64,000 nucleotides of DNA from a bacterium (GCA_965203325.1 OZ241875.1:352001-416000), one strand, 5' to 3'. Positions 1-64,000 are shown, counted from the stretch's first letter. The notes: generated by a model from the sequence alone, not told the origin. Numbers and translations are program-made.

Positions 1-615
1 AAATCCATCAACGAAGGCGGAGGCGCGGCTCACTGCGCCGTCGTCGACCTGACCGACTGGGAGGCGACTGAAACAGCAGTCAACGAGGCGCACCACCGGG
101 CTGGCAGTATTGACGTTCTCGTACACAGCGCGGGCGGATTTCCGCAATACGTGAGCCTGCTCGATTGCCCCGTGGACGCCTGGGACAGTGTGGTGAACTC
201 GAACCTGAAATCGATGTTCTATCTCCTGAAGGCCGCGGCTCCCCTGATGGTTGAAGCCAACTACGGACGCTTCGTTACCCTTTCGAGCATGGCCGCGCGC
301 AGCGGCGTGAATCCCAATCCGCCGCATTACACCGCCGCCAAGGCGGGCGTGCTCGGCCTTACCCGCCAGGCGGCGCGCGAACTCGGGCCGTACGGCATCA
401 CGGTGAACGCCGTGGCCCCGGCCAACGTGCAAACGCCGAGAGGGCTCAAAATCAGGACGCCCGAGCGCATCGCCCACATCGAGAAATCATCGCCCTTGGG
501 CAGACTCTCCGAATCCCACGAAATCGCGGAAGCCGTCATTTTCCTCTGCAGCAAGGAGGCCGGTTACATCACCGGCGTCACGCTCGACGTGAACGGCGGC
601 GCGACGATGGTGTGA
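1..615 (+). CDS. Short-chain dehydrogenase/reductase (FabG-like), 5'-truncated by window edge
   Basis: Frame 1 is open from base 1 (KSINEGG...IDVLVHSAGG). It has the YTAAK catalytic motif, GITVNAVAP and the C-terminal ITGVTLDVNGG. Confidence 0.9.
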   Translation, partial: KSINEGGGAAHCAVVDLTDWEATETAVNEAHHRAGSIDVLVHSAGGFPQYVSLLDCPVDAWDSVVNSNLKSMFYLLKAAAPLMVEANYGRFVTLSSMAARSGVNPNPPHYTAAKAGVLGLTRQAARELGPYGITVNAVAPANVQTPRGLKIRTPERIAHIEKSSPLGRLSESHEIAEAVIFLCSKEAGYITGVTLDVNGGATMV

Positions 616-617
616 GC

Positions 618-1175
618 CTATGGAATGATGCAGGAACTGGGTGTGAAGAGGCCATGCTTTGTTCTTGGGCAGTGCTCCCACCGTAAACGCTCTTGTTCAG
701 CTTCGAACTCCCTTCGTTTTCGTTCCTGTTCCTTTCGCTTCCGTTTCCTCTCCAGTCTCGCCTCACGTCTCGCCTTGCGCCTCTCCTCACGCCGCCTCTC
801 CTTCTCCAGTCGATGCTTCAGATCGGCATCAAGAACGGAAACGGCAGATTCCATTTTCTTGACTTGCTTTTTCAGTCCGAACACTTCTGATTTGAGCGTC
901 TTGTTTTCCTGCCTCAATTTTCTAACTTCTTCCAGCAGTTCGCAAACCTCGTATTTCGACCCCGGCTGTGAGCAGAGCATTTTAAGCGCATAAAAATGCG
1001 GTACGTAGCCCTTAAAAGCATCCCTGTGGAAGGGGATTTCCCACTTCGGGGCCGGCTTATACGCAATTTTTTTCTGGCCGCCAGAAACCCAACTATGGAC
1101 GACGCCAGCGGTTCCTACAGCGAACCCGAGCACGAATATCGCAAAGATAATCGACAACTTCATCAAATTTCTCAT
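618..1175 (-). CDS. Hypothetical exported/membrane-anchored coiled-coil protein
   Basis: 185-aa ORF with an RBS-like AGAGGAG upstream, an N-terminal hydrophobic signal/TM, a heptad coiled coil and an E/R/K-rich helix. Lower GC than the flanks. Confidence 0.65.
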   Translation of the reverse strand: MRNLMKLSIIFAIFVLGFAVGTAGVVHSWVSGGQKKIAYKPAPKWEIPFHRDAFKGYVPHFYALKMLCSQPGSKYEVCELLEEVRKLRQENKTLKSEVFGLKKQVKKMESAVSVLDADLKHRLEKERRREERRKARREARLERKRKRKEQERKRREFEAEQERLRWEHCPRTKHGLFTPSSCIIP

Positions 1176-1394
1176 CGTCTGCTTGCTCCTCTTTGGCTAA
1201 AGGCAGTTGAGAGAACAATTTTCAAGTGTGACAAAATCTAAGTTTAGTCATATCTAAATTAAAAGTCAATCATGTCAAATTATCTGGCTGGAGTAGGCGA
1301 GAACGCAAGTACTCTATATAATTTAGGACGGCATCAAGTTCCGAGGAGGGAGTCTTCCACGCTAACTGCTCTATAGGTCTTGGGAAATAACTCT

Positions 1395-2294
1395 CTAGGC
1401 GTTTTGGAGGGCATGCTTCACCAGGGAGACTACCTCGGAGAACCGTTCGGCGACGAAGACCTCCGCCTCGCGCAGGAGCCTTTTCTTTCCCGAGGGCGCG
1501 CCGCGGCCACGTTCTATGAGCGCGCCCGTGTGGCTCACGCTCGCGGGCGTGGGCGAGGTTTCCCAGAATTCACCGGGAATCATCGCCACAACGGGTTTCG
1601 TGAACCCGCCGGACGCAATGAAGCGCGCCGCCTCCTCTTCCCTGTCCGTGCCGGGTTCACCGAACATGACGACGACGCGCGTCTCGGGGTCTTGCTCGAA
1701 CAGGGCGAGCATCTCGACGAAGGCGGAGCCGATGAGCAAATCCCCTCCCAGGGCCACGTAGGTGCTCTGGCCGATGCCCGCCCGCGTCAGAAACAGGCAT
1801 ATCTCCGCTCCCATCCCTCCGCTTCTGCTCACCACGCCCACGGGGCCGGGGCGGAACATGAGGTCAGGCACCTCGCCCCCTGTGCCGCCGAGTTTCGCCT
1901 TCCCCGGACTCACCATCCCCTGGCTGTTGGGGCCGATGACGAAGGTGCCCATCTGCGCCGCGCGCGTGAGCAGCGCGCAGGCGTCGTGGTGCGGCACGCC
2001 CTCCGCGAGAATGTGCACGGTGGGAATCCCCGCCTCGATGGCCTCCAGGGCCGCCTCGCGTACGAAGCGCGCGGGCACGAAGAGCACGGAGAGATCGATT
2101 TCATGGTCGCGCAAAGCGTCGGCTACGGTTCCGTATACGGGCACGCCGCCGACCGACTCGCCCCCTTTTCCAGGAGATACGCCCGCCACCACGCGGGTGC
2201 CGTAGTCCGTCATGGTGGGCAGAAGACGCCTCGCCTCGGCCCCCGTAGCGCCCTGCACGAGCACGCGGGTATCCGAATCCAGCAGAATGCTCAT
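1395..2294 (-). CDS. SucD-like (alpha) subunit of an ADP-forming acyl-CoA ligase
   Basis: MSILLDSDTRVLVQGATG, GVSPGKGG, IGPNSQG, VVSRSGG, GEPG. The phospho-His loop is SVSHTGA (canonical MGHAGA). Confidence 0.9.
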   Translation of the reverse strand: MSILLDSDTRVLVQGATGAEARRLLPTMTDYGTRVVAGVSPGKGGESVGGVPVYGTVADALRDHEIDLSVLFVPARFVREAALEAIEAGIPTVHILAEGVPHHDACALLTRAAQMGTFVIGPNSQGMVSPGKAKLGGTGGEVPDLMFRPGPVGVVSRSGGMGAEICLFLTRAGIGQSTYVALGGDLLIGSAFVEMLALFEQDPETRVVVMFGEPGTDREEEAARFIASGGFTKPVVAMIPGEFWETSPTPASVSHTGALIERGRGAPSGKKRLLREAEVFVAERFSEVVSLVKHALQNA

Positions 2295-3517
2295 CTCTCA
2301 TCCCGCCCGTAAGCGCGCGCCACGATTCGCCGGGCCAGGTCTTCTATCGACGCCTCATCCTCATGCCATTCCACGCCCGGCACCTCGGCGATGAGCCGTC
2401 TCGCTTCCTCCACCCCCGGACCGGCGTAGCGGATAATGACGGGGAACTTTTCGAAATCAAGCCTCGCTTCCTTGAGCGCGCGAACCACGCCTGCGACTTT
2501 AATATCCACCCGCGTGAAATTACTCACGTTCCCCGCCAGGAGCAGCCCCTTGATGCCCGGTTTCGATAGCACTGCCTTCACCGCGCGGCGCATCTTCTCC
2601 TCGTAGCGCCCGGGCGTGATGTCGAACGTGGTGGCCGGCCTGCCGCCCTCGTCCAGAAGCGCTTCGAGGCTCGAGAGACCATACCCTCCGCCGGTGACCA
2701 TGAAGCCGATGTCGCCATCCATTTCACTGAACCGAATCGCGCCCACGTGGGGGTCGACCGCGTCTATCTCGCGCATGCGCATCTCGAGTTCGGTGAAAGG
2801 CCGCCAGCCGTTTCCGCCCTCCACGCCCAGCTTGGCTTCAAGCTCCGGATGGCGGAAGAGCGCCTGCGCATCGAGCTGCACCACGCCCGCCGCCGCCACC
2901 ACCCGGCCGTCGGCCAACTCCGCCAGAGGGTTCACCTCTATCATCTCGCAGTCATGGGCGCAGAAGACCCCGTACATCGCGCACGCGGCGCGGGCGACCT
3001 GCTCCGCCAGATCGCCCGAAAGACCCGCGCGACCCACAAGTTCGAGAGCGTCTTCAATAGCAAGCCCCTCCAAAATGTTCACGGGCCACTCGATGAGTTT
3101 GTCGGGATGGTTTTCGGCCAGTTCCTCCACGTCCACGCCGCCCTCGGCGCTGAAGAGGATGAGCGGGCATTTTCTCGGCGCATCGAAGGAGATAGAGCAG
3201 AAAATCTCGCGCTCTATCTCAAGCGCTTCCATGACGATGAGTTTCTTGACGGGAAAGCGCCGCACTTCCATGCCGAGAATGGCCTCTGCGCCCGCGCGGG
3301 CCTCTAACGCATTCGCGGCGAACTTCACCGCGCCCGCTCTTCCGCGCTTGCCCACCGGCACGAGCGCCTTGATGACGGCGCGTCCGCCCAGGCGTTCGGT
3401 GGCGCGGGCGGCTTCATCTGCGTCCGTGCAGACCTCGAAGCAGGGAACGGGGAGACCGCCTTCGGCCAGAAGCGTCAGGGAGTCGTTTTCCAGAAGGCGG
3501 GACAAGAGGGTCTCCAC
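2291..3517 (-). CDS. SucC-like (beta, ATP-grasp) subunit of an ADP-forming acyl-CoA ligase
   Basis: VIKALVPVGKRGRAGAVK, EGGVDVEE, IEVNPL, GDIGFMVTGGG. Overlaps the alpha gene by 4 nt (ATGA). Exact start uncertain. Confidence 0.9.
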   Translation of the reverse strand: METLLSRLLENDSLTLLAEGGLPVPCFEVCTDADEAARATERLGGRAVIKALVPVGKRGRAGAVKFAANALEARAGAEAILGMEVRRFPVKKLIVMEALEIEREIFCSISFDAPRKCPLILFSAEGGVDVEELAENHPDKLIEWPVNILEGLAIEDALELVGRAGLSGDLAEQVARAACAMYGVFCAHDCEMIEVNPLAELADGRVVAAAGVVQLDAQALFRHPELEAKLGVEGGNGWRPFTELEMRMREIDAVDPHVGAIRFSEMDGDIGFMVTGGGYGLSSLEALLDEGGRPATTFDITPGRYEEKMRRAVKAVLSKPGIKGLLLAGNVSNFTRVDIKVAGVVRALKEARLDFEKFPVIIRYAGPGVEEARRLIAEVPGVEWHEDEASIEDLARRIVARAYGRDER

Positions 3518-3714
3518 TCAGAATACGTTCGGCGCGTTATCGCGAGAAAACCTGAAAGATGCGCACTAGCTAGCACTTGGGCCTTCGGGCGTCAAGATTT
3601 ACGGGGAAAATGCGCGTATTCGCCCGAGCGCCGCTTGCGAAAGTATATTGATGAGATAGAATCATCCCAACGAGCAAAACCCATTTTTCTTCGATTTCCT
3701 ACGGAGGAGAGTCT

Positions 3715-4713
3715 ATGCGTATTCACAAGAGATTGATCGCAGCAATTGGCGTCTTTGCAGCCGCGGCTTTCGCCGCATCTGTTGCGAGCGCCGCCACCAC
3801 CAACATCACCATCGTCGGCGCGGGCAAGGGCGCGGGCGCGTTCCGCATGGCGGCGGGCCTCGCCGAGGCGGTGAACAAGACGAGCAAGACCGTCAACGTC
3901 ACCAACCGCGAGTCCAAGGGCTTCGTCGCCAACACGCGCCTCGTCGCCAGCGGCCGCTCCGAGATCGGGATGACGAACGGGATCTTCGTCGACTTCATCC
4001 AGCGCAAGCAGAAGCCCTTCCACAAGGGCAAGGCGATGATGACCATCCGGGGCATCGGCCCGGTATCGACCTCCTGGTTCCAGGTGACGACGTTCCACAA
4101 GACCGGCATCAAGTCCTACCACGATCTCGCCGGCAAGCGGGTGAACATGGGTCCGAGAGGAAGCTCCACCCTGTTCATGATGAAGTTCATCACCGACAAC
4201 CTAGGCATCACCGACAAGATCCGCAAGGACTACATGGGCTGGGCGCAAGCCGCCACCAACATGATCGACGGCAAGCTCGACGCTTTCGGCATCCCGAACC
4301 CGGTGCCCTCGCCCTCGATCCTGCGCGCCTCGCGCAGCGGCCCGCTCCGCATCCTGAGCATCCCCGACGAGGTGCGTGATAAGTTCGTCGCCCTGAGCTC
4401 GGGCTACTACAAGGACAACAAGGACGCCAGCCCCTACCAGGGGATGAAGGGCAAGAAGTTCAAGACGGTCGCCTACACCATCTTCGCGGTGGCGAACGAG
4501 AAGGTGCCCAACGACGTGATTCACGAGGTGACGCGGCGGGTGTACGACAAGGCGAACCGCGACTTCCTGATCAACGTCTTCAAGGGCTGGAAGATCGGGC
4601 TGGACTTCGCCGCCAAGTCGGATGAGTTCATCAAGCAGATGGGCAACTTCAACATGAAGCTCCACCCCGGCGCCGCGCGCTACTGGAAGGCGAAGGGTTA
4701 CAACACCAACTAG
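3715..4713 (+). CDS. TAXI-family TRAP transporter solute-binding protein
   Basis: Signal peptide, ESKGFVAN, DLAGKRVNMGPRGSS and C-terminal LHPGAARYWK. GGAGGAG RBS. Confidence 0.92.
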   Translation: MRIHKRLIAAIGVFAAAAFAASVASAATTNITIVGAGKGAGAFRMAAGLAEAVNKTSKTVNVTNRESKGFVANTRLVASGRSEIGMTNGIFVDFIQRKQKPFHKGKAMMTIRGIGPVSTSWFQVTTFHKTGIKSYHDLAGKRVNMGPRGSSTLFMMKFITDNLGITDKIRKDYMGWAQAATNMIDGKLDAFGIPNPVPSPSILRASRSGPLRILSIPDEVRDKFVALSSGYYKDNKDASPYQGMKGKKFKTVAYTIFAVANEKVPNDVIHEVTRRVYDKANRDFLINVFKGWKIGLDFAAKSDEFIKQMGNFNMKLHPGAARYWKAKGYNTN

Positions 4714-4720
4714 ACGATTC

Positions 4721-4760
4721 CCGGCTCCCCCGGAGGGCGGTGGCGCCTTCCGGGGGCCGG
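4721..4760 (+). terminator. Strong intergenic GC hairpin between the TAXI SBP and permease genes (partial terminator/mRNA stabiliser)
   Basis: ccggctcccccggagggcg-gtgg-cgccttccgggggccgg; no U-tract. Confidence 0.55.
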
Positions 4761-4800
4761 TGAAGCGCCTGTCATCGGCCTCGGGTGAGAAAGGGCGGCG

Positions 4801-7407
4801 ATGAGGAAGGTTTTCGATTCTCTCTGGGAGTGGATGCGGTTCATCTTCGCCCCGGAGTCGGCCACCCGCAGGGATATCGAACCCGGCTTCCAGAAACAAA
4901 ACCTGCCCGTCTTCGTGTTCCTTACCGTTCTCCTTCTCGTCTACATCGTTTTCTTCGCCGGAAGAACGTACAACCTCTACCTCCCCTACGAGATCGCCTG
5001 GGACTGGCAGGAGGTCGAATTCCCGGCTCTCGATGCCTGGCTATACGCCCTCATCTGGCTCTACGTCTCGGGCCTGTGCATCTTCCCGAGGGCGGCGATT
5101 CTGCTTTCATCGTTCGCGTTCGCCGCCTATTTTCTCTACGGCGCGGCGAACAAGGCGCCCGTGGATTTAGGCCTCGGCTTCGGCGAGGTCATCGTCTACG
5201 CCCTCTCCCCGCTCCTCACGGAGGGGATGGAGAAATCCCTCTCGGCGATTTGGGAAACGCTCTACTTCCCGGGGCTGGCCATCTATGCGTTTCATTTCTA
5301 TCTGCCCCTGTACGTGATCTTCACCGCCATCCTGACGTTCGTCTTCTACCCGGCGCGCGCGGGCGCACCGATGAGACGGCCCTCCGCCGTGGACCTCCTG
5401 CTGTGCGCGGGCGTGGTCGTGTTCACGGTGGAATACATCATGAACTTCGCCGACCGGGGCGACCGCGCGGGCCTTGTCCTCTGGACGGACGTCGCCATGG
5501 GAACCATCGCCGTCATCGTTTCAATCGAAATGTGCCGCCGGGTGCTGGGTTGGGTGCTACCGCTGCTGGGACTCTTTTTCTTCTACTACGCCATGTACGG
5601 CAACTATTTCCCCGGACGGCTCCTGCACAAGGGGTTTTCCTACAACGAGGTCGTGAACTTCATCTACGGCACTTCGGGCATCTTCGGCGTCATCGCGAAC
5701 GTCTATGCGAGCTACGTGTTCCTGTTCATCCTCTTCGGCGTCTTTCTGGAAAAGACGAAGGTCGGCGACGTGTTCATCGATCTCTCCTACGCCCTGGTGG
5801 GCCGCCTGCGCGGAGGAGCGGCCAAGGCCTCGGTCGTATCGAGCGGCATGGTGGGTTCGGTGGTGGGAAGCGGGGCTGCGAACATCGTCATCACGGGCAC
5901 CTTCACGATCCCGCTCATGAAGCGCGCGGGCTACAAGGCCCACTACGCGGGAGCCGTGGAGGCGGTCTCCTCGATCGGCGGCCACCTGCTGCCGCCCATC
6001 ATGGGTTCGGCGGCCTTCCTCGTGGCGGCGTTCACCGAGACCGACTACGGGTGGATAGCGCTCATATCGCTCGTGCCCGCGCTGATGTACTACTTCTCGG
6101 TCTACATGTCGGTGCACTTCCGCTCGGGGCTGGACGGCATCCACGGCCTCTCGAAAGAGGAACTGCCCGAACTACTGCCCCTGCTCAAAAAAGAGGGCTA
6201 CCTGCTGCTCCCGGTGTTGCTGCTCATCTTCCGCCTCATCATCGGGCGCTCGCCTTTCGACGCGGCGCTCTGGTCCATCGTCCTGGCGATGGTTCTGGGA
6301 TTTTTCCGTGAGGACACCCGCCTGCTGGCCTTGCCGCCGGTTCTCGCGCGCCTGGTGGGACGGCCCGGATGGAGCACACGCAACGACAGGCTCGAATACC
6401 AGGCCGCAGCGCACCACAAGAAACTCATGGAATCGGGGAAAAGCCTGGAAGATGCGGATGCCGAGGCGGAAGTTTATCTCGAAGCGGCCAAGACCGAACC
6501 GCCCGGAAACCCACTCATGGAGAACTGGCCCCTGCTCGCCGGAGTGGGCCTGCTTATCGTGCTTCCGGTGGCGGGGCATACCTTCCCTGAGGCGATCTTC
6601 TGGTCGGCGCTCGCGGCGATTGTGCTCTCCTCCCCGCGCGTTCTGGACGGGCTGGAGCGAGGCGCCGTCAACTCGCTGATCATCGGCGTGACAGCAGGCG
6701 TGATGGGCATCGTGCTCGCAGGCGTGTCGATGCCCGGCCTCGGCATCAAATTCTCCTCGATCATCCTGGGCTACGCCGCCATCATCGACAACGCATTCGG
6801 CATCACGGGAACGACGCTGCCAGTGGCGATTCTGCTCTGCGCCATCGCCAGCTACATCATGGGGATGGGTATGACGATCACGGCGAGCTACGTGCTGCTC
6901 TCGATCCTCGCCGTGCCCGCGCTCGTGGAGTTGGGCGTTCCGCTTCTGAGCGCGCACCTGATGATCCTGTGGCTGAGCCAGGACGCCTCGCTCACGCCGC
7001 CCTTCGCGCTGGGCGCGTTCATCGCGGCGGGCGTGGCGCGCGCGGACCCGATGCGCACCGGCTTCGCCTCGCTCAAACTCGGCAAGGCGCTCTACATCGT
7101 CCCCTTCCTGATGGCCTACACCCCGATCAACATCACGGCGGGCGCCGCATGGTTCGACATCATCATCGTCTGGGTGACCGGCTTCATGGGCTTTTTCTGC
7201 ACCTCGGCGTCGCTTGAAGGCTACATGCGCAGAAAGCTCGAAATCTGGGAGCGCGTCGTCTTCGCCGTGGCGGGCGGTCTGCTGTTCTTCTACGTGCCGT
7301 GGATGAAGATAACGGGCACCGTCATCATGGCCGTCATGATCGCCATCCAGTTCATGAGCGCGAAGGACGAAGGCGCAGCCTCACAAAGCCCTGCGGCGTC
7401 TTCGTAA
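4801..7407 (+). CDS. TRAP transporter fused permease (4TM/12TM, DctQM-like)
   Basis: Many TM helices; GGAAKASVVSSGMVGSVVGSGAANIVITGTFTIPLMKRAGY, PPIMGSAAF, GMGMTITASY, TPPFALGAF. Confidence 0.93.
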   Translation: MRKVFDSLWEWMRFIFAPESATRRDIEPGFQKQNLPVFVFLTVLLLVYIVFFAGRTYNLYLPYEIAWDWQEVEFPALDAWLYALIWLYVSGLCIFPRAAILLSSFAFAAYFLYGAANKAPVDLGLGFGEVIVYALSPLLTEGMEKSLSAIWETLYFPGLAIYAFHFYLPLYVIFTAILTFVFYPARAGAPMRRPSAVDLLLCAGVVVFTVEYIMNFADRGDRAGLVLWTDVAMGTIAVIVSIEMCRRVLGWVLPLLGLFFFYYAMYGNYFPGRLLHKGFSYNEVVNFIYGTSGIFGVIANVYASYVFLFILFGVFLEKTKVGDVFIDLSYALVGRLRGGAAKASVVSSGMVGSVVGSGAANIVITGTFTIPLMKRAGYKAHYAGAVEAVSSIGGHLLPPIMGSAAFLVAAFTETDYGWIALISLVPALMYYFSVYMSVHFRSGLDGIHGLSKEELPELLPLLKKEGYLLLPVLLLIFRLIIGRSPFDAALWSIVLAMVLGFFREDTRLLALPPVLARLVGRPGWSTRNDRLEYQAAAHHKKLMESGKSLEDADAEAEVYLEAAKTEPPGNPLMENWPLLAGVGLLIVLPVAGHTFPEAIFWSALAAIVLSSPRVLDGLERGAVNSLIIGVTAGVMGIVLAGVSMPGLGIKFSSIILGYAAIIDNAFGITGTTLPVAILLCAIASYIMGMGMTITASYVLLSILAVPALVELGVPLLSAHLMILWLSQDASLTPPFALGAFIAAGVARADPMRTGFASLKLGKALYIVPFLMAYTPINITAGAAWFDIIIVWVTGFMGFFCTSASLEGYMRRKLEIWERVVFAVAGGLLFFYVPWMKITGTVIMAVMIAIQFMSAKDEGAASQSPAASS

Positions 7408-7457
7408 TACCTGAGTTTCTAAAACCCATCTAAGAGATCGTGTTTTTTATAGTCGGA

Positions 7458-8396
7458 TTAAGCTGGTAAGGAGCGCGCGAGACACGCCTTGAGCGCGCCG
7501 CCGCAGTAGGAGCGGGCGAAATCCTCCCCGTGCGCGGCGCTCAGACGCTCGGCAAAGTCCCCTATCCCCCAGATTCCGCGGAACTCATCGAAAAGCCGCG
7601 TGCCGTCGGGAGCGGGCCGGTTGATACCCGCAAAGTCGCTGCCGAGGGCCACCTGGTGGGCGGCGATTTCGGCCAGAAACTCGATTTCCTCCAGATGGCG
7701 CTCGAACGTCTCGTAGAACCCCGGGTGCGGCGCCAAGCCGATGAGCGCGCCTGTCTCGAAAAGCCTCCTGGCCATATCGCGCGGAAGCCCCCGCTCGCCG
7801 AAGACGGGCAGCAGCGGCTCGTCCAGATGCCCGTGGGAGTAGTGCATTTCCTGCCCCGTGACGAGGGCCAGATCGATCATGTCCGATTTCGTGCGGTGGT
7901 TCGCGTGCGCGCAATCCACCATGAAACCCGTCCGCCAGGCCTGCATCAAGAAAGCGCGGCCCAGGTCGGTCAGGCCGCGCACGGGGTCTCCCATCGCCCC
8001 GCCGCCAAGAGGGTTGTCGTCGTTGTACATGGGGCCGACGCTGCGCACGCCCTCCTCCCAAAGCCATTCGAGGAGCTTCAGGTCGTCTTCGGTTTCGATG
8101 AAATAGATGCCTTCCGCGTGGATCAACTGCCTGCCCACACCGTCTAAATCCGCTCGCGTGAGAACGATGCTCAGGCCCTCCGCCGAACGGATCCGCTCCA
8201 GGTCGCGCCTTACCAGATCGAATTGCGCGTCCTGCGGCGCGCCTTCCAGACGCTCCAGAGCCGAGAACACCCCGCCCAGCTTCGCTGCTGTCACGATGTC
8301 TATCTGCTCCGCCAGATAGGCGCGCTCATCGGGCAGATCGACCATCCAGCGCAGGTCGGTGTGAAAATCCCAAACATCCTTGAACTCTATCGGCAT
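7458..8396 (-). CDS. Membrane dipeptidase (M19)-like amidohydrolase
   Basis: N-terminal DFHTD (HxD), GLTDLGR, MVDCAH, YSH, VALGSDFAG. Confidence 0.8.
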   Translation of the reverse strand: MPIEFKDVWDFHTDLRWMVDLPDERAYLAEQIDIVTAAKLGGVFSALERLEGAPQDAQFDLVRRDLERIRSAEGLSIVLTRADLDGVGRQLIHAEGIYFIETEDDLKLLEWLWEEGVRSVGPMYNDDNPLGGGAMGDPVRGLTDLGRAFLMQAWRTGFMVDCAHANHRTKSDMIDLALVTGQEMHYSHGHLDEPLLPVFGERGLPRDMARRLFETGALIGLAPHPGFYETFERHLEEIEFLAEIAAHQVALGSDFAGINRPAPDGTRLFDEFRGIWGIGDFAERLSAAHGEDFARSYCGGALKACLARSLPA

Positions 8397-8535
8397 CCGT
8401 ATTTTCTCCAGATATCAGCGTCAGATAATTCTCTCGACGAAAACGCCATCATAACACGCGAAAACAGGGGTTCGCCTTTGCGCTGCGCCGCAAGCTCGCA
8501 TAGTCTGTCGGCTTTGTTTTCAGGGAGGACGTTCC

Positions 8536-9324
8536 ATGTCGACAACGAAACCTTTGGTGCTTGTCGAGCGCAACGGCCCGCTCGCCACGCTCACGCTCAA
8601 CCGCCCCGAGAAGCGAAACGCCATGAACACGCAGATGACCCGCGAGGCGAAATCGGCGATTGCGGGGCTTTCGGGGGCGGATGATCTGCGCGTTCTGATC
8701 ATCGAGGGCGCGGGCAGCGTCTTCTCCGCCGGGGCCGACGTGGTCGAGATGAGCGCGCTCACCGAAGACAACGCGCGCGACTTCATCTCGAATCTCCACT
8801 CCCTCATCCGCAGCGTGCGCGAGTTCCCGCATCCTGTGGTCTGCAAGTGCCGGGGCTACGTTCTGGGTGGCGCTCTGGAGTTGATGCTCGGCTGCGACCT
8901 CCGCGTCGCGGCGGACGATACGAAGTTCGGCATGCCCGAGGTGCGGGTCGGGGTGCCCTCCGTCATCGAGGCCGCGCTGTTCGTGCCATTCTGCGGCCTG
9001 GGCACAGCACAGGACTTGCTCCTGACGGGCAGAACATTCGACGCCCGGGAGGCCCATCGAATGGGAATCGTTCAGCGGATATGCCCGCAATCCGAACTGG
9101 AAGAAACAACGCACGAAGCCGTCGCGGATCTTCTCCAGGCCGCTCCCGGCGCGCTCAGCGCCCAGAAGACGCTTTTGAAGCGATGGATGCAGGCCTATCT
9201 GGAAGCCGCGGTTCCTCCTTCCATCGACGCCTTCGAGGCCTCTTTCCAGAGCGGAGAGCCGCAGGAAGGCATGGCCGCCGCTCACGAGAAGCGTCCCCCC
9301 TACTGGGCGCCCGGAGAGAAATGA
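8536..9324 (+). CDS. Enoyl-CoA hydratase/isomerase (crotonase family)
   Basis: LTLNRPEKRNAM, FSAGAD, GGALELMLGCD and GMPEVRVG (both catalytic Glu present). Confidence 0.93.
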   Translation: MSTTKPLVLVERNGPLATLTLNRPEKRNAMNTQMTREAKSAIAGLSGADDLRVLIIEGAGSVFSAGADVVEMSALTEDNARDFISNLHSLIRSVREFPHPVVCKCRGYVLGGALELMLGCDLRVAADDTKFGMPEVRVGVPSVIEAALFVPFCGLGTAQDLLLTGRTFDAREAHRMGIVQRICPQSELEETTHEAVADLLQAAPGALSAQKTLLKRWMQAYLEAAVPPSIDAFEASFQSGEPQEGMAAAHEKRPPYWAPGEK

Positions 9325-9409
9325 AACAGCGCATCCCTTTGCGGTGGCGTTCGCCGTTTCTGTGTGGCATCTTCACTCATCCCGCTGCAAAGATGAAAAA
9401 GGAACAAAA

Positions 9410-9739
9410 GTGACGGAAGACGAGATATTGATCGAACGCATCCGCCCGATTCTCAGGCGCCGCAAGGGGTTTTCAGAAAAACGGATGTTTAGCGGCGTGT
9501 GCTTCATGATCAACGGCAATATGTGCGCCGGAACCTGGAAGGGCGCGCTCATCGTGCGTCTCGCCAGGGAAAACCACGAGGCGACGCTTGCCGAACCGCA
9601 TACCAAGCCGGCCGATATGGCGGGCCGGGTGATGAAGGGTTGGGCGCTGGTCGAACCGGCGGGGATTTCGACCGAAGACGATCTGAAAGCGTGGGTGCGG
9701 CGGGCGGCGAAGTTCGCAGGCTCGCTCCCGCCCAAGTGA
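9410..9739 (+). CDS. TfoX/Sxy N-terminal domain protein
   Basis: EKRMFSGVCFMINGNM...MKGW..V...LKAWV..A..FA.SLPPK. GTG start after AAGGA. Confidence 0.85.
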   Translation: MTEDEILIERIRPILRRRKGFSEKRMFSGVCFMINGNMCAGTWKGALIVRLARENHEATLAEPHTKPADMAGRVMKGWALVEPAGISTEDDLKAWVRRAAKFAGSLPPK

Positions 9740-9808
9740 GGTCATCGCAAAACGCCTTCTGCGCAACCGCTTTATGGCGCGTGGATTTACTCACTCGAAG
9801 GATGAACG

Positions 9809-10804
9809 ATGAAAGCAATTACCGTTCAGGGAGACGCCGGAATCGAGGGACTGGTCTACGGCGAGGTTCCCACGCCGGAGCCGGGAGAAGGCGAAGTGCG
9901 GGTGAAACTCCTGGCCTCAGGGATCAACCACATCGACGTCTACCAGTGTACCCCCGCCATGGTGCAGCACGAAAAACCCCACACCATGGGGGCGGACGGC
10001 GCGGGCGTCGTGGATAAGGCGGGGCCGGGCGCGGCCTTGAAGCCGGGTGCTGAGGTGGTCGTCGACCCCAACCTGGGCGACCCCACCCAGCCGGATTACG
10101 GCCTCGTGGGCGCGCAAAGTGCGGGCACGCACGCGGAATTCATCGTCCTGCCGGAGCAGAATTTCTTTCCGAAACCGGAGAATCTGACGTTCGAAGAAGC
10201 GGCGGCGATTCCCTTAGCCCTTTGCACGGCCTACCGCCAGCTCATCAGCCGCGCGCGGCTTGCGGCGGGCGAGAGCGTCCTCATCCACGGGGTGGGCGGC
10301 GGCGTCATGCTCTATTGCCTGCAACTTGCAGTCCATGTGGACGCTTGCACCATCGTCACCTCATCGAGTGAAGAAAAACTCGAAACCGCAAAATCCCTGG
10401 GCGCCGACGTGTGCGTCAACTACAAGACGCAGGACGTGGCCAAAGCCGTGATGGAAGCCACCAATGGCCGGGGAGCCGACGTTGTGGTCGACAACGTGGG
10501 CGCGCCCACCTTCGCGCTGAGCGCGAAATGCGTCGCGCTGAACGGACGCATCACCATCGTGGGCGGAGCGGCGCACCACGTGATCCCCGAGGTGAACCTG
10601 CGCGACTTGTATTTCAAGCAGGTCGACATCCACACCTCCACCATGGCGACGCCGGAAGAATTTCATGCGGCGATGACCCTCGCCGCCGAGGGGAAGATAA
10701 AGGCCCACATCGATTCCACTTATCCGCTTTCGCGCTTCAGAGAGGCCATCGAACGCGTGGCGGAGGGCCGGCAATTCGGAAAAGTGGTGATAACGAGAGA
10801 ATAG
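9809..10804 (+). CDS. Medium-chain reductase, NADPH:quinone oxidoreductase-like (Zn ligands absent)
   Basis: SGINHID, GADGAGVV, VLIHGVGGGV, C-terminal GRQFGKVVI. Confidence 0.9.
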   Translation: MKAITVQGDAGIEGLVYGEVPTPEPGEGEVRVKLLASGINHIDVYQCTPAMVQHEKPHTMGADGAGVVDKAGPGAALKPGAEVVVDPNLGDPTQPDYGLVGAQSAGTHAEFIVLPEQNFFPKPENLTFEEAAAIPLALCTAYRQLISRARLAAGESVLIHGVGGGVMLYCLQLAVHVDACTIVTSSSEEKLETAKSLGADVCVNYKTQDVAKAVMEATNGRGADVVVDNVGAPTFALSAKCVALNGRITIVGGAAHHVIPEVNLRDLYFKQVDIHTSTMATPEEFHAAMTLAAEGKIKAHIDSTYPLSRFREAIERVAEGRQFGKVVITRE

Positions 10805-10872
10805 GAACGAGGCGACAGCGCGCGCCCTCCATAACCGCGCGAATAATTCATCTTTGGAGAAAGTATTAAAAA

Positions 10873-12021
10873 ATGAAAAGACGTCTCGCCAAAACCGTCG
10901 CCGCGACCGCAGGTGGAGAGCGCGCCAATCACATGACGGCCAAGAAACCGGCGGGCCTGGTGCCGCTCGATTCGGGAACGCCCAACTTCCCCACGCCGGA
11001 GCACATCACGAACGCCGCAAAGGAAGCGCTTGACCAGGGCTTGACGGGCTACGCTCCCGGACAGGGTGATCCTGAATTTCTGGAAGCCGTGTGCGAGCAC
11101 GTCGAGCGCGAGGCGGGCGCGAACTACACGCCGGGTTCGGTCATCGCGACGAACGGGGCGAGTTCGGGCATTTATGCCGTCATGACGACGTTCCTAAACC
11201 CGGGCGATGAGGCCATCCTGATGGACCCCACGTTTTCGCTCTACGCCCACGTCGCGCTGCAACTCGGAGCCGTCCCCGTCTCCGTGCCGCACGACGCGGA
11301 CTACCAAATCGACGTAGAAGCTGTGCGCCGCGCCGTCACACCGCGCACCCGCCTCATCCTCGTCAACAACCCGAACAACCCCACGGGCGTGGTCTACCGC
11401 CGCGAGGACCTGGCGGCTCTCGCCGAACTCGCCACGGAGCACGACCTCATGCTCGTATCGGATGAAGCCTATGCGAAAATCCTGCAACCAGGCTTCGAGC
11501 ACGTGCCCCTGCTCTCGTTCACCGAGCACCGCGATCACCTCATTCTGCTCGACACTTTCTCCAAGACCTATTCGATGACCGGCTGGCGGCTGGGCTTTAT
11601 GGTCGTACCCGAAGACCTGCCCCAGCCGATGTTCAGCGTTCACCGCTCCATCAACGGGCCGATCAACACCTTCGTCCAGCGCGCGGGCGCAGTGGCGCTC
11701 AGAAGCTCGCAGGAGTGCGTGGAGGAGTTCGGGCGCGAATACCACAAGCGGGGCCGCCTCATGAACGAGATGACGCGCGACATTCCAGGTCTCATGCCCA
11801 TCGAGCCCCAGGGCGGTTTCTACCAATACTGCCGGTATGAATACCCCATCCCTTCGAGCGAGGTTCGAAAGCGCGTCTGGGAGGCCGGGGCGGCCATCCG
11901 CAGCGGGTCGGAATTCGGCGCTTCGGGCGAAAATCACCTGCGCTTCACCTATTCGGTAGATGAAGAAGTCATCGAAAAGGGCATGAAGATTGTGCGCGAG
12001 GTGTTTCGCCACCTAGGCTGA
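10873..12021 (+). CDS. PLP aminotransferase class I/II (AspAT-like)
   Basis: NNPNNPTG, SDEAY, TFSKTYSMTGWRLG. Confidence 0.93.
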   Translation: MKRRLAKTVAATAGGERANHMTAKKPAGLVPLDSGTPNFPTPEHITNAAKEALDQGLTGYAPGQGDPEFLEAVCEHVEREAGANYTPGSVIATNGASSGIYAVMTTFLNPGDEAILMDPTFSLYAHVALQLGAVPVSVPHDADYQIDVEAVRRAVTPRTRLILVNNPNNPTGVVYRREDLAALAELATEHDLMLVSDEAYAKILQPGFEHVPLLSFTEHRDHLILLDTFSKTYSMTGWRLGFMVVPEDLPQPMFSVHRSINGPINTFVQRAGAVALRSSQECVEEFGREYHKRGRLMNEMTRDIPGLMPIEPQGGFYQYCRYEYPIPSSEVRKRVWEAGAAIRSGSEFGASGENHLRFTYSVDEEVIEKGMKIVREVFRHLG

Positions 12022-12078
12022 GACTCTTGATTCGCCAATCATGAACCGCCCTTCCCCCGGCGGCTCCTCACAGCCTCA

Positions 12079-13017
12079 TCAATAGACGGGCAGGATGTCC
12101 TTCTCGTAGGTCTCATCCACGCCCCGGGCGGCGGCGTAGAAGATTTCCTGCAGCCTGCGCGTGATTTCGCCCGGCTTCCCGTCCCCCACCTCGATGCGGT
12201 CGAGCGAGAGCACGGGCGCGACCTCGGCGGCGGAGCCGCATATCATCGCCTCATCGGCCACATAGATCTCCGTGCGATCCATGGGCCGCTCGACAGGTTC
12301 GGGGCCGATGTGCCTGCCGAACATCTCGAGCACGCTATCGCGCGTGATGCTCTCGAGAATCGAAGCCGTCACCGGCGGCGTGATGAGCTTTCCTTCACGG
12401 ACGATCATGATGCACGTGCCCGTGCCCTCGGCCACCGTGCCGTTCTGGTTCAGTAGAAGCGCGTCGTCATACCCGTTGATACGCGCCTCGACGCCCGCGA
12501 GCCTGCCGTTCTGGTAATTCGCCGAAGCCTTGACGCGCGGCGGCACGGTATCGTCCGAGATGCGCCGCCAACTGCTCACGCACAGGTTCACGCCCCCCTC
12601 CTGTCGCTTGCGGTTGCTGTTCGGCCCCCCGCTGATGAAGACGCAGGTATCCACCTCGTCCGCCGCGTAGCCCTTCATGTCCAGGGGTCCCGAATCATCG
12701 AAATACACGTTGAGGCGAAAGTGGAGGTCTTCCTTGAACTCGTTCGCCCGTATCCATTCAATCACGGCGTCCTTGAATTCTTCCGCCGTATAGGGCGGCG
12801 TCATCCGCATCACCCGCATCGAATCGAACAGCCGCCGGATGTGCGGGTCCATTTTCCAGAGGAACAGGTTGTTTCGCTCCTCGCTCCAATAGGCGCGAAT
12901 CCCCTCGTACACGCTCGAGCCTCTCAAGACCGCCTGGCTGAAAACGCTGATCTTGGCTTCCTCGGGCGGAACCACCTCTCCGTTGAGCCATACCTTGGCA
13001 TGATCGTAGCTGGGCAC
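12079..13017 (-). CDS. Branched-chain amino acid aminotransferase-like (PLP fold IV)
   Basis: VWLNGE, VYEGIRAY, VKASANY, AEGTG, ILESITR, GKPGEITRRLQ. Confidence 0.92.
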   Translation of the reverse strand: MPSYDHAKVWLNGEVVPPEEAKISVFSQAVLRGSSVYEGIRAYWSEERNNLFLWKMDPHIRRLFDSMRVMRMTPPYTAEEFKDAVIEWIRANEFKEDLHFRLNVYFDDSGPLDMKGYAADEVDTCVFISGGPNSNRKRQEGGVNLCVSSWRRISDDTVPPRVKASANYQNGRLAGVEARINGYDDALLLNQNGTVAEGTGTCIMIVREGKLITPPVTASILESITRDSVLEMFGRHIGPEPVERPMDRTEIYVADEAMICGSAAEVAPVLSLDRIEVGDGKPGEITRRLQEIFYAAARGVDETYEKDILPVY

Positions 13018-13186
13018 GTGAACCTCCCATGTGGAAGTAGAATTGAGCCGTCAACACCGGAAACACGGCATCATGGACAATTTGATAGCGAGTTGACAAG
13101 GGGGGTCCCCGCCTTGACGCTCGGGCGCGCTTGGGCGTAGCGTTGTCCCGGACAAATTTCAGAATCCCTCCCTTCTGGAGATTTTC

Positions 13187-14557
13187 ATGCAGCAGCCCAC
13201 GGATACCCCGAAACTGGCGGACGCCTACGCCGAATCCCTGCCCGCCTCGCGCGCGCTATACGATCGGGCGCAAGAGGTTTTCCCCGACGGGGTGACGCAC
13301 GACAACCGCAGGATGCAACCGTTTCCCATCTACGTCGAGCGCGCCGAGGGCGCATATAAGTGGGACGTGGACGGCAACCGCTACATCGACTACTGGATGG
13401 GCCACGGCGCGCTCCTGTTCGGACACAACCCGCCCCACATCCGGGATGCCGTGAGCGAGGCCGTTCTCAAAGGCTCGCACTACGGCGCGAGCCACAGGCC
13501 GGAGGTGGAATGGGGTGAGTGGGTGCAGCGTCTCGTGCCGTGCGCCGAGCGGGTGCGATTCACGGCTTCGGGCACCGAGGCGACGCACATGGCGCTTCGG
13601 CTCGCGCGCGCCTTCACGGGCAGAAAGCGCATCGTGAAATTCGCGGGCCATTTCCACGGCTGGCACGAGGGGCTTGAGATCGGCGTGCGCGCCCCCTACA
13701 CGAACGAACCCGAAGCGGGCCAACTGGAAGTAGTAACCGACCTCGTGGCCGTATGTCCGCCGGGTGATCTGGAAGCCGTCCGGGAGGCGCTCGCATCACG
13801 GGAGGTCGCCGCGCTCATCCTGGAGCCGACGGGCGGGCACTTCGGCACCATCCCGATGAAACAGGATTTCGTGGCCGCGCTCAGGGAGGAAACACAAAAA
13901 GCGGGAACCCTGCTCGTTTTCGATGAGGTGGTGACCGGCTTTCGCGTATCGCCGGGCGGCGCGCAGGCGCACTTCGGCGTAACGCCCGATCTCACCAGCC
14001 TCGCCAAGATACTCGCGGGCGGCCTGCCGGGAGGAGCCGTCGCAGGCCGGGCGGACGTGCTCGAATATCTCGCCACCAAGCCGGACCCCGAGATGAACAG
14101 GCACACCAAAATCGCCCACCACGGCACCTTCAATGCGAACCCCATCTCCGCCGCCGCTGGCGTCGCCATGCTCTCATCTTTGGCCGATGGCCGGGCGACC
14201 GAGCAGGTGAACGCGCAGGCGCAAAAGCTGAGATACGGAATGAACGAGATACTCGCGCAGGAGGCGGTGGCCTGGCGGGTGTACGGCGAATACAGCGACT
14301 GGAAGATTCTCTTCGACGCCGACGCCCCGCCGCGTGACGGGGCGGATCAGGACGTGAGCGGGATCGACTGGCGGCGCCTCGATTCCAAGAACGCGCAGAA
14401 AAGCCGCGCGCTCAGACAAGCGCTCATCTTGCACGGGGTGGATTTCAACGGCGCGCGCGCCCTCGTGGGAACCTGCCATACGGACGACGTGATCGAGGAA
14501 ACACTCGCCGCCTTCCGCGCCGGCGTCCAGACCATGAAGGAAGAAGGAGTCGCCTAG
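13187..14557 (+). CDS. Class III aminotransferase, glutamate-1-semialdehyde aminomutase-like
   Basis: WDVDGNRYIDY, SGTEAT, FHGWH, FDEVVTGFR, LAKILAGGLP, GTFNANP. Confidence 0.9.
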   Translation: MQQPTDTPKLADAYAESLPASRALYDRAQEVFPDGVTHDNRRMQPFPIYVERAEGAYKWDVDGNRYIDYWMGHGALLFGHNPPHIRDAVSEAVLKGSHYGASHRPEVEWGEWVQRLVPCAERVRFTASGTEATHMALRLARAFTGRKRIVKFAGHFHGWHEGLEIGVRAPYTNEPEAGQLEVVTDLVAVCPPGDLEAVREALASREVAALILEPTGGHFGTIPMKQDFVAALREETQKAGTLLVFDEVVTGFRVSPGGAQAHFGVTPDLTSLAKILAGGLPGGAVAGRADVLEYLATKPDPEMNRHTKIAHHGTFNANPISAAAGVAMLSSLADGRATEQVNAQAQKLRYGMNEILAQEAVAWRVYGEYSDWKILFDADAPPRDGADQDVSGIDWRRLDSKNAQKSRALRQALILHGVDFNGARALVGTCHTDDVIEETLAAFRAGVQTMKEEGVA

Positions 14558-14599
14558 CGTTTCCAAGCCCCCCAGAGATACCATAAAGGAGAGCCGCAC

Positions 14600-15850
14600 T
14601 TGCAAAGCGCGCTGAAAGGCCTTTTGAGCCTCGAATCCGGACGCATCGTGGACGACATGGAACACCCCTTCACCTGCCCTGAGACGGGCGGGAACCTGCA
14701 GGGCAGCTACGACGTCGAGTGGATAAAGGCGAACGTGGACCGGGACGAAATCGCCCGCAGACCCCGGGGCATCTGGCGCTGGCGGGAGCTTTTGCCCGTG
14801 CGCGATGAGAAGAACGTGGTATCGCTTGTGGAGGGCGATACCCCCCTCATCCACGCGGAGAGGCTCGGAGAAGCGCTCGGGTACGGAAATCTCTATATCC
14901 TGGATGAATCGAGAAACCCCACCGGCTCGTTCAAGGACAGGGGCGGTTCGGTCACCATCAGCAAATGCAGGGAAGTGGGCGTGGACCGCATCGTGCTGCC
15001 CTCATCGGGCAACGCGGCGGCCTGTTTCAGCGCCTATTGCGCGCGGGGCGGCATCGAGTTCATCGGCTTCGTGCGCGACGACAGCTCGGCCGTCCATTGC
15101 CTCCAGGTCGGCGCTTACGGGGCGTTCACGCTCATCATCGAGGGCGATCAGGGCACGGGCGGGCGTTTCGCCGAAGAAGTGTCCAAGGAACTCGGTTGCC
15201 TGCACGCCACCCTGCCCCGGAATCTCTACAGGATCGAGGGGAAAAAGACGGCCGCCTACGAGATCGCCGAAAAACTCGGCTGGCGCGCGCCCGACCGCGT
15301 CGTCTGCCCGACGGCGGGCGGCACGATGGCGCTCGCGATGGACCAGGGCTTCCGCGAACTGCTGGCTCTCGGCTGGATAGAGGAGATGCCGGCGATCGAC
15401 GTCGTGCAGGTAGACGGCTGCGCGCCCATCGTCAAAGCCCTTCACTCAGGCGGAAAAGTCGAACCCTGGGGTGAGGTGCGCACAAAATCCGCTGGCCTCA
15501 CGAGTCCCTCGCCCGGCGCGGGCGAGCGCGTGGCCGATGTCGTCAGGCGTTCGGAGGGCCATGGCGTGCTCGTGAACGATGCGATGAACCTGAAAGCGGA
15601 GTTTCTCATCGCCGGAAGTGAGGGGCTTTTCCTGCAACCCGCTTCGGCGGCGTCCGCCGCGAGCCTGATGGCGGGCGCCGAGCGGCCCGGAAGACCGGAA
15701 GCCGACGAGGTAATCGTCTGCATCGGCACGGGCACTGGCAAAAACGCGGCGGAGGTAGCGGGCGAGGTCCTCGGCAAGCCGGGGCGCATTCCGCCGGACA
15801 TCGACGCCTTCAAGCGGGCGCGCGCATCCTGGCGGGGGGACGGCGTCTGA
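14600..15850 (+). CDS. Threonine synthase-like PLP enzyme (fold II)
   Basis: GIWRWRELLP, EGDTPL, NPTGSFKDRG, SSGNAA, EGKKT, TGTG. TTG start after AAGGAG. Confidence 0.85.
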   Translation: MQSALKGLLSLESGRIVDDMEHPFTCPETGGNLQGSYDVEWIKANVDRDEIARRPRGIWRWRELLPVRDEKNVVSLVEGDTPLIHAERLGEALGYGNLYILDESRNPTGSFKDRGGSVTISKCREVGVDRIVLPSSGNAAACFSAYCARGGIEFIGFVRDDSSAVHCLQVGAYGAFTLIIEGDQGTGGRFAEEVSKELGCLHATLPRNLYRIEGKKTAAYEIAEKLGWRAPDRVVCPTAGGTMALAMDQGFRELLALGWIEEMPAIDVVQVDGCAPIVKALHSGGKVEPWGEVRTKSAGLTSPSPGAGERVADVVRRSEGHGVLVNDAMNLKAEFLIAGSEGLFLQPASAASAASLMAGAERPGRPEADEVIVCIGTGTGKNAAEVAGEVLGKPGRIPPDIDAFKRARASWRGDGV

Positions 15851-16050
15851 AGCATCTGAATGTATTCACGCAACTCCCGGGAATCCAGCACGCCACTCCC
15901 TGGCGCGCTTTCATCTCATAACAGCATTCTCCATACAGATAAAAAGCGAAAGAAAATACTCTTTTTTTCAATTTTTTATCATCTACTACTTCAGAATAAT
16001 CCATGTAACTGTCTATAGATAAACTCATTATACGGCTATCAAAAAACCTC

Positions 16051-16079
16051 TTGATTTTCGTATTATTTTCGTATACATT
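16051..16079 (+). promoter_or_regulatory. Sigma70-type promoter of the radical SAM gene with a direct repeat in the spacer
   Basis: TTGATT-17 nt-TACATT. ATTTTCGTAT is repeated at an 11-bp period across the spacer. Confidence 0.55.
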
Positions 16080-16115
16080 TTCTCCCTCACGCCAATTTAT
16101 ACAGGGAGAACGACC

Positions 16116-17360
16116 ATGGTGACGGAAAAAACCCTCCACAAACTGGCCATCCTCGGCGGCCAATCCTTCGACGACAGGGAGGGCCCGCCCGGCTTTCGGA
16201 AAAAGCCCAAATACCGCCGCAAGTTCCTGGCCTCGGACACACCGGCGATATTTCCCGTCCCCTTCAAGGGCGGGCGCATCATGCCGCTTCTCTCCACCAT
16301 GATGACCAACGCCTGCAGCTACGACTGCCACTATTGCCCCATGCGGGCCTCGCGCGACATGCCGCGCTACGCCTTCGGCCCCGAGGAATTGGCCGACACT
16401 TTCATGGCGTTAAAGAAAAGAAACCGCGCCGAGGGGCTTTTCCTCACCAGCGGGGTTCCGGGCAGCGGCGTCACAGGCGTGGACAAGATGATAGCGGCGG
16501 CCGAAATCCTGCGCTTCAAGCACCACTTCGGCGGCTATATTCACCTCAAAATGCTGCCGGGGGTGGAGGATTCCCAACTCGGCCGCGCCGCGCAGATAGC
16601 CACGAGGCTCTCCGTGAACCTGGAAGCCGCCACCCAGCAGGGCCTTCACGCCATGGCGCCCGAGAAAAGCCTGGTAACCGACCTGAAACCCGCCCTCGAA
16701 TACGCCGGAAAAATGGCGCGTGAGTCGTATTTCGAGAGAACGGGCCTTATCGCCGATGGCGTGACGACCCAGTTCATCGTCGGCGCAAGCGGGGAGAGCG
16801 ACATGGACGTCCTCGCTGCCTCACACTCCCTCCAGAAGAAGGGTCTTTTGCGCCACACCCATTTCAGCGCCTTCAAGCCCGTGGAGGATACGCCGATGGA
16901 CGGGGTGCCCTCTGTCTCCAAGACGCGCGAGCACAGGCTCTATCAGGCGGAGCACCTCCTGCGCGAATATGAGTTCGGGCTGGATGAGATTCCCGCCGCA
17001 GACGGCAACCTCGCGCTCGACGAGGACCCCAAAACGACGTGGGCCAGGCGGAACCTCTCGCAGTTCCCGGTGGAGATCATGACCGCGGACCCCCGTACCC
17101 TCATGCGCGTGCCGGGTATCGGCCCCACCTGGGCGAAGCGCCTGGTGGAAGTGCGCAGAAAGGCGCACATCCGCGATTTCAGGGATTTGACGCGCCTCGG
17201 CCGCATCCGGAAATCGGCGGCGGGCTGGCTCGCGCTGCGCGGAAAACGCCTGGGGCCCGAACCCGTCCTCGCCACACAGATGAGCCTCGACCTCCGGCAC
17301 AGGGGCAAACGGCGCGTTCATCCCTCGATGAGCAACTTGCCGCCGTGCTCTTTTCGCTGA
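16116..17360 (+). CDS. Putative DNA modification/repair radical SAM protein with HhH motif (TIGR03916-like)
   Basis: TNACSYDCHYC (CxxxCxxC), EGLFLTSG, GYIHLK, REHRLYQA..LLREY, LMRVPGIG. Confidence 0.88.
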   Translation: MVTEKTLHKLAILGGQSFDDREGPPGFRKKPKYRRKFLASDTPAIFPVPFKGGRIMPLLSTMMTNACSYDCHYCPMRASRDMPRYAFGPEELADTFMALKKRNRAEGLFLTSGVPGSGVTGVDKMIAAAEILRFKHHFGGYIHLKMLPGVEDSQLGRAAQIATRLSVNLEAATQQGLHAMAPEKSLVTDLKPALEYAGKMARESYFERTGLIADGVTTQFIVGASGESDMDVLAASHSLQKKGLLRHTHFSAFKPVEDTPMDGVPSVSKTREHRLYQAEHLLREYEFGLDEIPAADGNLALDEDPKTTWARRNLSQFPVEIMTADPRTLMRVPGIGPTWAKRLVEVRRKAHIRDFRDLTRLGRIRKSAAGWLALRGKRLGPEPVLATQMSLDLRHRGKRRVHPSMSNLPPCSFR

Positions 17361-17400
17361 TGAGGCTGCCGAAACAAGCGTATGGGTTATGCGCCCCCGC

Positions 17401-17429
17401 TTGACGGGGAAAAGCGATGGGACTACCCT
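17401..17429 (+). promoter_or_regulatory. Putative sigma70 promoter for tRNA-Glu
   Basis: TTGACG-17 nt-TACCCT. Confidence 0.45.
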
Positions 17430-17482
17430 TCCCGTCTCTCGCCATCGCACCTGTTGGCGCGATACGAGCGACGCCGCTTCAT

Positions 17483-17557
17483 GGCCCCTTCGTCTAGCGG
17501 TCAGGACACCGGCCTCTCACGCCGGTAACAGGGGTTCGAGTCCCCTAGGGGTCACCA
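17483..17557 (+). tRNA. tRNA-Glu (anticodon CTC)
   Basis: Acceptor stem GGCCCCT/AGGGGTC, anticodon arm CCGGC-CT-CTC-AC-GCCGG, T-loop GTTCGAG, encoded CCA. Confidence 0.97.
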
Positions 17558-17595
17558 GTCGGACGAAACCCGCCAGAATGCAGGTCAACTGTCGC

Positions 17596-18240
17596 TCAAC
17601 CCCACCTGTTCACGTGCACGATCTCTTCGAGCGGACGCCGCTGGGCGGGCCGGAAATTCGTCCCCAGCGTCCAGGCCACAGGGATGAGCGCCGCCTGCAT
17701 GAAATCATCCGGCACGCCGAGAAGCTCCGCGGCTTCGGCCTCACAGCGCAGGTGCAGGGTGGTGAACACCGAACCCAGGCCGCGTGAGCGCAGCGCCAGT
17801 TGAAAACTCCACACCGCCGGGATGACGGACCCCATGAGGCCCGCCCACATGAACCGCGGCGGGTTTTCGGGCAGGAAATTCTGGATGCAGGGAATCACGT
17901 GCACGGGGGCGCGCTCGATGTTCTCGGCCAGATAGATAGCGGAATCGAACACCCGCTCGTCCTGCGCGGCGCCGCTCTCCCTCGCCTGCGCCAGACCTTC
18001 CGCGAGGTATTCATCCCCACCCTTACGGTAGAGCCGCCCGAGTTCGCGTCTCAAACCCTCATCCGTCACCACGAGCCAGCGCCAGCCCTGCCGGTTCGAG
18101 CCCGTCGGGGCCTGCAGGCCGAGTTCGAGGCAATCCATCACGACCTCCGTCGGCACATCGCGCTCGAAATCGAGCCGCTTGCGCACCGAGCGCGTCGTGG
18201 AGAGGAGTTTGTCGGTCATTTCCAGGTCAAAGTCGGCCAT
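17596..18240 (-). CDS. Nitroreductase family protein
   Basis: TTRSVRKRLD, APTGSNRQGWRW, LALRSRGLGS. Confidence 0.92.
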   Translation of the reverse strand: MADFDLEMTDKLLSTTRSVRKRLDFERDVPTEVVMDCLELGLQAPTGSNRQGWRWLVVTDEGLRRELGRLYRKGGDEYLAEGLAQARESGAAQDERVFDSAIYLAENIERAPVHVIPCIQNFLPENPPRFMWAGLMGSVIPAVWSFQLALRSRGLGSVFTTLHLRCEAEAAELLGVPDDFMQAALIPVAWTLGTNFRPAQRRPLEEIVHVNRWG

Positions 18241-18403
18241 GTGGCACTCCTTTCAGTTTCGTGTACAAGTACATTTCACGCGAGATGTGCGCCATGTTAT
18301 CAGAACGGCTTCCCGCTCGTAACGCGTCGTGCCCTCAGGTTCCCAACCGGGTAGGGTTCTTCTATAATCCCCCGAAATCCTGAACCCCATGAAGAGGAAA
18401 ACC

Positions 18404-19087
18404 ATGACGAACCAGGCAAGCGAGACGAGCAAAATCCGGCTGCTGAACCCCGATGAGGCGGCGGGCGATACGGCCCGTTTTTTCGAGGCGACGCGCGAGT
18501 TTCTGGGCCGCATCCCCAATTCCGCGCTCGCGCTGGCGAACACCCCCTACATCGCGCGCTTCTACCTCCCCTTCAACGCCACGCTCCAGCGCGAGGGCAT
18601 GGGCGGGCTTTTGACGTGCAAGATCAAGGAGATCGTCGTTCTCAAGACGAGCTTCGTCAACGCTTGCGCCTACTGAATCGCGCACAACACCGCGCTTGGT
18701 CAAGCGACGGGAATCACGGATGCGCAGATCGAGGCCATCACCTCGGACGACTACATGACATCCCCGGTTTTAAGTCCCCGTGAGCGCGCCGCCTGCCTGT
18801 GGGCGGAGCATTTTACGAGAAACACCGCGCGAGAGAACCCGGGCGTGCTCGAGGAAGTGAAGCGGCATTTCACCGACGGCGAGATTGTCGAGATGTCCCT
18901 CATGAGCGGCAAGCAGGGGATGATGAACCGCTTCATGGACTCGTTCGCCATCCCCATCGAGGAGGAGGGCGAGGTGAACAAGATCAGGAAATCCGTGCGC
19001 GGGAACCCCGAGAAGATGAAGGCCTATCTGCAATCGCTCATCGACAACTGGCCCGAGGAGTTCCCCGAACCCAACCCGGATGACTAG
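18404..19087 (+). CDS. AhpD/carboxymuconolactone decarboxylase-family selenoprotein (UGA at 18674-18676 = Sec, CxxU)
   Basis: ORFs 18389-18676 and 18755-19087 share a frame and are separated only by the TGA. Read-through gives TSFVNACAY-U-IAHNTALGQ...LSPRERAA, an AhpD CxxC-like motif. GAGGA RBS before ATG 18404, TATAAT at 18363. Confidence 0.88.
18690..18710 (+). promoter_or_regulatory. Bacterial SECIS-like hairpin
   Basis: CCG-CGCTT-[GGTC]-AAGCG-A-CGG. The apical loop starts with GG, 21 nt after the UGA. Confidence 0.7.
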
Positions 19088-19140
19088 GGACGCTCCCGAG
19101 AGGAAATGCGGGCAAATGCGGGGTCCGGAAAACTCTTTTT

Positions 19141-19271
19141 AATTCGATAAATTTCGATAATTTTATAATGCATTACTTTAATATATTCCAGCAAATTGCT
19201 AATTCATAATATAATATACCGTTAGTTTGACCCATGAACCTTTTCAGGAATTTATCGATATTTATCGAATT
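19141..19271. repeat. AT-rich islet bounded by 20-bp inverted repeats, each made of two 10-bp units
   Basis: AATTCGATAAATTTCGATAA (19141-19160) versus TTATCGATATTTATCGAATT (19252-19271); 19/20 match. Confidence 0.7.
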
Positions 19272-19487
19272 GTTCATCAATTCGAATTTCAGGGTTCCCG
19301 TCCTGGTTCGGGGCAATTTCATCGCTTGAACGTCCTCTTTCGTCTCGAACCGGCTGCGGCGGCCCGACGACGCCACCGGGTCTGCCCGCATGAACGGGCG
19401 GCCGGAGCATAACGCGGAAGCGGCGGGGAGAAGGTCCGGCAAATGCGGGGAAATGCGCGACCAACCCTCCCTGCCCCGTCAGCCCGA

Positions 19488-20522
19488 TCACAAATAATCC
19501 TTAACCTCCACCGTTTCACCCAGGCGCGAGCTCGCGTCCGCCGCGTAGACGACGGCCAGGTTCTCGTGCGCCACGCGGCCGTCGACTTCGGGCGTTCTAT
19601 CCCCGCGCACGCAATCGGCGAAATCTTCCAGCGCATCGCGGAACATGTCCCCCTCGGGCATGTCGTATACCGAATCTTCCCCGAGCGGGTCCCGGTCCAC
19701 ATGCAGGCGGATGGGTTCTGACGCCTTGGAGGGGTCGCGCCACTGCTGGCCGGTGATGCGGAAATGCGCGACGCCCTTCGTGCCGTGCACGTTCATGTGA
19801 AACGCCCAGGGGCACGCCCAGCCCCCGCCGACGTAGGAGAGCGCGCCGTTCTCGTGCTCCAGGATCATCATCGAGGTGTCATCCACGTCCTCGGTCGCAT
19901 AGGCGCGCTTTAACTTCGCGGTGACGCTCCTGATCGGCCCGTGCAGGTAGCGGAAGGTGTCGATGTGGTGGATGGACAGCTGGATGACCACGCCGGTGGG
20001 GTTGAGTTCGCGGCTCGAGCGCCATCTGTCGGGCGTGAGTTCCAGCCCACGCTCGGTGCAGAAGTTGCTCTCGCTCATCGAGATTTTCCCGATTTCGCCC
20101 GCGTCTATCAGCTCCTTCATGCGGCGCGAGACGGCCAGACGGCGCGCGCTGTGGCCCACCGCCAGCTTGACGCCCACGCCCTCCGCCGCATCGACGATGG
20201 CCCTTGAGTGCTCCAGGCTGTGCGCGATGGGCTTTTCGCAATAGACGTGCTTGCCCGCGGCGGCCAGCGCCTCGATGTGTTCCTTGTGGTTATGGTTGGG
20301 CGTCGTGAGTATGACGGCCTCGATTTCATCGTCGCTCAAAAGCGCCTCGAAGCTCTCCGCCTCTCTCGCGCCGTAGCGCTCCATGAAGGCGCGGCGCTTT
20401 TCCGCCGTGCGGCTGTAGCACGAGACGATCCTGATTTTACCGCCGCGAAGTGCTGCGTCGGCGAGCACGTTTGCCCAGCGGCCCAGCCCCATCGAGGCGA
20501 CGCGCAGGGGTTCGAACGACAT
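19488..20522 (-). CDS. Gfo/Idh/MocA family oxidoreductase
   Basis: MGLGRWA, TTPNHNH, GKHVYCEKP, HHID. Confidence 0.92.
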   Translation of the reverse strand: MSFEPLRVASMGLGRWANVLADAALRGGKIRIVSCYSRTAEKRRAFMERYGAREAESFEALLSDDEIEAVILTTPNHNHKEHIEALAAAGKHVYCEKPIAHSLEHSRAIVDAAEGVGVKLAVGHSARRLAVSRRMKELIDAGEIGKISMSESNFCTERGLELTPDRWRSSRELNPTGVVIQLSIHHIDTFRYLHGPIRSVTAKLKRAYATEDVDDTSMMILEHENGALSYVGGGWACPWAFHMNVHGTKGVAHFRITGQQWRDPSKASEPIRLHVDRDPLGEDSVYDMPEGDMFRDALEDFADCVRGDRTPEVDGRVAHENLAVVYAADASSRLGETVEVKDYL

Positions 20523-20575
20523 GTTGTTTCTCCTTGGAGTTAAATATCCGGGTGTCGGCTGAATCCAGTATTCAT

Positions 20576-20874
20576 GGGGTTGTTGAAAAGGCCCCCCATC
20601 GAGAGTGTTCGCCGGAATGAAGGGCGTTGTGATTTCTCAAAAGGATGTTCCCGTAGGGACGCTTCGTGAAGCGCCCGTTTCTCCAGTGGGTCGTTCGCGA
20701 ACGACCCCTACGTCACAACCAGAGACGGCGACCGTAGGGGCGACCCCCTGTGGTCGCCCTGCTCCCGCGCCCGTCCTGACGAAGGACAACCATGGAAGGC
20801 AGGACAGGCACGGGGGCCTGTCCCTACGAAAACCGCAAACCCTCCCACCCTCATCGGCTTTTTCCACAACCCCC
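20576..20874. mobile_element. Non-autonomous MITE-like element with IS-like terminal inverted repeats enclosing two REP doublets
   Basis: Left end GGGGTTGTTGAAAAGGCC; right end (reverse complement) GGGGTTGTGGAAAAAGCC. Four GTAG/CTAC-footed hairpins at 20653-20676, 20688-20711, 20734-20759 and 20802-20827. Confidence 0.75.
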
Positions 20875-20920
20875 TATGAGGCGAATGAAACCCTGCAAAC
20901 GCACTCCATCTCTGCCGGCG

Positions 20921-21379
20921 TCAGATACTCACCTGGAAATTGGGCAGACGCACGCCCCCTCCCGCATCCGCCGGGGCCGCGCTCAACTCCTCGAGCGTGG
21001 TTTCGCGCAGCGTCTTGTCGATGGCGTCTTCGAGTTTTTTCCAAAGCGTACGGCTTCCGCATACCGGGATGTTCGGGCACGGCGCCGAGGGAGGCGCATC
21101 GCCGCAATCGACGGGCTGAATCGTCTCGCCCACCGCGCAGAGAACGTCGCGCATGTTGATCTCAGAAGGCGGCATGGCGAGGATGTAGCCGCCTCCCGGC
21201 CCCCTCGTGCTGCTCACCAGAGAGGCCCTGCGCATTTTCACGAACAATTGTTCGAGATAGTGCTGGCTGATGCCGAGCTTGCCTGCAATCTGCGGCAGGG
21301 GCACGGGATGCGTCTGCGAATGCCTCGCCAGCTCAATCATGGCGAGCACGGCGTATCGCCCCTTGGTCGATATCTTCAT
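20921..21379 (-). CDS. Rrf2 family transcriptional regulator (IscR/CymR-like, three C-terminal Cys)
   Basis: MKISTKGRYAVLAM, ISQHYLEQLF, STRGPGGGY, DC..PC..VC. Confidence 0.93.
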   Translation of the reverse strand: MKISTKGRYAVLAMIELARHSQTHPVPLPQIAGKLGISQHYLEQLFVKMRRASLVSSTRGPGGGYILAMPPSEINMRDVLCAVGETIQPVDCGDAPPSAPCPNIPVCGSRTLWKKLEDAIDKTLRETTLEELSAAPADAGGGVRLPNFQVSI

Positions 21380-21417
21380 CGGCGGCATCCTCTCATCGTC
21401 TCTCCCTGCCCCGAACG

Positions 21418-22152
21418 CTAAACGAGCGCACCACGCCCTGAGGGAATTTTCGTCTGCTTGCTCCCGGCGAGCGCGCAGGCAGGACAATCCGGGTCCTGTG
21501 CCACGCGCACGCTCCCGACGGCGTTTTTGCGTAAATCGGCCGCCATCAGCCTGTTCGACCAGGCAGGCGCAAGCCCCTTGAGAACACGCAGCGCGTCGGC
21601 AGCCTGCGCCATGCCCACGAAACCGGCCACCGCGCCGAAAACACCCGCATCCCCGCAGTCGAGGCCGCGGGCGTCCTCGCCCTCCTCGCCCACCAGACAC
21701 CGCAGGCACGCGCTCCGGCCCGGTAGAATCGTCATCATCTGGCCGAAAAAGCGTAAAATCCCGCCCATCACCCACGGCTTGCCGGCTGCGGCGCAGGCGT
21801 CGTTCAGCGCGAGTTTGGCGGCCAGGTTGTCGCTGCCATCAACGATGACGTCATAGGGCGCGATGATTCTGGCGGCGTTCCGGCGCGTGAGTTTCTGGGG
21901 AATCATGTCCACCGCTACCTCGGCGGAGAGCCTGAATATGGAATCGGCGCCCGAGTCCACCTTCAGGCGGCCGATGTCCTCGGTCCGGTGGAGAATCTGG
22001 CGGGCCAGGTTGTCGAGCGTCACCACGTCGTGATCCGCAAGGCCGACCCGTCCCACGCCCGCCGCCGCAAGGGCGAGCGCCGCGGGACAGCCCAGGCCGC
22101 CGACCCCCACGATGAGCGCGGATGAGCGCGCCAGAGCGCTTTTTTCGCTCAT
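21418..22152 (-). CDS. MoeB/ThiF-family adenylyltransferase (catalytic motifs present, N-terminal Arg segment absent)
   Basis: GVGGLG, DHDVVTLDNLARQ, GRLKV, DGSDN, CLRC, DCGDAGV, CPAC. Start placed at MSEKS. Confidence 0.9.
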   Translation of the reverse strand: MSEKSALARSSALIVGVGGLGCPAALALAAAGVGRVGLADHDVVTLDNLARQILHRTEDIGRLKVDSGADSIFRLSAEVAVDMIPQKLTRRNAARIIAPYDVIVDGSDNLAAKLALNDACAAAGKPWVMGGILRFFGQMMTILPGRSACLRCLVGEEGEDARGLDCGDAGVFGAVAGFVGMAQAADALRVLKGLAPAWSNRLMAADLRKNAVGSVRVAQDPDCPACALAGSKQTKIPSGRGALV

Positions 22153-22223
22153 GCGCGCCGTGGATGCGCTCACGGACGCCGGCGGCGCTTCATCGGGCAA
22201 CCTCGCGCGTGGATTATGAAGGC

Positions 22224-22718
22224 TCACGCGCTTGTCTCCTCGAGAATTTCCAGATCGCTCTCGATAAAGGTCTTTTGCTCCGCGTCCCAGGAATACACCT
22301 TCTGCCCGAGCACCATGCCTTCCCGCACGCTCATGACGACGTGCTCGGCATCGGGAAACGCCGGGATATCCCCGAAAGGAACCGCCGCATCCACGTCTTC
22401 CTGCGAGAAATAGGCGTCCTCGTCCGGGTGGCTGTGGAATATGCCGCGAACCACCTCGCCCGCCTTCTCCGCTTCTCTCACGATGCGCTCGAACTCGAAG
22501 GGATCGATCAAGAATGCGCGCCGCGCCGTCCGCGGATAAAATTCGGGGTCTTTCTCGTGCATCTCGTTCTGCACGTTCCTGCAAGGCAGGAGGGCGAGCG
22601 ATTCCTCCTGTCCCCCCTTTGTGCGTGGTGGCCCTATGATCAGCCCGCAGCACTCATCGGGATACGCCTCGCGCGCGTGGCGGTGCATCGTCTCCACCTG
22701 TTCACGATTCAGACGCAA
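22224..22718 (-). CDS. JAB/Mov34 (M67, Mec-like) metallopeptidase
   Basis: AYPDECCG and HSHPDEDAYFSQED (HxH-x7-S-x2-D). TTG start after GGGAGG. Confidence 0.92.
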   Translation of the reverse strand: MRLNREQVETMHRHAREAYPDECCGLIIGPPRTKGGQEESLALLPCRNVQNEMHEKDPEFYPRTARRAFLIDPFEFERIVREAEKAGEVVRGIFHSHPDEDAYFSQEDVDAAVPFGDIPAFPDAEHVVMSVREGMVLGQKVYSWDAEQKTFIESDLEILEETSA

Positions 22719-22732
22719 ACCAAACCTCCCTC

Positions 22733-22908
22733 GGGTTGGTTGAAAAAGTTCTGATTCAGTGGTTTGGTTCGACGTATGTGAAGGTGTATGTCGGACATAT
22801 ATGTCCGACATATATGCGACCCTGCCCTTTACGCCTGCCAACCACGGGCCGCATATATGCGGCCCCTACACGAGCAATCGCGCCCAATGCGGGCCTGTTG
22901 AAAAAGCC
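22733..22908. repeat. REP-doublet element flanked by IS-end-like motifs
   Basis: GGGTTGGTTGAAAAAG ... TATGTCGGACATATATGTCCGACATA-TATGCGACCC ... GGGCCGCATATATGCGGCCCCTAC ... GGGCCTGTTGAAAAAGCC. Confidence 0.7.
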
Positions 22909-22962
22909 TTCGTCGGTCGGCTTGATTGCCCTCTCACCTACATGAAAACCAACCCCCCCTCC

Positions 22963-23901
22963 TCAGCGCGCTTCGCTCAGGTACCTGTCCCCCCCGTCGG
23001 GGAACAGGGTGACGATAACGCCCTTGCCTATCTGCTTCGCCACCTCGCGAACGCCCACGAGCGCAGCGCCCGCCGAATGCCCGATGAAAAGACCCTCTTC
23101 CTTGGCGATGCGCTCGGCGAGGTCGTAGCTTTCCTCGGTGCTCGCCAGAATCAGATTGTCGTGCACACCCTCATCGTAAATCTTCGGGCGAATGGCCGTG
23201 GGGATGTGCTTCATGCCCTCCAGGCCGTGAAACGATTCCGAGGGCATGACCGCATGCACCACGACGCCCGGTTTTCTCTCTTTCAGGCCGCGTCCCGTGC
23301 CCACCAGGGTGCCCGTGGTGCCGAGACCCGCAATGAAATGCCCCACGCGCCCGCCTGTCTGCTCCAGAATCTCTACAGCCGTGGTCTCGACGTGGGCGAG
23401 CGGGTTCGCCGGGTTGTCGTACTGACACGGCAGGAAATACTTCTCCGGCTCATCCTGATACATCTTCGCCGCCAGGCGCTGCGCGCCGTCCGAACCCTCC
23501 AGGGGATCCGAGAGAACGATATCGGCCCCGTAGCCCTTCAAGGTCGCCTTGCGCTCGTCGCTCGCGTTCGCAGGCAGGACGAGTCGGACGGGAACCCCGA
23601 GTGCTGCGCCGATCATGGCGTAGGCGATGCCGGTGTTGCCGCTCGTGGAATCGAGCAGAATCTTGCCGGGCCGCAACGCTCCCGTTTCCAGGCCGTCCTT
23701 CACCATGAAGAGCGCCGGCCTGTCCTTCACCGAACCGCCCGGGTTGAACCACTCCGCCTTGGCGAAGACCTCCACGTCCGGGAATTCGCTCTCGAACATC
23801 TTGATTTCGAGCAGGGGGGTGTTGCCGATACACTTGATGATTGGGGAATCCTCTAAATTTCTGAACGCGCTCGCGGGATTCGCCACCGTCGATTCGACCA
23901 T
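22963..23901 (-). CDS. cysM: Cysteine synthase family protein, CysM-like
   Basis: IGNTPL, NPGGSVKDRPA, STSGNTG, QYDNPAN, GLGTTGT, DGGDRYLS. Confidence 0.85.
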   Translation of the reverse strand: MVESTVANPASAFRNLEDSPIIKCIGNTPLLEIKMFESEFPDVEVFAKAEWFNPGGSVKDRPALFMVKDGLETGALRPGKILLDSTSGNTGIAYAMIGAALGVPVRLVLPANASDERKATLKGYGADIVLSDPLEGSDGAQRLAAKMYQDEPEKYFLPCQYDNPANPLAHVETTAVEILEQTGGRVGHFIAGLGTTGTLVGTGRGLKERKPGVVVHAVMPSESFHGLEGMKHIPTAIRPKIYDEGVHDNLILASTEESYDLAERIAKEEGLFIGHSAGAALVGVREVAKQIGKGVIVTLFPDGGDRYLSEAR

Positions 23902-23934
23902 TGATATGGCCCTCGCGCTTTGCTCCTGAAAATC

Positions 23935-24585
23935 TCAGGAAAAATTCGCACGCGCCTCCATCAGGCCGTGCGAAAAATCGAATCGGGCCTGCGCAGTCGA
24001 CCCCACTGTATCCATTTCATCCACCAGATGCCGCAAGGCTCTCGCGGCCAGCCATGCGCCCAAAGCGCCCTGGGCCGCCACCGTTGATGCGCCCCCTCCA
24101 GGCGGCGTCACGTCCGGCTTCCCGAAAACGCCGGGGCCCTCGTGAATTTCTCCTGACTCCCCACGGGAGACGCCTCGGAGCGCGATTTTCGCCGAAGCCT
24201 CGCATCTCTCATCAACCGGGGCTCCTTCATCGCCCAGCCGGATGAGGACGTCGAAAACCTCCCCTGCTCCCTCGCCCGGGCGAACGGGAACCAGCCTCGA
24301 ATCGGGATTGAGCCTCTTGAGGCCACTCCCCAGGCTGCCGCCAAAGAAGGCGGAGAGCGGCGATTTCGGCTTAAGCCCATCGCTCTCATCGAGCGGACAC
24401 CAGCCGATGCGTCCCACGCCCGCCGCCGCCAGATAGACCAGGGCGGTGAGCGCCGCGCTCTCCTCATCCTCCGAATATGCGATGAGGACGGAAGACGCCA
24501 GCAGGCGCTCCTGGCCGGCTCCCCCCACTTCGGGGAGAAGAATGTGGCGGCTGTAGCGCTGAATCTGCTCTTCGCTCAAGCCCAA
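23935..24585 (-). CDS. Degenerate ThiF/MoeB-like protein (RYSRH segment kept, ATP and Zn motifs lost)
   Basis: EQIQRYSRHILLPEVGGAGQERL, YLAAAGVGRIG, RLNP, FDVLI, GALGAWLAARAL. No GxGxxG, NLxRQ, DN or CxxC. Intact 216-aa frame with RBS. Confidence 0.8.
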   Translation of the reverse strand: MGLSEEQIQRYSRHILLPEVGGAGQERLLASSVLIAYSEDEESAALTALVYLAAAGVGRIGWCPLDESDGLKPKSPLSAFFGGSLGSGLKRLNPDSRLVPVRPGEGAGEVFDVLIRLGDEGAPVDERCEASAKIALRGVSRGESGEIHEGPGVFGKPDVTPPGGGASTVAAQGALGAWLAARALRHLVDEMDTVGSTAQARFDFSHGLMEARANFS

Positions 24586-24617
24586 GGGGCGACTCTCCTC
24601 TCGGAGGATGCGGACGA

Positions 24618-24896
24618 TTACAGGCCGCCCGCGATGGCCGGCACGATGGAGACCTCATCCCCATCGCTCACCGCCGTTCCCTCTCCCTGCAGAAAGCGGA
24701 TGTCCTCCTGGTTCACATAAATGTTCACGAAACGCCGCAGCTTGCCCTCCTCGTCATAGAGGCGCTGGCCGATGCCCGCGAACTGGCCCTCGAGGTTCGC
24801 GAGCACTTCCTTCACGTCCGCGCCCGCGATCTCCACGGCGTCCTGCTGCTGTGTGAACTCCTGCAAAGGTGTCGGAATACGAACCGTTACCGCCAT
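24618..24896 (-). CDS. MoaD/CysO-like ubiquitin-fold sulfur carrier protein, ending AIAGG-L
   Basis: VRIPTPL, RRFVNIYVN.EDIRF, GDEVSIVPAIAGGL*. Confidence 0.93.
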   Translation of the reverse strand: MAVTVRIPTPLQEFTQQQDAVEIAGADVKEVLANLEGQFAGIGQRLYDEEGKLRRFVNIYVNQEDIRFLQGEGTAVSDGDEVSIVPAIAGGL

Positions 24897-24949
24897 TTCT
24901 CTCTCCTGATCTGAAAACCCCGCTCTCCGGGGATGTTGAAGTAAGATTC

Positions 24950-25909
24950 CTAACGAAAATGCTGTTCCAGACTATAATATCTCTCCCAGCCGTCGGGAAT
25001 GACAACCACCACGTTTTCCTCGGGACTCATCCGCCGCGCCACCTCAAGAGCAGCACTTACCGCCGCTCCCGCCGAAATGCCTGCGGCCATGCCCTCTTCG
25101 CGGCTCAGGGCCTTGCTCATCTCATACGCCTCCGAATCGCTGACCGGCATCACCTCGTCGATGATCGCGCGGTTCAACACAGCGGGAATGAAGCCCGCGC
25201 CGATTCCCTGAATCTGGTGCGGGCCGGGCTCCCCGCCGGAAAGAACGGGAGATGCGGCGGGCTCCACGCCGATGACGAGCGTTTCAGGTCTTCTATCCTT
25301 CAGGACCTCCCCCACCCCCGTGATGGTGCCTCCCGTCCCCACGCCCGCCACGAAAGCGTCTATGGATTCCGCGCCCATATCGCGCAGAATCTCGCGCGCC
25401 GTGGTTCTGCGGTGGATTTCCGGGTTGGCCGGGTTGTTGAACTGCTGGGGCATGAAGTAGTCCGGGTTCTCCTCCAGGATGGCTTCGGCCAGTACTAGCG
25501 AGCCGTACATGCCGCCCTCGCTGGAGCTGAAGACCACCTCGGCCCCGTAGCCCGTGAGCAGGGAGTTGCGCTCGTGGCTCATGCTCTTGCTGAGCACGAT
25601 GATCGTCTTGTAGCCGCGAATCGCGCCGATGAGCGCCAGGCCGATGCCTGTGTTGCCGCTCGTGGGCTCGATGATCGTCCCGCCGGGCTTCAGGAGGCCG
25701 CGCCGCTCGCCGTCGAGCACCATGCTGAGCGCGATGCGATCCTTCACGCTTCCGCCGGGGTTGTATTGCTCGAGCTTGGCGAATACGCGCGCGCCGGACG
25801 CATCGGGCAGGCGTTGCAGCTGAACGAGGCTCGTGCCTCCGATGCGATCGATGAGCGAGGGAAGCGCCCTCAGAATCTGGGGCGGGCGACCCCGTGTTCC
25901 CAATGCCAT
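24950..25909 (-). CDS. cysK: Cysteine synthase A (O-acetylserine sulfhydrylase)
   Basis: NPGGSVKDRIA, EPTSGNTG, QQFNNPANP, GVGTGGT, HQIQGIGAGFIP. Confidence 0.93.
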   Translation of the reverse strand: MALGTRGRPPQILRALPSLIDRIGGTSLVQLQRLPDASGARVFAKLEQYNPGGSVKDRIALSMVLDGERRGLLKPGGTIIEPTSGNTGIGLALIGAIRGYKTIIVLSKSMSHERNSLLTGYGAEVVFSSSEGGMYGSLVLAEAILEENPDYFMPQQFNNPANPEIHRRTTAREILRDMGAESIDAFVAGVGTGGTITGVGEVLKDRRPETLVIGVEPAASPVLSGGEPGPHQIQGIGAGFIPAVLNRAIIDEVMPVSDSEAYEMSKALSREEGMAAGISAGAAVSAALEVARRMSPEENVVVVIPDGWERYYSLEQHFR

Positions 25910-25954
25910 GAAAGTGCCCTTCCAGTTCTTTTTATACGGACCCAGACGAGCGTG

Positions 25955-25988
25955 AGCCTATAATTCCCAAACAAATTTGTCAAGAATT
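25955..25988 (-). promoter_or_regulatory. Sigma70 promoter of the cysK operon overlapped by an imperfect palindrome (candidate Rrf2 operator)
   Basis: Minus strand TTGACA-17 nt-TAGGCT. The -35 lies inside AATTCTTG-ACAAATTTGT-TTGGGAATT. Confidence 0.55.
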
Positions 25989-26114
25989 CCATCTTAAAGA
26001 GATTTCCCGTTTTTTCTCCTCCTCGACATATTCCCGACATACTCCCAATATATTCTCGGTGTGCTACATTTTCATGTCGCATCGCCTTATGATGTGACGC
26101 GAAAGGAGAAAGAC

Positions 26115-26936
26115 ATGGCGAAACCCGAGAGCCTGCCCCCCATCGCCTTGACGATAGCGGGCTCGGATTCGGGCGGCGGAGCCGGGATTCAGGCGGATAT
26201 CAAGACTTTCAGCGCATTCGGCGTCTACGGCGCCTCGGTCATCACCGCGCTGACGGCGCAGAACACCGTGGGCGTGCAGGGGGTGCACGGCGCGCCGCCC
26301 GATTTCATCGCGGCGCAATTCGACTCGGTGTGCACGGATTTGGACGTGGCGAGCGCGAAAATCGGTATGCTCGCCACGGTCGACGTCATCGAGGTCGTCG
26401 CTGCGAAGCTCAAAGAGCACGCGCTCGCGCGCGTCGTGCTCGACCCGGTGATGGTCGCCAAAAGCGGAGACCGCCTGCTCGCGCCCGATGCGAGAGAGGC
26501 GCTCGTCGAAAAACTTTTCCCGCTGGCCGAGGTCGTCACCCCCAATACGGAAGAGGCGCGCGACATTCTGGAGACCGGAGAAATCGAAAACCTCGCGCAG
26601 ATGAGAGACGCCGCCCGGGCGCTTCATGAGCGCGGGGCGAAATGCGTACTGCTCAAAGGAGGCCACATCACCTACGGGGCTGTGGACATTTTCTTCGACG
26701 GCGAAAATGAGGTCGCGCTCGAGGGCAGGCGGGTCGACACCCCCCATACCCACGGTACGGGGTGCACGCTCTCTTCCGCCATCGCGGCGGGGCTTGCGCT
26801 GGGGGATTCCACCACCTCGGCGGTGAGGCGGGCGAAAGATTTCATCCAGGGCGCCATCGAGAACGCGCTCGCCATCGGAAACGGCCGAGGCCCGCTCAAC
26901 CACATGTACCGCCAACGCGAGGGAAAATCGCCATGA
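26115..26936 (+). CDS. thiD: Hydroxymethylpyrimidine/phosphomethylpyrimidine kinase
   Basis: LTIAGSDSGGGAGIQAD, DPVMVAKSG, LKGGH, HTHGTGCTLS. Confidence 0.96.
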   Translation: MAKPESLPPIALTIAGSDSGGGAGIQADIKTFSAFGVYGASVITALTAQNTVGVQGVHGAPPDFIAAQFDSVCTDLDVASAKIGMLATVDVIEVVAAKLKEHALARVVLDPVMVAKSGDRLLAPDAREALVEKLFPLAEVVTPNTEEARDILETGEIENLAQMRDAARALHERGAKCVLLKGGHITYGAVDIFFDGENEVALEGRRVDTPHTHGTGCTLSSAIAAGLALGDSTTSAVRRAKDFIQGAIENALAIGNGRGPLNHMYRQREGKSP

Positions 26937-27020
26937 GCCGCGTATTCTCGCGCAAACGGATTTTTCATATGACAGGCCACGATTTCACAAGCTGCGATTC
27001 TACAAACCGAAGGAGCCGTT

Positions 27021-27425
27021 ATGAGCGATAGCAAACCATTGCGCGTGCGGGAGAGCGAAGCCCTGAGCGGGGAATTGCCCGTGCCCGGGGGCAGGAGCAT
27101 GTTCCGCATTCTGCTGGATGAGGAGACCGTGGGCGCCAGACAGTTCGCCCTGCTCATCAACGAATTCGACCCGGGCCTCACCTCCACCGCCCACAAACAC
27201 GACAAGGAGGAACACGCCTTCTACATCATCAGCGGTACGGGGGTGATCGACATCGAAGGGGAGAAGATACCCGTCGAAGCGGGCGATGCGGTTTTCGTGC
27301 CTCCGGGCAAGATGCACCAAATCACGAGCACGGGTGACGCGCTGTTCAAATATATGGTTTTATACTCGCCTCCGGGACCCAACGTCGCGCTCCGGGAAAA
27401 AGGCGGCTATGGACTCGCCGAATGA
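27021..27425 (+). CDS. Cupin domain protein
   Basis: HKHDKEE..YIISG and GDAVFVPPGKMH. Confidence 0.88.
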   Translation: MSDSKPLRVRESEALSGELPVPGGRSMFRILLDEETVGARQFALLINEFDPGLTSTAHKHDKEEHAFYIISGTGVIDIEGEKIPVEAGDAVFVPPGKMHQITSTGDALFKYMVLYSPPGPNVALREKGGYGLAE

Positions 27426-27502
27426 TTCGGGCCCGACGCGTGAAACCGTCTTCATGAAATCGGTATAATGGACTGACTTGAAATCCTTATCGGGAACAGA
27501 AA

Positions 27503-30052
27503 ATGACAACCGTGCTTTCGTTTCAGGTAGTGCCCAGCATTCCTCCGGAATTGAAGGGTCTCGAGGAAATCGCAGACAACATCGCCTTCGACTGGGACCA
27601 TCGCGCGCGTGCGCTTTTCAGCAGGCTGGACGACGCCCTGTGGCAGGATTGCCACTACAACCCCGCGCAGATGCTGCGCTCCGTCTCTCAGGAGAAGCTC
27701 GATGCGGCGGCGCGCGATGCGCATTTTCTCCGCGATATGGAAAGCGTGCTCAAGGAACTTCACGCATATCTCCACAAACCGTCCTGGTACCAGAACCTGC
27801 CCGAGAGCGAAAAGAACGAGAACCAGCGCATCGCTTATTTCAGCATGGAATTCGGGCTGACGGAATCCGTGCCCAACTACTCGGGCGGCCTGGGCGTCCT
27901 GGCAGGCGACCACATGAAGTCCGCGAGCGACTTGGGGCTCCCTCTCATCGGCGTGGGCCTCGCCTACGGCCAGGGATATTTTCGCCAGCATCTGGGGGCC
28001 GACGGCTGGCAGCAGGAGCGCTACCCGGACAACGATTTTCACCACACACCCTTCCATCTCGAGGAAGATGAGAACGGAGAACCCGTCACAGTGGAAGTCG
28101 ATTACCCGGACGGCCTCCTCACCGCACAGGTCTGGCACGTGCAGGTGGGCCGAAACCCCATCTACCTCCTGGACGCCAACGTGCCCGGAAACGCGCCCTC
28201 GCTGCGCGAAATCACCCTGGCCCTCTACGGCGGGGACATGGAGACGCGGATTCGCCAGGAGATACTGCTCGGCATCGGCGGCGTGAGACTGCTCCACGAG
28301 CTCAACCTCCCGCCTGTCGTCTGCCACATGAACGAGGGGCATTCCGCCTTCCTGGCGCTCGAGAGAATCCGTTATTCGATGGGGAAATTCGGCATCGACC
28401 CCGGCGCGGCCCGGGAACTGACCTCCGCCGGAAACGTTTTCACGACGCACACGCCCGTCCCGGCGGGCATCGACATCTTTCCGCCCGACATGATGGAGAA
28501 ATACTTTCGCGACTATGCGGAATCCCTCTCCATGGAATGGGACGACTTTCTGGGCCTTGGCCGGGTGAATCCCGAGCAGGGGGACGAGCCTTTCAACATG
28601 GCCGTCCTCGCGCTGCGCCTCTCCTCGGCGGCGAACGGCGTCAGCAAGCTGCACGGCGAGGTTTCGCGAAAGATGTGGCAATCCATGTGGCCGGAAGTCC
28701 CCGAGCAGGACATCCCCATCGACTCCATCACGAACGGCGTCCACTTTCCCACCTGGGTATCGCCCGGGATGAAGGAGCTGTTCGACAGGCATCTGGGCGG
28801 CGCCTGGGTGGACGAGACGGACAAACCCGATATCTGGGAGAGAGTCGCCTCCATCCCGGAGAACGAACTCTGGGGCGTCCGGGAGAACAGCCGCGAGCGG
28901 CTCATCAAATTCTGCCGCGCGCACGCGCTGAAGCGGCCGCTGGGAAGCGTCACCCGCCCCAACGTCACCATCCTCCCCGACCCCGGGGCGCTTACGATCG
29001 GCTTTGCGAGACGCTTCGCCACCTACAAGCGCGCCACTCTTTTACTCAAGAGGCCCGAGCGCCTGGTCGCGCTCCTCACGAACGAGCAAAACCCCGTTCA
29101 AATCATATTCGCCGGCAAAGCCCACCCGAGGGACATGGAGGGCAAGAGCTTCATTCGCGAACTCCTCCATTTCGCCCGAAGGGAGAACGTGCGGGACAAG
29201 CTCGTATTCGTGGAGGATTACGACATCCACGTCGGGCGGCAACTCGTGCAGGGGGTGGATTTGTGGCTCAACAACCCCCGCCGCCCGCAGGAAGCGAGCG
29301 GCACCAGCGGCATGAAGGCCGCCGCCAACGGCGCCCTGAACCTGAGCATCATGGACGGCTGGTGGGCGGAAGGGTATGCGAGCCATTTGGGGTGGGCCAT
29401 CGGCGGCCTCGAGACCTACAACGACCCCGGCTACCAGGACGAGATGGAGTGCGAGAGCCTGTTCAACACCCTGGAGCAGGTCGTGGTTCCCCTTTTCTAT
29501 GAACGGGGCGATGCGGGTATTCCATACGGCTGGGTGGAGATGATCAAGAACTCGCTGCAATCCCTCTGCCCCTACTTCAACACGAATCGAATGGTGCGCG
29601 AATACGCCGAAAAATTCTACCTGCCCCTGGGAGCGCACCATGCGCGCCTCATGGCGGACGAGAGAACGCCCGCCAAATCGCTCTCCGAATGGAAAGAGCG
29701 CGTGCGCCGCGCCTGGCCCGGGGTGGAGATCACCCGGATATCGATGGCGCAAAACGGCGTCGTTCCGCTCGGCGCGAAAATGAGGGTCGAGGCGGAGGTG
29801 GCGCTCGGGAACCTCTCCCCCGAAGAAGTCCGGCTCGAGATTTACGAAGGCCCCCTGAAAGAGGAAAGCCTGCTGGCCGGCGAGATCGTCTCTCCCATGC
29901 ACTACTCGGAAGACCTCGGCGGCGGCGCTTACCGTTTTCACGGCGAGATAGAATGCCGCAAACCGGGCATGCACGGCGTGTCGGTGCGCGCGCTGCCCCA
30001 CCACCGGCATCTCATCCATCCGCTCAGCCTGCACCTCTTGACCTGGGGCTAG
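27503..30052 (+). CDS. glgP: Alpha-glucan (glycogen/starch) phosphorylase
   Basis: AYFSMEFG, YSGGLGVLAGD, ARRFATYKR, EASGTSGMK. Confidence 0.96.
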   Translation: MTTVLSFQVVPSIPPELKGLEEIADNIAFDWDHRARALFSRLDDALWQDCHYNPAQMLRSVSQEKLDAAARDAHFLRDMESVLKELHAYLHKPSWYQNLPESEKNENQRIAYFSMEFGLTESVPNYSGGLGVLAGDHMKSASDLGLPLIGVGLAYGQGYFRQHLGADGWQQERYPDNDFHHTPFHLEEDENGEPVTVEVDYPDGLLTAQVWHVQVGRNPIYLLDANVPGNAPSLREITLALYGGDMETRIRQEILLGIGGVRLLHELNLPPVVCHMNEGHSAFLALERIRYSMGKFGIDPGAARELTSAGNVFTTHTPVPAGIDIFPPDMMEKYFRDYAESLSMEWDDFLGLGRVNPEQGDEPFNMAVLALRLSSAANGVSKLHGEVSRKMWQSMWPEVPEQDIPIDSITNGVHFPTWVSPGMKELFDRHLGGAWVDETDKPDIWERVASIPENELWGVRENSRERLIKFCRAHALKRPLGSVTRPNVTILPDPGALTIGFARRFATYKRATLLLKRPERLVALLTNEQNPVQIIFAGKAHPRDMEGKSFIRELLHFARRENVRDKLVFVEDYDIHVGRQLVQGVDLWLNNPRRPQEASGTSGMKAAANGALNLSIMDGWWAEGYASHLGWAIGGLETYNDPGYQDEMECESLFNTLEQVVVPLFYERGDAGIPYGWVEMIKNSLQSLCPYFNTNRMVREYAEKFYLPLGAHHARLMADERTPAKSLSEWKERVRRAWPGVEITRISMAQNGVVPLGAKMRVEAEVALGNLSPEEVRLEIYEGPLKEESLLAGEIVSPMHYSEDLGGGAYRFHGEIECRKPGMHGVSVRALPHHRHLIHPLSLHLLTWG

Positions 30053-30148
30053 CCCCGGCGCGCCCGAAAGCGTATTTCAGGTTTTTCCCCGCTCCTGATA
30101 GACTGTTCGTGATGCAGGAAGATCCGCAGGCTCGGAGGAAAATACTTC

Positions 30149-30463
30149 ATGGACGACAAAAAATCATTCATCGTCGAAATCGGCCAGGGGGGAAGAGTCC
30201 GCCTCCCCAAGGATGTCATGAAATCCCTGGGCGCCGGGCCCGGGAATCAGATCCGTTTCGAGATCGGGGATGATTCCGTGCGGATTCTGCGGCACCACAT
30301 CAAAGACCCGTTCGCCGAAGCGGCCCAAAAGAAGACGCCCGACATCCAGGATTTGATGAGTCAACAGGCGGCCAGAAGAAAAGAGGCGGCCGACCTCTTC
30401 GAGAAGGGGATGCAGGAAAAACACGAAATCAGACCCGAAGACCGGGAGGATTTCTGGCGATAG
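30149..30463 (+). CDS. AbrB/MazE/SpoVT-type DNA-binding protein
   Basis: IGQGGRVRLPKDVMKSLG..PG..IRF swapped-hairpin pattern with an acidic C-terminal tail. Confidence 0.75.
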   Translation: MDDKKSFIVEIGQGGRVRLPKDVMKSLGAGPGNQIRFEIGDDSVRILRHHIKDPFAEAAQKKTPDIQDLMSQQAARRKEAADLFEKGMQEKHEIRPEDREDFWR

Positions 30464-30502
30464 CGGCGAAAAGCAGGTAAAGCAACACCGCTGCGGAACC
30501 CT

Positions 30503-32401
30503 CTACAAATTGAACCCTTCCTCGAAGCGGATGTTGGCCGCCTGCCTGAGTTTTTCCAGATACTGATTGAAGACCATCGCCCTTTTCAGGCGAAGCAGGC
30601 CCTGGCGGAAATCGGCTTTTTCGGACTCGAACTTCTCCATGTCGGTCTGCGGCTTTTCCAACACCTCGAACAAAACCACGTCGCTACCGGATTGGGCCAT
30701 TCCGAACTCGCCCTGCTTGAGGTCAAACGCGAGGTTCGACAACTCCGGGGAGCGCCCGAGTTCGTCGGGAACGTCCGCACGCTTGAAGGCTTCGGGCTTG
30801 AGGACTTCGAGGCTGAGTTCCCCGGCGATAGATGCAAGGCCGCGTTTTTTATCCTTGAGCTCCTGAAGCCAAAGCGCCGCTTTTCGTTTCGCAACCTCCG
30901 CACCCTTCAAGCGCAGGAACGAAGCCTCCACCTGTTTGCGCACCGCCGGGAACTCGGGAACGAAAGGCTCCCTTTTCGCTTCGAGGCGGACGAAGTTGAC
31001 GCCCTCCGCCCCTTCCCGCTCCCTGGATATCTTCTCCTCGCCGCTCAGACCGAAGGCAAGCTCGCTCACCACGCCGGAGGCAGGCACCGTTTGCGAAAGG
31101 CGGCCTCTCTCGAAGAACCCGGTTCTCCCCTTTTGCAGTCCGGCGAGGGCAGGCTCCGCCTTCTTGTCCTCCACCGCGTAGCGGATTTTTCTCAATTCAT
31201 TCTTCGCCCGCTCTCTGGCGCGCAAGGCCCGCAAATCCTTTTCCACCTGTTCTCTAACTTCTTCGAACGGCTTCGCGCCGGGCAAGACCTTATCCCGCAC
31301 CCACAGCAGGTGCATCCCGAAAGAAGTCTTCACCGGCTCGCTCACCTCGCCTTTCTTCAGGCGATACGCCACCTGCTCCAGTTCGGGCAGCATCTGGCCC
31401 CTGCCGAAAACGCCGAGGTCGCCCCCGCGCTCCGCCCCCGGACCTTCCGAGTGCGCCTTGGCCAGTTCGGTGAATTTCTCGCCCTTCAAGACGCGCTCGC
31501 GCAGCGCATCGAGACGCTTCCGGGCCGCATCCACCTGCTCTTTTTTCGCGTTGGGAGAAAGTTTCACCAGAATCTGATTGACCGACACGCTCTCCTTGCG
31601 CTCATGTTTCGCGCGGGTGCGCGTGTAGTGCGACCTCAAGTCCGCATCGCTGAGTTCGACCTCTTTCGCCACTGCGGAAAACGGGAGATGCCACCAGGAT
31701 ACCTGCCGCTGGGGGCCGGTCTTGAATTGTTCCTTATTCTTATCGTAATGGGCTTTCAGGTCGGTTTCGAGTTTCGGCACATCCGCGGAGAAGGCCTCCG
31801 GCTTCAGGTGAACGGCGGCCAGTTTGATTTCCTCGTTTCTCCACTCATAAGCACCCCGCGTTTCCTGCTCGCTCACCAGCACGCCCATGCCCACGTAGTC
31901 GCGAAGCTGGCCGAGCAGAACGACCCGCCGCTGATCCTCCTCGAACTGGCGGGGGGTGATGCCGTTCGACTCCAGGATGCTGCGATATCGCCCGGCGTCG
32001 AATCTCCCGTCTCTCTGAAACGGCGCGAGCGTCTGTATCTGGAGGGCGACTTGCGCGTCGGTGACCAGGATGCCGAGCCGCCGGGCTTCGCGCAGTTGAA
32101 GTTTCTCCAGTATGAGAGAATCGAGCGTCTGGCGCCTCAGGCCGAGCTGGCGTGCGAGTTCTTCGGTATAGGCGGCGCCCAGTTGCCGCCTGAGCCTTTC
32201 CGCCTGCTGATAGTAGCGTTGCTCGAACTCATGTATCGAAATGGGCGTATCGCCCACCCAGGCCGCAATCCGGCCGCCCCCGGAATCGGCCGGCCTGTCC
32301 GTGAGCGCAAATCCGCCGAAAGACACGAACGTGAGCGCTACGAAGCCGAGCAGCGCCTTGAGGACCCAGCTTTTCCCCTTTTCCCTCAAAAAGCGAAGCA
32401 T
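30503..32401 (-). CDS. ppiD: PpiD/SurA-family membrane-anchored parvulin chaperone
   Basis: MLRFLR N-terminal TM, SurA_N region, parvulin FTELAKAHSEG...GGDLG...SEPVKTSFGMH. Confidence 0.88.
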   Translation of the reverse strand: MLRFLREKGKSWVLKALLGFVALTFVSFGGFALTDRPADSGGGRIAAWVGDTPISIHEFEQRYYQQAERLRRQLGAAYTEELARQLGLRRQTLDSLILEKLQLREARRLGILVTDAQVALQIQTLAPFQRDGRFDAGRYRSILESNGITPRQFEEDQRRVVLLGQLRDYVGMGVLVSEQETRGAYEWRNEEIKLAAVHLKPEAFSADVPKLETDLKAHYDKNKEQFKTGPQRQVSWWHLPFSAVAKEVELSDADLRSHYTRTRAKHERKESVSVNQILVKLSPNAKKEQVDAARKRLDALRERVLKGEKFTELAKAHSEGPGAERGGDLGVFGRGQMLPELEQVAYRLKKGEVSEPVKTSFGMHLLWVRDKVLPGAKPFEEVREQVEKDLRALRARERAKNELRKIRYAVEDKKAEPALAGLQKGRTGFFERGRLSQTVPASGVVSELAFGLSGEEKISREREGAEGVNFVRLEAKREPFVPEFPAVRKQVEASFLRLKGAEVAKRKAALWLQELKDKKRGLASIAGELSLEVLKPEAFKRADVPDELGRSPELSNLAFDLKQGEFGMAQSGSDVVLFEVLEKPQTDMEKFESEKADFRQGLLRLKRAMVFNQYLEKLRQAANIRFEEGFNL

Positions 32402-32645
32402 CAATGTGGCTCTCCTTCCAAATCGACCGACCATGGGGTCGTCCGCGATTGCAGCGGCAAACCAATGAGAAAATAGCCCACCTCTCGCGTCATCGCAAAC
32501 CGGATGAGGCGATTTTTGCGGCCCCCGCCCGCAACCCAACGGAATTTTCCTCGAATGGAGGCGCCTCCACCCTTGAAATTGGTGCTTTCCTTGATTTTTC
32601 TCACCTGGAGTGTAATCATAATGCGGAATACCGCCCAGGGTATGA

Positions 32646-33704
<1,059 letters not shown>

Positions 33705-33785
33705 CCGATATACTTCAACACAGTTGCGAACACTGCCCACAATAGCGCTAGCGCGCGCATTTCTGGAAGCAAACCCTAGAATACT

Positions 33786-34619
33786 ATGTTTCAGTTTCTC
33801 GTCGAACGCAGAAGTTTAGCCCTCCTCATCGGGTTGTTTGTCGTCTGCTTCTCGCTTATGACGCTCAGTGTACGCTTTCGAGGCCAATCCACCTTGATGG
33901 AAAGAGCGCTTCTCTCCCTCGTCGGTTCGGCCATCCGGGTCGCCGAGATACCCAGGAAATGGTCGACCGATCTCTGGAAACAATACCAACTCATCAGGAA
34001 TGCACATGAAGAAAACATCGCGTTGAAGCGAAAACTGCAAACGCTCACTGCGAATCATGCGCAGATACAGGAATTGAAACTGGAAATCGCGCGCCTCGAG
34101 AAACTACTCGGGGCATCACAGAATCTGGAGGCGCCCGTTCGGCTCGCCCGGATTGTGGCTCGCAACAAGAGCATTTACGGGGAATCCTTCCTGCTGGACC
34201 TCGGGTCACGAGACGGCGTGTACAAGAACATGCCGGTCATGCACCAGGCGGGACTCGTGGGAAGAATTTCTCGCGTGGGGAACAATGTGAGCCAGGTTTT
34301 GGCCCTGCTCGATTCGAGAAGCGCCGTCAACGTCATCGCCCAGCGCGCGCGCGCGCAAGGGGTCTTCGCCATTTCCTCGGAAGGAGAAAGCGAGGTGCGC
34401 TATATGCCGCTCCACGTGGAAATGAAGCCCGGAGACCTCCTCATTTCCTCCGGGTTGGGGGGAATCTTCCCGAAAGGACTCCCCGTCGCCCATATAACGG
34501 CAATCACGGACGTCAGGGGATTGTTCCCGAAAATAAAGGCCAAGGCGATCGTGGATTTTTCAAATTTGGAAGAGGTCATGATCCTGATGACCAAGCCTAA
34601 GGACAATCCCTGGAAATGA
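33786..34619 (+). CDS. mreC: Rod shape-determining protein MreC
   Basis: N-terminal TM, coiled coil, SSGLGGIFPKGLPV; follows mreB. Confidence 0.95.
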   Translation: MFQFLVERRSLALLIGLFVVCFSLMTLSVRFRGQSTLMERALLSLVGSAIRVAEIPRKWSTDLWKQYQLIRNAHEENIALKRKLQTLTANHAQIQELKLEIARLEKLLGASQNLEAPVRLARIVARNKSIYGESFLLDLGSRDGVYKNMPVMHQAGLVGRISRVGNNVSQVLALLDSRSAVNVIAQRARAQGVFAISSEGESEVRYMPLHVEMKPGDLLISSGLGGIFPKGLPVAHITAITDVRGLFPKIKAKAIVDFSNLEEVMILMTKPKDNPWK

Positions 34620-35137
34620 TTGTTTTATTTTATATTATTCTCACCGTCCTGACAATCGTCCTGCATACGTCGGTGGCGGATTATTTCTCAATCTGGCTTG
34701 ACGCCAGACCAGACGCCATTCTTCTTGCGACCGTTTTCCTGGGTCTGCATCGTGAGAGGGAGACGGGACTCATCGGAGGATTCAGCCTTGGAATCATTGA
34801 AGACGTCCTCTCCGGAGGCTTGCTGGGTTTCAACGCGCTCCTCAAAGGGCTGATTGGTCATTATACCGGCGGCCTGAAACCCAGCATGACGTCGCGCTTC
34901 ATCGCGTTTCACTGCACTGTTGTGCTTTTCGCTTCGCTATTCAACATTCTGTTCTCTTTTCTTCTGGTAAAAATCTTTCTGCCCTCTCAATTTTTGACAG
35001 TCGGTTATTGGATAGACGCCATCAAGACGGCAGGTCTTAACGTCGCTTTGGCGCCATTCGTCATCAGCCTTCTGGGAAAGATCGAGGAAAAGGTGCTACC
35101 ATCCGAAGCGGACACGCCATATCCGGAGCGATCCTGA
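34616..35137 (+). CDS. mreD: Rod shape-determining protein MreD
   Basis: Hydrophobic, PD..L, G..GF..G..ED..SG; follows mreC. Confidence 0.9.
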   Translation: MIVLFYIILTVLTIVLHTSVADYFSIWLDARPDAILLATVFLGLHRERETGLIGGFSLGIIEDVLSGGLLGFNALLKGLIGHYTGGLKPSMTSRFIAFHCTVVLFASLFNILFSFLLVKIFLPSQFLTVGYWIDAIKTAGLNVALAPFVISLLGKIEEKVLPSEADTPYPERS

Positions 35138-35138
35138 G

Positions 35139-37040
35139 ATGAAAGATTTGCAACTCAATTCCAACCGCACGACGAGCGATGCGCTCAAGCGCCGTGTCGT
35201 CATTCTTGGGATCTTTTTCGGCCTCATTCTTCTCGGCCTGTTCATCAGACTCTGGAACCTTCAGGTGATCCAGGGCGAAAAATTTCGAACCCTCTCAGAA
35301 GACAACCGGATCGCTTACCGACTCGTGCAAAGCCCGAGGGGCATGGTGTTCGACTCGCAAGGAGAACTGCTTGCGGACAACCGCGCCTCGTTCAACATTT
35401 ACCTGATCCGCGAAAATGTGAAAAAACTGCAACAGACCATTCGGCTGCTGGCTGAAATCACGGAACAACCTTTTGAGGAACTCTACAGAAGAACACGGGA
35501 TGCGAACCCCTTCCGGCCATTTCTGATCAAGGCCGACATCAGCCGTAAAACCATGGCCTTTCTCGAGGAGCACAAGCCCGATTATCCGGGCGTATTCGTT
35601 CAAGTGACGCCGCTCAGGCAATACCCCTCAAGTGAGGAGGCAAGCCACCTTCTGGGCTATATGGGAGAGATCAGCAACCGTCAGTTGCAACGGCTGAAGA
35701 AACGAAACTACCGGCAGGGGGATATGCTCGGTCAATACGGAGTAGAGAGAACCCAGGAAAAATTTCTGCGTGGGCAAAGCGGCTTCAAGCAAGTGGAGGT
35801 AGACGCCTACGGAAGAGAACTGCGCGTCGTCCGCCCGTTTGTGGAAAAACCCGGGAACAACGTCTATCTGACGATTGATATGGAGCTTCAGAAAAAAGCG
35901 GAGGAGTTGTTCGAAGCGCATGAGGGGAGCATCGTCATTCTCGACCCCTCGGACGGTGCGATTCTGGCCATGGTGAGCAAGCCGTCTTTCAATCCGAACA
36001 TCTTCGCCAGCGGCATCGACGCCAAAAGCTGGAAAGGCCTCATGAAAGACCCGTTGAAACCACTCGAGAACCGGGCGATTCGCGGGCAATACCCCCCCGG
36101 TTCGATTTTCAAAATCGTAATGGGCTTTGCGATCCTGAACGAGAAAATCGCGCGTTCGGACAAAAAAATACGCTGCCACGGCTCGTTTCCATTCGGGAAA
36201 AAAATATTTCGCGACTGGAAAAAAGGAGGGCACGGACCGATAGACTTCATCCAGTCCATAGCCCAAAGTTGCGACGTCTACTACTACACGAACGGCCACA
36301 AGCTGGGCATCAAGAGAATCGCGCATTACGCGCGCATGTTCGGCCTGGGTTCACCCACCGGGTTCGGAGCCGCCGAAAAAGGGGGGGTCGTGCCCTCGGA
36401 TGCCTGGAAGCGCCGCAGATTCAAGGAAAGATGGTATGAAGGCGAGACGATCAGCGTATCCATCGGCCAGGGCTTTAATCTCGTCACTCCCATGCAGGCC
36501 GCCAACCTCATCGCCACCGTGGCGAACGGCGGACATCTGTGGAAACCCTACGTCGTGAAAAAAGTGCTGAGTCCCCGCGGAAAGACACTCTTCGAGTCCA
36601 GACCCCGACTCATTCGCAAAATTCCCATATCTCCAAAAATTTTCCTGAAAGTTCGAGAAGCGCTCAAAGAAGTCGTTCATGGCGAAAAGGGCACTGCGAA
36701 AAAAGCCCGGATGCCGGATATCGTTGTGGCGGGAAAGACGGGCACCGCCCAGACAGTCGACCTGAAATATACGGGCCGCAAGAAAAAACCCGAAGATTTG
36801 CCTCGAAAATTCAGGGACCATAGCTGGTTCGTCGCATTCGCCCCCTACGAAAATCCAACTATCGCTATCGCCATTCTGGGAGAAAACGCCGGCAGGCCAG
36901 GGTCTTTCTTCGCCCCATACGCGAGAGAGTTGATTTCATTTTATCTCGAGAAAAACGAGCGGCAAATTCTGGCTTCGAGCGAAACCCCTGAAGATAAACG
37001 GCTCTCCGCGAACAACCGGGCTCCGGGAAATCGCAGATGA
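35139..37040 (+). CDS. mrdA: Penicillin-binding protein 2
   Basis: PPGSIFK (SxxK), SCD (SxD/N), KTGT. Confidence 0.96.
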   Translation: MKDLQLNSNRTTSDALKRRVVILGIFFGLILLGLFIRLWNLQVIQGEKFRTLSEDNRIAYRLVQSPRGMVFDSQGELLADNRASFNIYLIRENVKKLQQTIRLLAEITEQPFEELYRRTRDANPFRPFLIKADISRKTMAFLEEHKPDYPGVFVQVTPLRQYPSSEEASHLLGYMGEISNRQLQRLKKRNYRQGDMLGQYGVERTQEKFLRGQSGFKQVEVDAYGRELRVVRPFVEKPGNNVYLTIDMELQKKAEELFEAHEGSIVILDPSDGAILAMVSKPSFNPNIFASGIDAKSWKGLMKDPLKPLENRAIRGQYPPGSIFKIVMGFAILNEKIARSDKKIRCHGSFPFGKKIFRDWKKGGHGPIDFIQSIAQSCDVYYYTNGHKLGIKRIAHYARMFGLGSPTGFGAAEKGGVVPSDAWKRRRFKERWYEGETISVSIGQGFNLVTPMQAANLIATVANGGHLWKPYVVKKVLSPRGKTLFESRPRLIRKIPISPKIFLKVREALKEVVHGEKGTAKKARMPDIVVAGKTGTAQTVDLKYTGRKKKPEDLPRKFRDHSWFVAFAPYENPTIAIAILGENAGRPGSFFAPYARELISFYLEKNERQILASSETPEDKRLSANNRAPGNRR

Positions 37041-38178
37041 CGGGCATCGCTGCTTCTCGATCTTCCCCCTTCCGGCGAGCCGTCTCGCAGATGGACTGGC
37101 TGCTCGTTCTGGCCACGATATTGCTCAGCTTGACGGGCATCTATATGATCTACAGCGCCATTCATTCCAACCCCGTTCTCCTGAAAAATTCCCTGCACCT
37201 CAGACAAGCGCTGTGGTCATCCATTGGATTATGCGTACTGCTCTCCATCCTCTTTTTCGACTACCACTTCTTTGCACGATGGGCCTATTTCTTTTACGCC
37301 CTCGTCATCGTTCTGCTCATCGCCGTCCTCTTCACAGGACAAGTGGTCGGCGGCTCGAAACGCTGGCTGGTTTTCGGCCCCTTGCGACTGCAACCCTCCG
37401 AGCTTGCGCGTCTGGCGGTCATCCTCGTGCTGGCCAGATATTTCGGCTCCCGCGAAGAAGAAGAGCCCATGGGCTTCAAGGAACTCATTCCGGCACTTTT
37501 GCTGGTGCTCGCGCCCGTGCTGCTGATTGTCCGACAACCCGATTTGGGCACCGGTCTCACGGTTTTCCTGATAGCGGGAGTCATGGCTCTCGCCGTTGGC
37601 GTCAAGCGAAGAGTCCTCATCACCATCGGAACCGCGGCGGTCGCGTGCGCCCCCCTGGGCTGGTTGTTTCTCAAGGAATATCAACGCCGCCGAATTTGAC
37701 GCTTTTCAACCCCGACGCCGACCCCCTCGGCGCTGGCTACCAGAGCATGCAAAGCATCATCGCCGTCGGCAGCGGAGAAATATGGGGCAAAGGACTTCTC
37801 CAGGGAACCCAGAGCAGGCTCCATTTCCTGCCGGAGAAACACACCGATTTCATTTTCTCCGTCCTGAGTGAAGAACTGGGTTTTATCGGCAGCATCACCG
37901 TATTGGCGTTGTTCTTCATTTTCATTCTGCGGTGCCTGAGCACAGCGCTGAACGCCGCCGACAAGGAAGGCGCCCTGCTCGCCGTAGGCATTACCACGGC
38001 GTTTTTCCTCTACGTCATTTTCAACATCGGGATGACGCTCGGTTTGATGCCCATCGTCGGAATCCCGCTTCCCCTGGTCAGCTACGGGGGGAGCGCCTCT
38101 ATTTCTTCTTTCATCGCCATCGGCCTGGTCTTGAACGTCGGCGTGAGGAGGAAAAGCCTCTCCTCCATGTTCAGCTAA
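37037..38178 (+). pseudogene. rodA: RodA SEDS glycosyltransferase split by a 1-nt frameshift near 37695
   Basis: N-half (LQPSE, QPDLGT) stops at 37699. The C-half (DPLGAGYQ, FLPEKHTDFIF, PLVSYGGS) is in another frame. One extra T restores RRILTLFNP. Confidence 0.9.
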
Positions 38179-38184
38179 CCTCCC

Positions 38185-39648
38185 CTATTCCCCGTATTCC
38201 CTCTCTCCCGGGGGCGGAGACGCGAAACTGTTCCCGATTGCGATGACGGCGTCGCGACCGCCGTGCCGCTCGACCAGCGCCGCCTGCTCCGCTTTTGCGC
38301 GCCTGTCCACCTCATCGGGGTCGAGGATATCGAAAAGCCGCGCTTTCAGGTCGGTGAGAACTGCCTGATGGGCAGGGCTTCGGGAGAGGTCGCGGCGTTC
38401 TTCGGGGTCGCTCTCCAGATCGAAGAGTTCGGGTTTGTGTCCCGCGTAGTGGATATACTTGTAGCGTCCGCGGCGAATCATGAACAACCCCGTCTTGGCG
38501 CCGAGCGCGTGGAATTCACTGAAAATCTCGCGCTCGGGCTCATCGGGCTCGTTCGCGATGCGGAACAGGGAGTCGCCATGCAGCCGCACTTCCTCATCGC
38601 TTTCAAGCAAACCCGCGCAATCGAGCGCCGTGGGATACAGGTCGATGAGTGAGACCGGTGTTCGCGATACCTTGCCCCCCGGAAGGTCGGGGCCGGAGAC
38701 GATGAGAGGCACGGCGACGGACTCTTCATACATCGTGGATTTTCCCCAAAGGCCGCGCTCGCCCAGGTTGTCTCCATGATCGCTGGCGAAGAGCACCCTC
38801 GTATTGTCCCTGAAACCCGATTCCTCCAGGGTTTTCAGGATTTTTCCGACGTTCGAATCCACAAAGCTGACCATGGCGAAATATGACGCGAGAGCGACCC
38901 GCCGCTTGTGGTCGTCAAAATAATCGTCGTACGGAGCACATTCGTGAAGCGCCCCAATCCAGGGATGCCAGTCGTAACCGCCCGAGGGGTGCGGCCTGGG
39001 CAGGGGTATGTCTTCGAGCGGGTAGAGGTCGTAAAACTCGGGCGGCCCGATGAAGGGAAAATGCGGGCATGTGAGGGAGACGAACAACGCCCACGGCCGC
39101 TCACCATCTTCAGCCGCTTGCCCGGCTATCCATTCACAGGCCAAATCGGTGACTTGCCCGTCATAGGCGATGTACTTGGAGTCTCCCGGCCCGATGCGCT
39201 CGGCCATCCACTCCGGATTGTTCCTGGGAGGCAGGCCCTTCTCGTCGCGTACCGCGCTGTGGATATCGCCCACTCCCCCTTTGGGCAGATGCAGGGGGAT
39301 GAGCTGTTCGTCGAAGCCGACGGGAACCTCGGCGTTTCGGTAATGGAGCTTGCCGACCGAGGCGGTTCTCACCCCGGCGTCCTGAAGCCGGTGGCCCCAA
39401 CTCGGGGGTTCTCCCTCGTAGGGGTGGGCATTGTCCCAGGCGCTGATTTCATGCACGTACCTGCCTGTGGCGAAACTCGCACGGGCCGGTACGCAGATAG
39501 GGCAGTTCGTATATGCGCTCTCGAAGCGCGTGCCCGAAGCAGCGAGCGCATCGATGTTCGGCGTCTTGACGATTGGATGCCCATAGCACCCCATGATCTT
39601 CCGGGTGTGCTCATCGTCCATCAAGAGCAAGAAATTCATCGGTTCCAT
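38185..39648 (-). CDS. Sulfatase (formylglycine type, choline-sulfatase-like)
   Basis: NFLLLMDDEH, CVPARAS (CxPxR), GKLH, SDHG, GLWGKSTMYE. Confidence 0.92.
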   Translation of the reverse strand: MEPMNFLLLMDDEHTRKIMGCYGHPIVKTPNIDALAASGTRFESAYTNCPICVPARASFATGRYVHEISAWDNAHPYEGEPPSWGHRLQDAGVRTASVGKLHYRNAEVPVGFDEQLIPLHLPKGGVGDIHSAVRDEKGLPPRNNPEWMAERIGPGDSKYIAYDGQVTDLACEWIAGQAAEDGERPWALFVSLTCPHFPFIGPPEFYDLYPLEDIPLPRPHPSGGYDWHPWIGALHECAPYDDYFDDHKRRVALASYFAMVSFVDSNVGKILKTLEESGFRDNTRVLFASDHGDNLGERGLWGKSTMYEESVAVPLIVSGPDLPGGKVSRTPVSLIDLYPTALDCAGLLESDEEVRLHGDSLFRIANEPDEPEREIFSEFHALGAKTGLFMIRRGRYKYIHYAGHKPELFDLESDPEERRDLSRSPAHQAVLTDLKARLFDILDPDEVDRRAKAEQAALVERHGGRDAVIAIGNSFASPPPGEREYGE

Positions 39649-39937
39649 CCGTGAAACTCCCCGAATTGATTGGAAATGATCAAGAATTCGCAAAATCATA
39701 TCCTTAAATACACCGAATTGGGAAATACTCCCCTCACCCGAATTACGGCAAAGCGCTCTCACTCATTTTGACCATCGACACGCGCGGCCATGCGTATTCA
39801 AACGAGACGGCTCAGGTATGCGGATTTACCCCGGTTGCCAATTCCTTCGGTTTCCGTCATTATAAGAACTTGGTTCGCCCAGACCCCCAATAGGCGCAGG
39901 TCGGGGACCTGAAAGACGTATATATGCCTCACCGCAT

Positions 39938-42790
39938 ATGGCGAGAGGCTTTAACAGGTTGATTACAATGAATTTAGACTACGCACGGGACGTATTCCCT
40001 TTCGTCCAGAAACCTTCGCGTTATCTGGGGAACGAGGTCAATTCCATCCACAAAGACCTCACCGGGGTGAAGAACCGCGTCGCCCTTGCCTTCCCGGATA
40101 CCTATGAAGTCGGCATGTCGCACAACGGCATCCGCATACTCTATCACCTCCTGAACGCTGACGAAGACGTCGCCGCCGAGCGGGTTTTTCTCCCCTGGGA
40201 TGATTTCGAAACCATCCTGAGAAGCAAGGACGCGCTCCTGACCACGCTGGAGAGCAGAACGCCCGTCCGGGAATTCCATATTCTGGGGATATCGCTCCTG
40301 TATGAACTGGCCGCCAGCAACATCGTCTTGCTGCTCGATCTGGCCGGCATCCCCAGGCGATCCGCCCAAAGGCGCAGAGATGACCCGCTCGTCATCGCGG
40401 GCGGCCCCGTGACGTTCAACGTGGAGCCGATGGCGCCTTTCTTCGACGCCGTCGCCTTAGGGGACGGAGAGGAGCTTTTCCCCGACGTCATCAAGGCCCA
40501 CGAAAGGTGGCGGGAGACGAACGCACCGAGAGAAGCGCTTCTGGAGATGCTGGAGGAGATTGACGGGATTTACGTCCCGAGCCGCTACGTTGTCGAGCAC
40601 GAGCCCGACGGCGAGGTGAAGCGCTTCCATCACGTCAGCGGACACCAGGAACCCGTATTGGCGCGCGTTCTGGAGGATTTGAACGATTCGCCCCACCCCA
40701 CGCAGCCGGTCATCCCCTACACGCAGGTGGTGCACGACCGGGTGACGCTTGAGGTGCAGCGCGGTTGTACGAGGGGATGCCGTTTCTGTCACGCGGGGAT
40801 GGTCTACCGCCCCGTTCGGGACCGGGAGCCGCACAAAGTCCTCGAACTCGCCGAGGAATCCCTCAAGAATACGGGCTATGAGGAAATCAGCCTCTCATCG
40901 CTTTGCATCGCCGATTATCAGCCCTTGAAAGGCCTGGTGCCCCGCATGATGGAGCGCCTCGCTCCCATGCAGACCTCCATCTCCCTGCCTTCGCTGCGCG
41001 TCGGTGCGATGAGCCCGGACCTCCTGGCCCAGATTGCGCGGGTGCGCCGCACGGGCTTCACCCTCGTGCCGGAGGCGGGCAGCGAGCGCCTGCGCAACGT
41101 CATCAACAAGGTGCTGACCGAGGCGGACCTCAAGCGAAACCTGCAGGACATCCTCGATACCGGCTGGCCGGGCGTGAAATTCTACTTCATGCTCGGCCTT
41201 CCCACCGAGAATTTCGACGATTTGCAGGAGATGGCGGACATGCTCGCCTCCTGCATGAAAATGCGTTCGCGAAAAACGGGCGAACCGTTCCGCTTCATCA
41301 ACGTCAGCCTTTCCACTTTCGTGCCGAAGCCCCATACGCCGTTCCAGTGGTTTCCCCAGAACACCAAAGAGGAAATCAAGGCGAAACTCGATTTCATCAA
41401 GCGCGCCGTGCCTGACCGGAGAATCAAGCTGCACTGGTCGAATCCCGAGCACAGTTTTCTCGAAGCGGTCATCTCGAAAGGCGACCGCCGCCAGGCGGAC
41501 GTCATCGAGACGGCGGTCGACTCAGGCTGCAAATTCGACGGCTGGATGGAGTTTTTCGATTACGAGAAGTGGATGGCCGCCTTTGAAGCCCATGGACTCG
41601 ACCCGGAATGGTACGCTTACCGCGAAATACCCGAAGATGCGCCGCTGCCCTGGGATCATCTCGACTGCGGGGTGACCAAGGAGTACCAACTCGCCGACTG
41701 GAAGCGCTCCCTGCGCGAGGTCACCATCGGCGACTGCCGCTACGAGGCGTGCGGCCAATGCGGCATTCTGGATAAATACAAGGGCATCAAATACCACTAC
41801 GAAAAAACCATGCCGCTTGAAAGCTCCCCTCTTCCGGTCATCAACATGCCCGTTCAGGCGGGCGGCATGGTTCAGGCGGCGGATTTGCCGCCCGGACAGG
41901 ACATTGCGCCCGCCGAGCCGGTGGAACTCGCCATCGCCAAGGCCCGGCCCGAGGCGCAGCGTCCCAGGCAGAGGAGGCGCAAGAGCGTCGCCCGGGAGTC
42001 CGGCCCCGTACCGGTGGGTTTCGAGGGCGCACACGACGACAATCCCGGCCTCGCCGAAGAACAACCCGACGCGCCCGTACGCAAGTTCAGGTTCATCTAC
42101 GAAAAATCCGGAGACCTGCGCTTTTTGAGCCACCTGGAGATTTTGAGAACCTTTATCCGCGCCATTCAGCGCGCGGGCTATCGCCTGGAACATTCCAGAG
42201 GCTTCAATCCGCACCCGAAAATCGTCTTCTCCCATGCACTTCCCGTGGGGGTGGAAAGCCGCGCGGAAGTGGTGGATTTCTCGCTCCTGGAGGGGAGTGG
42301 ACAAATCCGGTTGCGGGATTTATTCCAAAACCTGAAGCGAGAACTCCCGCGCGGCCTCAAACCGCGTTCGGGATGGCGTATCGAGGGGAAAACGCCTTCG
42401 TCCGCCAATGCGCTCAGCGCCGCGACCTATGAAATCTCCTTGTCTCGTGAAGACCTGGACCCGCCCCAAGCGCCGGATTCACAGATAAAAACCATCATCG
42501 AAGAGTTCATGGATGAGGAAAGCATTGAAATAACGCGCGAGCACAAGGGGAAGATAAAACAATTCGACGCGCGGCCGTCCATCATGCGATTTTCGCTCGA
42601 ACCTTCGACGGACGCCGCCGTCCGCCTGCACCTCACGCTGCGCTATGGAGACGGCGTGAAACCGAAGGTAACGGAAATCCTCGCCAGATGCTTCGGTTTG
42701 TCTCCCGAGGCGTGCCTGAGGGCCCGGATCCGGAAAATCTCCGTCCAATGGAGAGCGGGTGCATCCCGCGCGATAGAACATGCCGTCTGA
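39938..42790 (+). CDS. Radical SAM protein TIGR03960-like fused to a TIGR03936/DUF2344 domain
   Basis: KPSRYLGNE, FPDTYEVGMS, RGCTRGCRFC, FVPKPHTPFQW, then RFLSHLE...SRGFNPHPK...LPVGVES. Confidence 0.9.
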   Translation: MARGFNRLITMNLDYARDVFPFVQKPSRYLGNEVNSIHKDLTGVKNRVALAFPDTYEVGMSHNGIRILYHLLNADEDVAAERVFLPWDDFETILRSKDALLTTLESRTPVREFHILGISLLYELAASNIVLLLDLAGIPRRSAQRRRDDPLVIAGGPVTFNVEPMAPFFDAVALGDGEELFPDVIKAHERWRETNAPREALLEMLEEIDGIYVPSRYVVEHEPDGEVKRFHHVSGHQEPVLARVLEDLNDSPHPTQPVIPYTQVVHDRVTLEVQRGCTRGCRFCHAGMVYRPVRDREPHKVLELAEESLKNTGYEEISLSSLCIADYQPLKGLVPRMMERLAPMQTSISLPSLRVGAMSPDLLAQIARVRRTGFTLVPEAGSERLRNVINKVLTEADLKRNLQDILDTGWPGVKFYFMLGLPTENFDDLQEMADMLASCMKMRSRKTGEPFRFINVSLSTFVPKPHTPFQWFPQNTKEEIKAKLDFIKRAVPDRRIKLHWSNPEHSFLEAVISKGDRRQADVIETAVDSGCKFDGWMEFFDYEKWMAAFEAHGLDPEWYAYREIPEDAPLPWDHLDCGVTKEYQLADWKRSLREVTIGDCRYEACGQCGILDKYKGIKYHYEKTMPLESSPLPVINMPVQAGGMVQAADLPPGQDIAPAEPVELAIAKARPEAQRPRQRRRKSVARESGPVPVGFEGAHDDNPGLAEEQPDAPVRKFRFIYEKSGDLRFLSHLEILRTFIRAIQRAGYRLEHSRGFNPHPKIVFSHALPVGVESRAEVVDFSLLEGSGQIRLRDLFQNLKRELPRGLKPRSGWRIEGKTPSSANALSAATYEISLSREDLDPPQAPDSQIKTIIEEFMDEESIEITREHKGKIKQFDARPSIMRFSLEPSTDAAVRLHLTLRYGDGVKPKVTEILARCFGLSPEACLRARIRKISVQWRAGASRAIEHAV

Positions 42791-44387
42791 AATCGTCGTC
42801 AACGCCGAACCGTTCGAGACGCGCATCGCCCTGCTCGAAAACGGGGTGGCGGCCGAGCTTTATATCGAACGTGAAAGCGGCAAGAGCATCGTCGGCAACA
42901 TCTATAAGGGAAAGGTGACGAAAGTGCTGCCGGGCATGCAGGCGGCGTTCGTGGACATCGGGCTCGAGAAGGCGGGCTTTCTCTACGTGAGCGACGTCGA
43001 CACCATCGAGTCCATCGAGAATTACAGGAAACTCGCGGCCGAACAATCGGAAGACGACGATGACCTCGATTTCGAAAGCAACGATTTCAGCAACGGGGAC
43101 GCGCACGAAGGCGACAAGGACGAGCAGCAAAACGGCTCGCACCGAAACCTCATCGGGAGGCGCCCGCGCCGGTGGGAGGAAGAGCGCCACATCGAGGACC
43201 TGCTCAAAGACGGCCAGGACGTCATCGTCCAGGTCAGCAAGGAGCCCCTGGGCACCAAAGGCTCCCGCCTGACGAGCTACATCACCCTGCCCGGCCGGTA
43301 CGTGGTCTATATGCCCACGACCAAGCAAATCGGCATCAGCAGGCGAATCGAGAACGAAGAAGAGCGCAAAAGGCTCAAGAAGCTGGTGCGCAGAAACCGC
43401 CAGCCGGGAGCCGGGTATATCGTCCGCACGGCGAGTGAAACCATGCCCGCCCAGGATATCGAAGCCAACGTGAATTTCCTGCACGCGCTCTGGGAAGATG
43501 TTCTGCTCAAGAACGAATCGGCTTCTGCGCCGTCCCGGATTCATTCGAACCTGAACATCATCGAGCGGACCGTAAGGGATCTGTTCAATTCCTCCGTCGA
43601 CAGGATGATCATCGACGACAAGGAACAATACCTGAAAACCAGGGAGTTCATACAAAGCTACTACCCGCATCTGGTTCCCAAGCTCCAGCATTACGACGGC
43701 GACGAACCGATATTCGATTATTTCGGCGTGGAACTCGAAATCGAACGCGCGCTCGGCCAACGCGTGTGGCTGCGCAACGGCGGATACATCGTGATCGATC
43801 AAACCGAGGCGCTTACGACGGTCGACGTCAACACCGGGCGATACGTGGGCAAGAAGAGCCCGGAGGAGACGATCCTCGAAACGAACCTGGAAGCGGTGCG
43901 GGAAATCGTATCCCAGTTGCGCCTGCGGAACCTGGGCGGAATCATCATTGTCGATTTCATCGACATGGAAAAAGAAGAGAACAAGGAAAAGGTATTCAAC
44001 ACCTTCAAGGAGGAGCTCAGAAAAGACCGCTCGCGCACCAACATCCTGAAGATAAGCGAACTGGGGCTCGTCGAGATGACCCGGAAGCGCGTTCGAGACA
44101 GCATCCAGAGAACACTCTGCACCCCATGTCCCTATTGCGAAGGGCGCGGACAGGTGAAATCCGCGATCTCGGTGAGCTATGAAGCCATGCGGGAAGTGCG
44201 GCGGATGAGAAGAGCGCACAAGGACGCCGCGAAATTCCTCATTAACGTCCACCCTGAAGTCGTGGACATCCTTCTCGATGAAGAAAGAAGGCACGTGGAA
44301 GAACTCGAAAATCTGCTCAACATACAACTCGTCATCAAAGGCGACGCCGAACTGCATCGCGAAGGCTTCGAAGTCGTTCGGCTGTAA
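42780..44387 (+). CDS. rng: Ribonuclease G (Rne/Rng family)
   Basis: GNIYKGKV..VLPGMQAAFVDIG, DVNTG, GGIIIVDFIDM, CPYCEG. Confidence 0.95.
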   Translation: MPSEIVVNAEPFETRIALLENGVAAELYIERESGKSIVGNIYKGKVTKVLPGMQAAFVDIGLEKAGFLYVSDVDTIESIENYRKLAAEQSEDDDDLDFESNDFSNGDAHEGDKDEQQNGSHRNLIGRRPRRWEEERHIEDLLKDGQDVIVQVSKEPLGTKGSRLTSYITLPGRYVVYMPTTKQIGISRRIENEEERKRLKKLVRRNRQPGAGYIVRTASETMPAQDIEANVNFLHALWEDVLLKNESASAPSRIHSNLNIIERTVRDLFNSSVDRMIIDDKEQYLKTREFIQSYYPHLVPKLQHYDGDEPIFDYFGVELEIERALGQRVWLRNGGYIVIDQTEALTTVDVNTGRYVGKKSPEETILETNLEAVREIVSQLRLRNLGGIIIVDFIDMEKEENKEKVFNTFKEELRKDRSRTNILKISELGLVEMTRKRVRDSIQRTLCTPCPYCEGRGQVKSAISVSYEAMREVRRMRRAHKDAAKFLINVHPEVVDILLDEERRHVEELENLLNIQLVIKGDAELHREGFEVVRL

Positions 44388-44437
44388 GGAGGCGCACCGC
44401 GTTTTTCCGTGATTTTGCCGCCCTGAGGATAGATGAC

Positions 44438-45223
44438 ATGCGGCGGAGTGTATGCGCATTGGCACTCCCTGTGTTCCTGGCAGGGTGCGCCAATTTCCCC
44501 CTGTTCAGTCCAGAGCCCGCTCCCGCAGATACGCCCAGGAGCGCTTCCGCCACCGCTTCTCCCAAAAACGAATTATCCTCAACCAAAGAACGTAATGCGC
44601 GTCTTGAGGCCCGATTGGCCGAGTCCACCCGGAAAATCGAGGCGCTTACCAGGGAAATCCGCAAGCTGGAAAAGAAAAACCACACACTCGAAGCCACCGC
44701 GGAAAGGCTGAGGCGAGAGAACATCATCGCCAAAAGTTTCCCGGCTCCCCCACCCACGCGAAAGCGGATGAAACCACCGAAATCCTCTCCCCGAATGCGA
44801 GACGCAGCGCCGAAAAAGCCCGGACGAGCGTCCATCACCCCGCAGTCGCTCTACAATAAATCCTACCGCGCCGTCCGGGACGGGAAGAACGAGGCGGCCA
44901 TTCGCGGATTCCGGCGTTTCCTGCGCCTGTTCCCCGAAAATCAGTTGGCGCCCCATTCCCAGTTTTGGCTCGGAGAGGCCTACTACGCGCTCAGGCGATA
45001 CCCCGAGGCGCTGGATGCATTTCTCAATCTCATCACCAGATATCCCAAAAGCCGCAAGGTTCCGGATGCCTATTACAAACGAGGGCTTACCTATCTCCGG
45101 CGGAACTTCCCCCTCAATGCAACGCTTGAATTTGAAAAACTGGTGGAAAGTTTCCCCGCACACCCGATATCGAAAAAAGCGAGGGTCCAACTCCAAAATC
45201 TCAAGCATTCCACCCGAAAATAA
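44438..45223 (+). CDS. cpoB: Tol-Pal associated CpoB/YbgF-like TPR lipoprotein
   Basis: Lipobox LAGC, coiled coil, TPRs with SQFWLGE and YPKSRKVPDA. Confidence 0.8.
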   Translation: MRRSVCALALPVFLAGCANFPLFSPEPAPADTPRSASATASPKNELSSTKERNARLEARLAESTRKIEALTREIRKLEKKNHTLEATAERLRRENIIAKSFPAPPPTRKRMKPPKSSPRMRDAAPKKPGRASITPQSLYNKSYRAVRDGKNEAAIRGFRRFLRLFPENQLAPHSQFWLGEAYYALRRYPEALDAFLNLITRYPKSRKVPDAYYKRGLTYLRRNFPLNATLEFEKLVESFPAHPISKKARVQLQNLKHSTRK

Positions 45224-45338
45224 CCCTGAGATGGATAAATCGACCCTGCTCCTCCCGCCCCGGCCTTTTCCCGCGTCTTGACACGAGATACGGACTCCAT
45301 GTTATGGGTTCAGGTATGATGAACGCCGGAGATCGGAA

Positions 45339-46526
45339 ATGAGAACCTCAAACCCCGCGCCGCGCTTCGAGGATCACGACTCACCGAGCGAAGCCGACGT
45401 CTGGCTCGTCTTGCAAACCCTCCCGGGAATGACGCCCGAGCGCCTGAGCCGGTTGACCGAAGCGTTCGAGCGCCCTTCGGAAGCTTTCGGAGCGCCCCCC
45501 GACGTATTCGCCCGCCTTTGCGGCCGAAAAGCGCGTGAAGTTCTCGACAAGGATTCACCGGTCGATTTGGCCGCCAACATCCGCCGGGAAGCTTCGAAAC
45601 TGGGCGCAGGAATCATCACGCGCGATTCCGACCGGTATCCTGAACACTTGCGCGAGATTTACGCCCCGCCGGGCGCATTCTTTATCGAGGGCGAAATCCT
45701 TGCCGCAGATCGCCTCGCCGTCGCCATCGTCGGCATGCGGCGCCCGACGGACTACGGGAGGCGGGTGGCGAGGGAACTTGCGGCCGAACTCGCCAGAAAA
45801 GGAATCACCATCGTAAGCGGGCTGGCCTACGGAATCGACGCGGAAGCGCACAAGGCCACGCTCGATGCGGGAGGCAGAACCATCGCCGTCCTCGGGTGCG
45901 GCCTGACCCAGAACTACCCCGCCGAGCACAAGGAACTCAGACAAGAGATCGCCGCCCACGGCGCCGTGGTATCGGAATTTCACCTCCGCGCCCATCCCAG
46001 GAAAGAGAACTTTCCCCGGAGAAACCGCCTCATCAGCGGCCTCTCCCTTGCGACGGTCGTCGTCGAGGCCGCGCAGCGAAGCGGCGCGCTCCTGACCGCC
46101 CGGCTGGCGCTCGAACAAGGACGCGAGGTGATGGCCGTGCCCGGGCCCGTCCATACCCGGAAGAGCGCCGGCTGCCATCATCTGCTCAAGCAGGGAGCGC
46201 ACCTGGTGGAAAATGCGGAAGACATCATCAACGCTCTTCCAGAGTACGCCCGAAATATGCTAGACAGTCCAGCGCAGATTCGAGTCAAGGGAATGGGACC
46301 TGAAGAACCCGAAGTCCGGGAAGTTCCGAAGGCCGCGCCGCACTTGAATCTCACGGATGATGAAAATGCGCTTCTGCGCTTGCTGGAGAATGGAGACAGC
46401 ACCATAGAGAGCCTGACCCGGAAGCGGGGCCTGCCGGCGCAGGAAGTTTCATCCGCCCTGTTGCGCCTCGAGCTGGAAGGCCTCGTGAGACAAACGACCT
46501 CGGGAATGTACGAACGGGTCTTATGA
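45339..46526 (+). CDS. dprA: DNA processing protein DprA
   Basis: VAIVGMR, VSGLAYGIDA.AH, FPRRNRLISG, C-terminal wHTH. Confidence 0.95.
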   Translation: MRTSNPAPRFEDHDSPSEADVWLVLQTLPGMTPERLSRLTEAFERPSEAFGAPPDVFARLCGRKAREVLDKDSPVDLAANIRREASKLGAGIITRDSDRYPEHLREIYAPPGAFFIEGEILAADRLAVAIVGMRRPTDYGRRVARELAAELARKGITIVSGLAYGIDAEAHKATLDAGGRTIAVLGCGLTQNYPAEHKELRQEIAAHGAVVSEFHLRAHPRKENFPRRNRLISGLSLATVVVEAAQRSGALLTARLALEQGREVMAVPGPVHTRKSAGCHHLLKQGAHLVENAEDIINALPEYARNMLDSPAQIRVKGMGPEEPEVREVPKAAPHLNLTDDENALLRLLENGDSTIESLTRKRGLPAQEVSSALLRLELEGLVRQTTSGMYERVL

Positions 46527-46680
46527 ACAAGCGGTCGACTCGCCCGTCGTCGGAAATTTCAGATTTGACGAATCGGCTCGCGAAGCGCAAGCGATCGCAA
46601 TTCGAGGAACAATTGCCGCCCATCAGGCTATTTCATCCACAGGCGCCGCCCCGAAAGGCTATCGTGGCCATGAGAAATAA

Positions 46681-49242
46681 ATGACCGACAAAAAAACATC
46701 GAACAAGGCGGCTTCGAAGCGCTCTCCGGGCAGGGGGTATACCCGGAAAAAGGCTTCGCGAACCACGCAAGGCGAAAAATCCGCGTCCAAGCTCCTCATC
46801 GTGGAATCGCCGACGAAAGTGCGCACCATCCAGAAATTCCTGGGCGCGGATTTCGACATCCTCGCATCGCGGGGCCACGTGCGGGATTTGATGAAAACCG
46901 GCGAGCGCAAAATGGGAATAGACGTTCGCAACGATTTCCAGGCCGATTACGGCGTCATTCAGGGAAAAGCAAAGACCATCGACCAGTTGCGCAAGGCGGC
47001 TACGGCGGCGAAGGAGATCTATCTGGCCCCCGACCCGGACCGCGAGGGCGAGGCCATCGCCTGGCACATCCAGGAACTCCTTGGGGCTTCCGGTGCCGAA
47101 AGCGAATTCTACCGGGTGACTTTCAACGAGATCACGAAACGGGCGGTGCAGGAGGCGCTCGCGAAACCCGGTCGAATCGATCAGAAAAAAGTGGACGCGC
47201 AGGAAACCCGCAGAAAGCTGGACAGGATCGTGGGCTTCAAGCTTTCCGGTGAAATACTCTGGAACAAGGTCGCTTTCGGTCTCAGTGCGGGCCGGGTGCA
47301 GTCGGTCGCGCTGAAACTGATATGCGAACGCGAAGACGCCATCGAGGCCTTCGAGCCGAAAGAATACTGGAGCATCACGGCGCATCTGGAAAAAGCGGGC
47401 TTCGAGCCCCCGTTTGAGGCCAAACTGCACCGAATCGACGGGAAAGAAGCGGAAATTCCGAACGAAGCCAGGGCGACGGAACTGGCGGAAAAGATAGCCG
47501 CCGGCGCTTTGCGGGTTTCCCGGGTCGAGAAAAAAGAGCGTCGGCGCAGACCGCCCCCCCCTTTCATCACCAGCACCCTCCAGCAGGAAAGTTCCGGCAA
47601 ACTGCGCTACGGCGCAAAAAAAACCATGCGCATCGCGCAGTCGCTGTATGAAGGGGTGAATTTAGGGCGCGAAGCGGGCAACGTCGGCCTCATCACCTAC
47701 ATGAGGACGGATTCCGTGCGTCTGGCGCCCGAGTCCGTCGCCACGGCCCGCGCTTATATCGAGACGAAATACGGGAAAGACCACCTTCCCCGCAAGCCCA
47801 ACGTCTTCAAGACGAGGGAGACGGCCCAGGACGCGCACGAGGCGATTCGGCCCACCGATGTCGGGCTCACGCCCGATAAGGTGCGGGCTTTCCTGAAACC
47901 CGAACAATTCTCCCTCTACAGCCTCATCTGGAGGCGCTTCCTCGCAAGCCAGATGGCGCCGGCCGTCTACGACCAGACGGGTGTGGATATCACCCAAGAC
48001 CGCCAGGAAGCGGATGGCGCGAACGAAGAAGAACTCCTCCTGCGGGGAAGCGGTTCCGTATTGAAATTCAATGGTTTCCTGAGGGTATATCAAACCAGTT
48101 TCGAGCCCGGAAACAACGAGGACACCCTGAAAGCCAGGACGGCCAGTTCCGAGCAGGACAGATTGCTGCCCCCACTGGAAGACGGTGACCCGCTATCGCT
48201 CGTAAAATCCGAATCCGCTCCCACAGGCGTCAAGCCCGAGCAGCACTTCACCCAGCCTCCGCCACGCTATACGGAGGCCTCTTTGGTGAAGGAGCTCGAG
48301 GAAGACGGCGTGGGCCGGCCGAGCACCTACGCGAGCATCCTGGACACGTTGGAAAAACGCAAATACGTCACCATCGAAAGAAGGCGCAGGCAATTCACGC
48401 CCTCCTCCCTTGGCAGGGAGGTGAACCGTCTCCTCATCCAGGGCTTTCCCGACCAGATCGACGTGGGCTTCACCGCGAAGATGGAAAAATACCTCGACGA
48501 CATCGAGAACGGGACGACGCCGTGGCTGCCCGTGATGAGAGATTTTTATGACAACTTCGACAGGAAAATTCAGATAGCCAAAAAAGAGTTGACGGATCTC
48601 AAGAAGATAGCAGAACCCATCGGCCGGAACTGCCCGGAGTGCGAGCGCGAGTTGGTGAAGAAATTCAGCAGAAACGGCTGGTACATCTCGTGCTCGGGAT
48701 ACCCGGACTGTCGTTATTCGGAGGACATTTCCGCCGAGAGCGAGCCCGAGCCGGAAGCGGCGGAAGAGTTGGCCCGCATCGAGGAAATCGCCCCGCCCTG
48801 CGAGAAGTGCGGCGCGCCCATGCAGGCGAAACGGGGGCGCTTTGGTATATATCTGGCCTGCACGGCATTCCCGGATACGCACAAGAAAAGGAAAGTACTC
48901 GCCAATGGACAAGTCGCCGCCGCGCCGAGGCCGACCGGGGTGTCCTGTCCCCGTGAGGGTTGCGAGGGTGAGTTGGTGGAACGGCGCGCCCGTCGGACCG
49001 GAAAACCGTTTTACGGGTGCAACCGCTTCCCGGCGTGCAAGACGGTCGCGTGGGATTGGCCCGTAACGCAGCCTTGTCCTTCTTGCGGGAATCCCATCCT
49101 CACCATCAAGACCACCAAGAAGAGCGGGAATCAGCTCGTTTGCCCCCAAAAAGAATGCGGATATGCGGTAGAATGTCCCCCGGAACTTATCGAACAGATG
49201 GAAGCCTCGAAAGCCACTCCCGCCCAGGAGGCTTCGGCTTGA
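46681..49242 (+). CDS. topA: DNA topoisomerase I
   Basis: IVESPTK, DPDREGE, SAGRVQS, LITYMRTD, C-terminal Zn ribbons. Confidence 0.97.
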   Translation: MTDKKTSNKAASKRSPGRGYTRKKASRTTQGEKSASKLLIVESPTKVRTIQKFLGADFDILASRGHVRDLMKTGERKMGIDVRNDFQADYGVIQGKAKTIDQLRKAATAAKEIYLAPDPDREGEAIAWHIQELLGASGAESEFYRVTFNEITKRAVQEALAKPGRIDQKKVDAQETRRKLDRIVGFKLSGEILWNKVAFGLSAGRVQSVALKLICEREDAIEAFEPKEYWSITAHLEKAGFEPPFEAKLHRIDGKEAEIPNEARATELAEKIAAGALRVSRVEKKERRRRPPPPFITSTLQQESSGKLRYGAKKTMRIAQSLYEGVNLGREAGNVGLITYMRTDSVRLAPESVATARAYIETKYGKDHLPRKPNVFKTRETAQDAHEAIRPTDVGLTPDKVRAFLKPEQFSLYSLIWRRFLASQMAPAVYDQTGVDITQDRQEADGANEEELLLRGSGSVLKFNGFLRVYQTSFEPGNNEDTLKARTASSEQDRLLPPLEDGDPLSLVKSESAPTGVKPEQHFTQPPPRYTEASLVKELEEDGVGRPSTYASILDTLEKRKYVTIERRRRQFTPSSLGREVNRLLIQGFPDQIDVGFTAKMEKYLDDIENGTTPWLPVMRDFYDNFDRKIQIAKKELTDLKKIAEPIGRNCPECERELVKKFSRNGWYISCSGYPDCRYSEDISAESEPEPEAAEELARIEEIAPPCEKCGAPMQAKRGRFGIYLACTAFPDTHKKRKVLANGQVAAAPRPTGVSCPREGCEGELVERRARRTGKPFYGCNRFPACKTVAWDWPVTQPCPSCGNPILTIKTTKKSGNQLVCPQKECGYAVECPPELIEQMEASKATPAQEASA

Positions 49243-50573
49243 GCGACAGACTGCGGATCATCGGCGGCGGCCTGGCGGGCTGTGAAGCCGCCTGGCAGGC
49301 GGCCAGACGGGGCGTCGAGGTCGACCTCTACGAGATGCGACCCCACAAGAAAACGCCCGCCCATGAAACCAGCGGGCTGGCCGAACTCGTGTGCTCGAAC
49401 TCTTTCCGCTCGAATTCGGTGGAAAACGCCTCGGGCCTGCTCAAAGAAGAAATGCGAAAGCTCGATTCGCTCATCCTGCGGGGCGCGGACTCCTGCCGGG
49501 TTCCCGCAGGATTGGCGTTGGCCGTCGACAGGGCGTCTTTCAGCGAAGCGGTCACCGAAGCAATCGCAAACGACCCGCATATCACCGTCCACAGAGAAGA
49601 AATCCGGGATTTGGAGGATAAAACCCTCACCATCGTCGCCACCGGTCCGCTCACGAGCGATTCCCTCTCGGCGGAAATCGCCCGCCTGACGCAAGGCAAG
49701 TACCTGTATTTCTACGACGCCATCTCCCCCATCCTGCACGCGGACAGCATCGACATGTCGGTGGCGTTCATGGGTTCGCGCTACGGAAAGGGCAACGAAG
49801 AAGGCGGCGAGGGCGACTATCTCAACCTGGGGCTCAACGAAACGCAGTATTACCAATTCGTCGGGGATCTTCTCGAAGGCGAAAAAATCCCCCTCAGGGA
49901 ATTCGAGCGCGCCATCTATTTCGAGGGCTGCCTGCCTCTCGAAGAAATGGCCGCGCGCGGAAAAGACACCCTGGCGTTCGGGCCGATGAAGCCCGTGGGT
50001 CTGGAGCATCCCGAAACGGGGGAGACCTACTGCGCGGTCGCTCAACTCAGACGCGAGGATTTGACGGGAGATTACTTCTCCATGGTGGGCTTTCAGACCA
50101 GGCTGCGCTATCCGGAGCAAAAGCGCATCTTCTCGACGCTCCCCGCTCTCGGGAACGCGCGCTTTTTGCGCTACGGAAGCCTCCACAGGAACACCTACAT
50201 CAATGCGCCGCGCCTGATGCGGATAACCTTACAACTCAAGCGTCACCCCCATATCTTCATGGCGGGCCAGCTCACCGGCGTCGAAGGGTACCTCGAATCG
50301 GCGGCCATCGGCCTGATCGCCGGCATCAACGCGGCCGCTCTCATCCATGGAGAACCCGTAATTCCTCCGCCCGCAACGACTGCGCTCGGCGCCCTGAACC
50401 GCTACATCATCGAGGCGAATCCGAGAAATTTCCAGCCCATGAACATCAACTACGGCCTCTTCCCGCCCCTGGAAAAGCGCGTTCCCAAGAAATTCAGGAA
50501 AAAGCACATCACCAGTCGCGCCATCGAGGATCTGGAGCAATGGAGAAGCAAGCTCGCCTCACAAACAGTCTGA
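49239..50573 (+). CDS. trmFO: tRNA (uracil-54) methyltransferase TrmFO
   Basis: IIGGGLAGCEAAWQ, ELVCSNSF, AGQLTGVEGY. TTG start overlaps the topA stop. Confidence 0.95.
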   Translation: MSDRLRIIGGGLAGCEAAWQAARRGVEVDLYEMRPHKKTPAHETSGLAELVCSNSFRSNSVENASGLLKEEMRKLDSLILRGADSCRVPAGLALAVDRASFSEAVTEAIANDPHITVHREEIRDLEDKTLTIVATGPLTSDSLSAEIARLTQGKYLYFYDAISPILHADSIDMSVAFMGSRYGKGNEEGGEGDYLNLGLNETQYYQFVGDLLEGEKIPLREFERAIYFEGCLPLEEMAARGKDTLAFGPMKPVGLEHPETGETYCAVAQLRREDLTGDYFSMVGFQTRLRYPEQKRIFSTLPALGNARFLRYGSLHRNTYINAPRLMRITLQLKRHPHIFMAGQLTGVEGYLESAAIGLIAGINAAALIHGEPVIPPPATTALGALNRYIIEANPRNFQPMNINYGLFPPLEKRVPKKFRKKHITSRAIEDLEQWRSKLASQTV

Positions 50574-51484
50574 GCGAAGCCCGGGGGTTGTTCGAAGCGC
50601 ACCTGCGCGATGAGCGCGACAGTTCGGAGCACACGGTTCGCGCATACGCGGCGGACTTGAAAGACTTCGATGAGTTCCTCACCGATTGGGCGCAAAAGCC
50701 GGTACCGCTCGCCGAAATCGATTCTGTGGCCGTTCGCGGCTATCTCGGATTTTTGTACCGCAAGGGCGTCTCTCCGACGACGGTGAACCGGCATCTATCG
50801 AGCATACGCAGCCTGTTTCGCTTTTTAAGGCGAGAAGGCTTCTCCGTGGACGACCCGGCGGGGGAAGTGCCCTCCCCTAAAGAAAACAGGCCCTTGCCGA
50901 CGTTCCTGCCCGTAGATGACGCCGTTCGCCTCATGGAGATGCCCGATACGTCGACGCCAGAAGGCGTCCGGGACAAGGCGATTTTCGAGTTGCTCTACGG
51001 GTCGGGGCTGCGGGTGAGCGAATTGACGGGGCTCAACCACTCGGATTTGAACATGGCGGAAAGGCTCATCCGCGTTCGCGGAAAAGGAAGAAAAGAGAGG
51101 ATCGTGCCCATCACCAAGGAGGCGGCCAAAGCCGTAGACAACCACCTCGCTCGGAAAGAAACAGGCGCGCTCGAGGATTCACCGCTTTTCATCAACAAGC
51201 GAAACAAGCGGATTTCTCCGGCCTTCGTGCGCTCCATCTTCCGCGCGTATGAAAAAAAAGGCGGTTTCGGCTATCATTTCACCCCTCATGCCCTCCGCCA
51301 TACGGCGGCGACGCATTTGCTGGAAAGCCAGGAGGCCGACCTGAGATCGATTCAGGAACTGTTGGGGCACGCGAGCCTCTCCACGACGCAAAGATACACG
51401 CAGGTGGATTTCTCACACCTGCGCGCCGTGTATGACGACGCGCACCCTCGGGCAAGAAGAAACGCGAACGAGGACGATAGATGA
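50540..51484 (+). CDS. xerC: Tyrosine recombinase XerC
   Basis: GLRVSE, GKGRKER, HALRH, LLGH, TQRY; topA-trmFO-xerC-hslVU synteny. Confidence 0.92.
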
Positions 51485-52029
51485 CGACGCCGGGTGAAAC
51501 CATTCGCTCCACTACCATTCTCGCGCTGCGCTACAAGGGGCGAACGGCCCTGGGCGGGGACGGGCAGGTCACCATGGGAAATGCAGCGGTGAAGCACGGC
51601 GCCGTGAAAATACGCAGGCTCGGCGACGGGAAAGTGCTCGCCGGTTTCGCGGGTTCGGCTTCCGACGCCATCGCCCTGTTCGAGCGATTCGAGGGAAAAC
51701 TCGAAGAATTCCGCGGGAACCTCTCCCGCGCCGCCGTGGAGATGGGCAAGGACTGGAGAACGGACAGGGTCTTGCGCCGTCTCGAAGCCCTTCTGGCCGT
51801 TGCGGATGAGGAAACCTCGCTCATCCTCTCGGGTACGGGCGACATCATCGAGCCCGACGACGGCGTTCTCGGAATCGGCAGCGGCGGCCCCATGGCCATC
51901 GCCGCCGCGCGCGGAATCCTGAGTCTGGAGCCCGATCTCGGCGCAGAGGAAATCGTAAAAAAATCTCTGGAAATCGCAGCGGATATCTGCGTCTACACCA
52001 ACAGCAACATTACAGTGGAAACCCTTTGA
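51481..52029 (+). CDS. hslV: HslV protease subunit
   Basis: STTI..., GDGQVT, DWRTDR, GSGG. Confidence 0.97.
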
Positions 52030-53387
52030 TGGAAAATCTCACTCCCACACGAATCGTTGAGGAACTCGACCGCTACGTCATCGGCCAGAAAGACGCCAAG
52101 CGAGCGGTGGCGGTTGCGCTCAGAAACCGCTGGCGCAGACAGCAACTCCCGCCCGAGATGGCGGAGGACGTCGCCCCAAAGAACATTATCATGATCGGCC
52201 CCACCGGCGTCGGCAAAACCGAGATCGCCAGACGCCTGGCCAAGCTCGCGAAAAGCCCGTTCATCAAGGTCGAGGCCAGCAAATTCACCGAGGTGGGTTA
52301 CGTGGGCCGCGACGTCGAGAGCATGATTCGCGACCTCGTCGAACTGGCGCGCAACATCGTTCAGGACGAGCAGCGCGATATCAACAAAGCCAAAGCCCAG
52401 GAACTGGCCGAAGATCGCCTGCTGGACCTTCTTCTGCCGCATCCCCCCGGGTTCGGCGCGATGGACGAGCGCGGCCAGTCCCAGGACCCGCTCGGAGAGG
52501 AGAGCTACCAGCGAACGCGGGAGAAGTTTCGCGCCCTGTTGCTCGAAGGAAAGCTCGACGACCGGGAAGTGGAGGTAGAAGTGGCGGACAAAGGCCCCGA
52601 AATCCATTTCATGGGCGGGAGCGATCTGGAGCAGATCGGCATCAACATGAAGGAGATCATGGGAAATTTCATGCCCCAAAGCCCGAAGAGCAGGCGCATG
52701 AAGGTGCCGGAGGCTTTCGAATACCTCGCTCAGGAGGAAGCGGACAAACTCATCGACTCGGACAGCCTGAACGCCGAGGCCATCGAGCGCACCGAGCAGT
52801 CCGGCATCGTGTTCCTCGATGAGGTCGACAAGGTCGCCGCCCAGAACAACGGCAGAGGCGGCCCCGACGTCTCGCGCGAGGGCGTGCAAAGAGACCTGCT
52901 TCCCATCGTGGAAGGCTCCACCGTACAGACAAAGTACGGTCCGGTGAAGACGGACCACATCCTCTTCATCGCGGCGGGAGCATTCCACATGGCCAAACCC
53001 TCGGACCTCCTCCCCGAGCTGCAGGGCCGCTTTCCCATCCGCGTGGAACTCGATTCGCTGGACCGCGACGATTTCATACGCATACTCCAGGAACCGGAAA
53101 ACGCGCTGGTGCGCCAATACCCCGCTCTTCTGGCGACCGAGGGCGTCAACATCGCGTTCGGGGAAGACGCCGTGAAGGAAGTGGCCGACTTCGCCTTCCG
53201 CATCAACGAGCAGACCGAAAACATCGGCGCCAGAAGACTCCACACCATCATGGAACGGCTTCTCGAGGAAATTTCCTTCCGGGCGCCCGAGATGTCAGGT
53301 GAAAACGTGGAGATAGACGCCGCCTACGTGCGCGAGCGCCTCACCGACATCGTCGAAGACCTTGACTTGAGCCGTTATATTCTCTAA
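52029..53387 (+). CDS. hslU: HslU ATPase subunit
   Basis: [29 protein letters not shown]. Confidence 0.97.
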
Positions 53388-53490
53388 ACCTTCTGCCCCT
53401 CCCCCTTGGCCTTGCGCCTCGGGGGAGTGTATATTCCTCGGCTTATGACGAGAGAGCCGTAGCTCATCGTTTCTTTTTGAAGGTTCAGAC

Positions 53491-54366
53491 ATGGAACCAA
53501 GAGACAGGGCGGCGACGCTGATTGAAGCGCTGCCCTACATCCAACAGTTTGCGGGCAAGACCATCGTCGTCAAATACGGCGGCGCGGCCCAGGTGCAACC
53601 GGAGCTTCACGCCCCCTTCGCCCAGGACATCGTGCTTCTCAAATACGTGGGGATCAACGTGGTCGTCGTCCACGGCGGCGGCCCCCAAATCGGCGAGACC
53701 CTCAAGAAAATCGGCAAGACCAGCGAGTTCATCGAAGGCCTCCGGGTGACGGACGAGGAAACGGTCGGCGTGGTGGAGATGGTGCTTTCCGGCGCGACGA
53801 ACAAGAGCATCGTGAGGCTCATCAACCGGCACGGAGGGAACGCCGTGGGCCTTTCCGGCTCGGACGCCGGCCTCACGACGGCGAAGAAACTGATCATGAG
53901 CAGAAAAGGACCTGGCGGTGAGGACGTGGAATATGATCTGGGGCGCGTCGGCGAGGTCCTGGCCATCAAGCCCGACATCATTCACCATCTCACGGACGGC
54001 GGTTTCATCCCCGTCATCGCGCCCCTGGGTGTGGGGCAGGACGGCAACGTCTACAACATCAACGCCGATTCGGCGGCGGGCGCCATCGCCGGGGCGCTTC
54101 ACGCGGAAAAATTCATCCTCCTGACGGACGTTCCCGGCATTCTGGACGATGACGAGAACCTCATCAGCACCATCAGGCGCGATGACGCCAAAAGGTTCAA
54201 AGAGGAGAAAATCATCACCGGCGGGATGATCCCGAAAGTCGACGCCTGTCTGGACGCGCTCTCATCGAACGTCACGAAAACCCACATCGTCGACGGCAGG
54301 GTTCCGCACGCGGTATTGCTCGAAGTGTTCACGGATGAAGGCGTGGGCACGCAAATCGTCAGATAG
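53491..54366 (+). CDS. argB: Acetylglutamate kinase
   Basis: VVKYGG, VHGGGP, NINAD, GGMIPK. Confidence 0.96.
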   Translation: MEPRDRAATLIEALPYIQQFAGKTIVVKYGGAAQVQPELHAPFAQDIVLLKYVGINVVVVHGGGPQIGETLKKIGKTSEFIEGLRVTDEETVGVVEMVLSGATNKSIVRLINRHGGNAVGLSGSDAGLTTAKKLIMSRKGPGGEDVEYDLGRVGEVLAIKPDIIHHLTDGGFIPVIAPLGVGQDGNVYNINADSAAGAIAGALHAEKFILLTDVPGILDDDENLISTIRRDDAKRFKEEKIITGGMIPKVDACLDALSSNVTKTHIVDGRVPHAVLLEVFTDEGVGTQIVR

Positions 54367-54386
54367 CTTCTTTATTGGGGAAAAGC

Positions 54387-55580
54387 ATGGACAACGCCAC
54401 TTTGATCTCGGACGCCGAACTCAACGTCGCCCCCACCTACGGGCGCTACCCCATCGCGTTGGTCCGTGGCGAGGGATGCCGCGTCTGGGATGCGGACGGT
54501 AAAGAATATCTGGATTTCGTATCCGGTCTGGCGGTGTGCAATCTCGGGCATTGCCACCCCGAGGTCGTGGCCGCCATCAGGGAACAGGCCGGAAAGCTGA
54601 TCCACGTCTCGAACCTCTATCACATCGAACCCCAGATCGAGTTGGCGAAGAGGCTCAACCGGCTCTCTTTCGGCGATAAGGCGTTTTTCTGCAACAGCGG
54701 CACCGAGGCCGTCGAGGCGGCGCTCAAGCTCGCCAGAAAGTATTCGTTCCAAAAATACGGAGAAGGCCGCCACGAGATACTGAGCTTCGACATGAGTTTT
54801 CACGGCAGAACCATGGCGTCGCTCACCGCCACGGGCCAGACGAAATTCCACGGGGCGTTCAAGCCCCTGCTGCCCGGGTTCCGCTACGTGCCATTCGGCG
54901 ATTTGGAATCTGTGGCCGCCTCGGTCTCGGAGCAAACCTGCGCCATCATGGTGGAACCCATCCAGGGCGAGGGCGGCGTGAACGTGCCGCCCGAGGGCTA
55001 TCTCAAGGGTTTGAGGGAGATTTGCGACGCGAACGATTTGTTGCTGCTATTCGATGAGGTGCAGGTCGGACTGGGCAGGACGGGAAAACTCTGGGCGTAC
55101 GAGCACGAGGGCGTCGCGCCCGACGCCATGAGCCTGGCGAAAGCCCTGGCGGGCGGAACCGCCATCGGCGCGCTGGTCGCGTCGGAGAAGGCCATGGCGT
55201 TCGAGCCCGGCGATCATGCCGCGACGTTCGGTGGCAATCCCCTGGCCACCGCCGCGGGATGCGCCGCGATGGACGCCGTCACCGCGCCCGGATTCCTGGA
55301 ACACGTGCAGGAGATGGGGGCATACGCCACCGCCGGACTCAAGGAGTTGGCGACGCGGCACGCCATCATCAAGGATATCAGGGGCAAGGGGCTGATCATC
55401 GGCTGCGAGGTGGACGTGGACGCGACTTCCATCGTCACGAAGGGGCTGGAGACGGGCTTTTTGCTGAACGTGGCCGTCCAGAAGGTCATCCGGCTCATCC
55501 CTCCCCTCGTCGTGGAAAAAGAGATGATCGACAAGCTGATGAATTTCCTGGATGGGGCGCTGGCGGATCTGGCGAAATGA
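54387..55580 (+). CDS. argD: Acetylornithine aminotransferase
   Basis: SFHGRT, EPIQGEGG, DEVQ.G.GRTG, LAKAL; arg operon context. Confidence 0.94.
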   Translation: MDNATLISDAELNVAPTYGRYPIALVRGEGCRVWDADGKEYLDFVSGLAVCNLGHCHPEVVAAIREQAGKLIHVSNLYHIEPQIELAKRLNRLSFGDKAFFCNSGTEAVEAALKLARKYSFQKYGEGRHEILSFDMSFHGRTMASLTATGQTKFHGAFKPLLPGFRYVPFGDLESVAASVSEQTCAIMVEPIQGEGGVNVPPEGYLKGLREICDANDLLLLFDEVQVGLGRTGKLWAYEHEGVAPDAMSLAKALAGGTAIGALVASEKAMAFEPGDHAATFGGNPLATAAGCAAMDAVTAPGFLEHVQEMGAYATAGLKELATRHAIIKDIRGKGLIIGCEVDVDATSIVTKGLETGFLLNVAVQKVIRLIPPLVVEKEMIDKLMNFLDGALADLAK

Positions 55581-56515
55581 AAAAGCTCGACTACCTCACA
55601 GGCTTTGAGCTGAGCGCCGCCCAAACGCTCGAACTCATCGAAGAGGCGCTCGTCCAGAAAAAAGAAACAGCCGAGGGAAAACTCCGCCCCGCGCTGGCGG
55701 GCAAGAACTTCGCGCTCATCTTTGAAAAACACTCCACGAGGACGCGGGTTTCCTTCGAGGCGGGTCTCACCCAACTAGGGGCCAGCACCATTTTCCTCGC
55801 GCCGAACGACACGCAGATCGCCCGGGGAGAAACCCCCGCGGACAGCGCAAAGGTTTTGAGTGAATACGTGGACGGCATCGTCGTCAGGACGTATGCCCAT
55901 GCGCGCGTGGAGGAAATCGCAGTGAACGCGAGCGTTCCCGTCATCAACGGCCTGACGGATCTTCACCACCCCTGCCAAGCCCTCGCCGATTTCCTCACGA
56001 TGCGGGAGCGCTACGGCACGCTCGATGGCCTGAAACTCGCCTATCTGGGAGACGGGAACAACGTGCTGCATTCCCTGCTCATAGTGGGCGCGTTGATAGG
56101 CGTCGACATCAGCGCGGCGTGTCCGAAAGAGTTCTGGCCGGACGCCAGAATTCTGGAGCAGGCCCGGGGTTCTGCGCGAGAATCGAACGCGCATATCCAG
56201 GTTACCGAGGACGCCGAAGAAGCGTGCGCGGGCGCCCACGCCGTGTATACGGACGTGTGGGCTTCCATGGGACAGGAAGCCGAGAACGAACGCCGCCAGA
56301 AAGTCCTGGCCCCGTATCAGGTGAATGGGGAGGTATTCCGGCATACAGATAAAAACGCCGTTTTCATGCACTGCCTTCCCGCACACAGGGGGGAGGAGGT
56401 GACGGCGGAGGTGATCGACGGCCCGAGGAGCGTCGTTTTCACGCAGGCCGGGAACCGGCTCCACGCCCAAAAGATACTCCTTCAAATTCTGGCCGGAGGA
56501 AACGATGGCGCCTAA
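55577..56515 (+). CDS. argF: Ornithine carbamoyltransferase
   Basis: [24 protein letters not shown]. Confidence 0.96.
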
Positions 56516-57716
56516 GCCGAGCAGGGTGGTCCTCGCCTATTCCGGCGGGCTGGACACCTCCGTCATGCTCAAGTGGATCAAGGAGACATACGAGTGCCCC
56601 GTCGTGGCCTTTGCGGCGGACGTCGGTCAGGGCGCCGGAGAACTCGACGGCCTGGAGGAAAAGGCGCTGGCCACGGGCGCGGAGTCCTGCCACATCCTGG
56701 ATTTGAGGGAGGAATTCGCGCGCGACTACATCTTCCCCATGCTGCGCGCGGGCGCGGTCTATGAAGGCTCTTATCTGCTGGGGACCTCCATCGCCAGGCC
56801 CCTCATCGCGAAAGGCCACATGGACGTCCTCAAGAAAACAGGGGGCGACGCCGTCGCCCACGGCGCTACGGGCAAGGGGAACGACCAGGTGCGCTTCGAG
56901 TTGACCTACGCCTCCATCGACCCCGACGTCACCATCATCGCGCCCTGGCGCGACTGGGATTTCGGGGGGCGCTCCCATCTCATCGCCTATGCGGAAAGAC
57001 ACGGCATACCGATACCCGTGACGGCGGAAAAACCTTACTCGATGGACAGAAACCTTTTGCACATCAGCTTCGAGGGCGGCGTTCTGGAAGACCCCTGGGC
57101 GGAGCCGCCCGAAGATATGTACGTCTTGAGCGTATCGCCCGAAAATGCGCCCGACGCGCCCGAATACGTCGAAATCGAGTTCGAGAGAGGCGACCCCGTG
57201 GCCCTGAACGGAGAGCCCCTCTCGCCGGTCGCCATGATGGAGCGGTTAAACGCCTTGGCGGGCGCGCACGGCGTGGGCCGGGTGGATCTGGTCGAAAACC
57301 GCTTCGTGGGCATGAAGAGCAGAGGCGTCTACGAGACGCCCGCAGGCACGGTGCTGCATGCGGCGCGCCGGGCCGTGGAATCCCTCACGATGGACCGGGA
57401 AGTGCTGCAACTGCGCGATTCCCTGATCCCCAAATACGCGCAACTCGTCTACAACGGCTTCTGGTTCGCGCCGGAGCGGGAATTCCTGCAATCCGCCATC
57501 GACGGCGCGGCGGAATCGGTCTGCGGCACGGCCCGTGTGAAACTCTACAAGGGTTCCTGCATCGTCGTGGGCAGGAAAGCGCCCGAGAACCTGAATCTCT
57601 ACCGTTCCGACCTCGCCACCTTCGAGGAAGATGCGGTGTATTCCCAGAAAGACGCGGAAGGATTCATCCGCCTGAACGCCCTGCGGCTGCGGGTGCGCGC
57701 ACAACGCGATTCCTAA
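56505..57716 (+). CDS. argG: Argininosuccinate synthase
   Basis: [30 protein letters not shown]. Confidence 0.97.
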
Positions 57717-57853
57717 TGTAATTCCTGAATCATTCGCTGTATCACACTGAATATATTTTCTATTTCTGAATTTTATTTGGGGATATGTAACCAGACAATC
57801 TTCGCGATCAACAGCCTTTGGTGCCAAACCACTCCGCTCTATATTGAGAAATA

Positions 57854-58783
57854 TCAGGCTTTGGCGGCGGAGCTTCTTTTGCCTCGGGAGCCTCGGCGTG
57901 CCGGCTCCGGCCACGCCAGCAGGATGGGGCTCGCCACATATATCGAGGAATACGTACCAGCCACGATGCCGATAGCCAGGGCGAACGCCACGTCGGAGAT
58001 GATGTCGCCGCCCAGGATGAGGAACGCCAGCACGGCGACCAAGGTCGTTCCCGATGTGAGCAGCGTGCGCGAGAGCGTCTGGTTGATGGATTTGTTGACG
58101 AGTCCTGAAAACTCGGCGCGCCTCGAAGCGCGCGTATTCTCGCGGATGCGATCGAACACGACGATGGTGTCGTTCAGCGAATAACCGATGATCGTCAATA
58201 CGGCGGCCACGATCGGGAGGGAAAACTCCTTGCCGGACAAGGAGAAGACGCCGAGCGTGATGATGACGTCGTGCAACAGCGCCACGACCGAGGCGATGGC
58301 CTGGCGAAACTGAAACCGGAAGCTGATGTAGATCAGGATACCGATGAGAGCGAACAGCATGCTGCTGAGCGCCTTCTGGCGTAAATCTGCACCCACTTTG
58401 GGCCCCACCATCTCGGTTCTGCGCATCTCGAATGCGTCTTTGCCGAATTTCTTGATGAGCGCGGTTTTCACGACGGATTCGACGCCCTTGATGTCGCCCG
58501 AGCTTTTCTCCACGCGAATCAGGAACTCCCCCTCGGAGCCGAAATTCTGGATGACCGTATCGCCCAAAGCGAGTCCTGCGAGGGCGCTTCGCACGTCGCC
58601 AATCGGCTTGGCTTGCTTGAATTGCACCTGCACCAGCGTTCCGCCGGTGAAATCGATGCCGTAGTTGATCCCCTTGGTCATCAGCAGGAGAAGTGACAAC
58701 ACGACGAACGCGGTGGAGACGCCGACGAAGAGCTTGATCTTGCCGATGATGTCGAACGATGCGTCTGGCCGGATAATTTCCAT
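57854..58783 (-). CDS. secF: Protein translocase subunit SecF
   Basis: GIDFTGG, VGPKVG, GYSLNDTIVVFDRIRE. Confidence 0.97.
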   Translation of the reverse strand: MEIIRPDASFDIIGKIKLFVGVSTAFVVLSLLLLMTKGINYGIDFTGGTLVQVQFKQAKPIGDVRSALAGLALGDTVIQNFGSEGEFLIRVEKSSGDIKGVESVVKTALIKKFGKDAFEMRRTEMVGPKVGADLRQKALSSMLFALIGILIYISFRFQFRQAIASVVALLHDVIITLGVFSLSGKEFSLPIVAAVLTIIGYSLNDTIVVFDRIRENTRASRRAEFSGLVNKSINQTLSRTLLTSGTTLVAVLAFLILGGDIISDVAFALAIGIVAGTYSSIYVASPILLAWPEPARRGSRGKRSSAAKA

Positions 58784-60333
58784 TAGATGCTCAAGCTCCT
58801 CACGTCGGTTCGGTACAAGAAGAAGTCATAGACGAATCGGGTGACGAAGATCGCGGTGAACATGCTCGCCACGATGCCGATGCTCAAGGTGACGGCGAAT
58901 CCCTTGATGGGTCCCGTCCCGAACTGCAGGAGAACCAGTGCGGCGATGAGCGTCGTTACGTTCGCGTCCAGAATGGTGAGGAAAGCCTTGCCGTACCCCG
59001 AATCGATGGCGGAGCGGATGGTTTTCCCCAGGCGCAACTCTTCCCTGACGCGCTCGAAAATCAGGACGTTGGCGTCCACCGCCATACCGACCGTGAGCAC
59101 GATGCCGGCGATTCCCGGCAGGGTCAGCGTGGCGCCGAAAAACCCGAGCGCGCCCATGAGGATCAGCAGGTTGAACAAAAGCGCCATGATGGCCACCGCG
59201 CCGCTCAACTTGTAATAAATGGCCATGAATATCAGAACGAGAGCAAACCCGACGATGATGCTGATGAGCCCCTGGCGCACCGAATCGGCTCCCAGCGAAG
59301 GCCCGACATTTCTCTCTTCCAGAACTTCCACCGGAGCAGGGAGCGCCCCGGCTCTCAGCGCGATCGCCAAGTCCGTCGCCTCTTCGAGCGTGAAACTCCC
59401 CGTTATCTGCGCCCTGCCCTGGCTGATTCGCTCCTGAATGACGGGCGCGCTGTAGATGACGCCGTCGAGCACGATGGCGAGGCGCCTGCCCACGTTGGCC
59501 GCCGTGAGGCGGTCGAACGCATCCCCCCCCACGGAATCGAACGCAATAGCCACGTAGGACTGGTTGAAGCGATCTCCGATTTCCACGCGCGCATCGGTGA
59601 GGTTGTCCCCGGTCAGGGCGGCTTCTCTTTTCACCAGCAAGGGCGTCCGTTCGAGCACCTCGCCCGTCTGACTGTCTCTGGTCACCTGATACAGAAGCTG
59701 GAGCCCTTCGGGCGCGCGGCCGCGTTCTACCGCGCTTGCGACGTTGGCCTGGCTGTCCACCATCTTGAACTCTAAGAGCGCCGTTTTCCCGATCAGAGAC
59801 TTCGCCCGGGAGGGGTCTTCCACGCCCGGAAGCTGGATGATGATGCGGCGCTCTCCCTGGCGCTGGAGCGTGGGCTCCCGCACGCCGAACTGATCGATGC
59901 GGTTCCGAATCGTCTCGAGCGCCTGGATGATGGCCTGCTCCTTCGTGCGCTCCACCTGTTGTGAGGAGAGGAAATACTCGAACGTCGGCGGGGTTCCCTC
60001 TTCACGCTGCAGGGTGAGGTCCGGGTAATTCTGCATCATCGAGAGGAAACGGCCCCTGTCGCCGGGGCGATGCAGGGTCACGGCCAGCCTCAAGCCGTCG
60101 CGCTTGAAGGTCCGGGTCCTGATGTCGTCTATGGTAAGGCGGTTTCGAAGCTCCGTGAAGTAGCGGCTCATCTTCGATTCCACCGCTTTTTCGGATTGCA
60201 CCTCAAGGACCAGATGAATCCCGCCCTGCAGATCAAGGCCTAAGTTGATGCGCTCGGCCGGAGGAATCAGATAAAACGCGGAGACGGCGATTACGATGGC
60301 TATCAGACCCGCCCGCCAGCTTGCACCCCTCAT
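58783..60333 (-). CDS. secD: Protein translocase subunit SecD
   Basis: LGLDLQGG, VGPSLG, GMAVDANVLIFER. Confidence 0.97.
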   Translation of the reverse strand: MRGASWRAGLIAIVIAVSAFYLIPPAERINLGLDLQGGIHLVLEVQSEKAVESKMSRYFTELRNRLTIDDIRTRTFKRDGLRLAVTLHRPGDRGRFLSMMQNYPDLTLQREEGTPPTFEYFLSSQQVERTKEQAIIQALETIRNRIDQFGVREPTLQRQGERRIIIQLPGVEDPSRAKSLIGKTALLEFKMVDSQANVASAVERGRAPEGLQLLYQVTRDSQTGEVLERTPLLVKREAALTGDNLTDARVEIGDRFNQSYVAIAFDSVGGDAFDRLTAANVGRRLAIVLDGVIYSAPVIQERISQGRAQITGSFTLEEATDLAIALRAGALPAPVEVLEERNVGPSLGADSVRQGLISIIVGFALVLIFMAIYYKLSGAVAIMALLFNLLILMGALGFFGATLTLPGIAGIVLTVGMAVDANVLIFERVREELRLGKTIRSAIDSGYGKAFLTILDANVTTLIAALVLLQFGTGPIKGFAVTLSIGIVASMFTAIFVTRFVYDFFLYRTDVRSLSI

Positions 60334-60414
60334 GAAACTCTCCTTACGCCGGGTGGCTCCACGCCGCCCGTACCGGAAACCATTTCACCGGGTGAAGGCG
60401 AAATGACTTCATTT

Positions 60415-60807
60415 TTATTTTTCTGGTTTTTCTTTCTGGGGAGCCTTGTTCTGCTCCGCATTCGCGCTCGAACCCGCAGCCGTCACAAAAGACCTCTGCA
60501 CGCGAATACGCACGTTTTCATCCACTTTGAGTGTCACGATGTCGTCTTTGATTCTCGCCACTTCTCCCAGAATTCCACTCGCGACGACCTGATCTCCGGG
60601 CTTGAGGGCCTCCTGCATCCTCTTGATTTCCTGCTGCCTCTTCTGTTGGGGCCTGATCATGATGAAATAGATGATGGCGAAAATCATCAGGAACGGCGCC
60701 AGTTGAATCAGGAAACTGGGCTGCCCGCCACCCCCGCCGGAAGGAGGAGCCATGGCGTACGCAACAGAAGTATCCGCCAACCATGCCGCAATAGAATCCA
60801 ACATCAT
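60415..60807 (-). CDS. yajC: Preprotein translocase subunit YajC
   Basis: YFIMIRPQQKR, LKPGDQVVASG. Confidence 0.93.
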   Translation of the reverse strand: MMLDSIAAWLADTSVAYAMAPPSGGGGGQPSFLIQLAPFLMIFAIIYFIMIRPQQKRQQEIKRMQEALKPGDQVVASGILGEVARIKDDIVTLKVDENVRIRVQRSFVTAAGSSANAEQNKAPQKEKPEK

Positions 60808-60906
60808 CTACATCTCCATAAATAAAGCGCTTCGCCTGTCCTCATAGCCAAGGCTTCGTAGCAAAGCCCCCGCTCCTTGTCAACAAAGGCATTAAGAATC
60901 AGTCGC

Positions 60907-62861
<1,955 letters not shown>

Positions 62862-62893
62862 TGCCGCTCTCGCCTCTGCAGAACAACCACTCG

Positions 62894-64000
62894 CTACAAC
62901 TTGCGAACATGAGTCACCCGGCCCTCTCGCAAATAGATTCTCGGCACGCGGACGCCCACACCGCACATGATCTCATAGGGTATCGTTTCGGCCCTGTCGG
63001 CCAACTCCTCGCAACTGACGGCTCCATCGCCCCCCTCTCCCAGCAGGACGACTTCGTCTCCCGGCGCGATGGTTTCGATATTCGTCACATCGAGCGCCAG
63101 CATATCCATGGATACGCGCCCCGCCACCGGAACCCGCACGCCGCCCGCCAGCGCATCCGCACGGCTGGAAAGAATGCGCGGATAGCCATCCCCATATCCC
63201 GCCGCCACGATTGCGATTCGACCGGGAGAACTTCTCTCATAAGTTCCGCCGTATCCGACCGGCCGGCCTGCTTCGACCTCTTTCATCTGCAGCACCCTCG
63301 CGGCCCACGTCATGGCGGTTTTGAGAGCGGTGCTCTTCGAAAACTGAGGCGAGCAGCCATACAGCGCGATGCCCAGGCGCACGAGATTGCCGGGCGCTCG
63401 GGGATAATTCAGCAAGCCCGCGCTGTTCGCCATGTGGACATGGGGGGGAAGCAGATTCTTCTCCCGAAGCACATGGACCAGCGCTTCCATCTCGTGAATC
63501 TGCGCGCCCGTCGCGTCCTTTCCATCTTCTTCGTCCGCCCGGGCGAAGTGGCTCATCAGCCCGGCAACCTCGACCCCTTCCTCCCGGGATGCCCGCTCGA
63601 TGAAATCGACGGCCTCGGCAGGGCGCAACCCCAGGCGCCCCATCCCCGTATCCACCTTGACGTGGATTCCCGCTTTTTTGCCCGCTCCTCTCGCCGCGCC
63701 CGCCAGGCCCTCCATCTGCTCCACGTGCCAGACGGCGGCGTCGCAACCCGCATCGACCAGCCTTTTCGCGTTATACGCCAACGTATCGCTCATCACCAAT
63801 ATGCGCGCATCGGCGAATCCCTCTCCCGCCCCGTCGGCGCGTAGCGATTCCGCCTCTTCCACCGCCGCCACGCCGAACCATCTGGCGCCCGCTTCATATA
63901 CGGCGCGAGCGACCTCTACGCCCCCGTGCCCGTAGCCCTCCGCCTTCACGACGGCGAACGGCTCCTGAGAATGGAGCAGACTCGTCAGATTTTTATAGTT
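62894..64000 (-). CDS. alr: Alanine racemase, 5'-truncated by window edge
   Basis: AVVKAEGYGHG, DTGMGRLG, VGYG, GYGDG, GRVSMD, TIPYE. Confidence 0.95.
   Translation of the reverse strand, partial: NYKNLTSLLHSQEPFAVVKAEGYGHGGVEVARAVYEAGARWFGVAAVEEAESLRADGAGEGFADARILVMSDTLAYNAKRLVDAGCDAAVWHVEQMEGLAGAARGAGKKAGIHVKVDTGMGRLGLRPAEAVDFIERASREEGVEVAGLMSHFARADEEDGKDATGAQIHEMEALVHVLREKNLLPPHVHMANSAGLLNYPRAPGNLVRLGIALYGCSPQFSKSTALKTAMTWAARVLQMKEVEAGRPVGYGGTYERSSPGRIAIVAAGYGDGYPRILSSRADALAGGVRVPVAGRVSMDMLALDVTNIETIAPGDEVVLLGEGGDGAVSCEELADRAETIPYEIMCGVGVRVPRIYLREGRVTHVRKL

Follow-up and report, generated by a model that had tools for sequence, protein, structure and literature searches.

A probable asymmetric E1-like activator built from an armless active and a catalytically dead ThiF-fold protein in a cysteine-synthesis operon of Nitrospinota

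The question raised by this locus is whether two ThiF-type proteins, one missing its N-terminal arm and the other its catalytic motifs, could together make up one activating enzyme. MoeB and ThiF are homodimers in which each subunit lends its N-terminal arm to the other, giving two active sites. In the 64,000-nucleotide stretch of DNA analyzed here (the window; GCA_965203325.1 OZ241875.1:352001-416000), two such genes sit in an operon for cysteine synthesis from a member of the Nitrospinota. The original prediction placed gene A at 21418..22152 and gene B at 23935..24585, and both open reading frames were found there, on the minus strand. It further proposed that A and B form an obligate asymmetric E1 for the adjacent ubiquitin-like protein (Ubl).

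The operon is ordered cysK-Ubl-B-cysM-mec(JAMM)-A-rrf2, with all genes on the minus strand. The first gene (24950..25909) encodes a 319-aa cysK-type cysteine synthase (Pfam PALP, E 8.7e-77), which scored 396.5 bits against NCBIfam TIGR01139 cysK, above the cut-off of 350.95, and occupied an identical position across all fetched loci. It is followed by the Ubl, a 92-aa ThiS/MoaD/SAMP-like sulfur-carrier protein (24618..24896; Pfam ThiS, E 2e-17; NCBIfam SAMP1, E 1.6e-14, below cut-off). The Ubl of the window ends in AIAGG plus one extra residue, L; across 19 orthologues plus the window, 1, 2 or 10 further residues come after AIAGG. Beyond gene B lies a cysM-type cysteine synthase of 312 aa (22963..23901; Pfam PALP, E 3.2e-63), whose match to NCBIfam TIGR01138 cysM (E 2.3e-102) reached 342.5 bits, below the cut-off of 394.2. 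The mec gene (22224..22718) encodes a JAMM/JAB metallopeptidase (Pfam Prok-JAB, E 6.8e-20) of about 164 aa if translation starts at TTG 22718. This is the probable start: similarity to orthologues, which are 158-170 aa long, sets in around position 42 within the long ORF, and GGGAGG lies directly upstream of the TTG. The last gene, rrf2 (20921..21385), encodes an Rrf2-family (IscR/CymR-like) transcription regulator (Pfam Rrf2, E 1.7e-36; sub-threshold NCBIfam matches to IscR, E 8.7e-37, and CymR, E 7e-32) and was syntenic in 17 fetched loci. The operon contains the CysO-type trio of a ThiS/MoaD-type Gly-Gly carrier, a JAMM peptidase and a CysM-type PLP enzyme (Pfam ThiS, Prok-JAB and PALP), and a Pfam search of its seven proteins returned no E2/UBC-type domain. 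RNA-library contigs from two libraries of one study, 90-95% alike, span cysM-B and B-Ubl-cysK; such libraries can contain DNA, and the contigs give a weak hint of transcription.

Gene A encodes 244 aa and matches Pfam ThiF at E 9.4e-62, over profile positions 17-238 only. Its motif set agreed with the original prediction: the glycine loop GVGGLG (G16-G21), D40/D42, NLARQ (N48-Q52), K64, DGSDN (D105-N109), two CxxC pairs (C149xxC152 and C223xxC226) and C166. The zinc-site cysteines C149, C152, C223 and C226 were invariant in 16/16 A sequences. Residues 5-227 aligned with positions 27-248 of E. coli MoeB chain 1jw9_B (E 1.6e-38), with R51, K64 and D108 falling on chain positions 73, 86 and 130, those of the ATP/Mg catalytic residues R73, K86 and D130 of MoeB. 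According to Pfam, A consists of a ThiF domain only and has no rhodanese domain; a complete rhodanese-MoeB exists elsewhere in the same genome as a separate gene. A keeps the entire dimer helix, and its crossover region is short (244 aa overall), with no inserted Cys domain.

What A lacks is the arm. The glycine loop begins 15 residues after the start, and 71 nt separate the A start (22152) from the mec stop (22224-22226), with no RYxR[QH] upstream of A in any of the three frames, as originally predicted. The only genuine RYxR[QH] in 20000-27000 is that of B, at 24558. An RYxRQ N-terminus was also absent from 19/19 A orthologues read in fetched loci and from all listed proteins sharing 50% or more identity with A for which an N-terminus was given (P0429-P0451 and P0459). 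In 6/19 loci, the A start is preceded by a stop codon at a distance of 1-8 codons, and no hidden RYSR N-terminus, a concern attached to the original prediction, emerged among the orthologues. Judged by its sequence, A is an intact ThiF/MoeB adenylyltransferase minus the N-terminal RYxRQ segment. A-type genes are called at 244-283 aa, from starts that vary and are probably over-long.

Gene B, 216 aa from a TTG start, is the mirror image that had been described. It had no Pfam match at E 0.01, with ThiF appearing only at E 0.027 over residues 11-60, and it matched NCBIfam MoeB/MoeZ models over residues 3-67 only (E 3.6e-13). It retains RYSRH (10-14), YLAAAGVGR, LNP (92-94; LNPD) and the C-terminal dimer helix (169-189 in the model). 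None of 24 B sequences contained the glycine loop, NLxRQ, DN or CxxC (all four zinc cysteines). The AF2 model of B (pLDDT 70.8, pTM 0.73) had ThiF 1zud (E 1.6e-9, TM 0.63), Uba4 and MoeB as its best Foldseek matches, with TM 0.60-0.65 for the listed top matches to these three; SAE1 and APPBP1 chains appeared further down, at E about 1e-5. Using hhalign, B aligned with the A family over B residues 26-210 (probability 90%, E 1.6e-6), and the B profile matched ThiF over 4-211 and MoeB over 3-213. The model and the profile comparisons show that B has the whole ThiF fold with its nucleotide-binding and catalytic motifs lost. B-type proteins are currently annotated as hypothetical proteins or ThiF-family adenylyltransferases.

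We analyzed the conservation of B across 51 Nitrospinota genomes. B was present in 31 of them, and no B match contained an internal stop. Full-length homologues of about 216 aa ranged from 96% down to 39% identity. The median dN/dS of B was 0.355 (range 0.26-0.45; 36 within-genus pairs), compared with 0.206 for A, 0.138 for Ubl and 0.095 for cysM, making B the fastest-evolving gene of the operon. Over 24 sequences, reaching down to 39% identity, 29 columns were invariant, none of them a cysteine. The N-terminal arm (mean 0.84) was among the most conserved parts, together with the ThiF dimer-interface elements. Within the arm, R10, Y11, S12 and H14 were invariant, and R13, the equivalent of MoeB Arg14 by alignment offset, was present in 23/24 alignment rows, with His in the remaining one (P0059) and also in loci L024 and L031. 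Nine B-like proteins shared invariant Q7, R10, Y11, L17, G21, G24, Q25, L28, Y51, L52, A55-R59 and N93. Where B starts were chosen by script, the start was TTG, a weak start, in 16/19 full-length loci plus the window.

B and A also travel together. An A-type orthologue was present in 30/31 B-bearing genomes, the exception (G022) having B on a 3,161-base contig; in another genome (G009), B was split over two contigs. No clear A type was found in 20/20 Nitrospinota genomes lacking B, and the canonical rhodanese-MoeB paralogue was present in nearly all 51. The full order cysK-Ubl-B-cysM-mec-A-rrf2 was recovered in 16/20 fetched loci; among the incomplete ones, two were cut by contig ends and one genome was split over two loci. 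Gene order was unchanged in every locus fetched, and the expected co-occurrence of A and B was always syntenic. Since the complementary A/B pattern recurs in every orthologous locus examined, it is more than chance. B is a real gene under purifying selection. It is hardly credible that B is what remains of a duplicated moeB in decay, or that faulty assembly or annotation produced the A/B pattern: the high dN/dS of B and its missing Pfam match would fit such a reading, but a dN/dS well below 1, the 29 invariant columns, intact frames of constant length in 31 genomes, and the same architecture in independent assemblies and two other phyla already contradict it.

We then turned to the predicted complex. 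The A + B + ATP prediction scored 0.92 versus 0.00 for the best of three controls, although the score may be memory, since the pair resembles solved MoeB, ThiF and E1 dimers. The mark for such scores was attained by 116/157 solved complexes and 2/215 mismatched pairs, counts that apply only roughly here because our own alignments were used and the ligand was included. Contact agreement between runs was at least 94%, and partner pLDDT was at least 78. The predicted interface includes residues 6, 9-14, 16-17 and 19-20 of B against 46-47, 49-51, 53 and 56-58 of A, together with a helix pair formed by A 169-189 and B 168-185. In the prediction, A and B meet as in a canonical ThiF dimer, with the same helix, and the RYSRH segment of B is set on the NLARQ/ATP region of A, an arrangement in line with the original prediction. 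Predicted interface residues were more conserved than residues elsewhere in both B (means 0.72 vs 0.58; Mann-Whitney p 1e-4) and A (0.82 vs 0.71; p 0.002).

These results suggest that A and B probably pair 1:1 as an asymmetric dimer that has one ATP site, serving as the E1-like activator of a CysO-type thiocarboxylate route to cysteine. We infer the physical A-B binding, the role of the B arm, the chemistry and the need of A for B, and B Arg13 would presumably enter the ATP site of A. In the proposed cycle, Mec would first trim the Ubl to expose its Gly-Gly end. A would bind ATP and Mg through the glycine loop, R51, K64 and D108 and adenylate the Ubl C-terminus. Pairing of the dead paralogue B with A would rest on the canonical ThiF dimer helix and on the C-terminal strands of B, whose RYSRH arm would lie across the NLARQ/ATP pocket of A. 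The Ubl acyl-adenylate would then be converted to Ubl-COSH, with the conserved C166 of A as a candidate relay residue; the CysM-type PLP enzyme would consume Ubl-COSH, Mec would free cysteine, and the Rrf2 protein may control the operon. The computational tests suggested with the original prediction, as far as they were run, all pointed its way, and the asymmetric pair is supported by complementarity, co-occurrence and complex prediction. The operon has no E2 and A no inserted Cys domain; A/B is an E1-like activator of a sulfur carrier rather than a conjugating E1 like those of the Bil, Bub, CBASS Cap2 and eukaryotic systems, which pair with an E2 and carry a catalytic-cysteine domain or fuse E1 to E2. 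What the pathway makes is most probably a thiocarboxylate used in cysteine synthesis rather than a protein conjugate.

A might nevertheless work without B, since the arginine fingers of MoeB (Arg14) and ThiF (Arg11) are described as non-essential, and E. coli TcdA as lacking the finger, in the available part of PMC13139853. A would then be a self-sufficient homodimer without an arginine finger, and B an accessory protein, for example one docking Ubl, CysM or a sulfur donor. The whole dimer helix kept by A and the replacement of R13 by His in some B orthologues are compatible with this. We nevertheless consider it unlikely, as the conservation of B peaks at the arm and the ThiF dimer-interface elements, B has no invariant cysteine, and the predicted interface is that of a canonical ThiF dimer. 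Two further arguments against it come from outside Nitrospinota, where short B-type proteins keep little else than the arm and interface and a B-like domain is naturally fused to an A-like one.

These relatives were found in two other phyla. In 3/151 sampled Myxococcota genomes, a ThiF without RYxRQ, a Ubl and a mini-B lie together in tight operons. In these operons, the Pfam match of the ThiF starts from positions 15-22 onward, the Ubl ends in AIAGG plus R or K, and the mini-B proteins (129-159 aa) keep only ThiF positions 1-49 or 1-93; those of 129-133 aa retain little beyond the arm and dimer-interface elements. One Myxococcota A-like protein bears a TusA domain in place of a rhodanese. Another Myxococcota protein, of 396 aa, is a natural fusion in which a B-like domain is followed, after a proline-rich linker, by an active ThiF lacking RYxRQ. 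One Planctomycetota MAG carried a B-like protein and an RYxRQ-less ThiF on separate contigs, not adjacent. The Myxococcota operons are an independent genomic linkage of an armless ThiF and a B-type protein.

The fusion also bears on whether B is a regulatory decoy that pairs with A or with the canonical rhodanese-MoeB, so that half-active or inactive dimers throttle sulfur-carrier activation. A protein with a dimer interface and zero catalytic residues, translated from a weak TTG in most orthologues and accompanied in the genome by a complete rhodanese-MoeB, could play such a part. A decoy is quite improbable, however, because A itself lacks the arm that only B supplies. This loss, fixed in the A orthologues of the fetched loci and shared by the listed A relatives, fits complementation better than inhibition. 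Moreover, B co-occurs with A and not with the canonical paralogue, and a B-A fusion would be permanently inhibited.

Taken with the preferred reading of A/B as an asymmetric dimer, the relatives raise a more tentative idea, which we regard as possible but doubtful as a whole. Armless active subunits with stand-alone inactive partners may constitute an unrecognised multi-phylum prokaryotic class of heteromeric E1-like enzymes, of single origin, spread with the CysO-type operon among Nitrospinota, Myxococcota, Planctomycetota and perhaps Binatota. In such a class, the inactive subunit may be fused to the active one or be reduced to about 130 aa, comprising the arm, the first beta-alpha unit, LNPD and the dimer helix.

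Mycobacterium tuberculosis CysO-CysM-Mec+-MoeZ is a protein-thiocarboxylate cysteine pathway. Operon type 4c, combining ThiS/MoaD, E1-rhodanese, JAB and cysteine synthase, is described in the available part of Iyer, Burroughs and Aravind 2006 (PMC1779556). The Nitrospinota operon shares with both the Gly-Gly ThiS/MoaD-type Ubl, the JAMM peptidase, the CysM-type PLP enzyme and a ThiF/MoeB-type activator. It differs in that the activator has no rhodanese and is divided into armless active and dead subunits, the Ubl bears 1-10 residues past GG, and cysK and an Rrf2 regulator are included. Along its entire length, A can be aligned with MoeB 27-248 and with ThiF, but the ATP site and the arm lie on two different polypeptides, giving one site. 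BubCD is a homodimer as well.

Bacterial asymmetry between an inactive (IAD) and an active (AAD) adenylation domain is already known in fused form. BilD, an antiviral E1, is presented in the accessible part of its report as a fused IAD-AAD-CYS protein in which Arg9 of the inactive domain completes one active site (10.1101/2023.09.26.559546). In the Myxococcota fusion, the IAD likewise precedes the AAD. BilD is one polypeptide, has a mobile Cys domain and conjugates proteins together with an E2, whereas A and B of Nitrospinota are two genes of a biosynthetic operon with cysM and mec between them. SAE1-SAE2 (SUMO) and NAE1/APPBP1-UBA3 (NEDD8) resemble A/B in having separate inactive and active polypeptides, the inactive one keeping the N-terminal arginine segment; the eukaryotic IAD provides the key arginine, as stated in the portion available of a preprint (Chambers 2023). 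In contrast to these enzymes, A has neither a crossover-loop catalytic-cysteine domain nor a ubiquitin-fold domain, and its operon has no E2; no specific sequence relationship of B or A to eukaryotic E1 subunits was found. In yeast, the ct6A dehydratase Tcd1-Tcd2 is reported in part of PMC13139853 as a heterodimer of active and inactive ThiF-family subunits, the inactive one giving the arginine finger. Unlike A/B, it is eukaryotic and mitochondrial, acts on tRNA and has a full-length ThiF domain in both subunits.

If the asymmetric dimer is real, duplication and complementary loss can yield the one-active-site architecture seen in eukaryotic E1s, and such asymmetry came about within ancestral sulfur-carrier enzymes with no link to protein conjugation. 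If the multi-phylum class also holds, it would be a living model of the subfunctionalisation step behind the IAD/AAD of eukaryotic E1s and BilD, and would delimit the smallest portion of a partner that a ThiF-type enzyme requires in trans. The series of full-size B, mini-B and B-A fusion offers a direct handle on the role of the second subunit in a ThiF-type dimer.

Finally, the spacer between cysM and mec (22719..22962) is filled with REP-like palindromic repeat units and stands outside the enzyme system. Searched with a 236-nt query (22730-22965), the genome of the window contained 61 matches, and contig depth rose several-fold at 22759-22927 in 4/4 runs.

The operon region of the window contains seven genes in one orientation, all on the minus strand, whose identities are backed by Pfam and NCBIfam. 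They are cysK (24950-25909), the gene for a 92-aa ThiS/MoaD-type sulfur-carrier protein (Ubl; 24618-24896), gene B (23935-24585), cysM (22963-23901), mec, encoding a JAMM/JAB peptidase (22224 to ~22718), gene A (21418-22152) and the gene for an Rrf2 regulator (20921-21385). The ThiF match of A (E 9.4e-62) begins only at profile position 17, and A aligns with positions 27-248 of the E. coli MoeB chain 1jw9_B, its R51, K64 and D108 falling on positions 73, 86 and 130. A retains the glycine loop, D40/D42, NLARQ, DGSDN, both CxxC pairs and C166, all invariant or nearly so among 16 A sequences; no rhodanese domain was found in A. These intact catalytic motifs occur without the N-terminal RYxR arm: 71 nt separate the mec stop from the A start, RYxR[QH] is missing from all three upstream frames, and the sole genuine RYxR[QH] between 20000 and 27000 lies in B. 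The original prediction had described A as an active, arm-less subunit and B as its arm-bearing, inactive counterpart, and this sequence description was right in every detail checked (coordinates, motifs, spacer frames and arm).

The arm is also absent from A orthologues. All 19 from the fetched loci start 10-15 residues ahead of the glycine loop; six have a stop codon 1-8 codons before the A start, and several begin immediately next to the mec stop. The same arm-less start was seen in all listed proteins at least 50% identical to A with a printed N-terminus. Among the closest relatives below 50% identity, RYxRQ is mostly present, about 37 residues ahead of the loop; P0461, P0463 and P0470 also lack it, with start codons as called and unconfirmed on DNA. 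Over the mec-A spacer and first A codons (22133-22222), relatives' DNA contigs (runs X3 and X5) swap 84-88 bases for 9 or 13, so that this spacer and the extreme N-terminus of A differ between strains. Such variation is consistent with the absence of conserved coding capacity upstream of A. The cysM-mec spacer (22719-22962) is packed with palindromic, REP-like repeats. When 236 nt of it (22730-22965) were used as a query, there were 61 matches throughout the window's own genome, and contig depth at 22759-22927 was several-fold above the flanks in all four runs. Because of this REP-like element, the long mec ORF (22224-22841) overshoots its likely start, a TTG at 22718.

Gene B is a whole, degenerate ThiF domain. 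Pfam yielded no match in B at E 0.01, and the NCBIfam MoeB/MoeZ models cover residues 3-67 only (best E 3.6e-13). That B is merely an N-terminal fragment is ruled out by profile alignments and a model that extend over the whole ThiF fold. A profile of 24 B sequences aligned B 26-210 to A-family positions 5-213 (hhalign probability 90%, E 1.6e-6), and also aligned with solved ThiF (4-211) and MoeB (3-213). The AlphaFold2 model of B (pLDDT 70.8, pTM 0.73) found its best structural matches in ThiF, Uba4 and MoeB (E 1.6e-9 to 5e-7, TM 0.60-0.65), with the inactive subunits SAE1 and APPBP1 lower among the matches (E about 1e-5). A and B are complementary: B retains RYSRH, LNPD and the C-terminal helix, and carries unrelated residues at the positions aligned to the glycine loop, NLxRQ, DN and zinc cysteines of A.

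B is maintained as an intact gene, as the original prediction had expected. No internal stop was present in B matches across 51 Nitrospinota genomes, and homologues stay about 216 aa long from 96% down to 39% identity. Conservation peaks at residues 1-30 (mean 0.84), 31-65 (0.74) and LNPD (0.78), and towards the C-terminus in the long helix (0.65) and strand region (0.67). Among the 29 invariant columns are R10, Y11, S12 and H14, the first three without variation in any orthologue compared. R13, equivalent by alignment offset to MoeB Arg14, is His in the orthologue P0059 and at loci L024 and L031. Over 36 within-genus pairs, median dN/dS was highest for B (0.355), followed by A (0.206), the Ubl (0.138) and rrf2 (0.13), with cysM and cysK at about 0.09. 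Selection on B is thus purifying yet relaxed, which is what a non-catalytic partner would be expected to show. In 16 of 19 full-length B orthologues (L024-L043) and in the window (24583-24585), the start codon closest to the beginning of the alignment is TTG; two orthologues have GTG and one has ATG. Since these codons were picked by our own script, the TTG count is not independent evidence; it may hint that translation of B is kept low on purpose. Contigs from RNA libraries (two libraries of one study), 90-95% alike and hence from relatives, bridge cysM-B (23681-24367) and B-Ubl-cysK (24424-24994 and 24506-25045), and fail to cover much of the operon, most of A among it, gaps that were given no weight. 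RNA libraries can hold DNA, and these contigs are no proof of a single transcript; they give a weak hint that B is transcribed together with its neighbours.

A and B co-occur and are linked in Nitrospinota. B was full-length in 30 of the 51 genomes and split between two contigs in a 31st (G009). An A-type orthologue accompanied it in 30 of these 31, at 53% identity or more in 29 and at 49% in G009; the one genome without such an orthologue, G022, has its B on a contig of 3,161 bases. Those lacking B, 20 in all, held the canonical rhodanese-MoeB type only (35-41% identity), nothing (G043), or one A-like fragment (G040; 100 residues, 48% identity, at a contig start) that could be either A-type or canonical. 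The order cysK-Ubl-B-cysM-mec-A-rrf2 was complete in 16 of the 20 fetched loci; two more were cut by contig ends, and one genome was split over two loci.

We folded A, B and ATP together from the two family alignments. The predicted complex scored 0.92 against 0.00 for the best of three controls. Among solved complexes 116 of 157 reached the pass mark, and among mismatched pairs 2 of 215 did; these counts are only rough here because our own alignments and a ligand were used. The runs shared at least 94% of contacts, with partner pLDDT of at least 78. Three parts of the predicted interface were confident: a helix pair (A 169-189 with B 168-185), C-terminal residues 198-213 of B, and B 6, 9-14, 16-17 and 19-20 against A 46-47, 49-51, 53 and 56-58. 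The third would lay the RYSRH arm of B over NLARQ in the ATP site of A. Residues of the predicted interface were more conserved than other residues in both proteins (mean 0.72 vs 0.58 in B, p 1e-4; 0.82 vs 0.71 in A, p 0.002). The score may reflect structures memorised by the predictor, since solved MoeB, ThiF and E1 dimers resemble the A:B pair; what this model-based pass registers is likeness to solved dimers rather than binding, and the model favours binding without demonstrating it. The central claim, that A and B form an asymmetric E1 for the adjacent Ubl, is supported as far as computation goes; this grade does not extend to the words "obligate" or to insertion of the arginine.

A search of 1.84 billion representative proteins with the B-family profile gave just three full-length B clusters at E <1e-60, followed by many ThiF-like proteins with RYxR[QH], without NLxRQ and often without a glycine loop. 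Simple regular expressions divided the 87 matches of at least 190 aa into 23 with RYxR[QH] and neither GxGxxG nor NLxRQ, 30 with GxGxxG and no NLxRQ, and 34 canonical proteins. Among the matches P0123-P0256, many metagenomic ThiF-like proteins of 190-300 aa keep the arm and lack NLxRQ; most of these still have two CxxC pairs, and some are annotated as adenylyltransferases; a search with P0204 in metagenome contigs gave nothing beyond a 22-residue match. ESM Atlas look-alikes (scores 0.94-0.95), to be taken as leads only, fell in unnamed clusters, most commonly in Binatota and Myxococcota.

In Myxococcota, 3 of 151 sampled genomes carry tight operons of the same logic, each with an active ThiF matching Pfam from position 15-22 on, a Ubl ending in AIAGG plus R or K, and a shortened B-like protein (mini-B). 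Mini-B (129-159 aa) matches Pfam ThiF positions 1-49 or 1-93 and has an RYARH arm, YLAAAGVGR, LNPD and a short helix only; one operon also contains rrf2, cysK and cysM. The arm-less active ThiF of one of these operons (L074:3806-4708, minus strand, genome G181) bears a C-terminal TusA domain (residues 223-292, Pfam E 8.5e-14). In MoeZ-type enzymes, a rhodanese domain occupies the position of this TusA. A fourth Myxococcota genome encodes a 396-aa fusion in which a proline-rich linker connects a B-like domain (RYSRQ, no glycine loop) to an arm-less active ThiF (residues 173-389, Pfam positions 20-238). The cluster of this fusion comprises 2 members, found on 4 contigs, and none of the genes next to it (peptidase M1, HD domain, holin-like) has a link to sulfur carriers. 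Searching for fused relatives with its N-terminal domain returned its own cluster only, the other matches being ordinary or stand-alone ThiF-like proteins. A Planctomycetota MAG has the B-like P0125, an RYxRQ-less active ThiF and a canonical ThiF, each on a different contig. The P0125 contig (3.5 kb) ends 207 bases past the gene, and the neighbours, by reading of translations amidohydrolase-like, zinc alcohol dehydrogenase-like and one more ORF, are uninformative. Nine B-like proteins share invariant Q7, R10, Y11, L17, G21, G24, Q25, L28, Y51, L52, A55-R59 and N93.

A tree of ThiF domains (40 rows with trimmed N-termini, IQ-TREE; rooted at the midpoint solely to draw it) clustered the Myxococcota A-like proteins with the active domain of the fusion (support 98/97), united the Nitrospinota A family (88/59) and placed the Planctomycetota protein between these groups. 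No strongly supported branch contradicts a single origin of the three A-types. P0461 and P0463, with start codons as called, nested within canonical enzymes.

The asymmetric E1 architecture is already known from eukaryotes, BilD and yeast Tcd1-Tcd2. The N-terminal inactive domain of BilD gives Arg9 to its C-terminal active domain, like eukaryotic E1s (10.1101/2023.09.26.559546), BubCD is described as a homodimer (PMC11601596), and the inactive paralogue of the Tcd1-Tcd2 heterodimer donates Arg59 to the active one (PMC13139853). Iyer et al. (2006) described the operon type of ThiS/MoaD, E1-rhodanese, JAB and cysteine synthase, and the available text mentions inactive E2-like domains and not inactive E1-like proteins (PMC1779556). 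Our searches of the open full-text literature turned up no bacterial MoeB- or ThiF-type pair encoded by two genes, one active and one dead. What appears to be new is that the pair occurs as two genes within a bacterial sulfur-carrier pathway, has mini and fused relatives, and spans at least three phyla.

We infer that A and B bind as a one-site heterodimer that would activate the operon's Ubl for thiocarboxylate-dependent cysteine synthesis, B serving as dimer partner and supplier of the arm lost from A. A strict arginine-finger reading is weakened by the replacement of B R13 with His and by the report that MoeB and ThiF can dispense with their fingers, Arg14 and Arg11 respectively (PMC13139853). 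Together these suggest that the role of B may be mainly structural, shutting the ATP pocket and stabilising A, which would fit the survival of mini-B with arm and interface elements only.

Canonical rhodanese-MoeB matches occur in nearly all 51 Nitrospinota genomes searched, and the genome's own enzyme is a candidate source of sulfur for the A:B pair. This protein is complete (399 aa; L001:1405-2604, minus strand), has its own RYSRH and is encoded away from the operon; a third, weaker ThiF-family match is also present in the genome (L003). Beside the operon, an ORF on the opposite strand (26061-26936, plus) reads, by eye from its translation, like a ThiD-type hydroxymethylpyrimidine/phosphomethylpyrimidine kinase.
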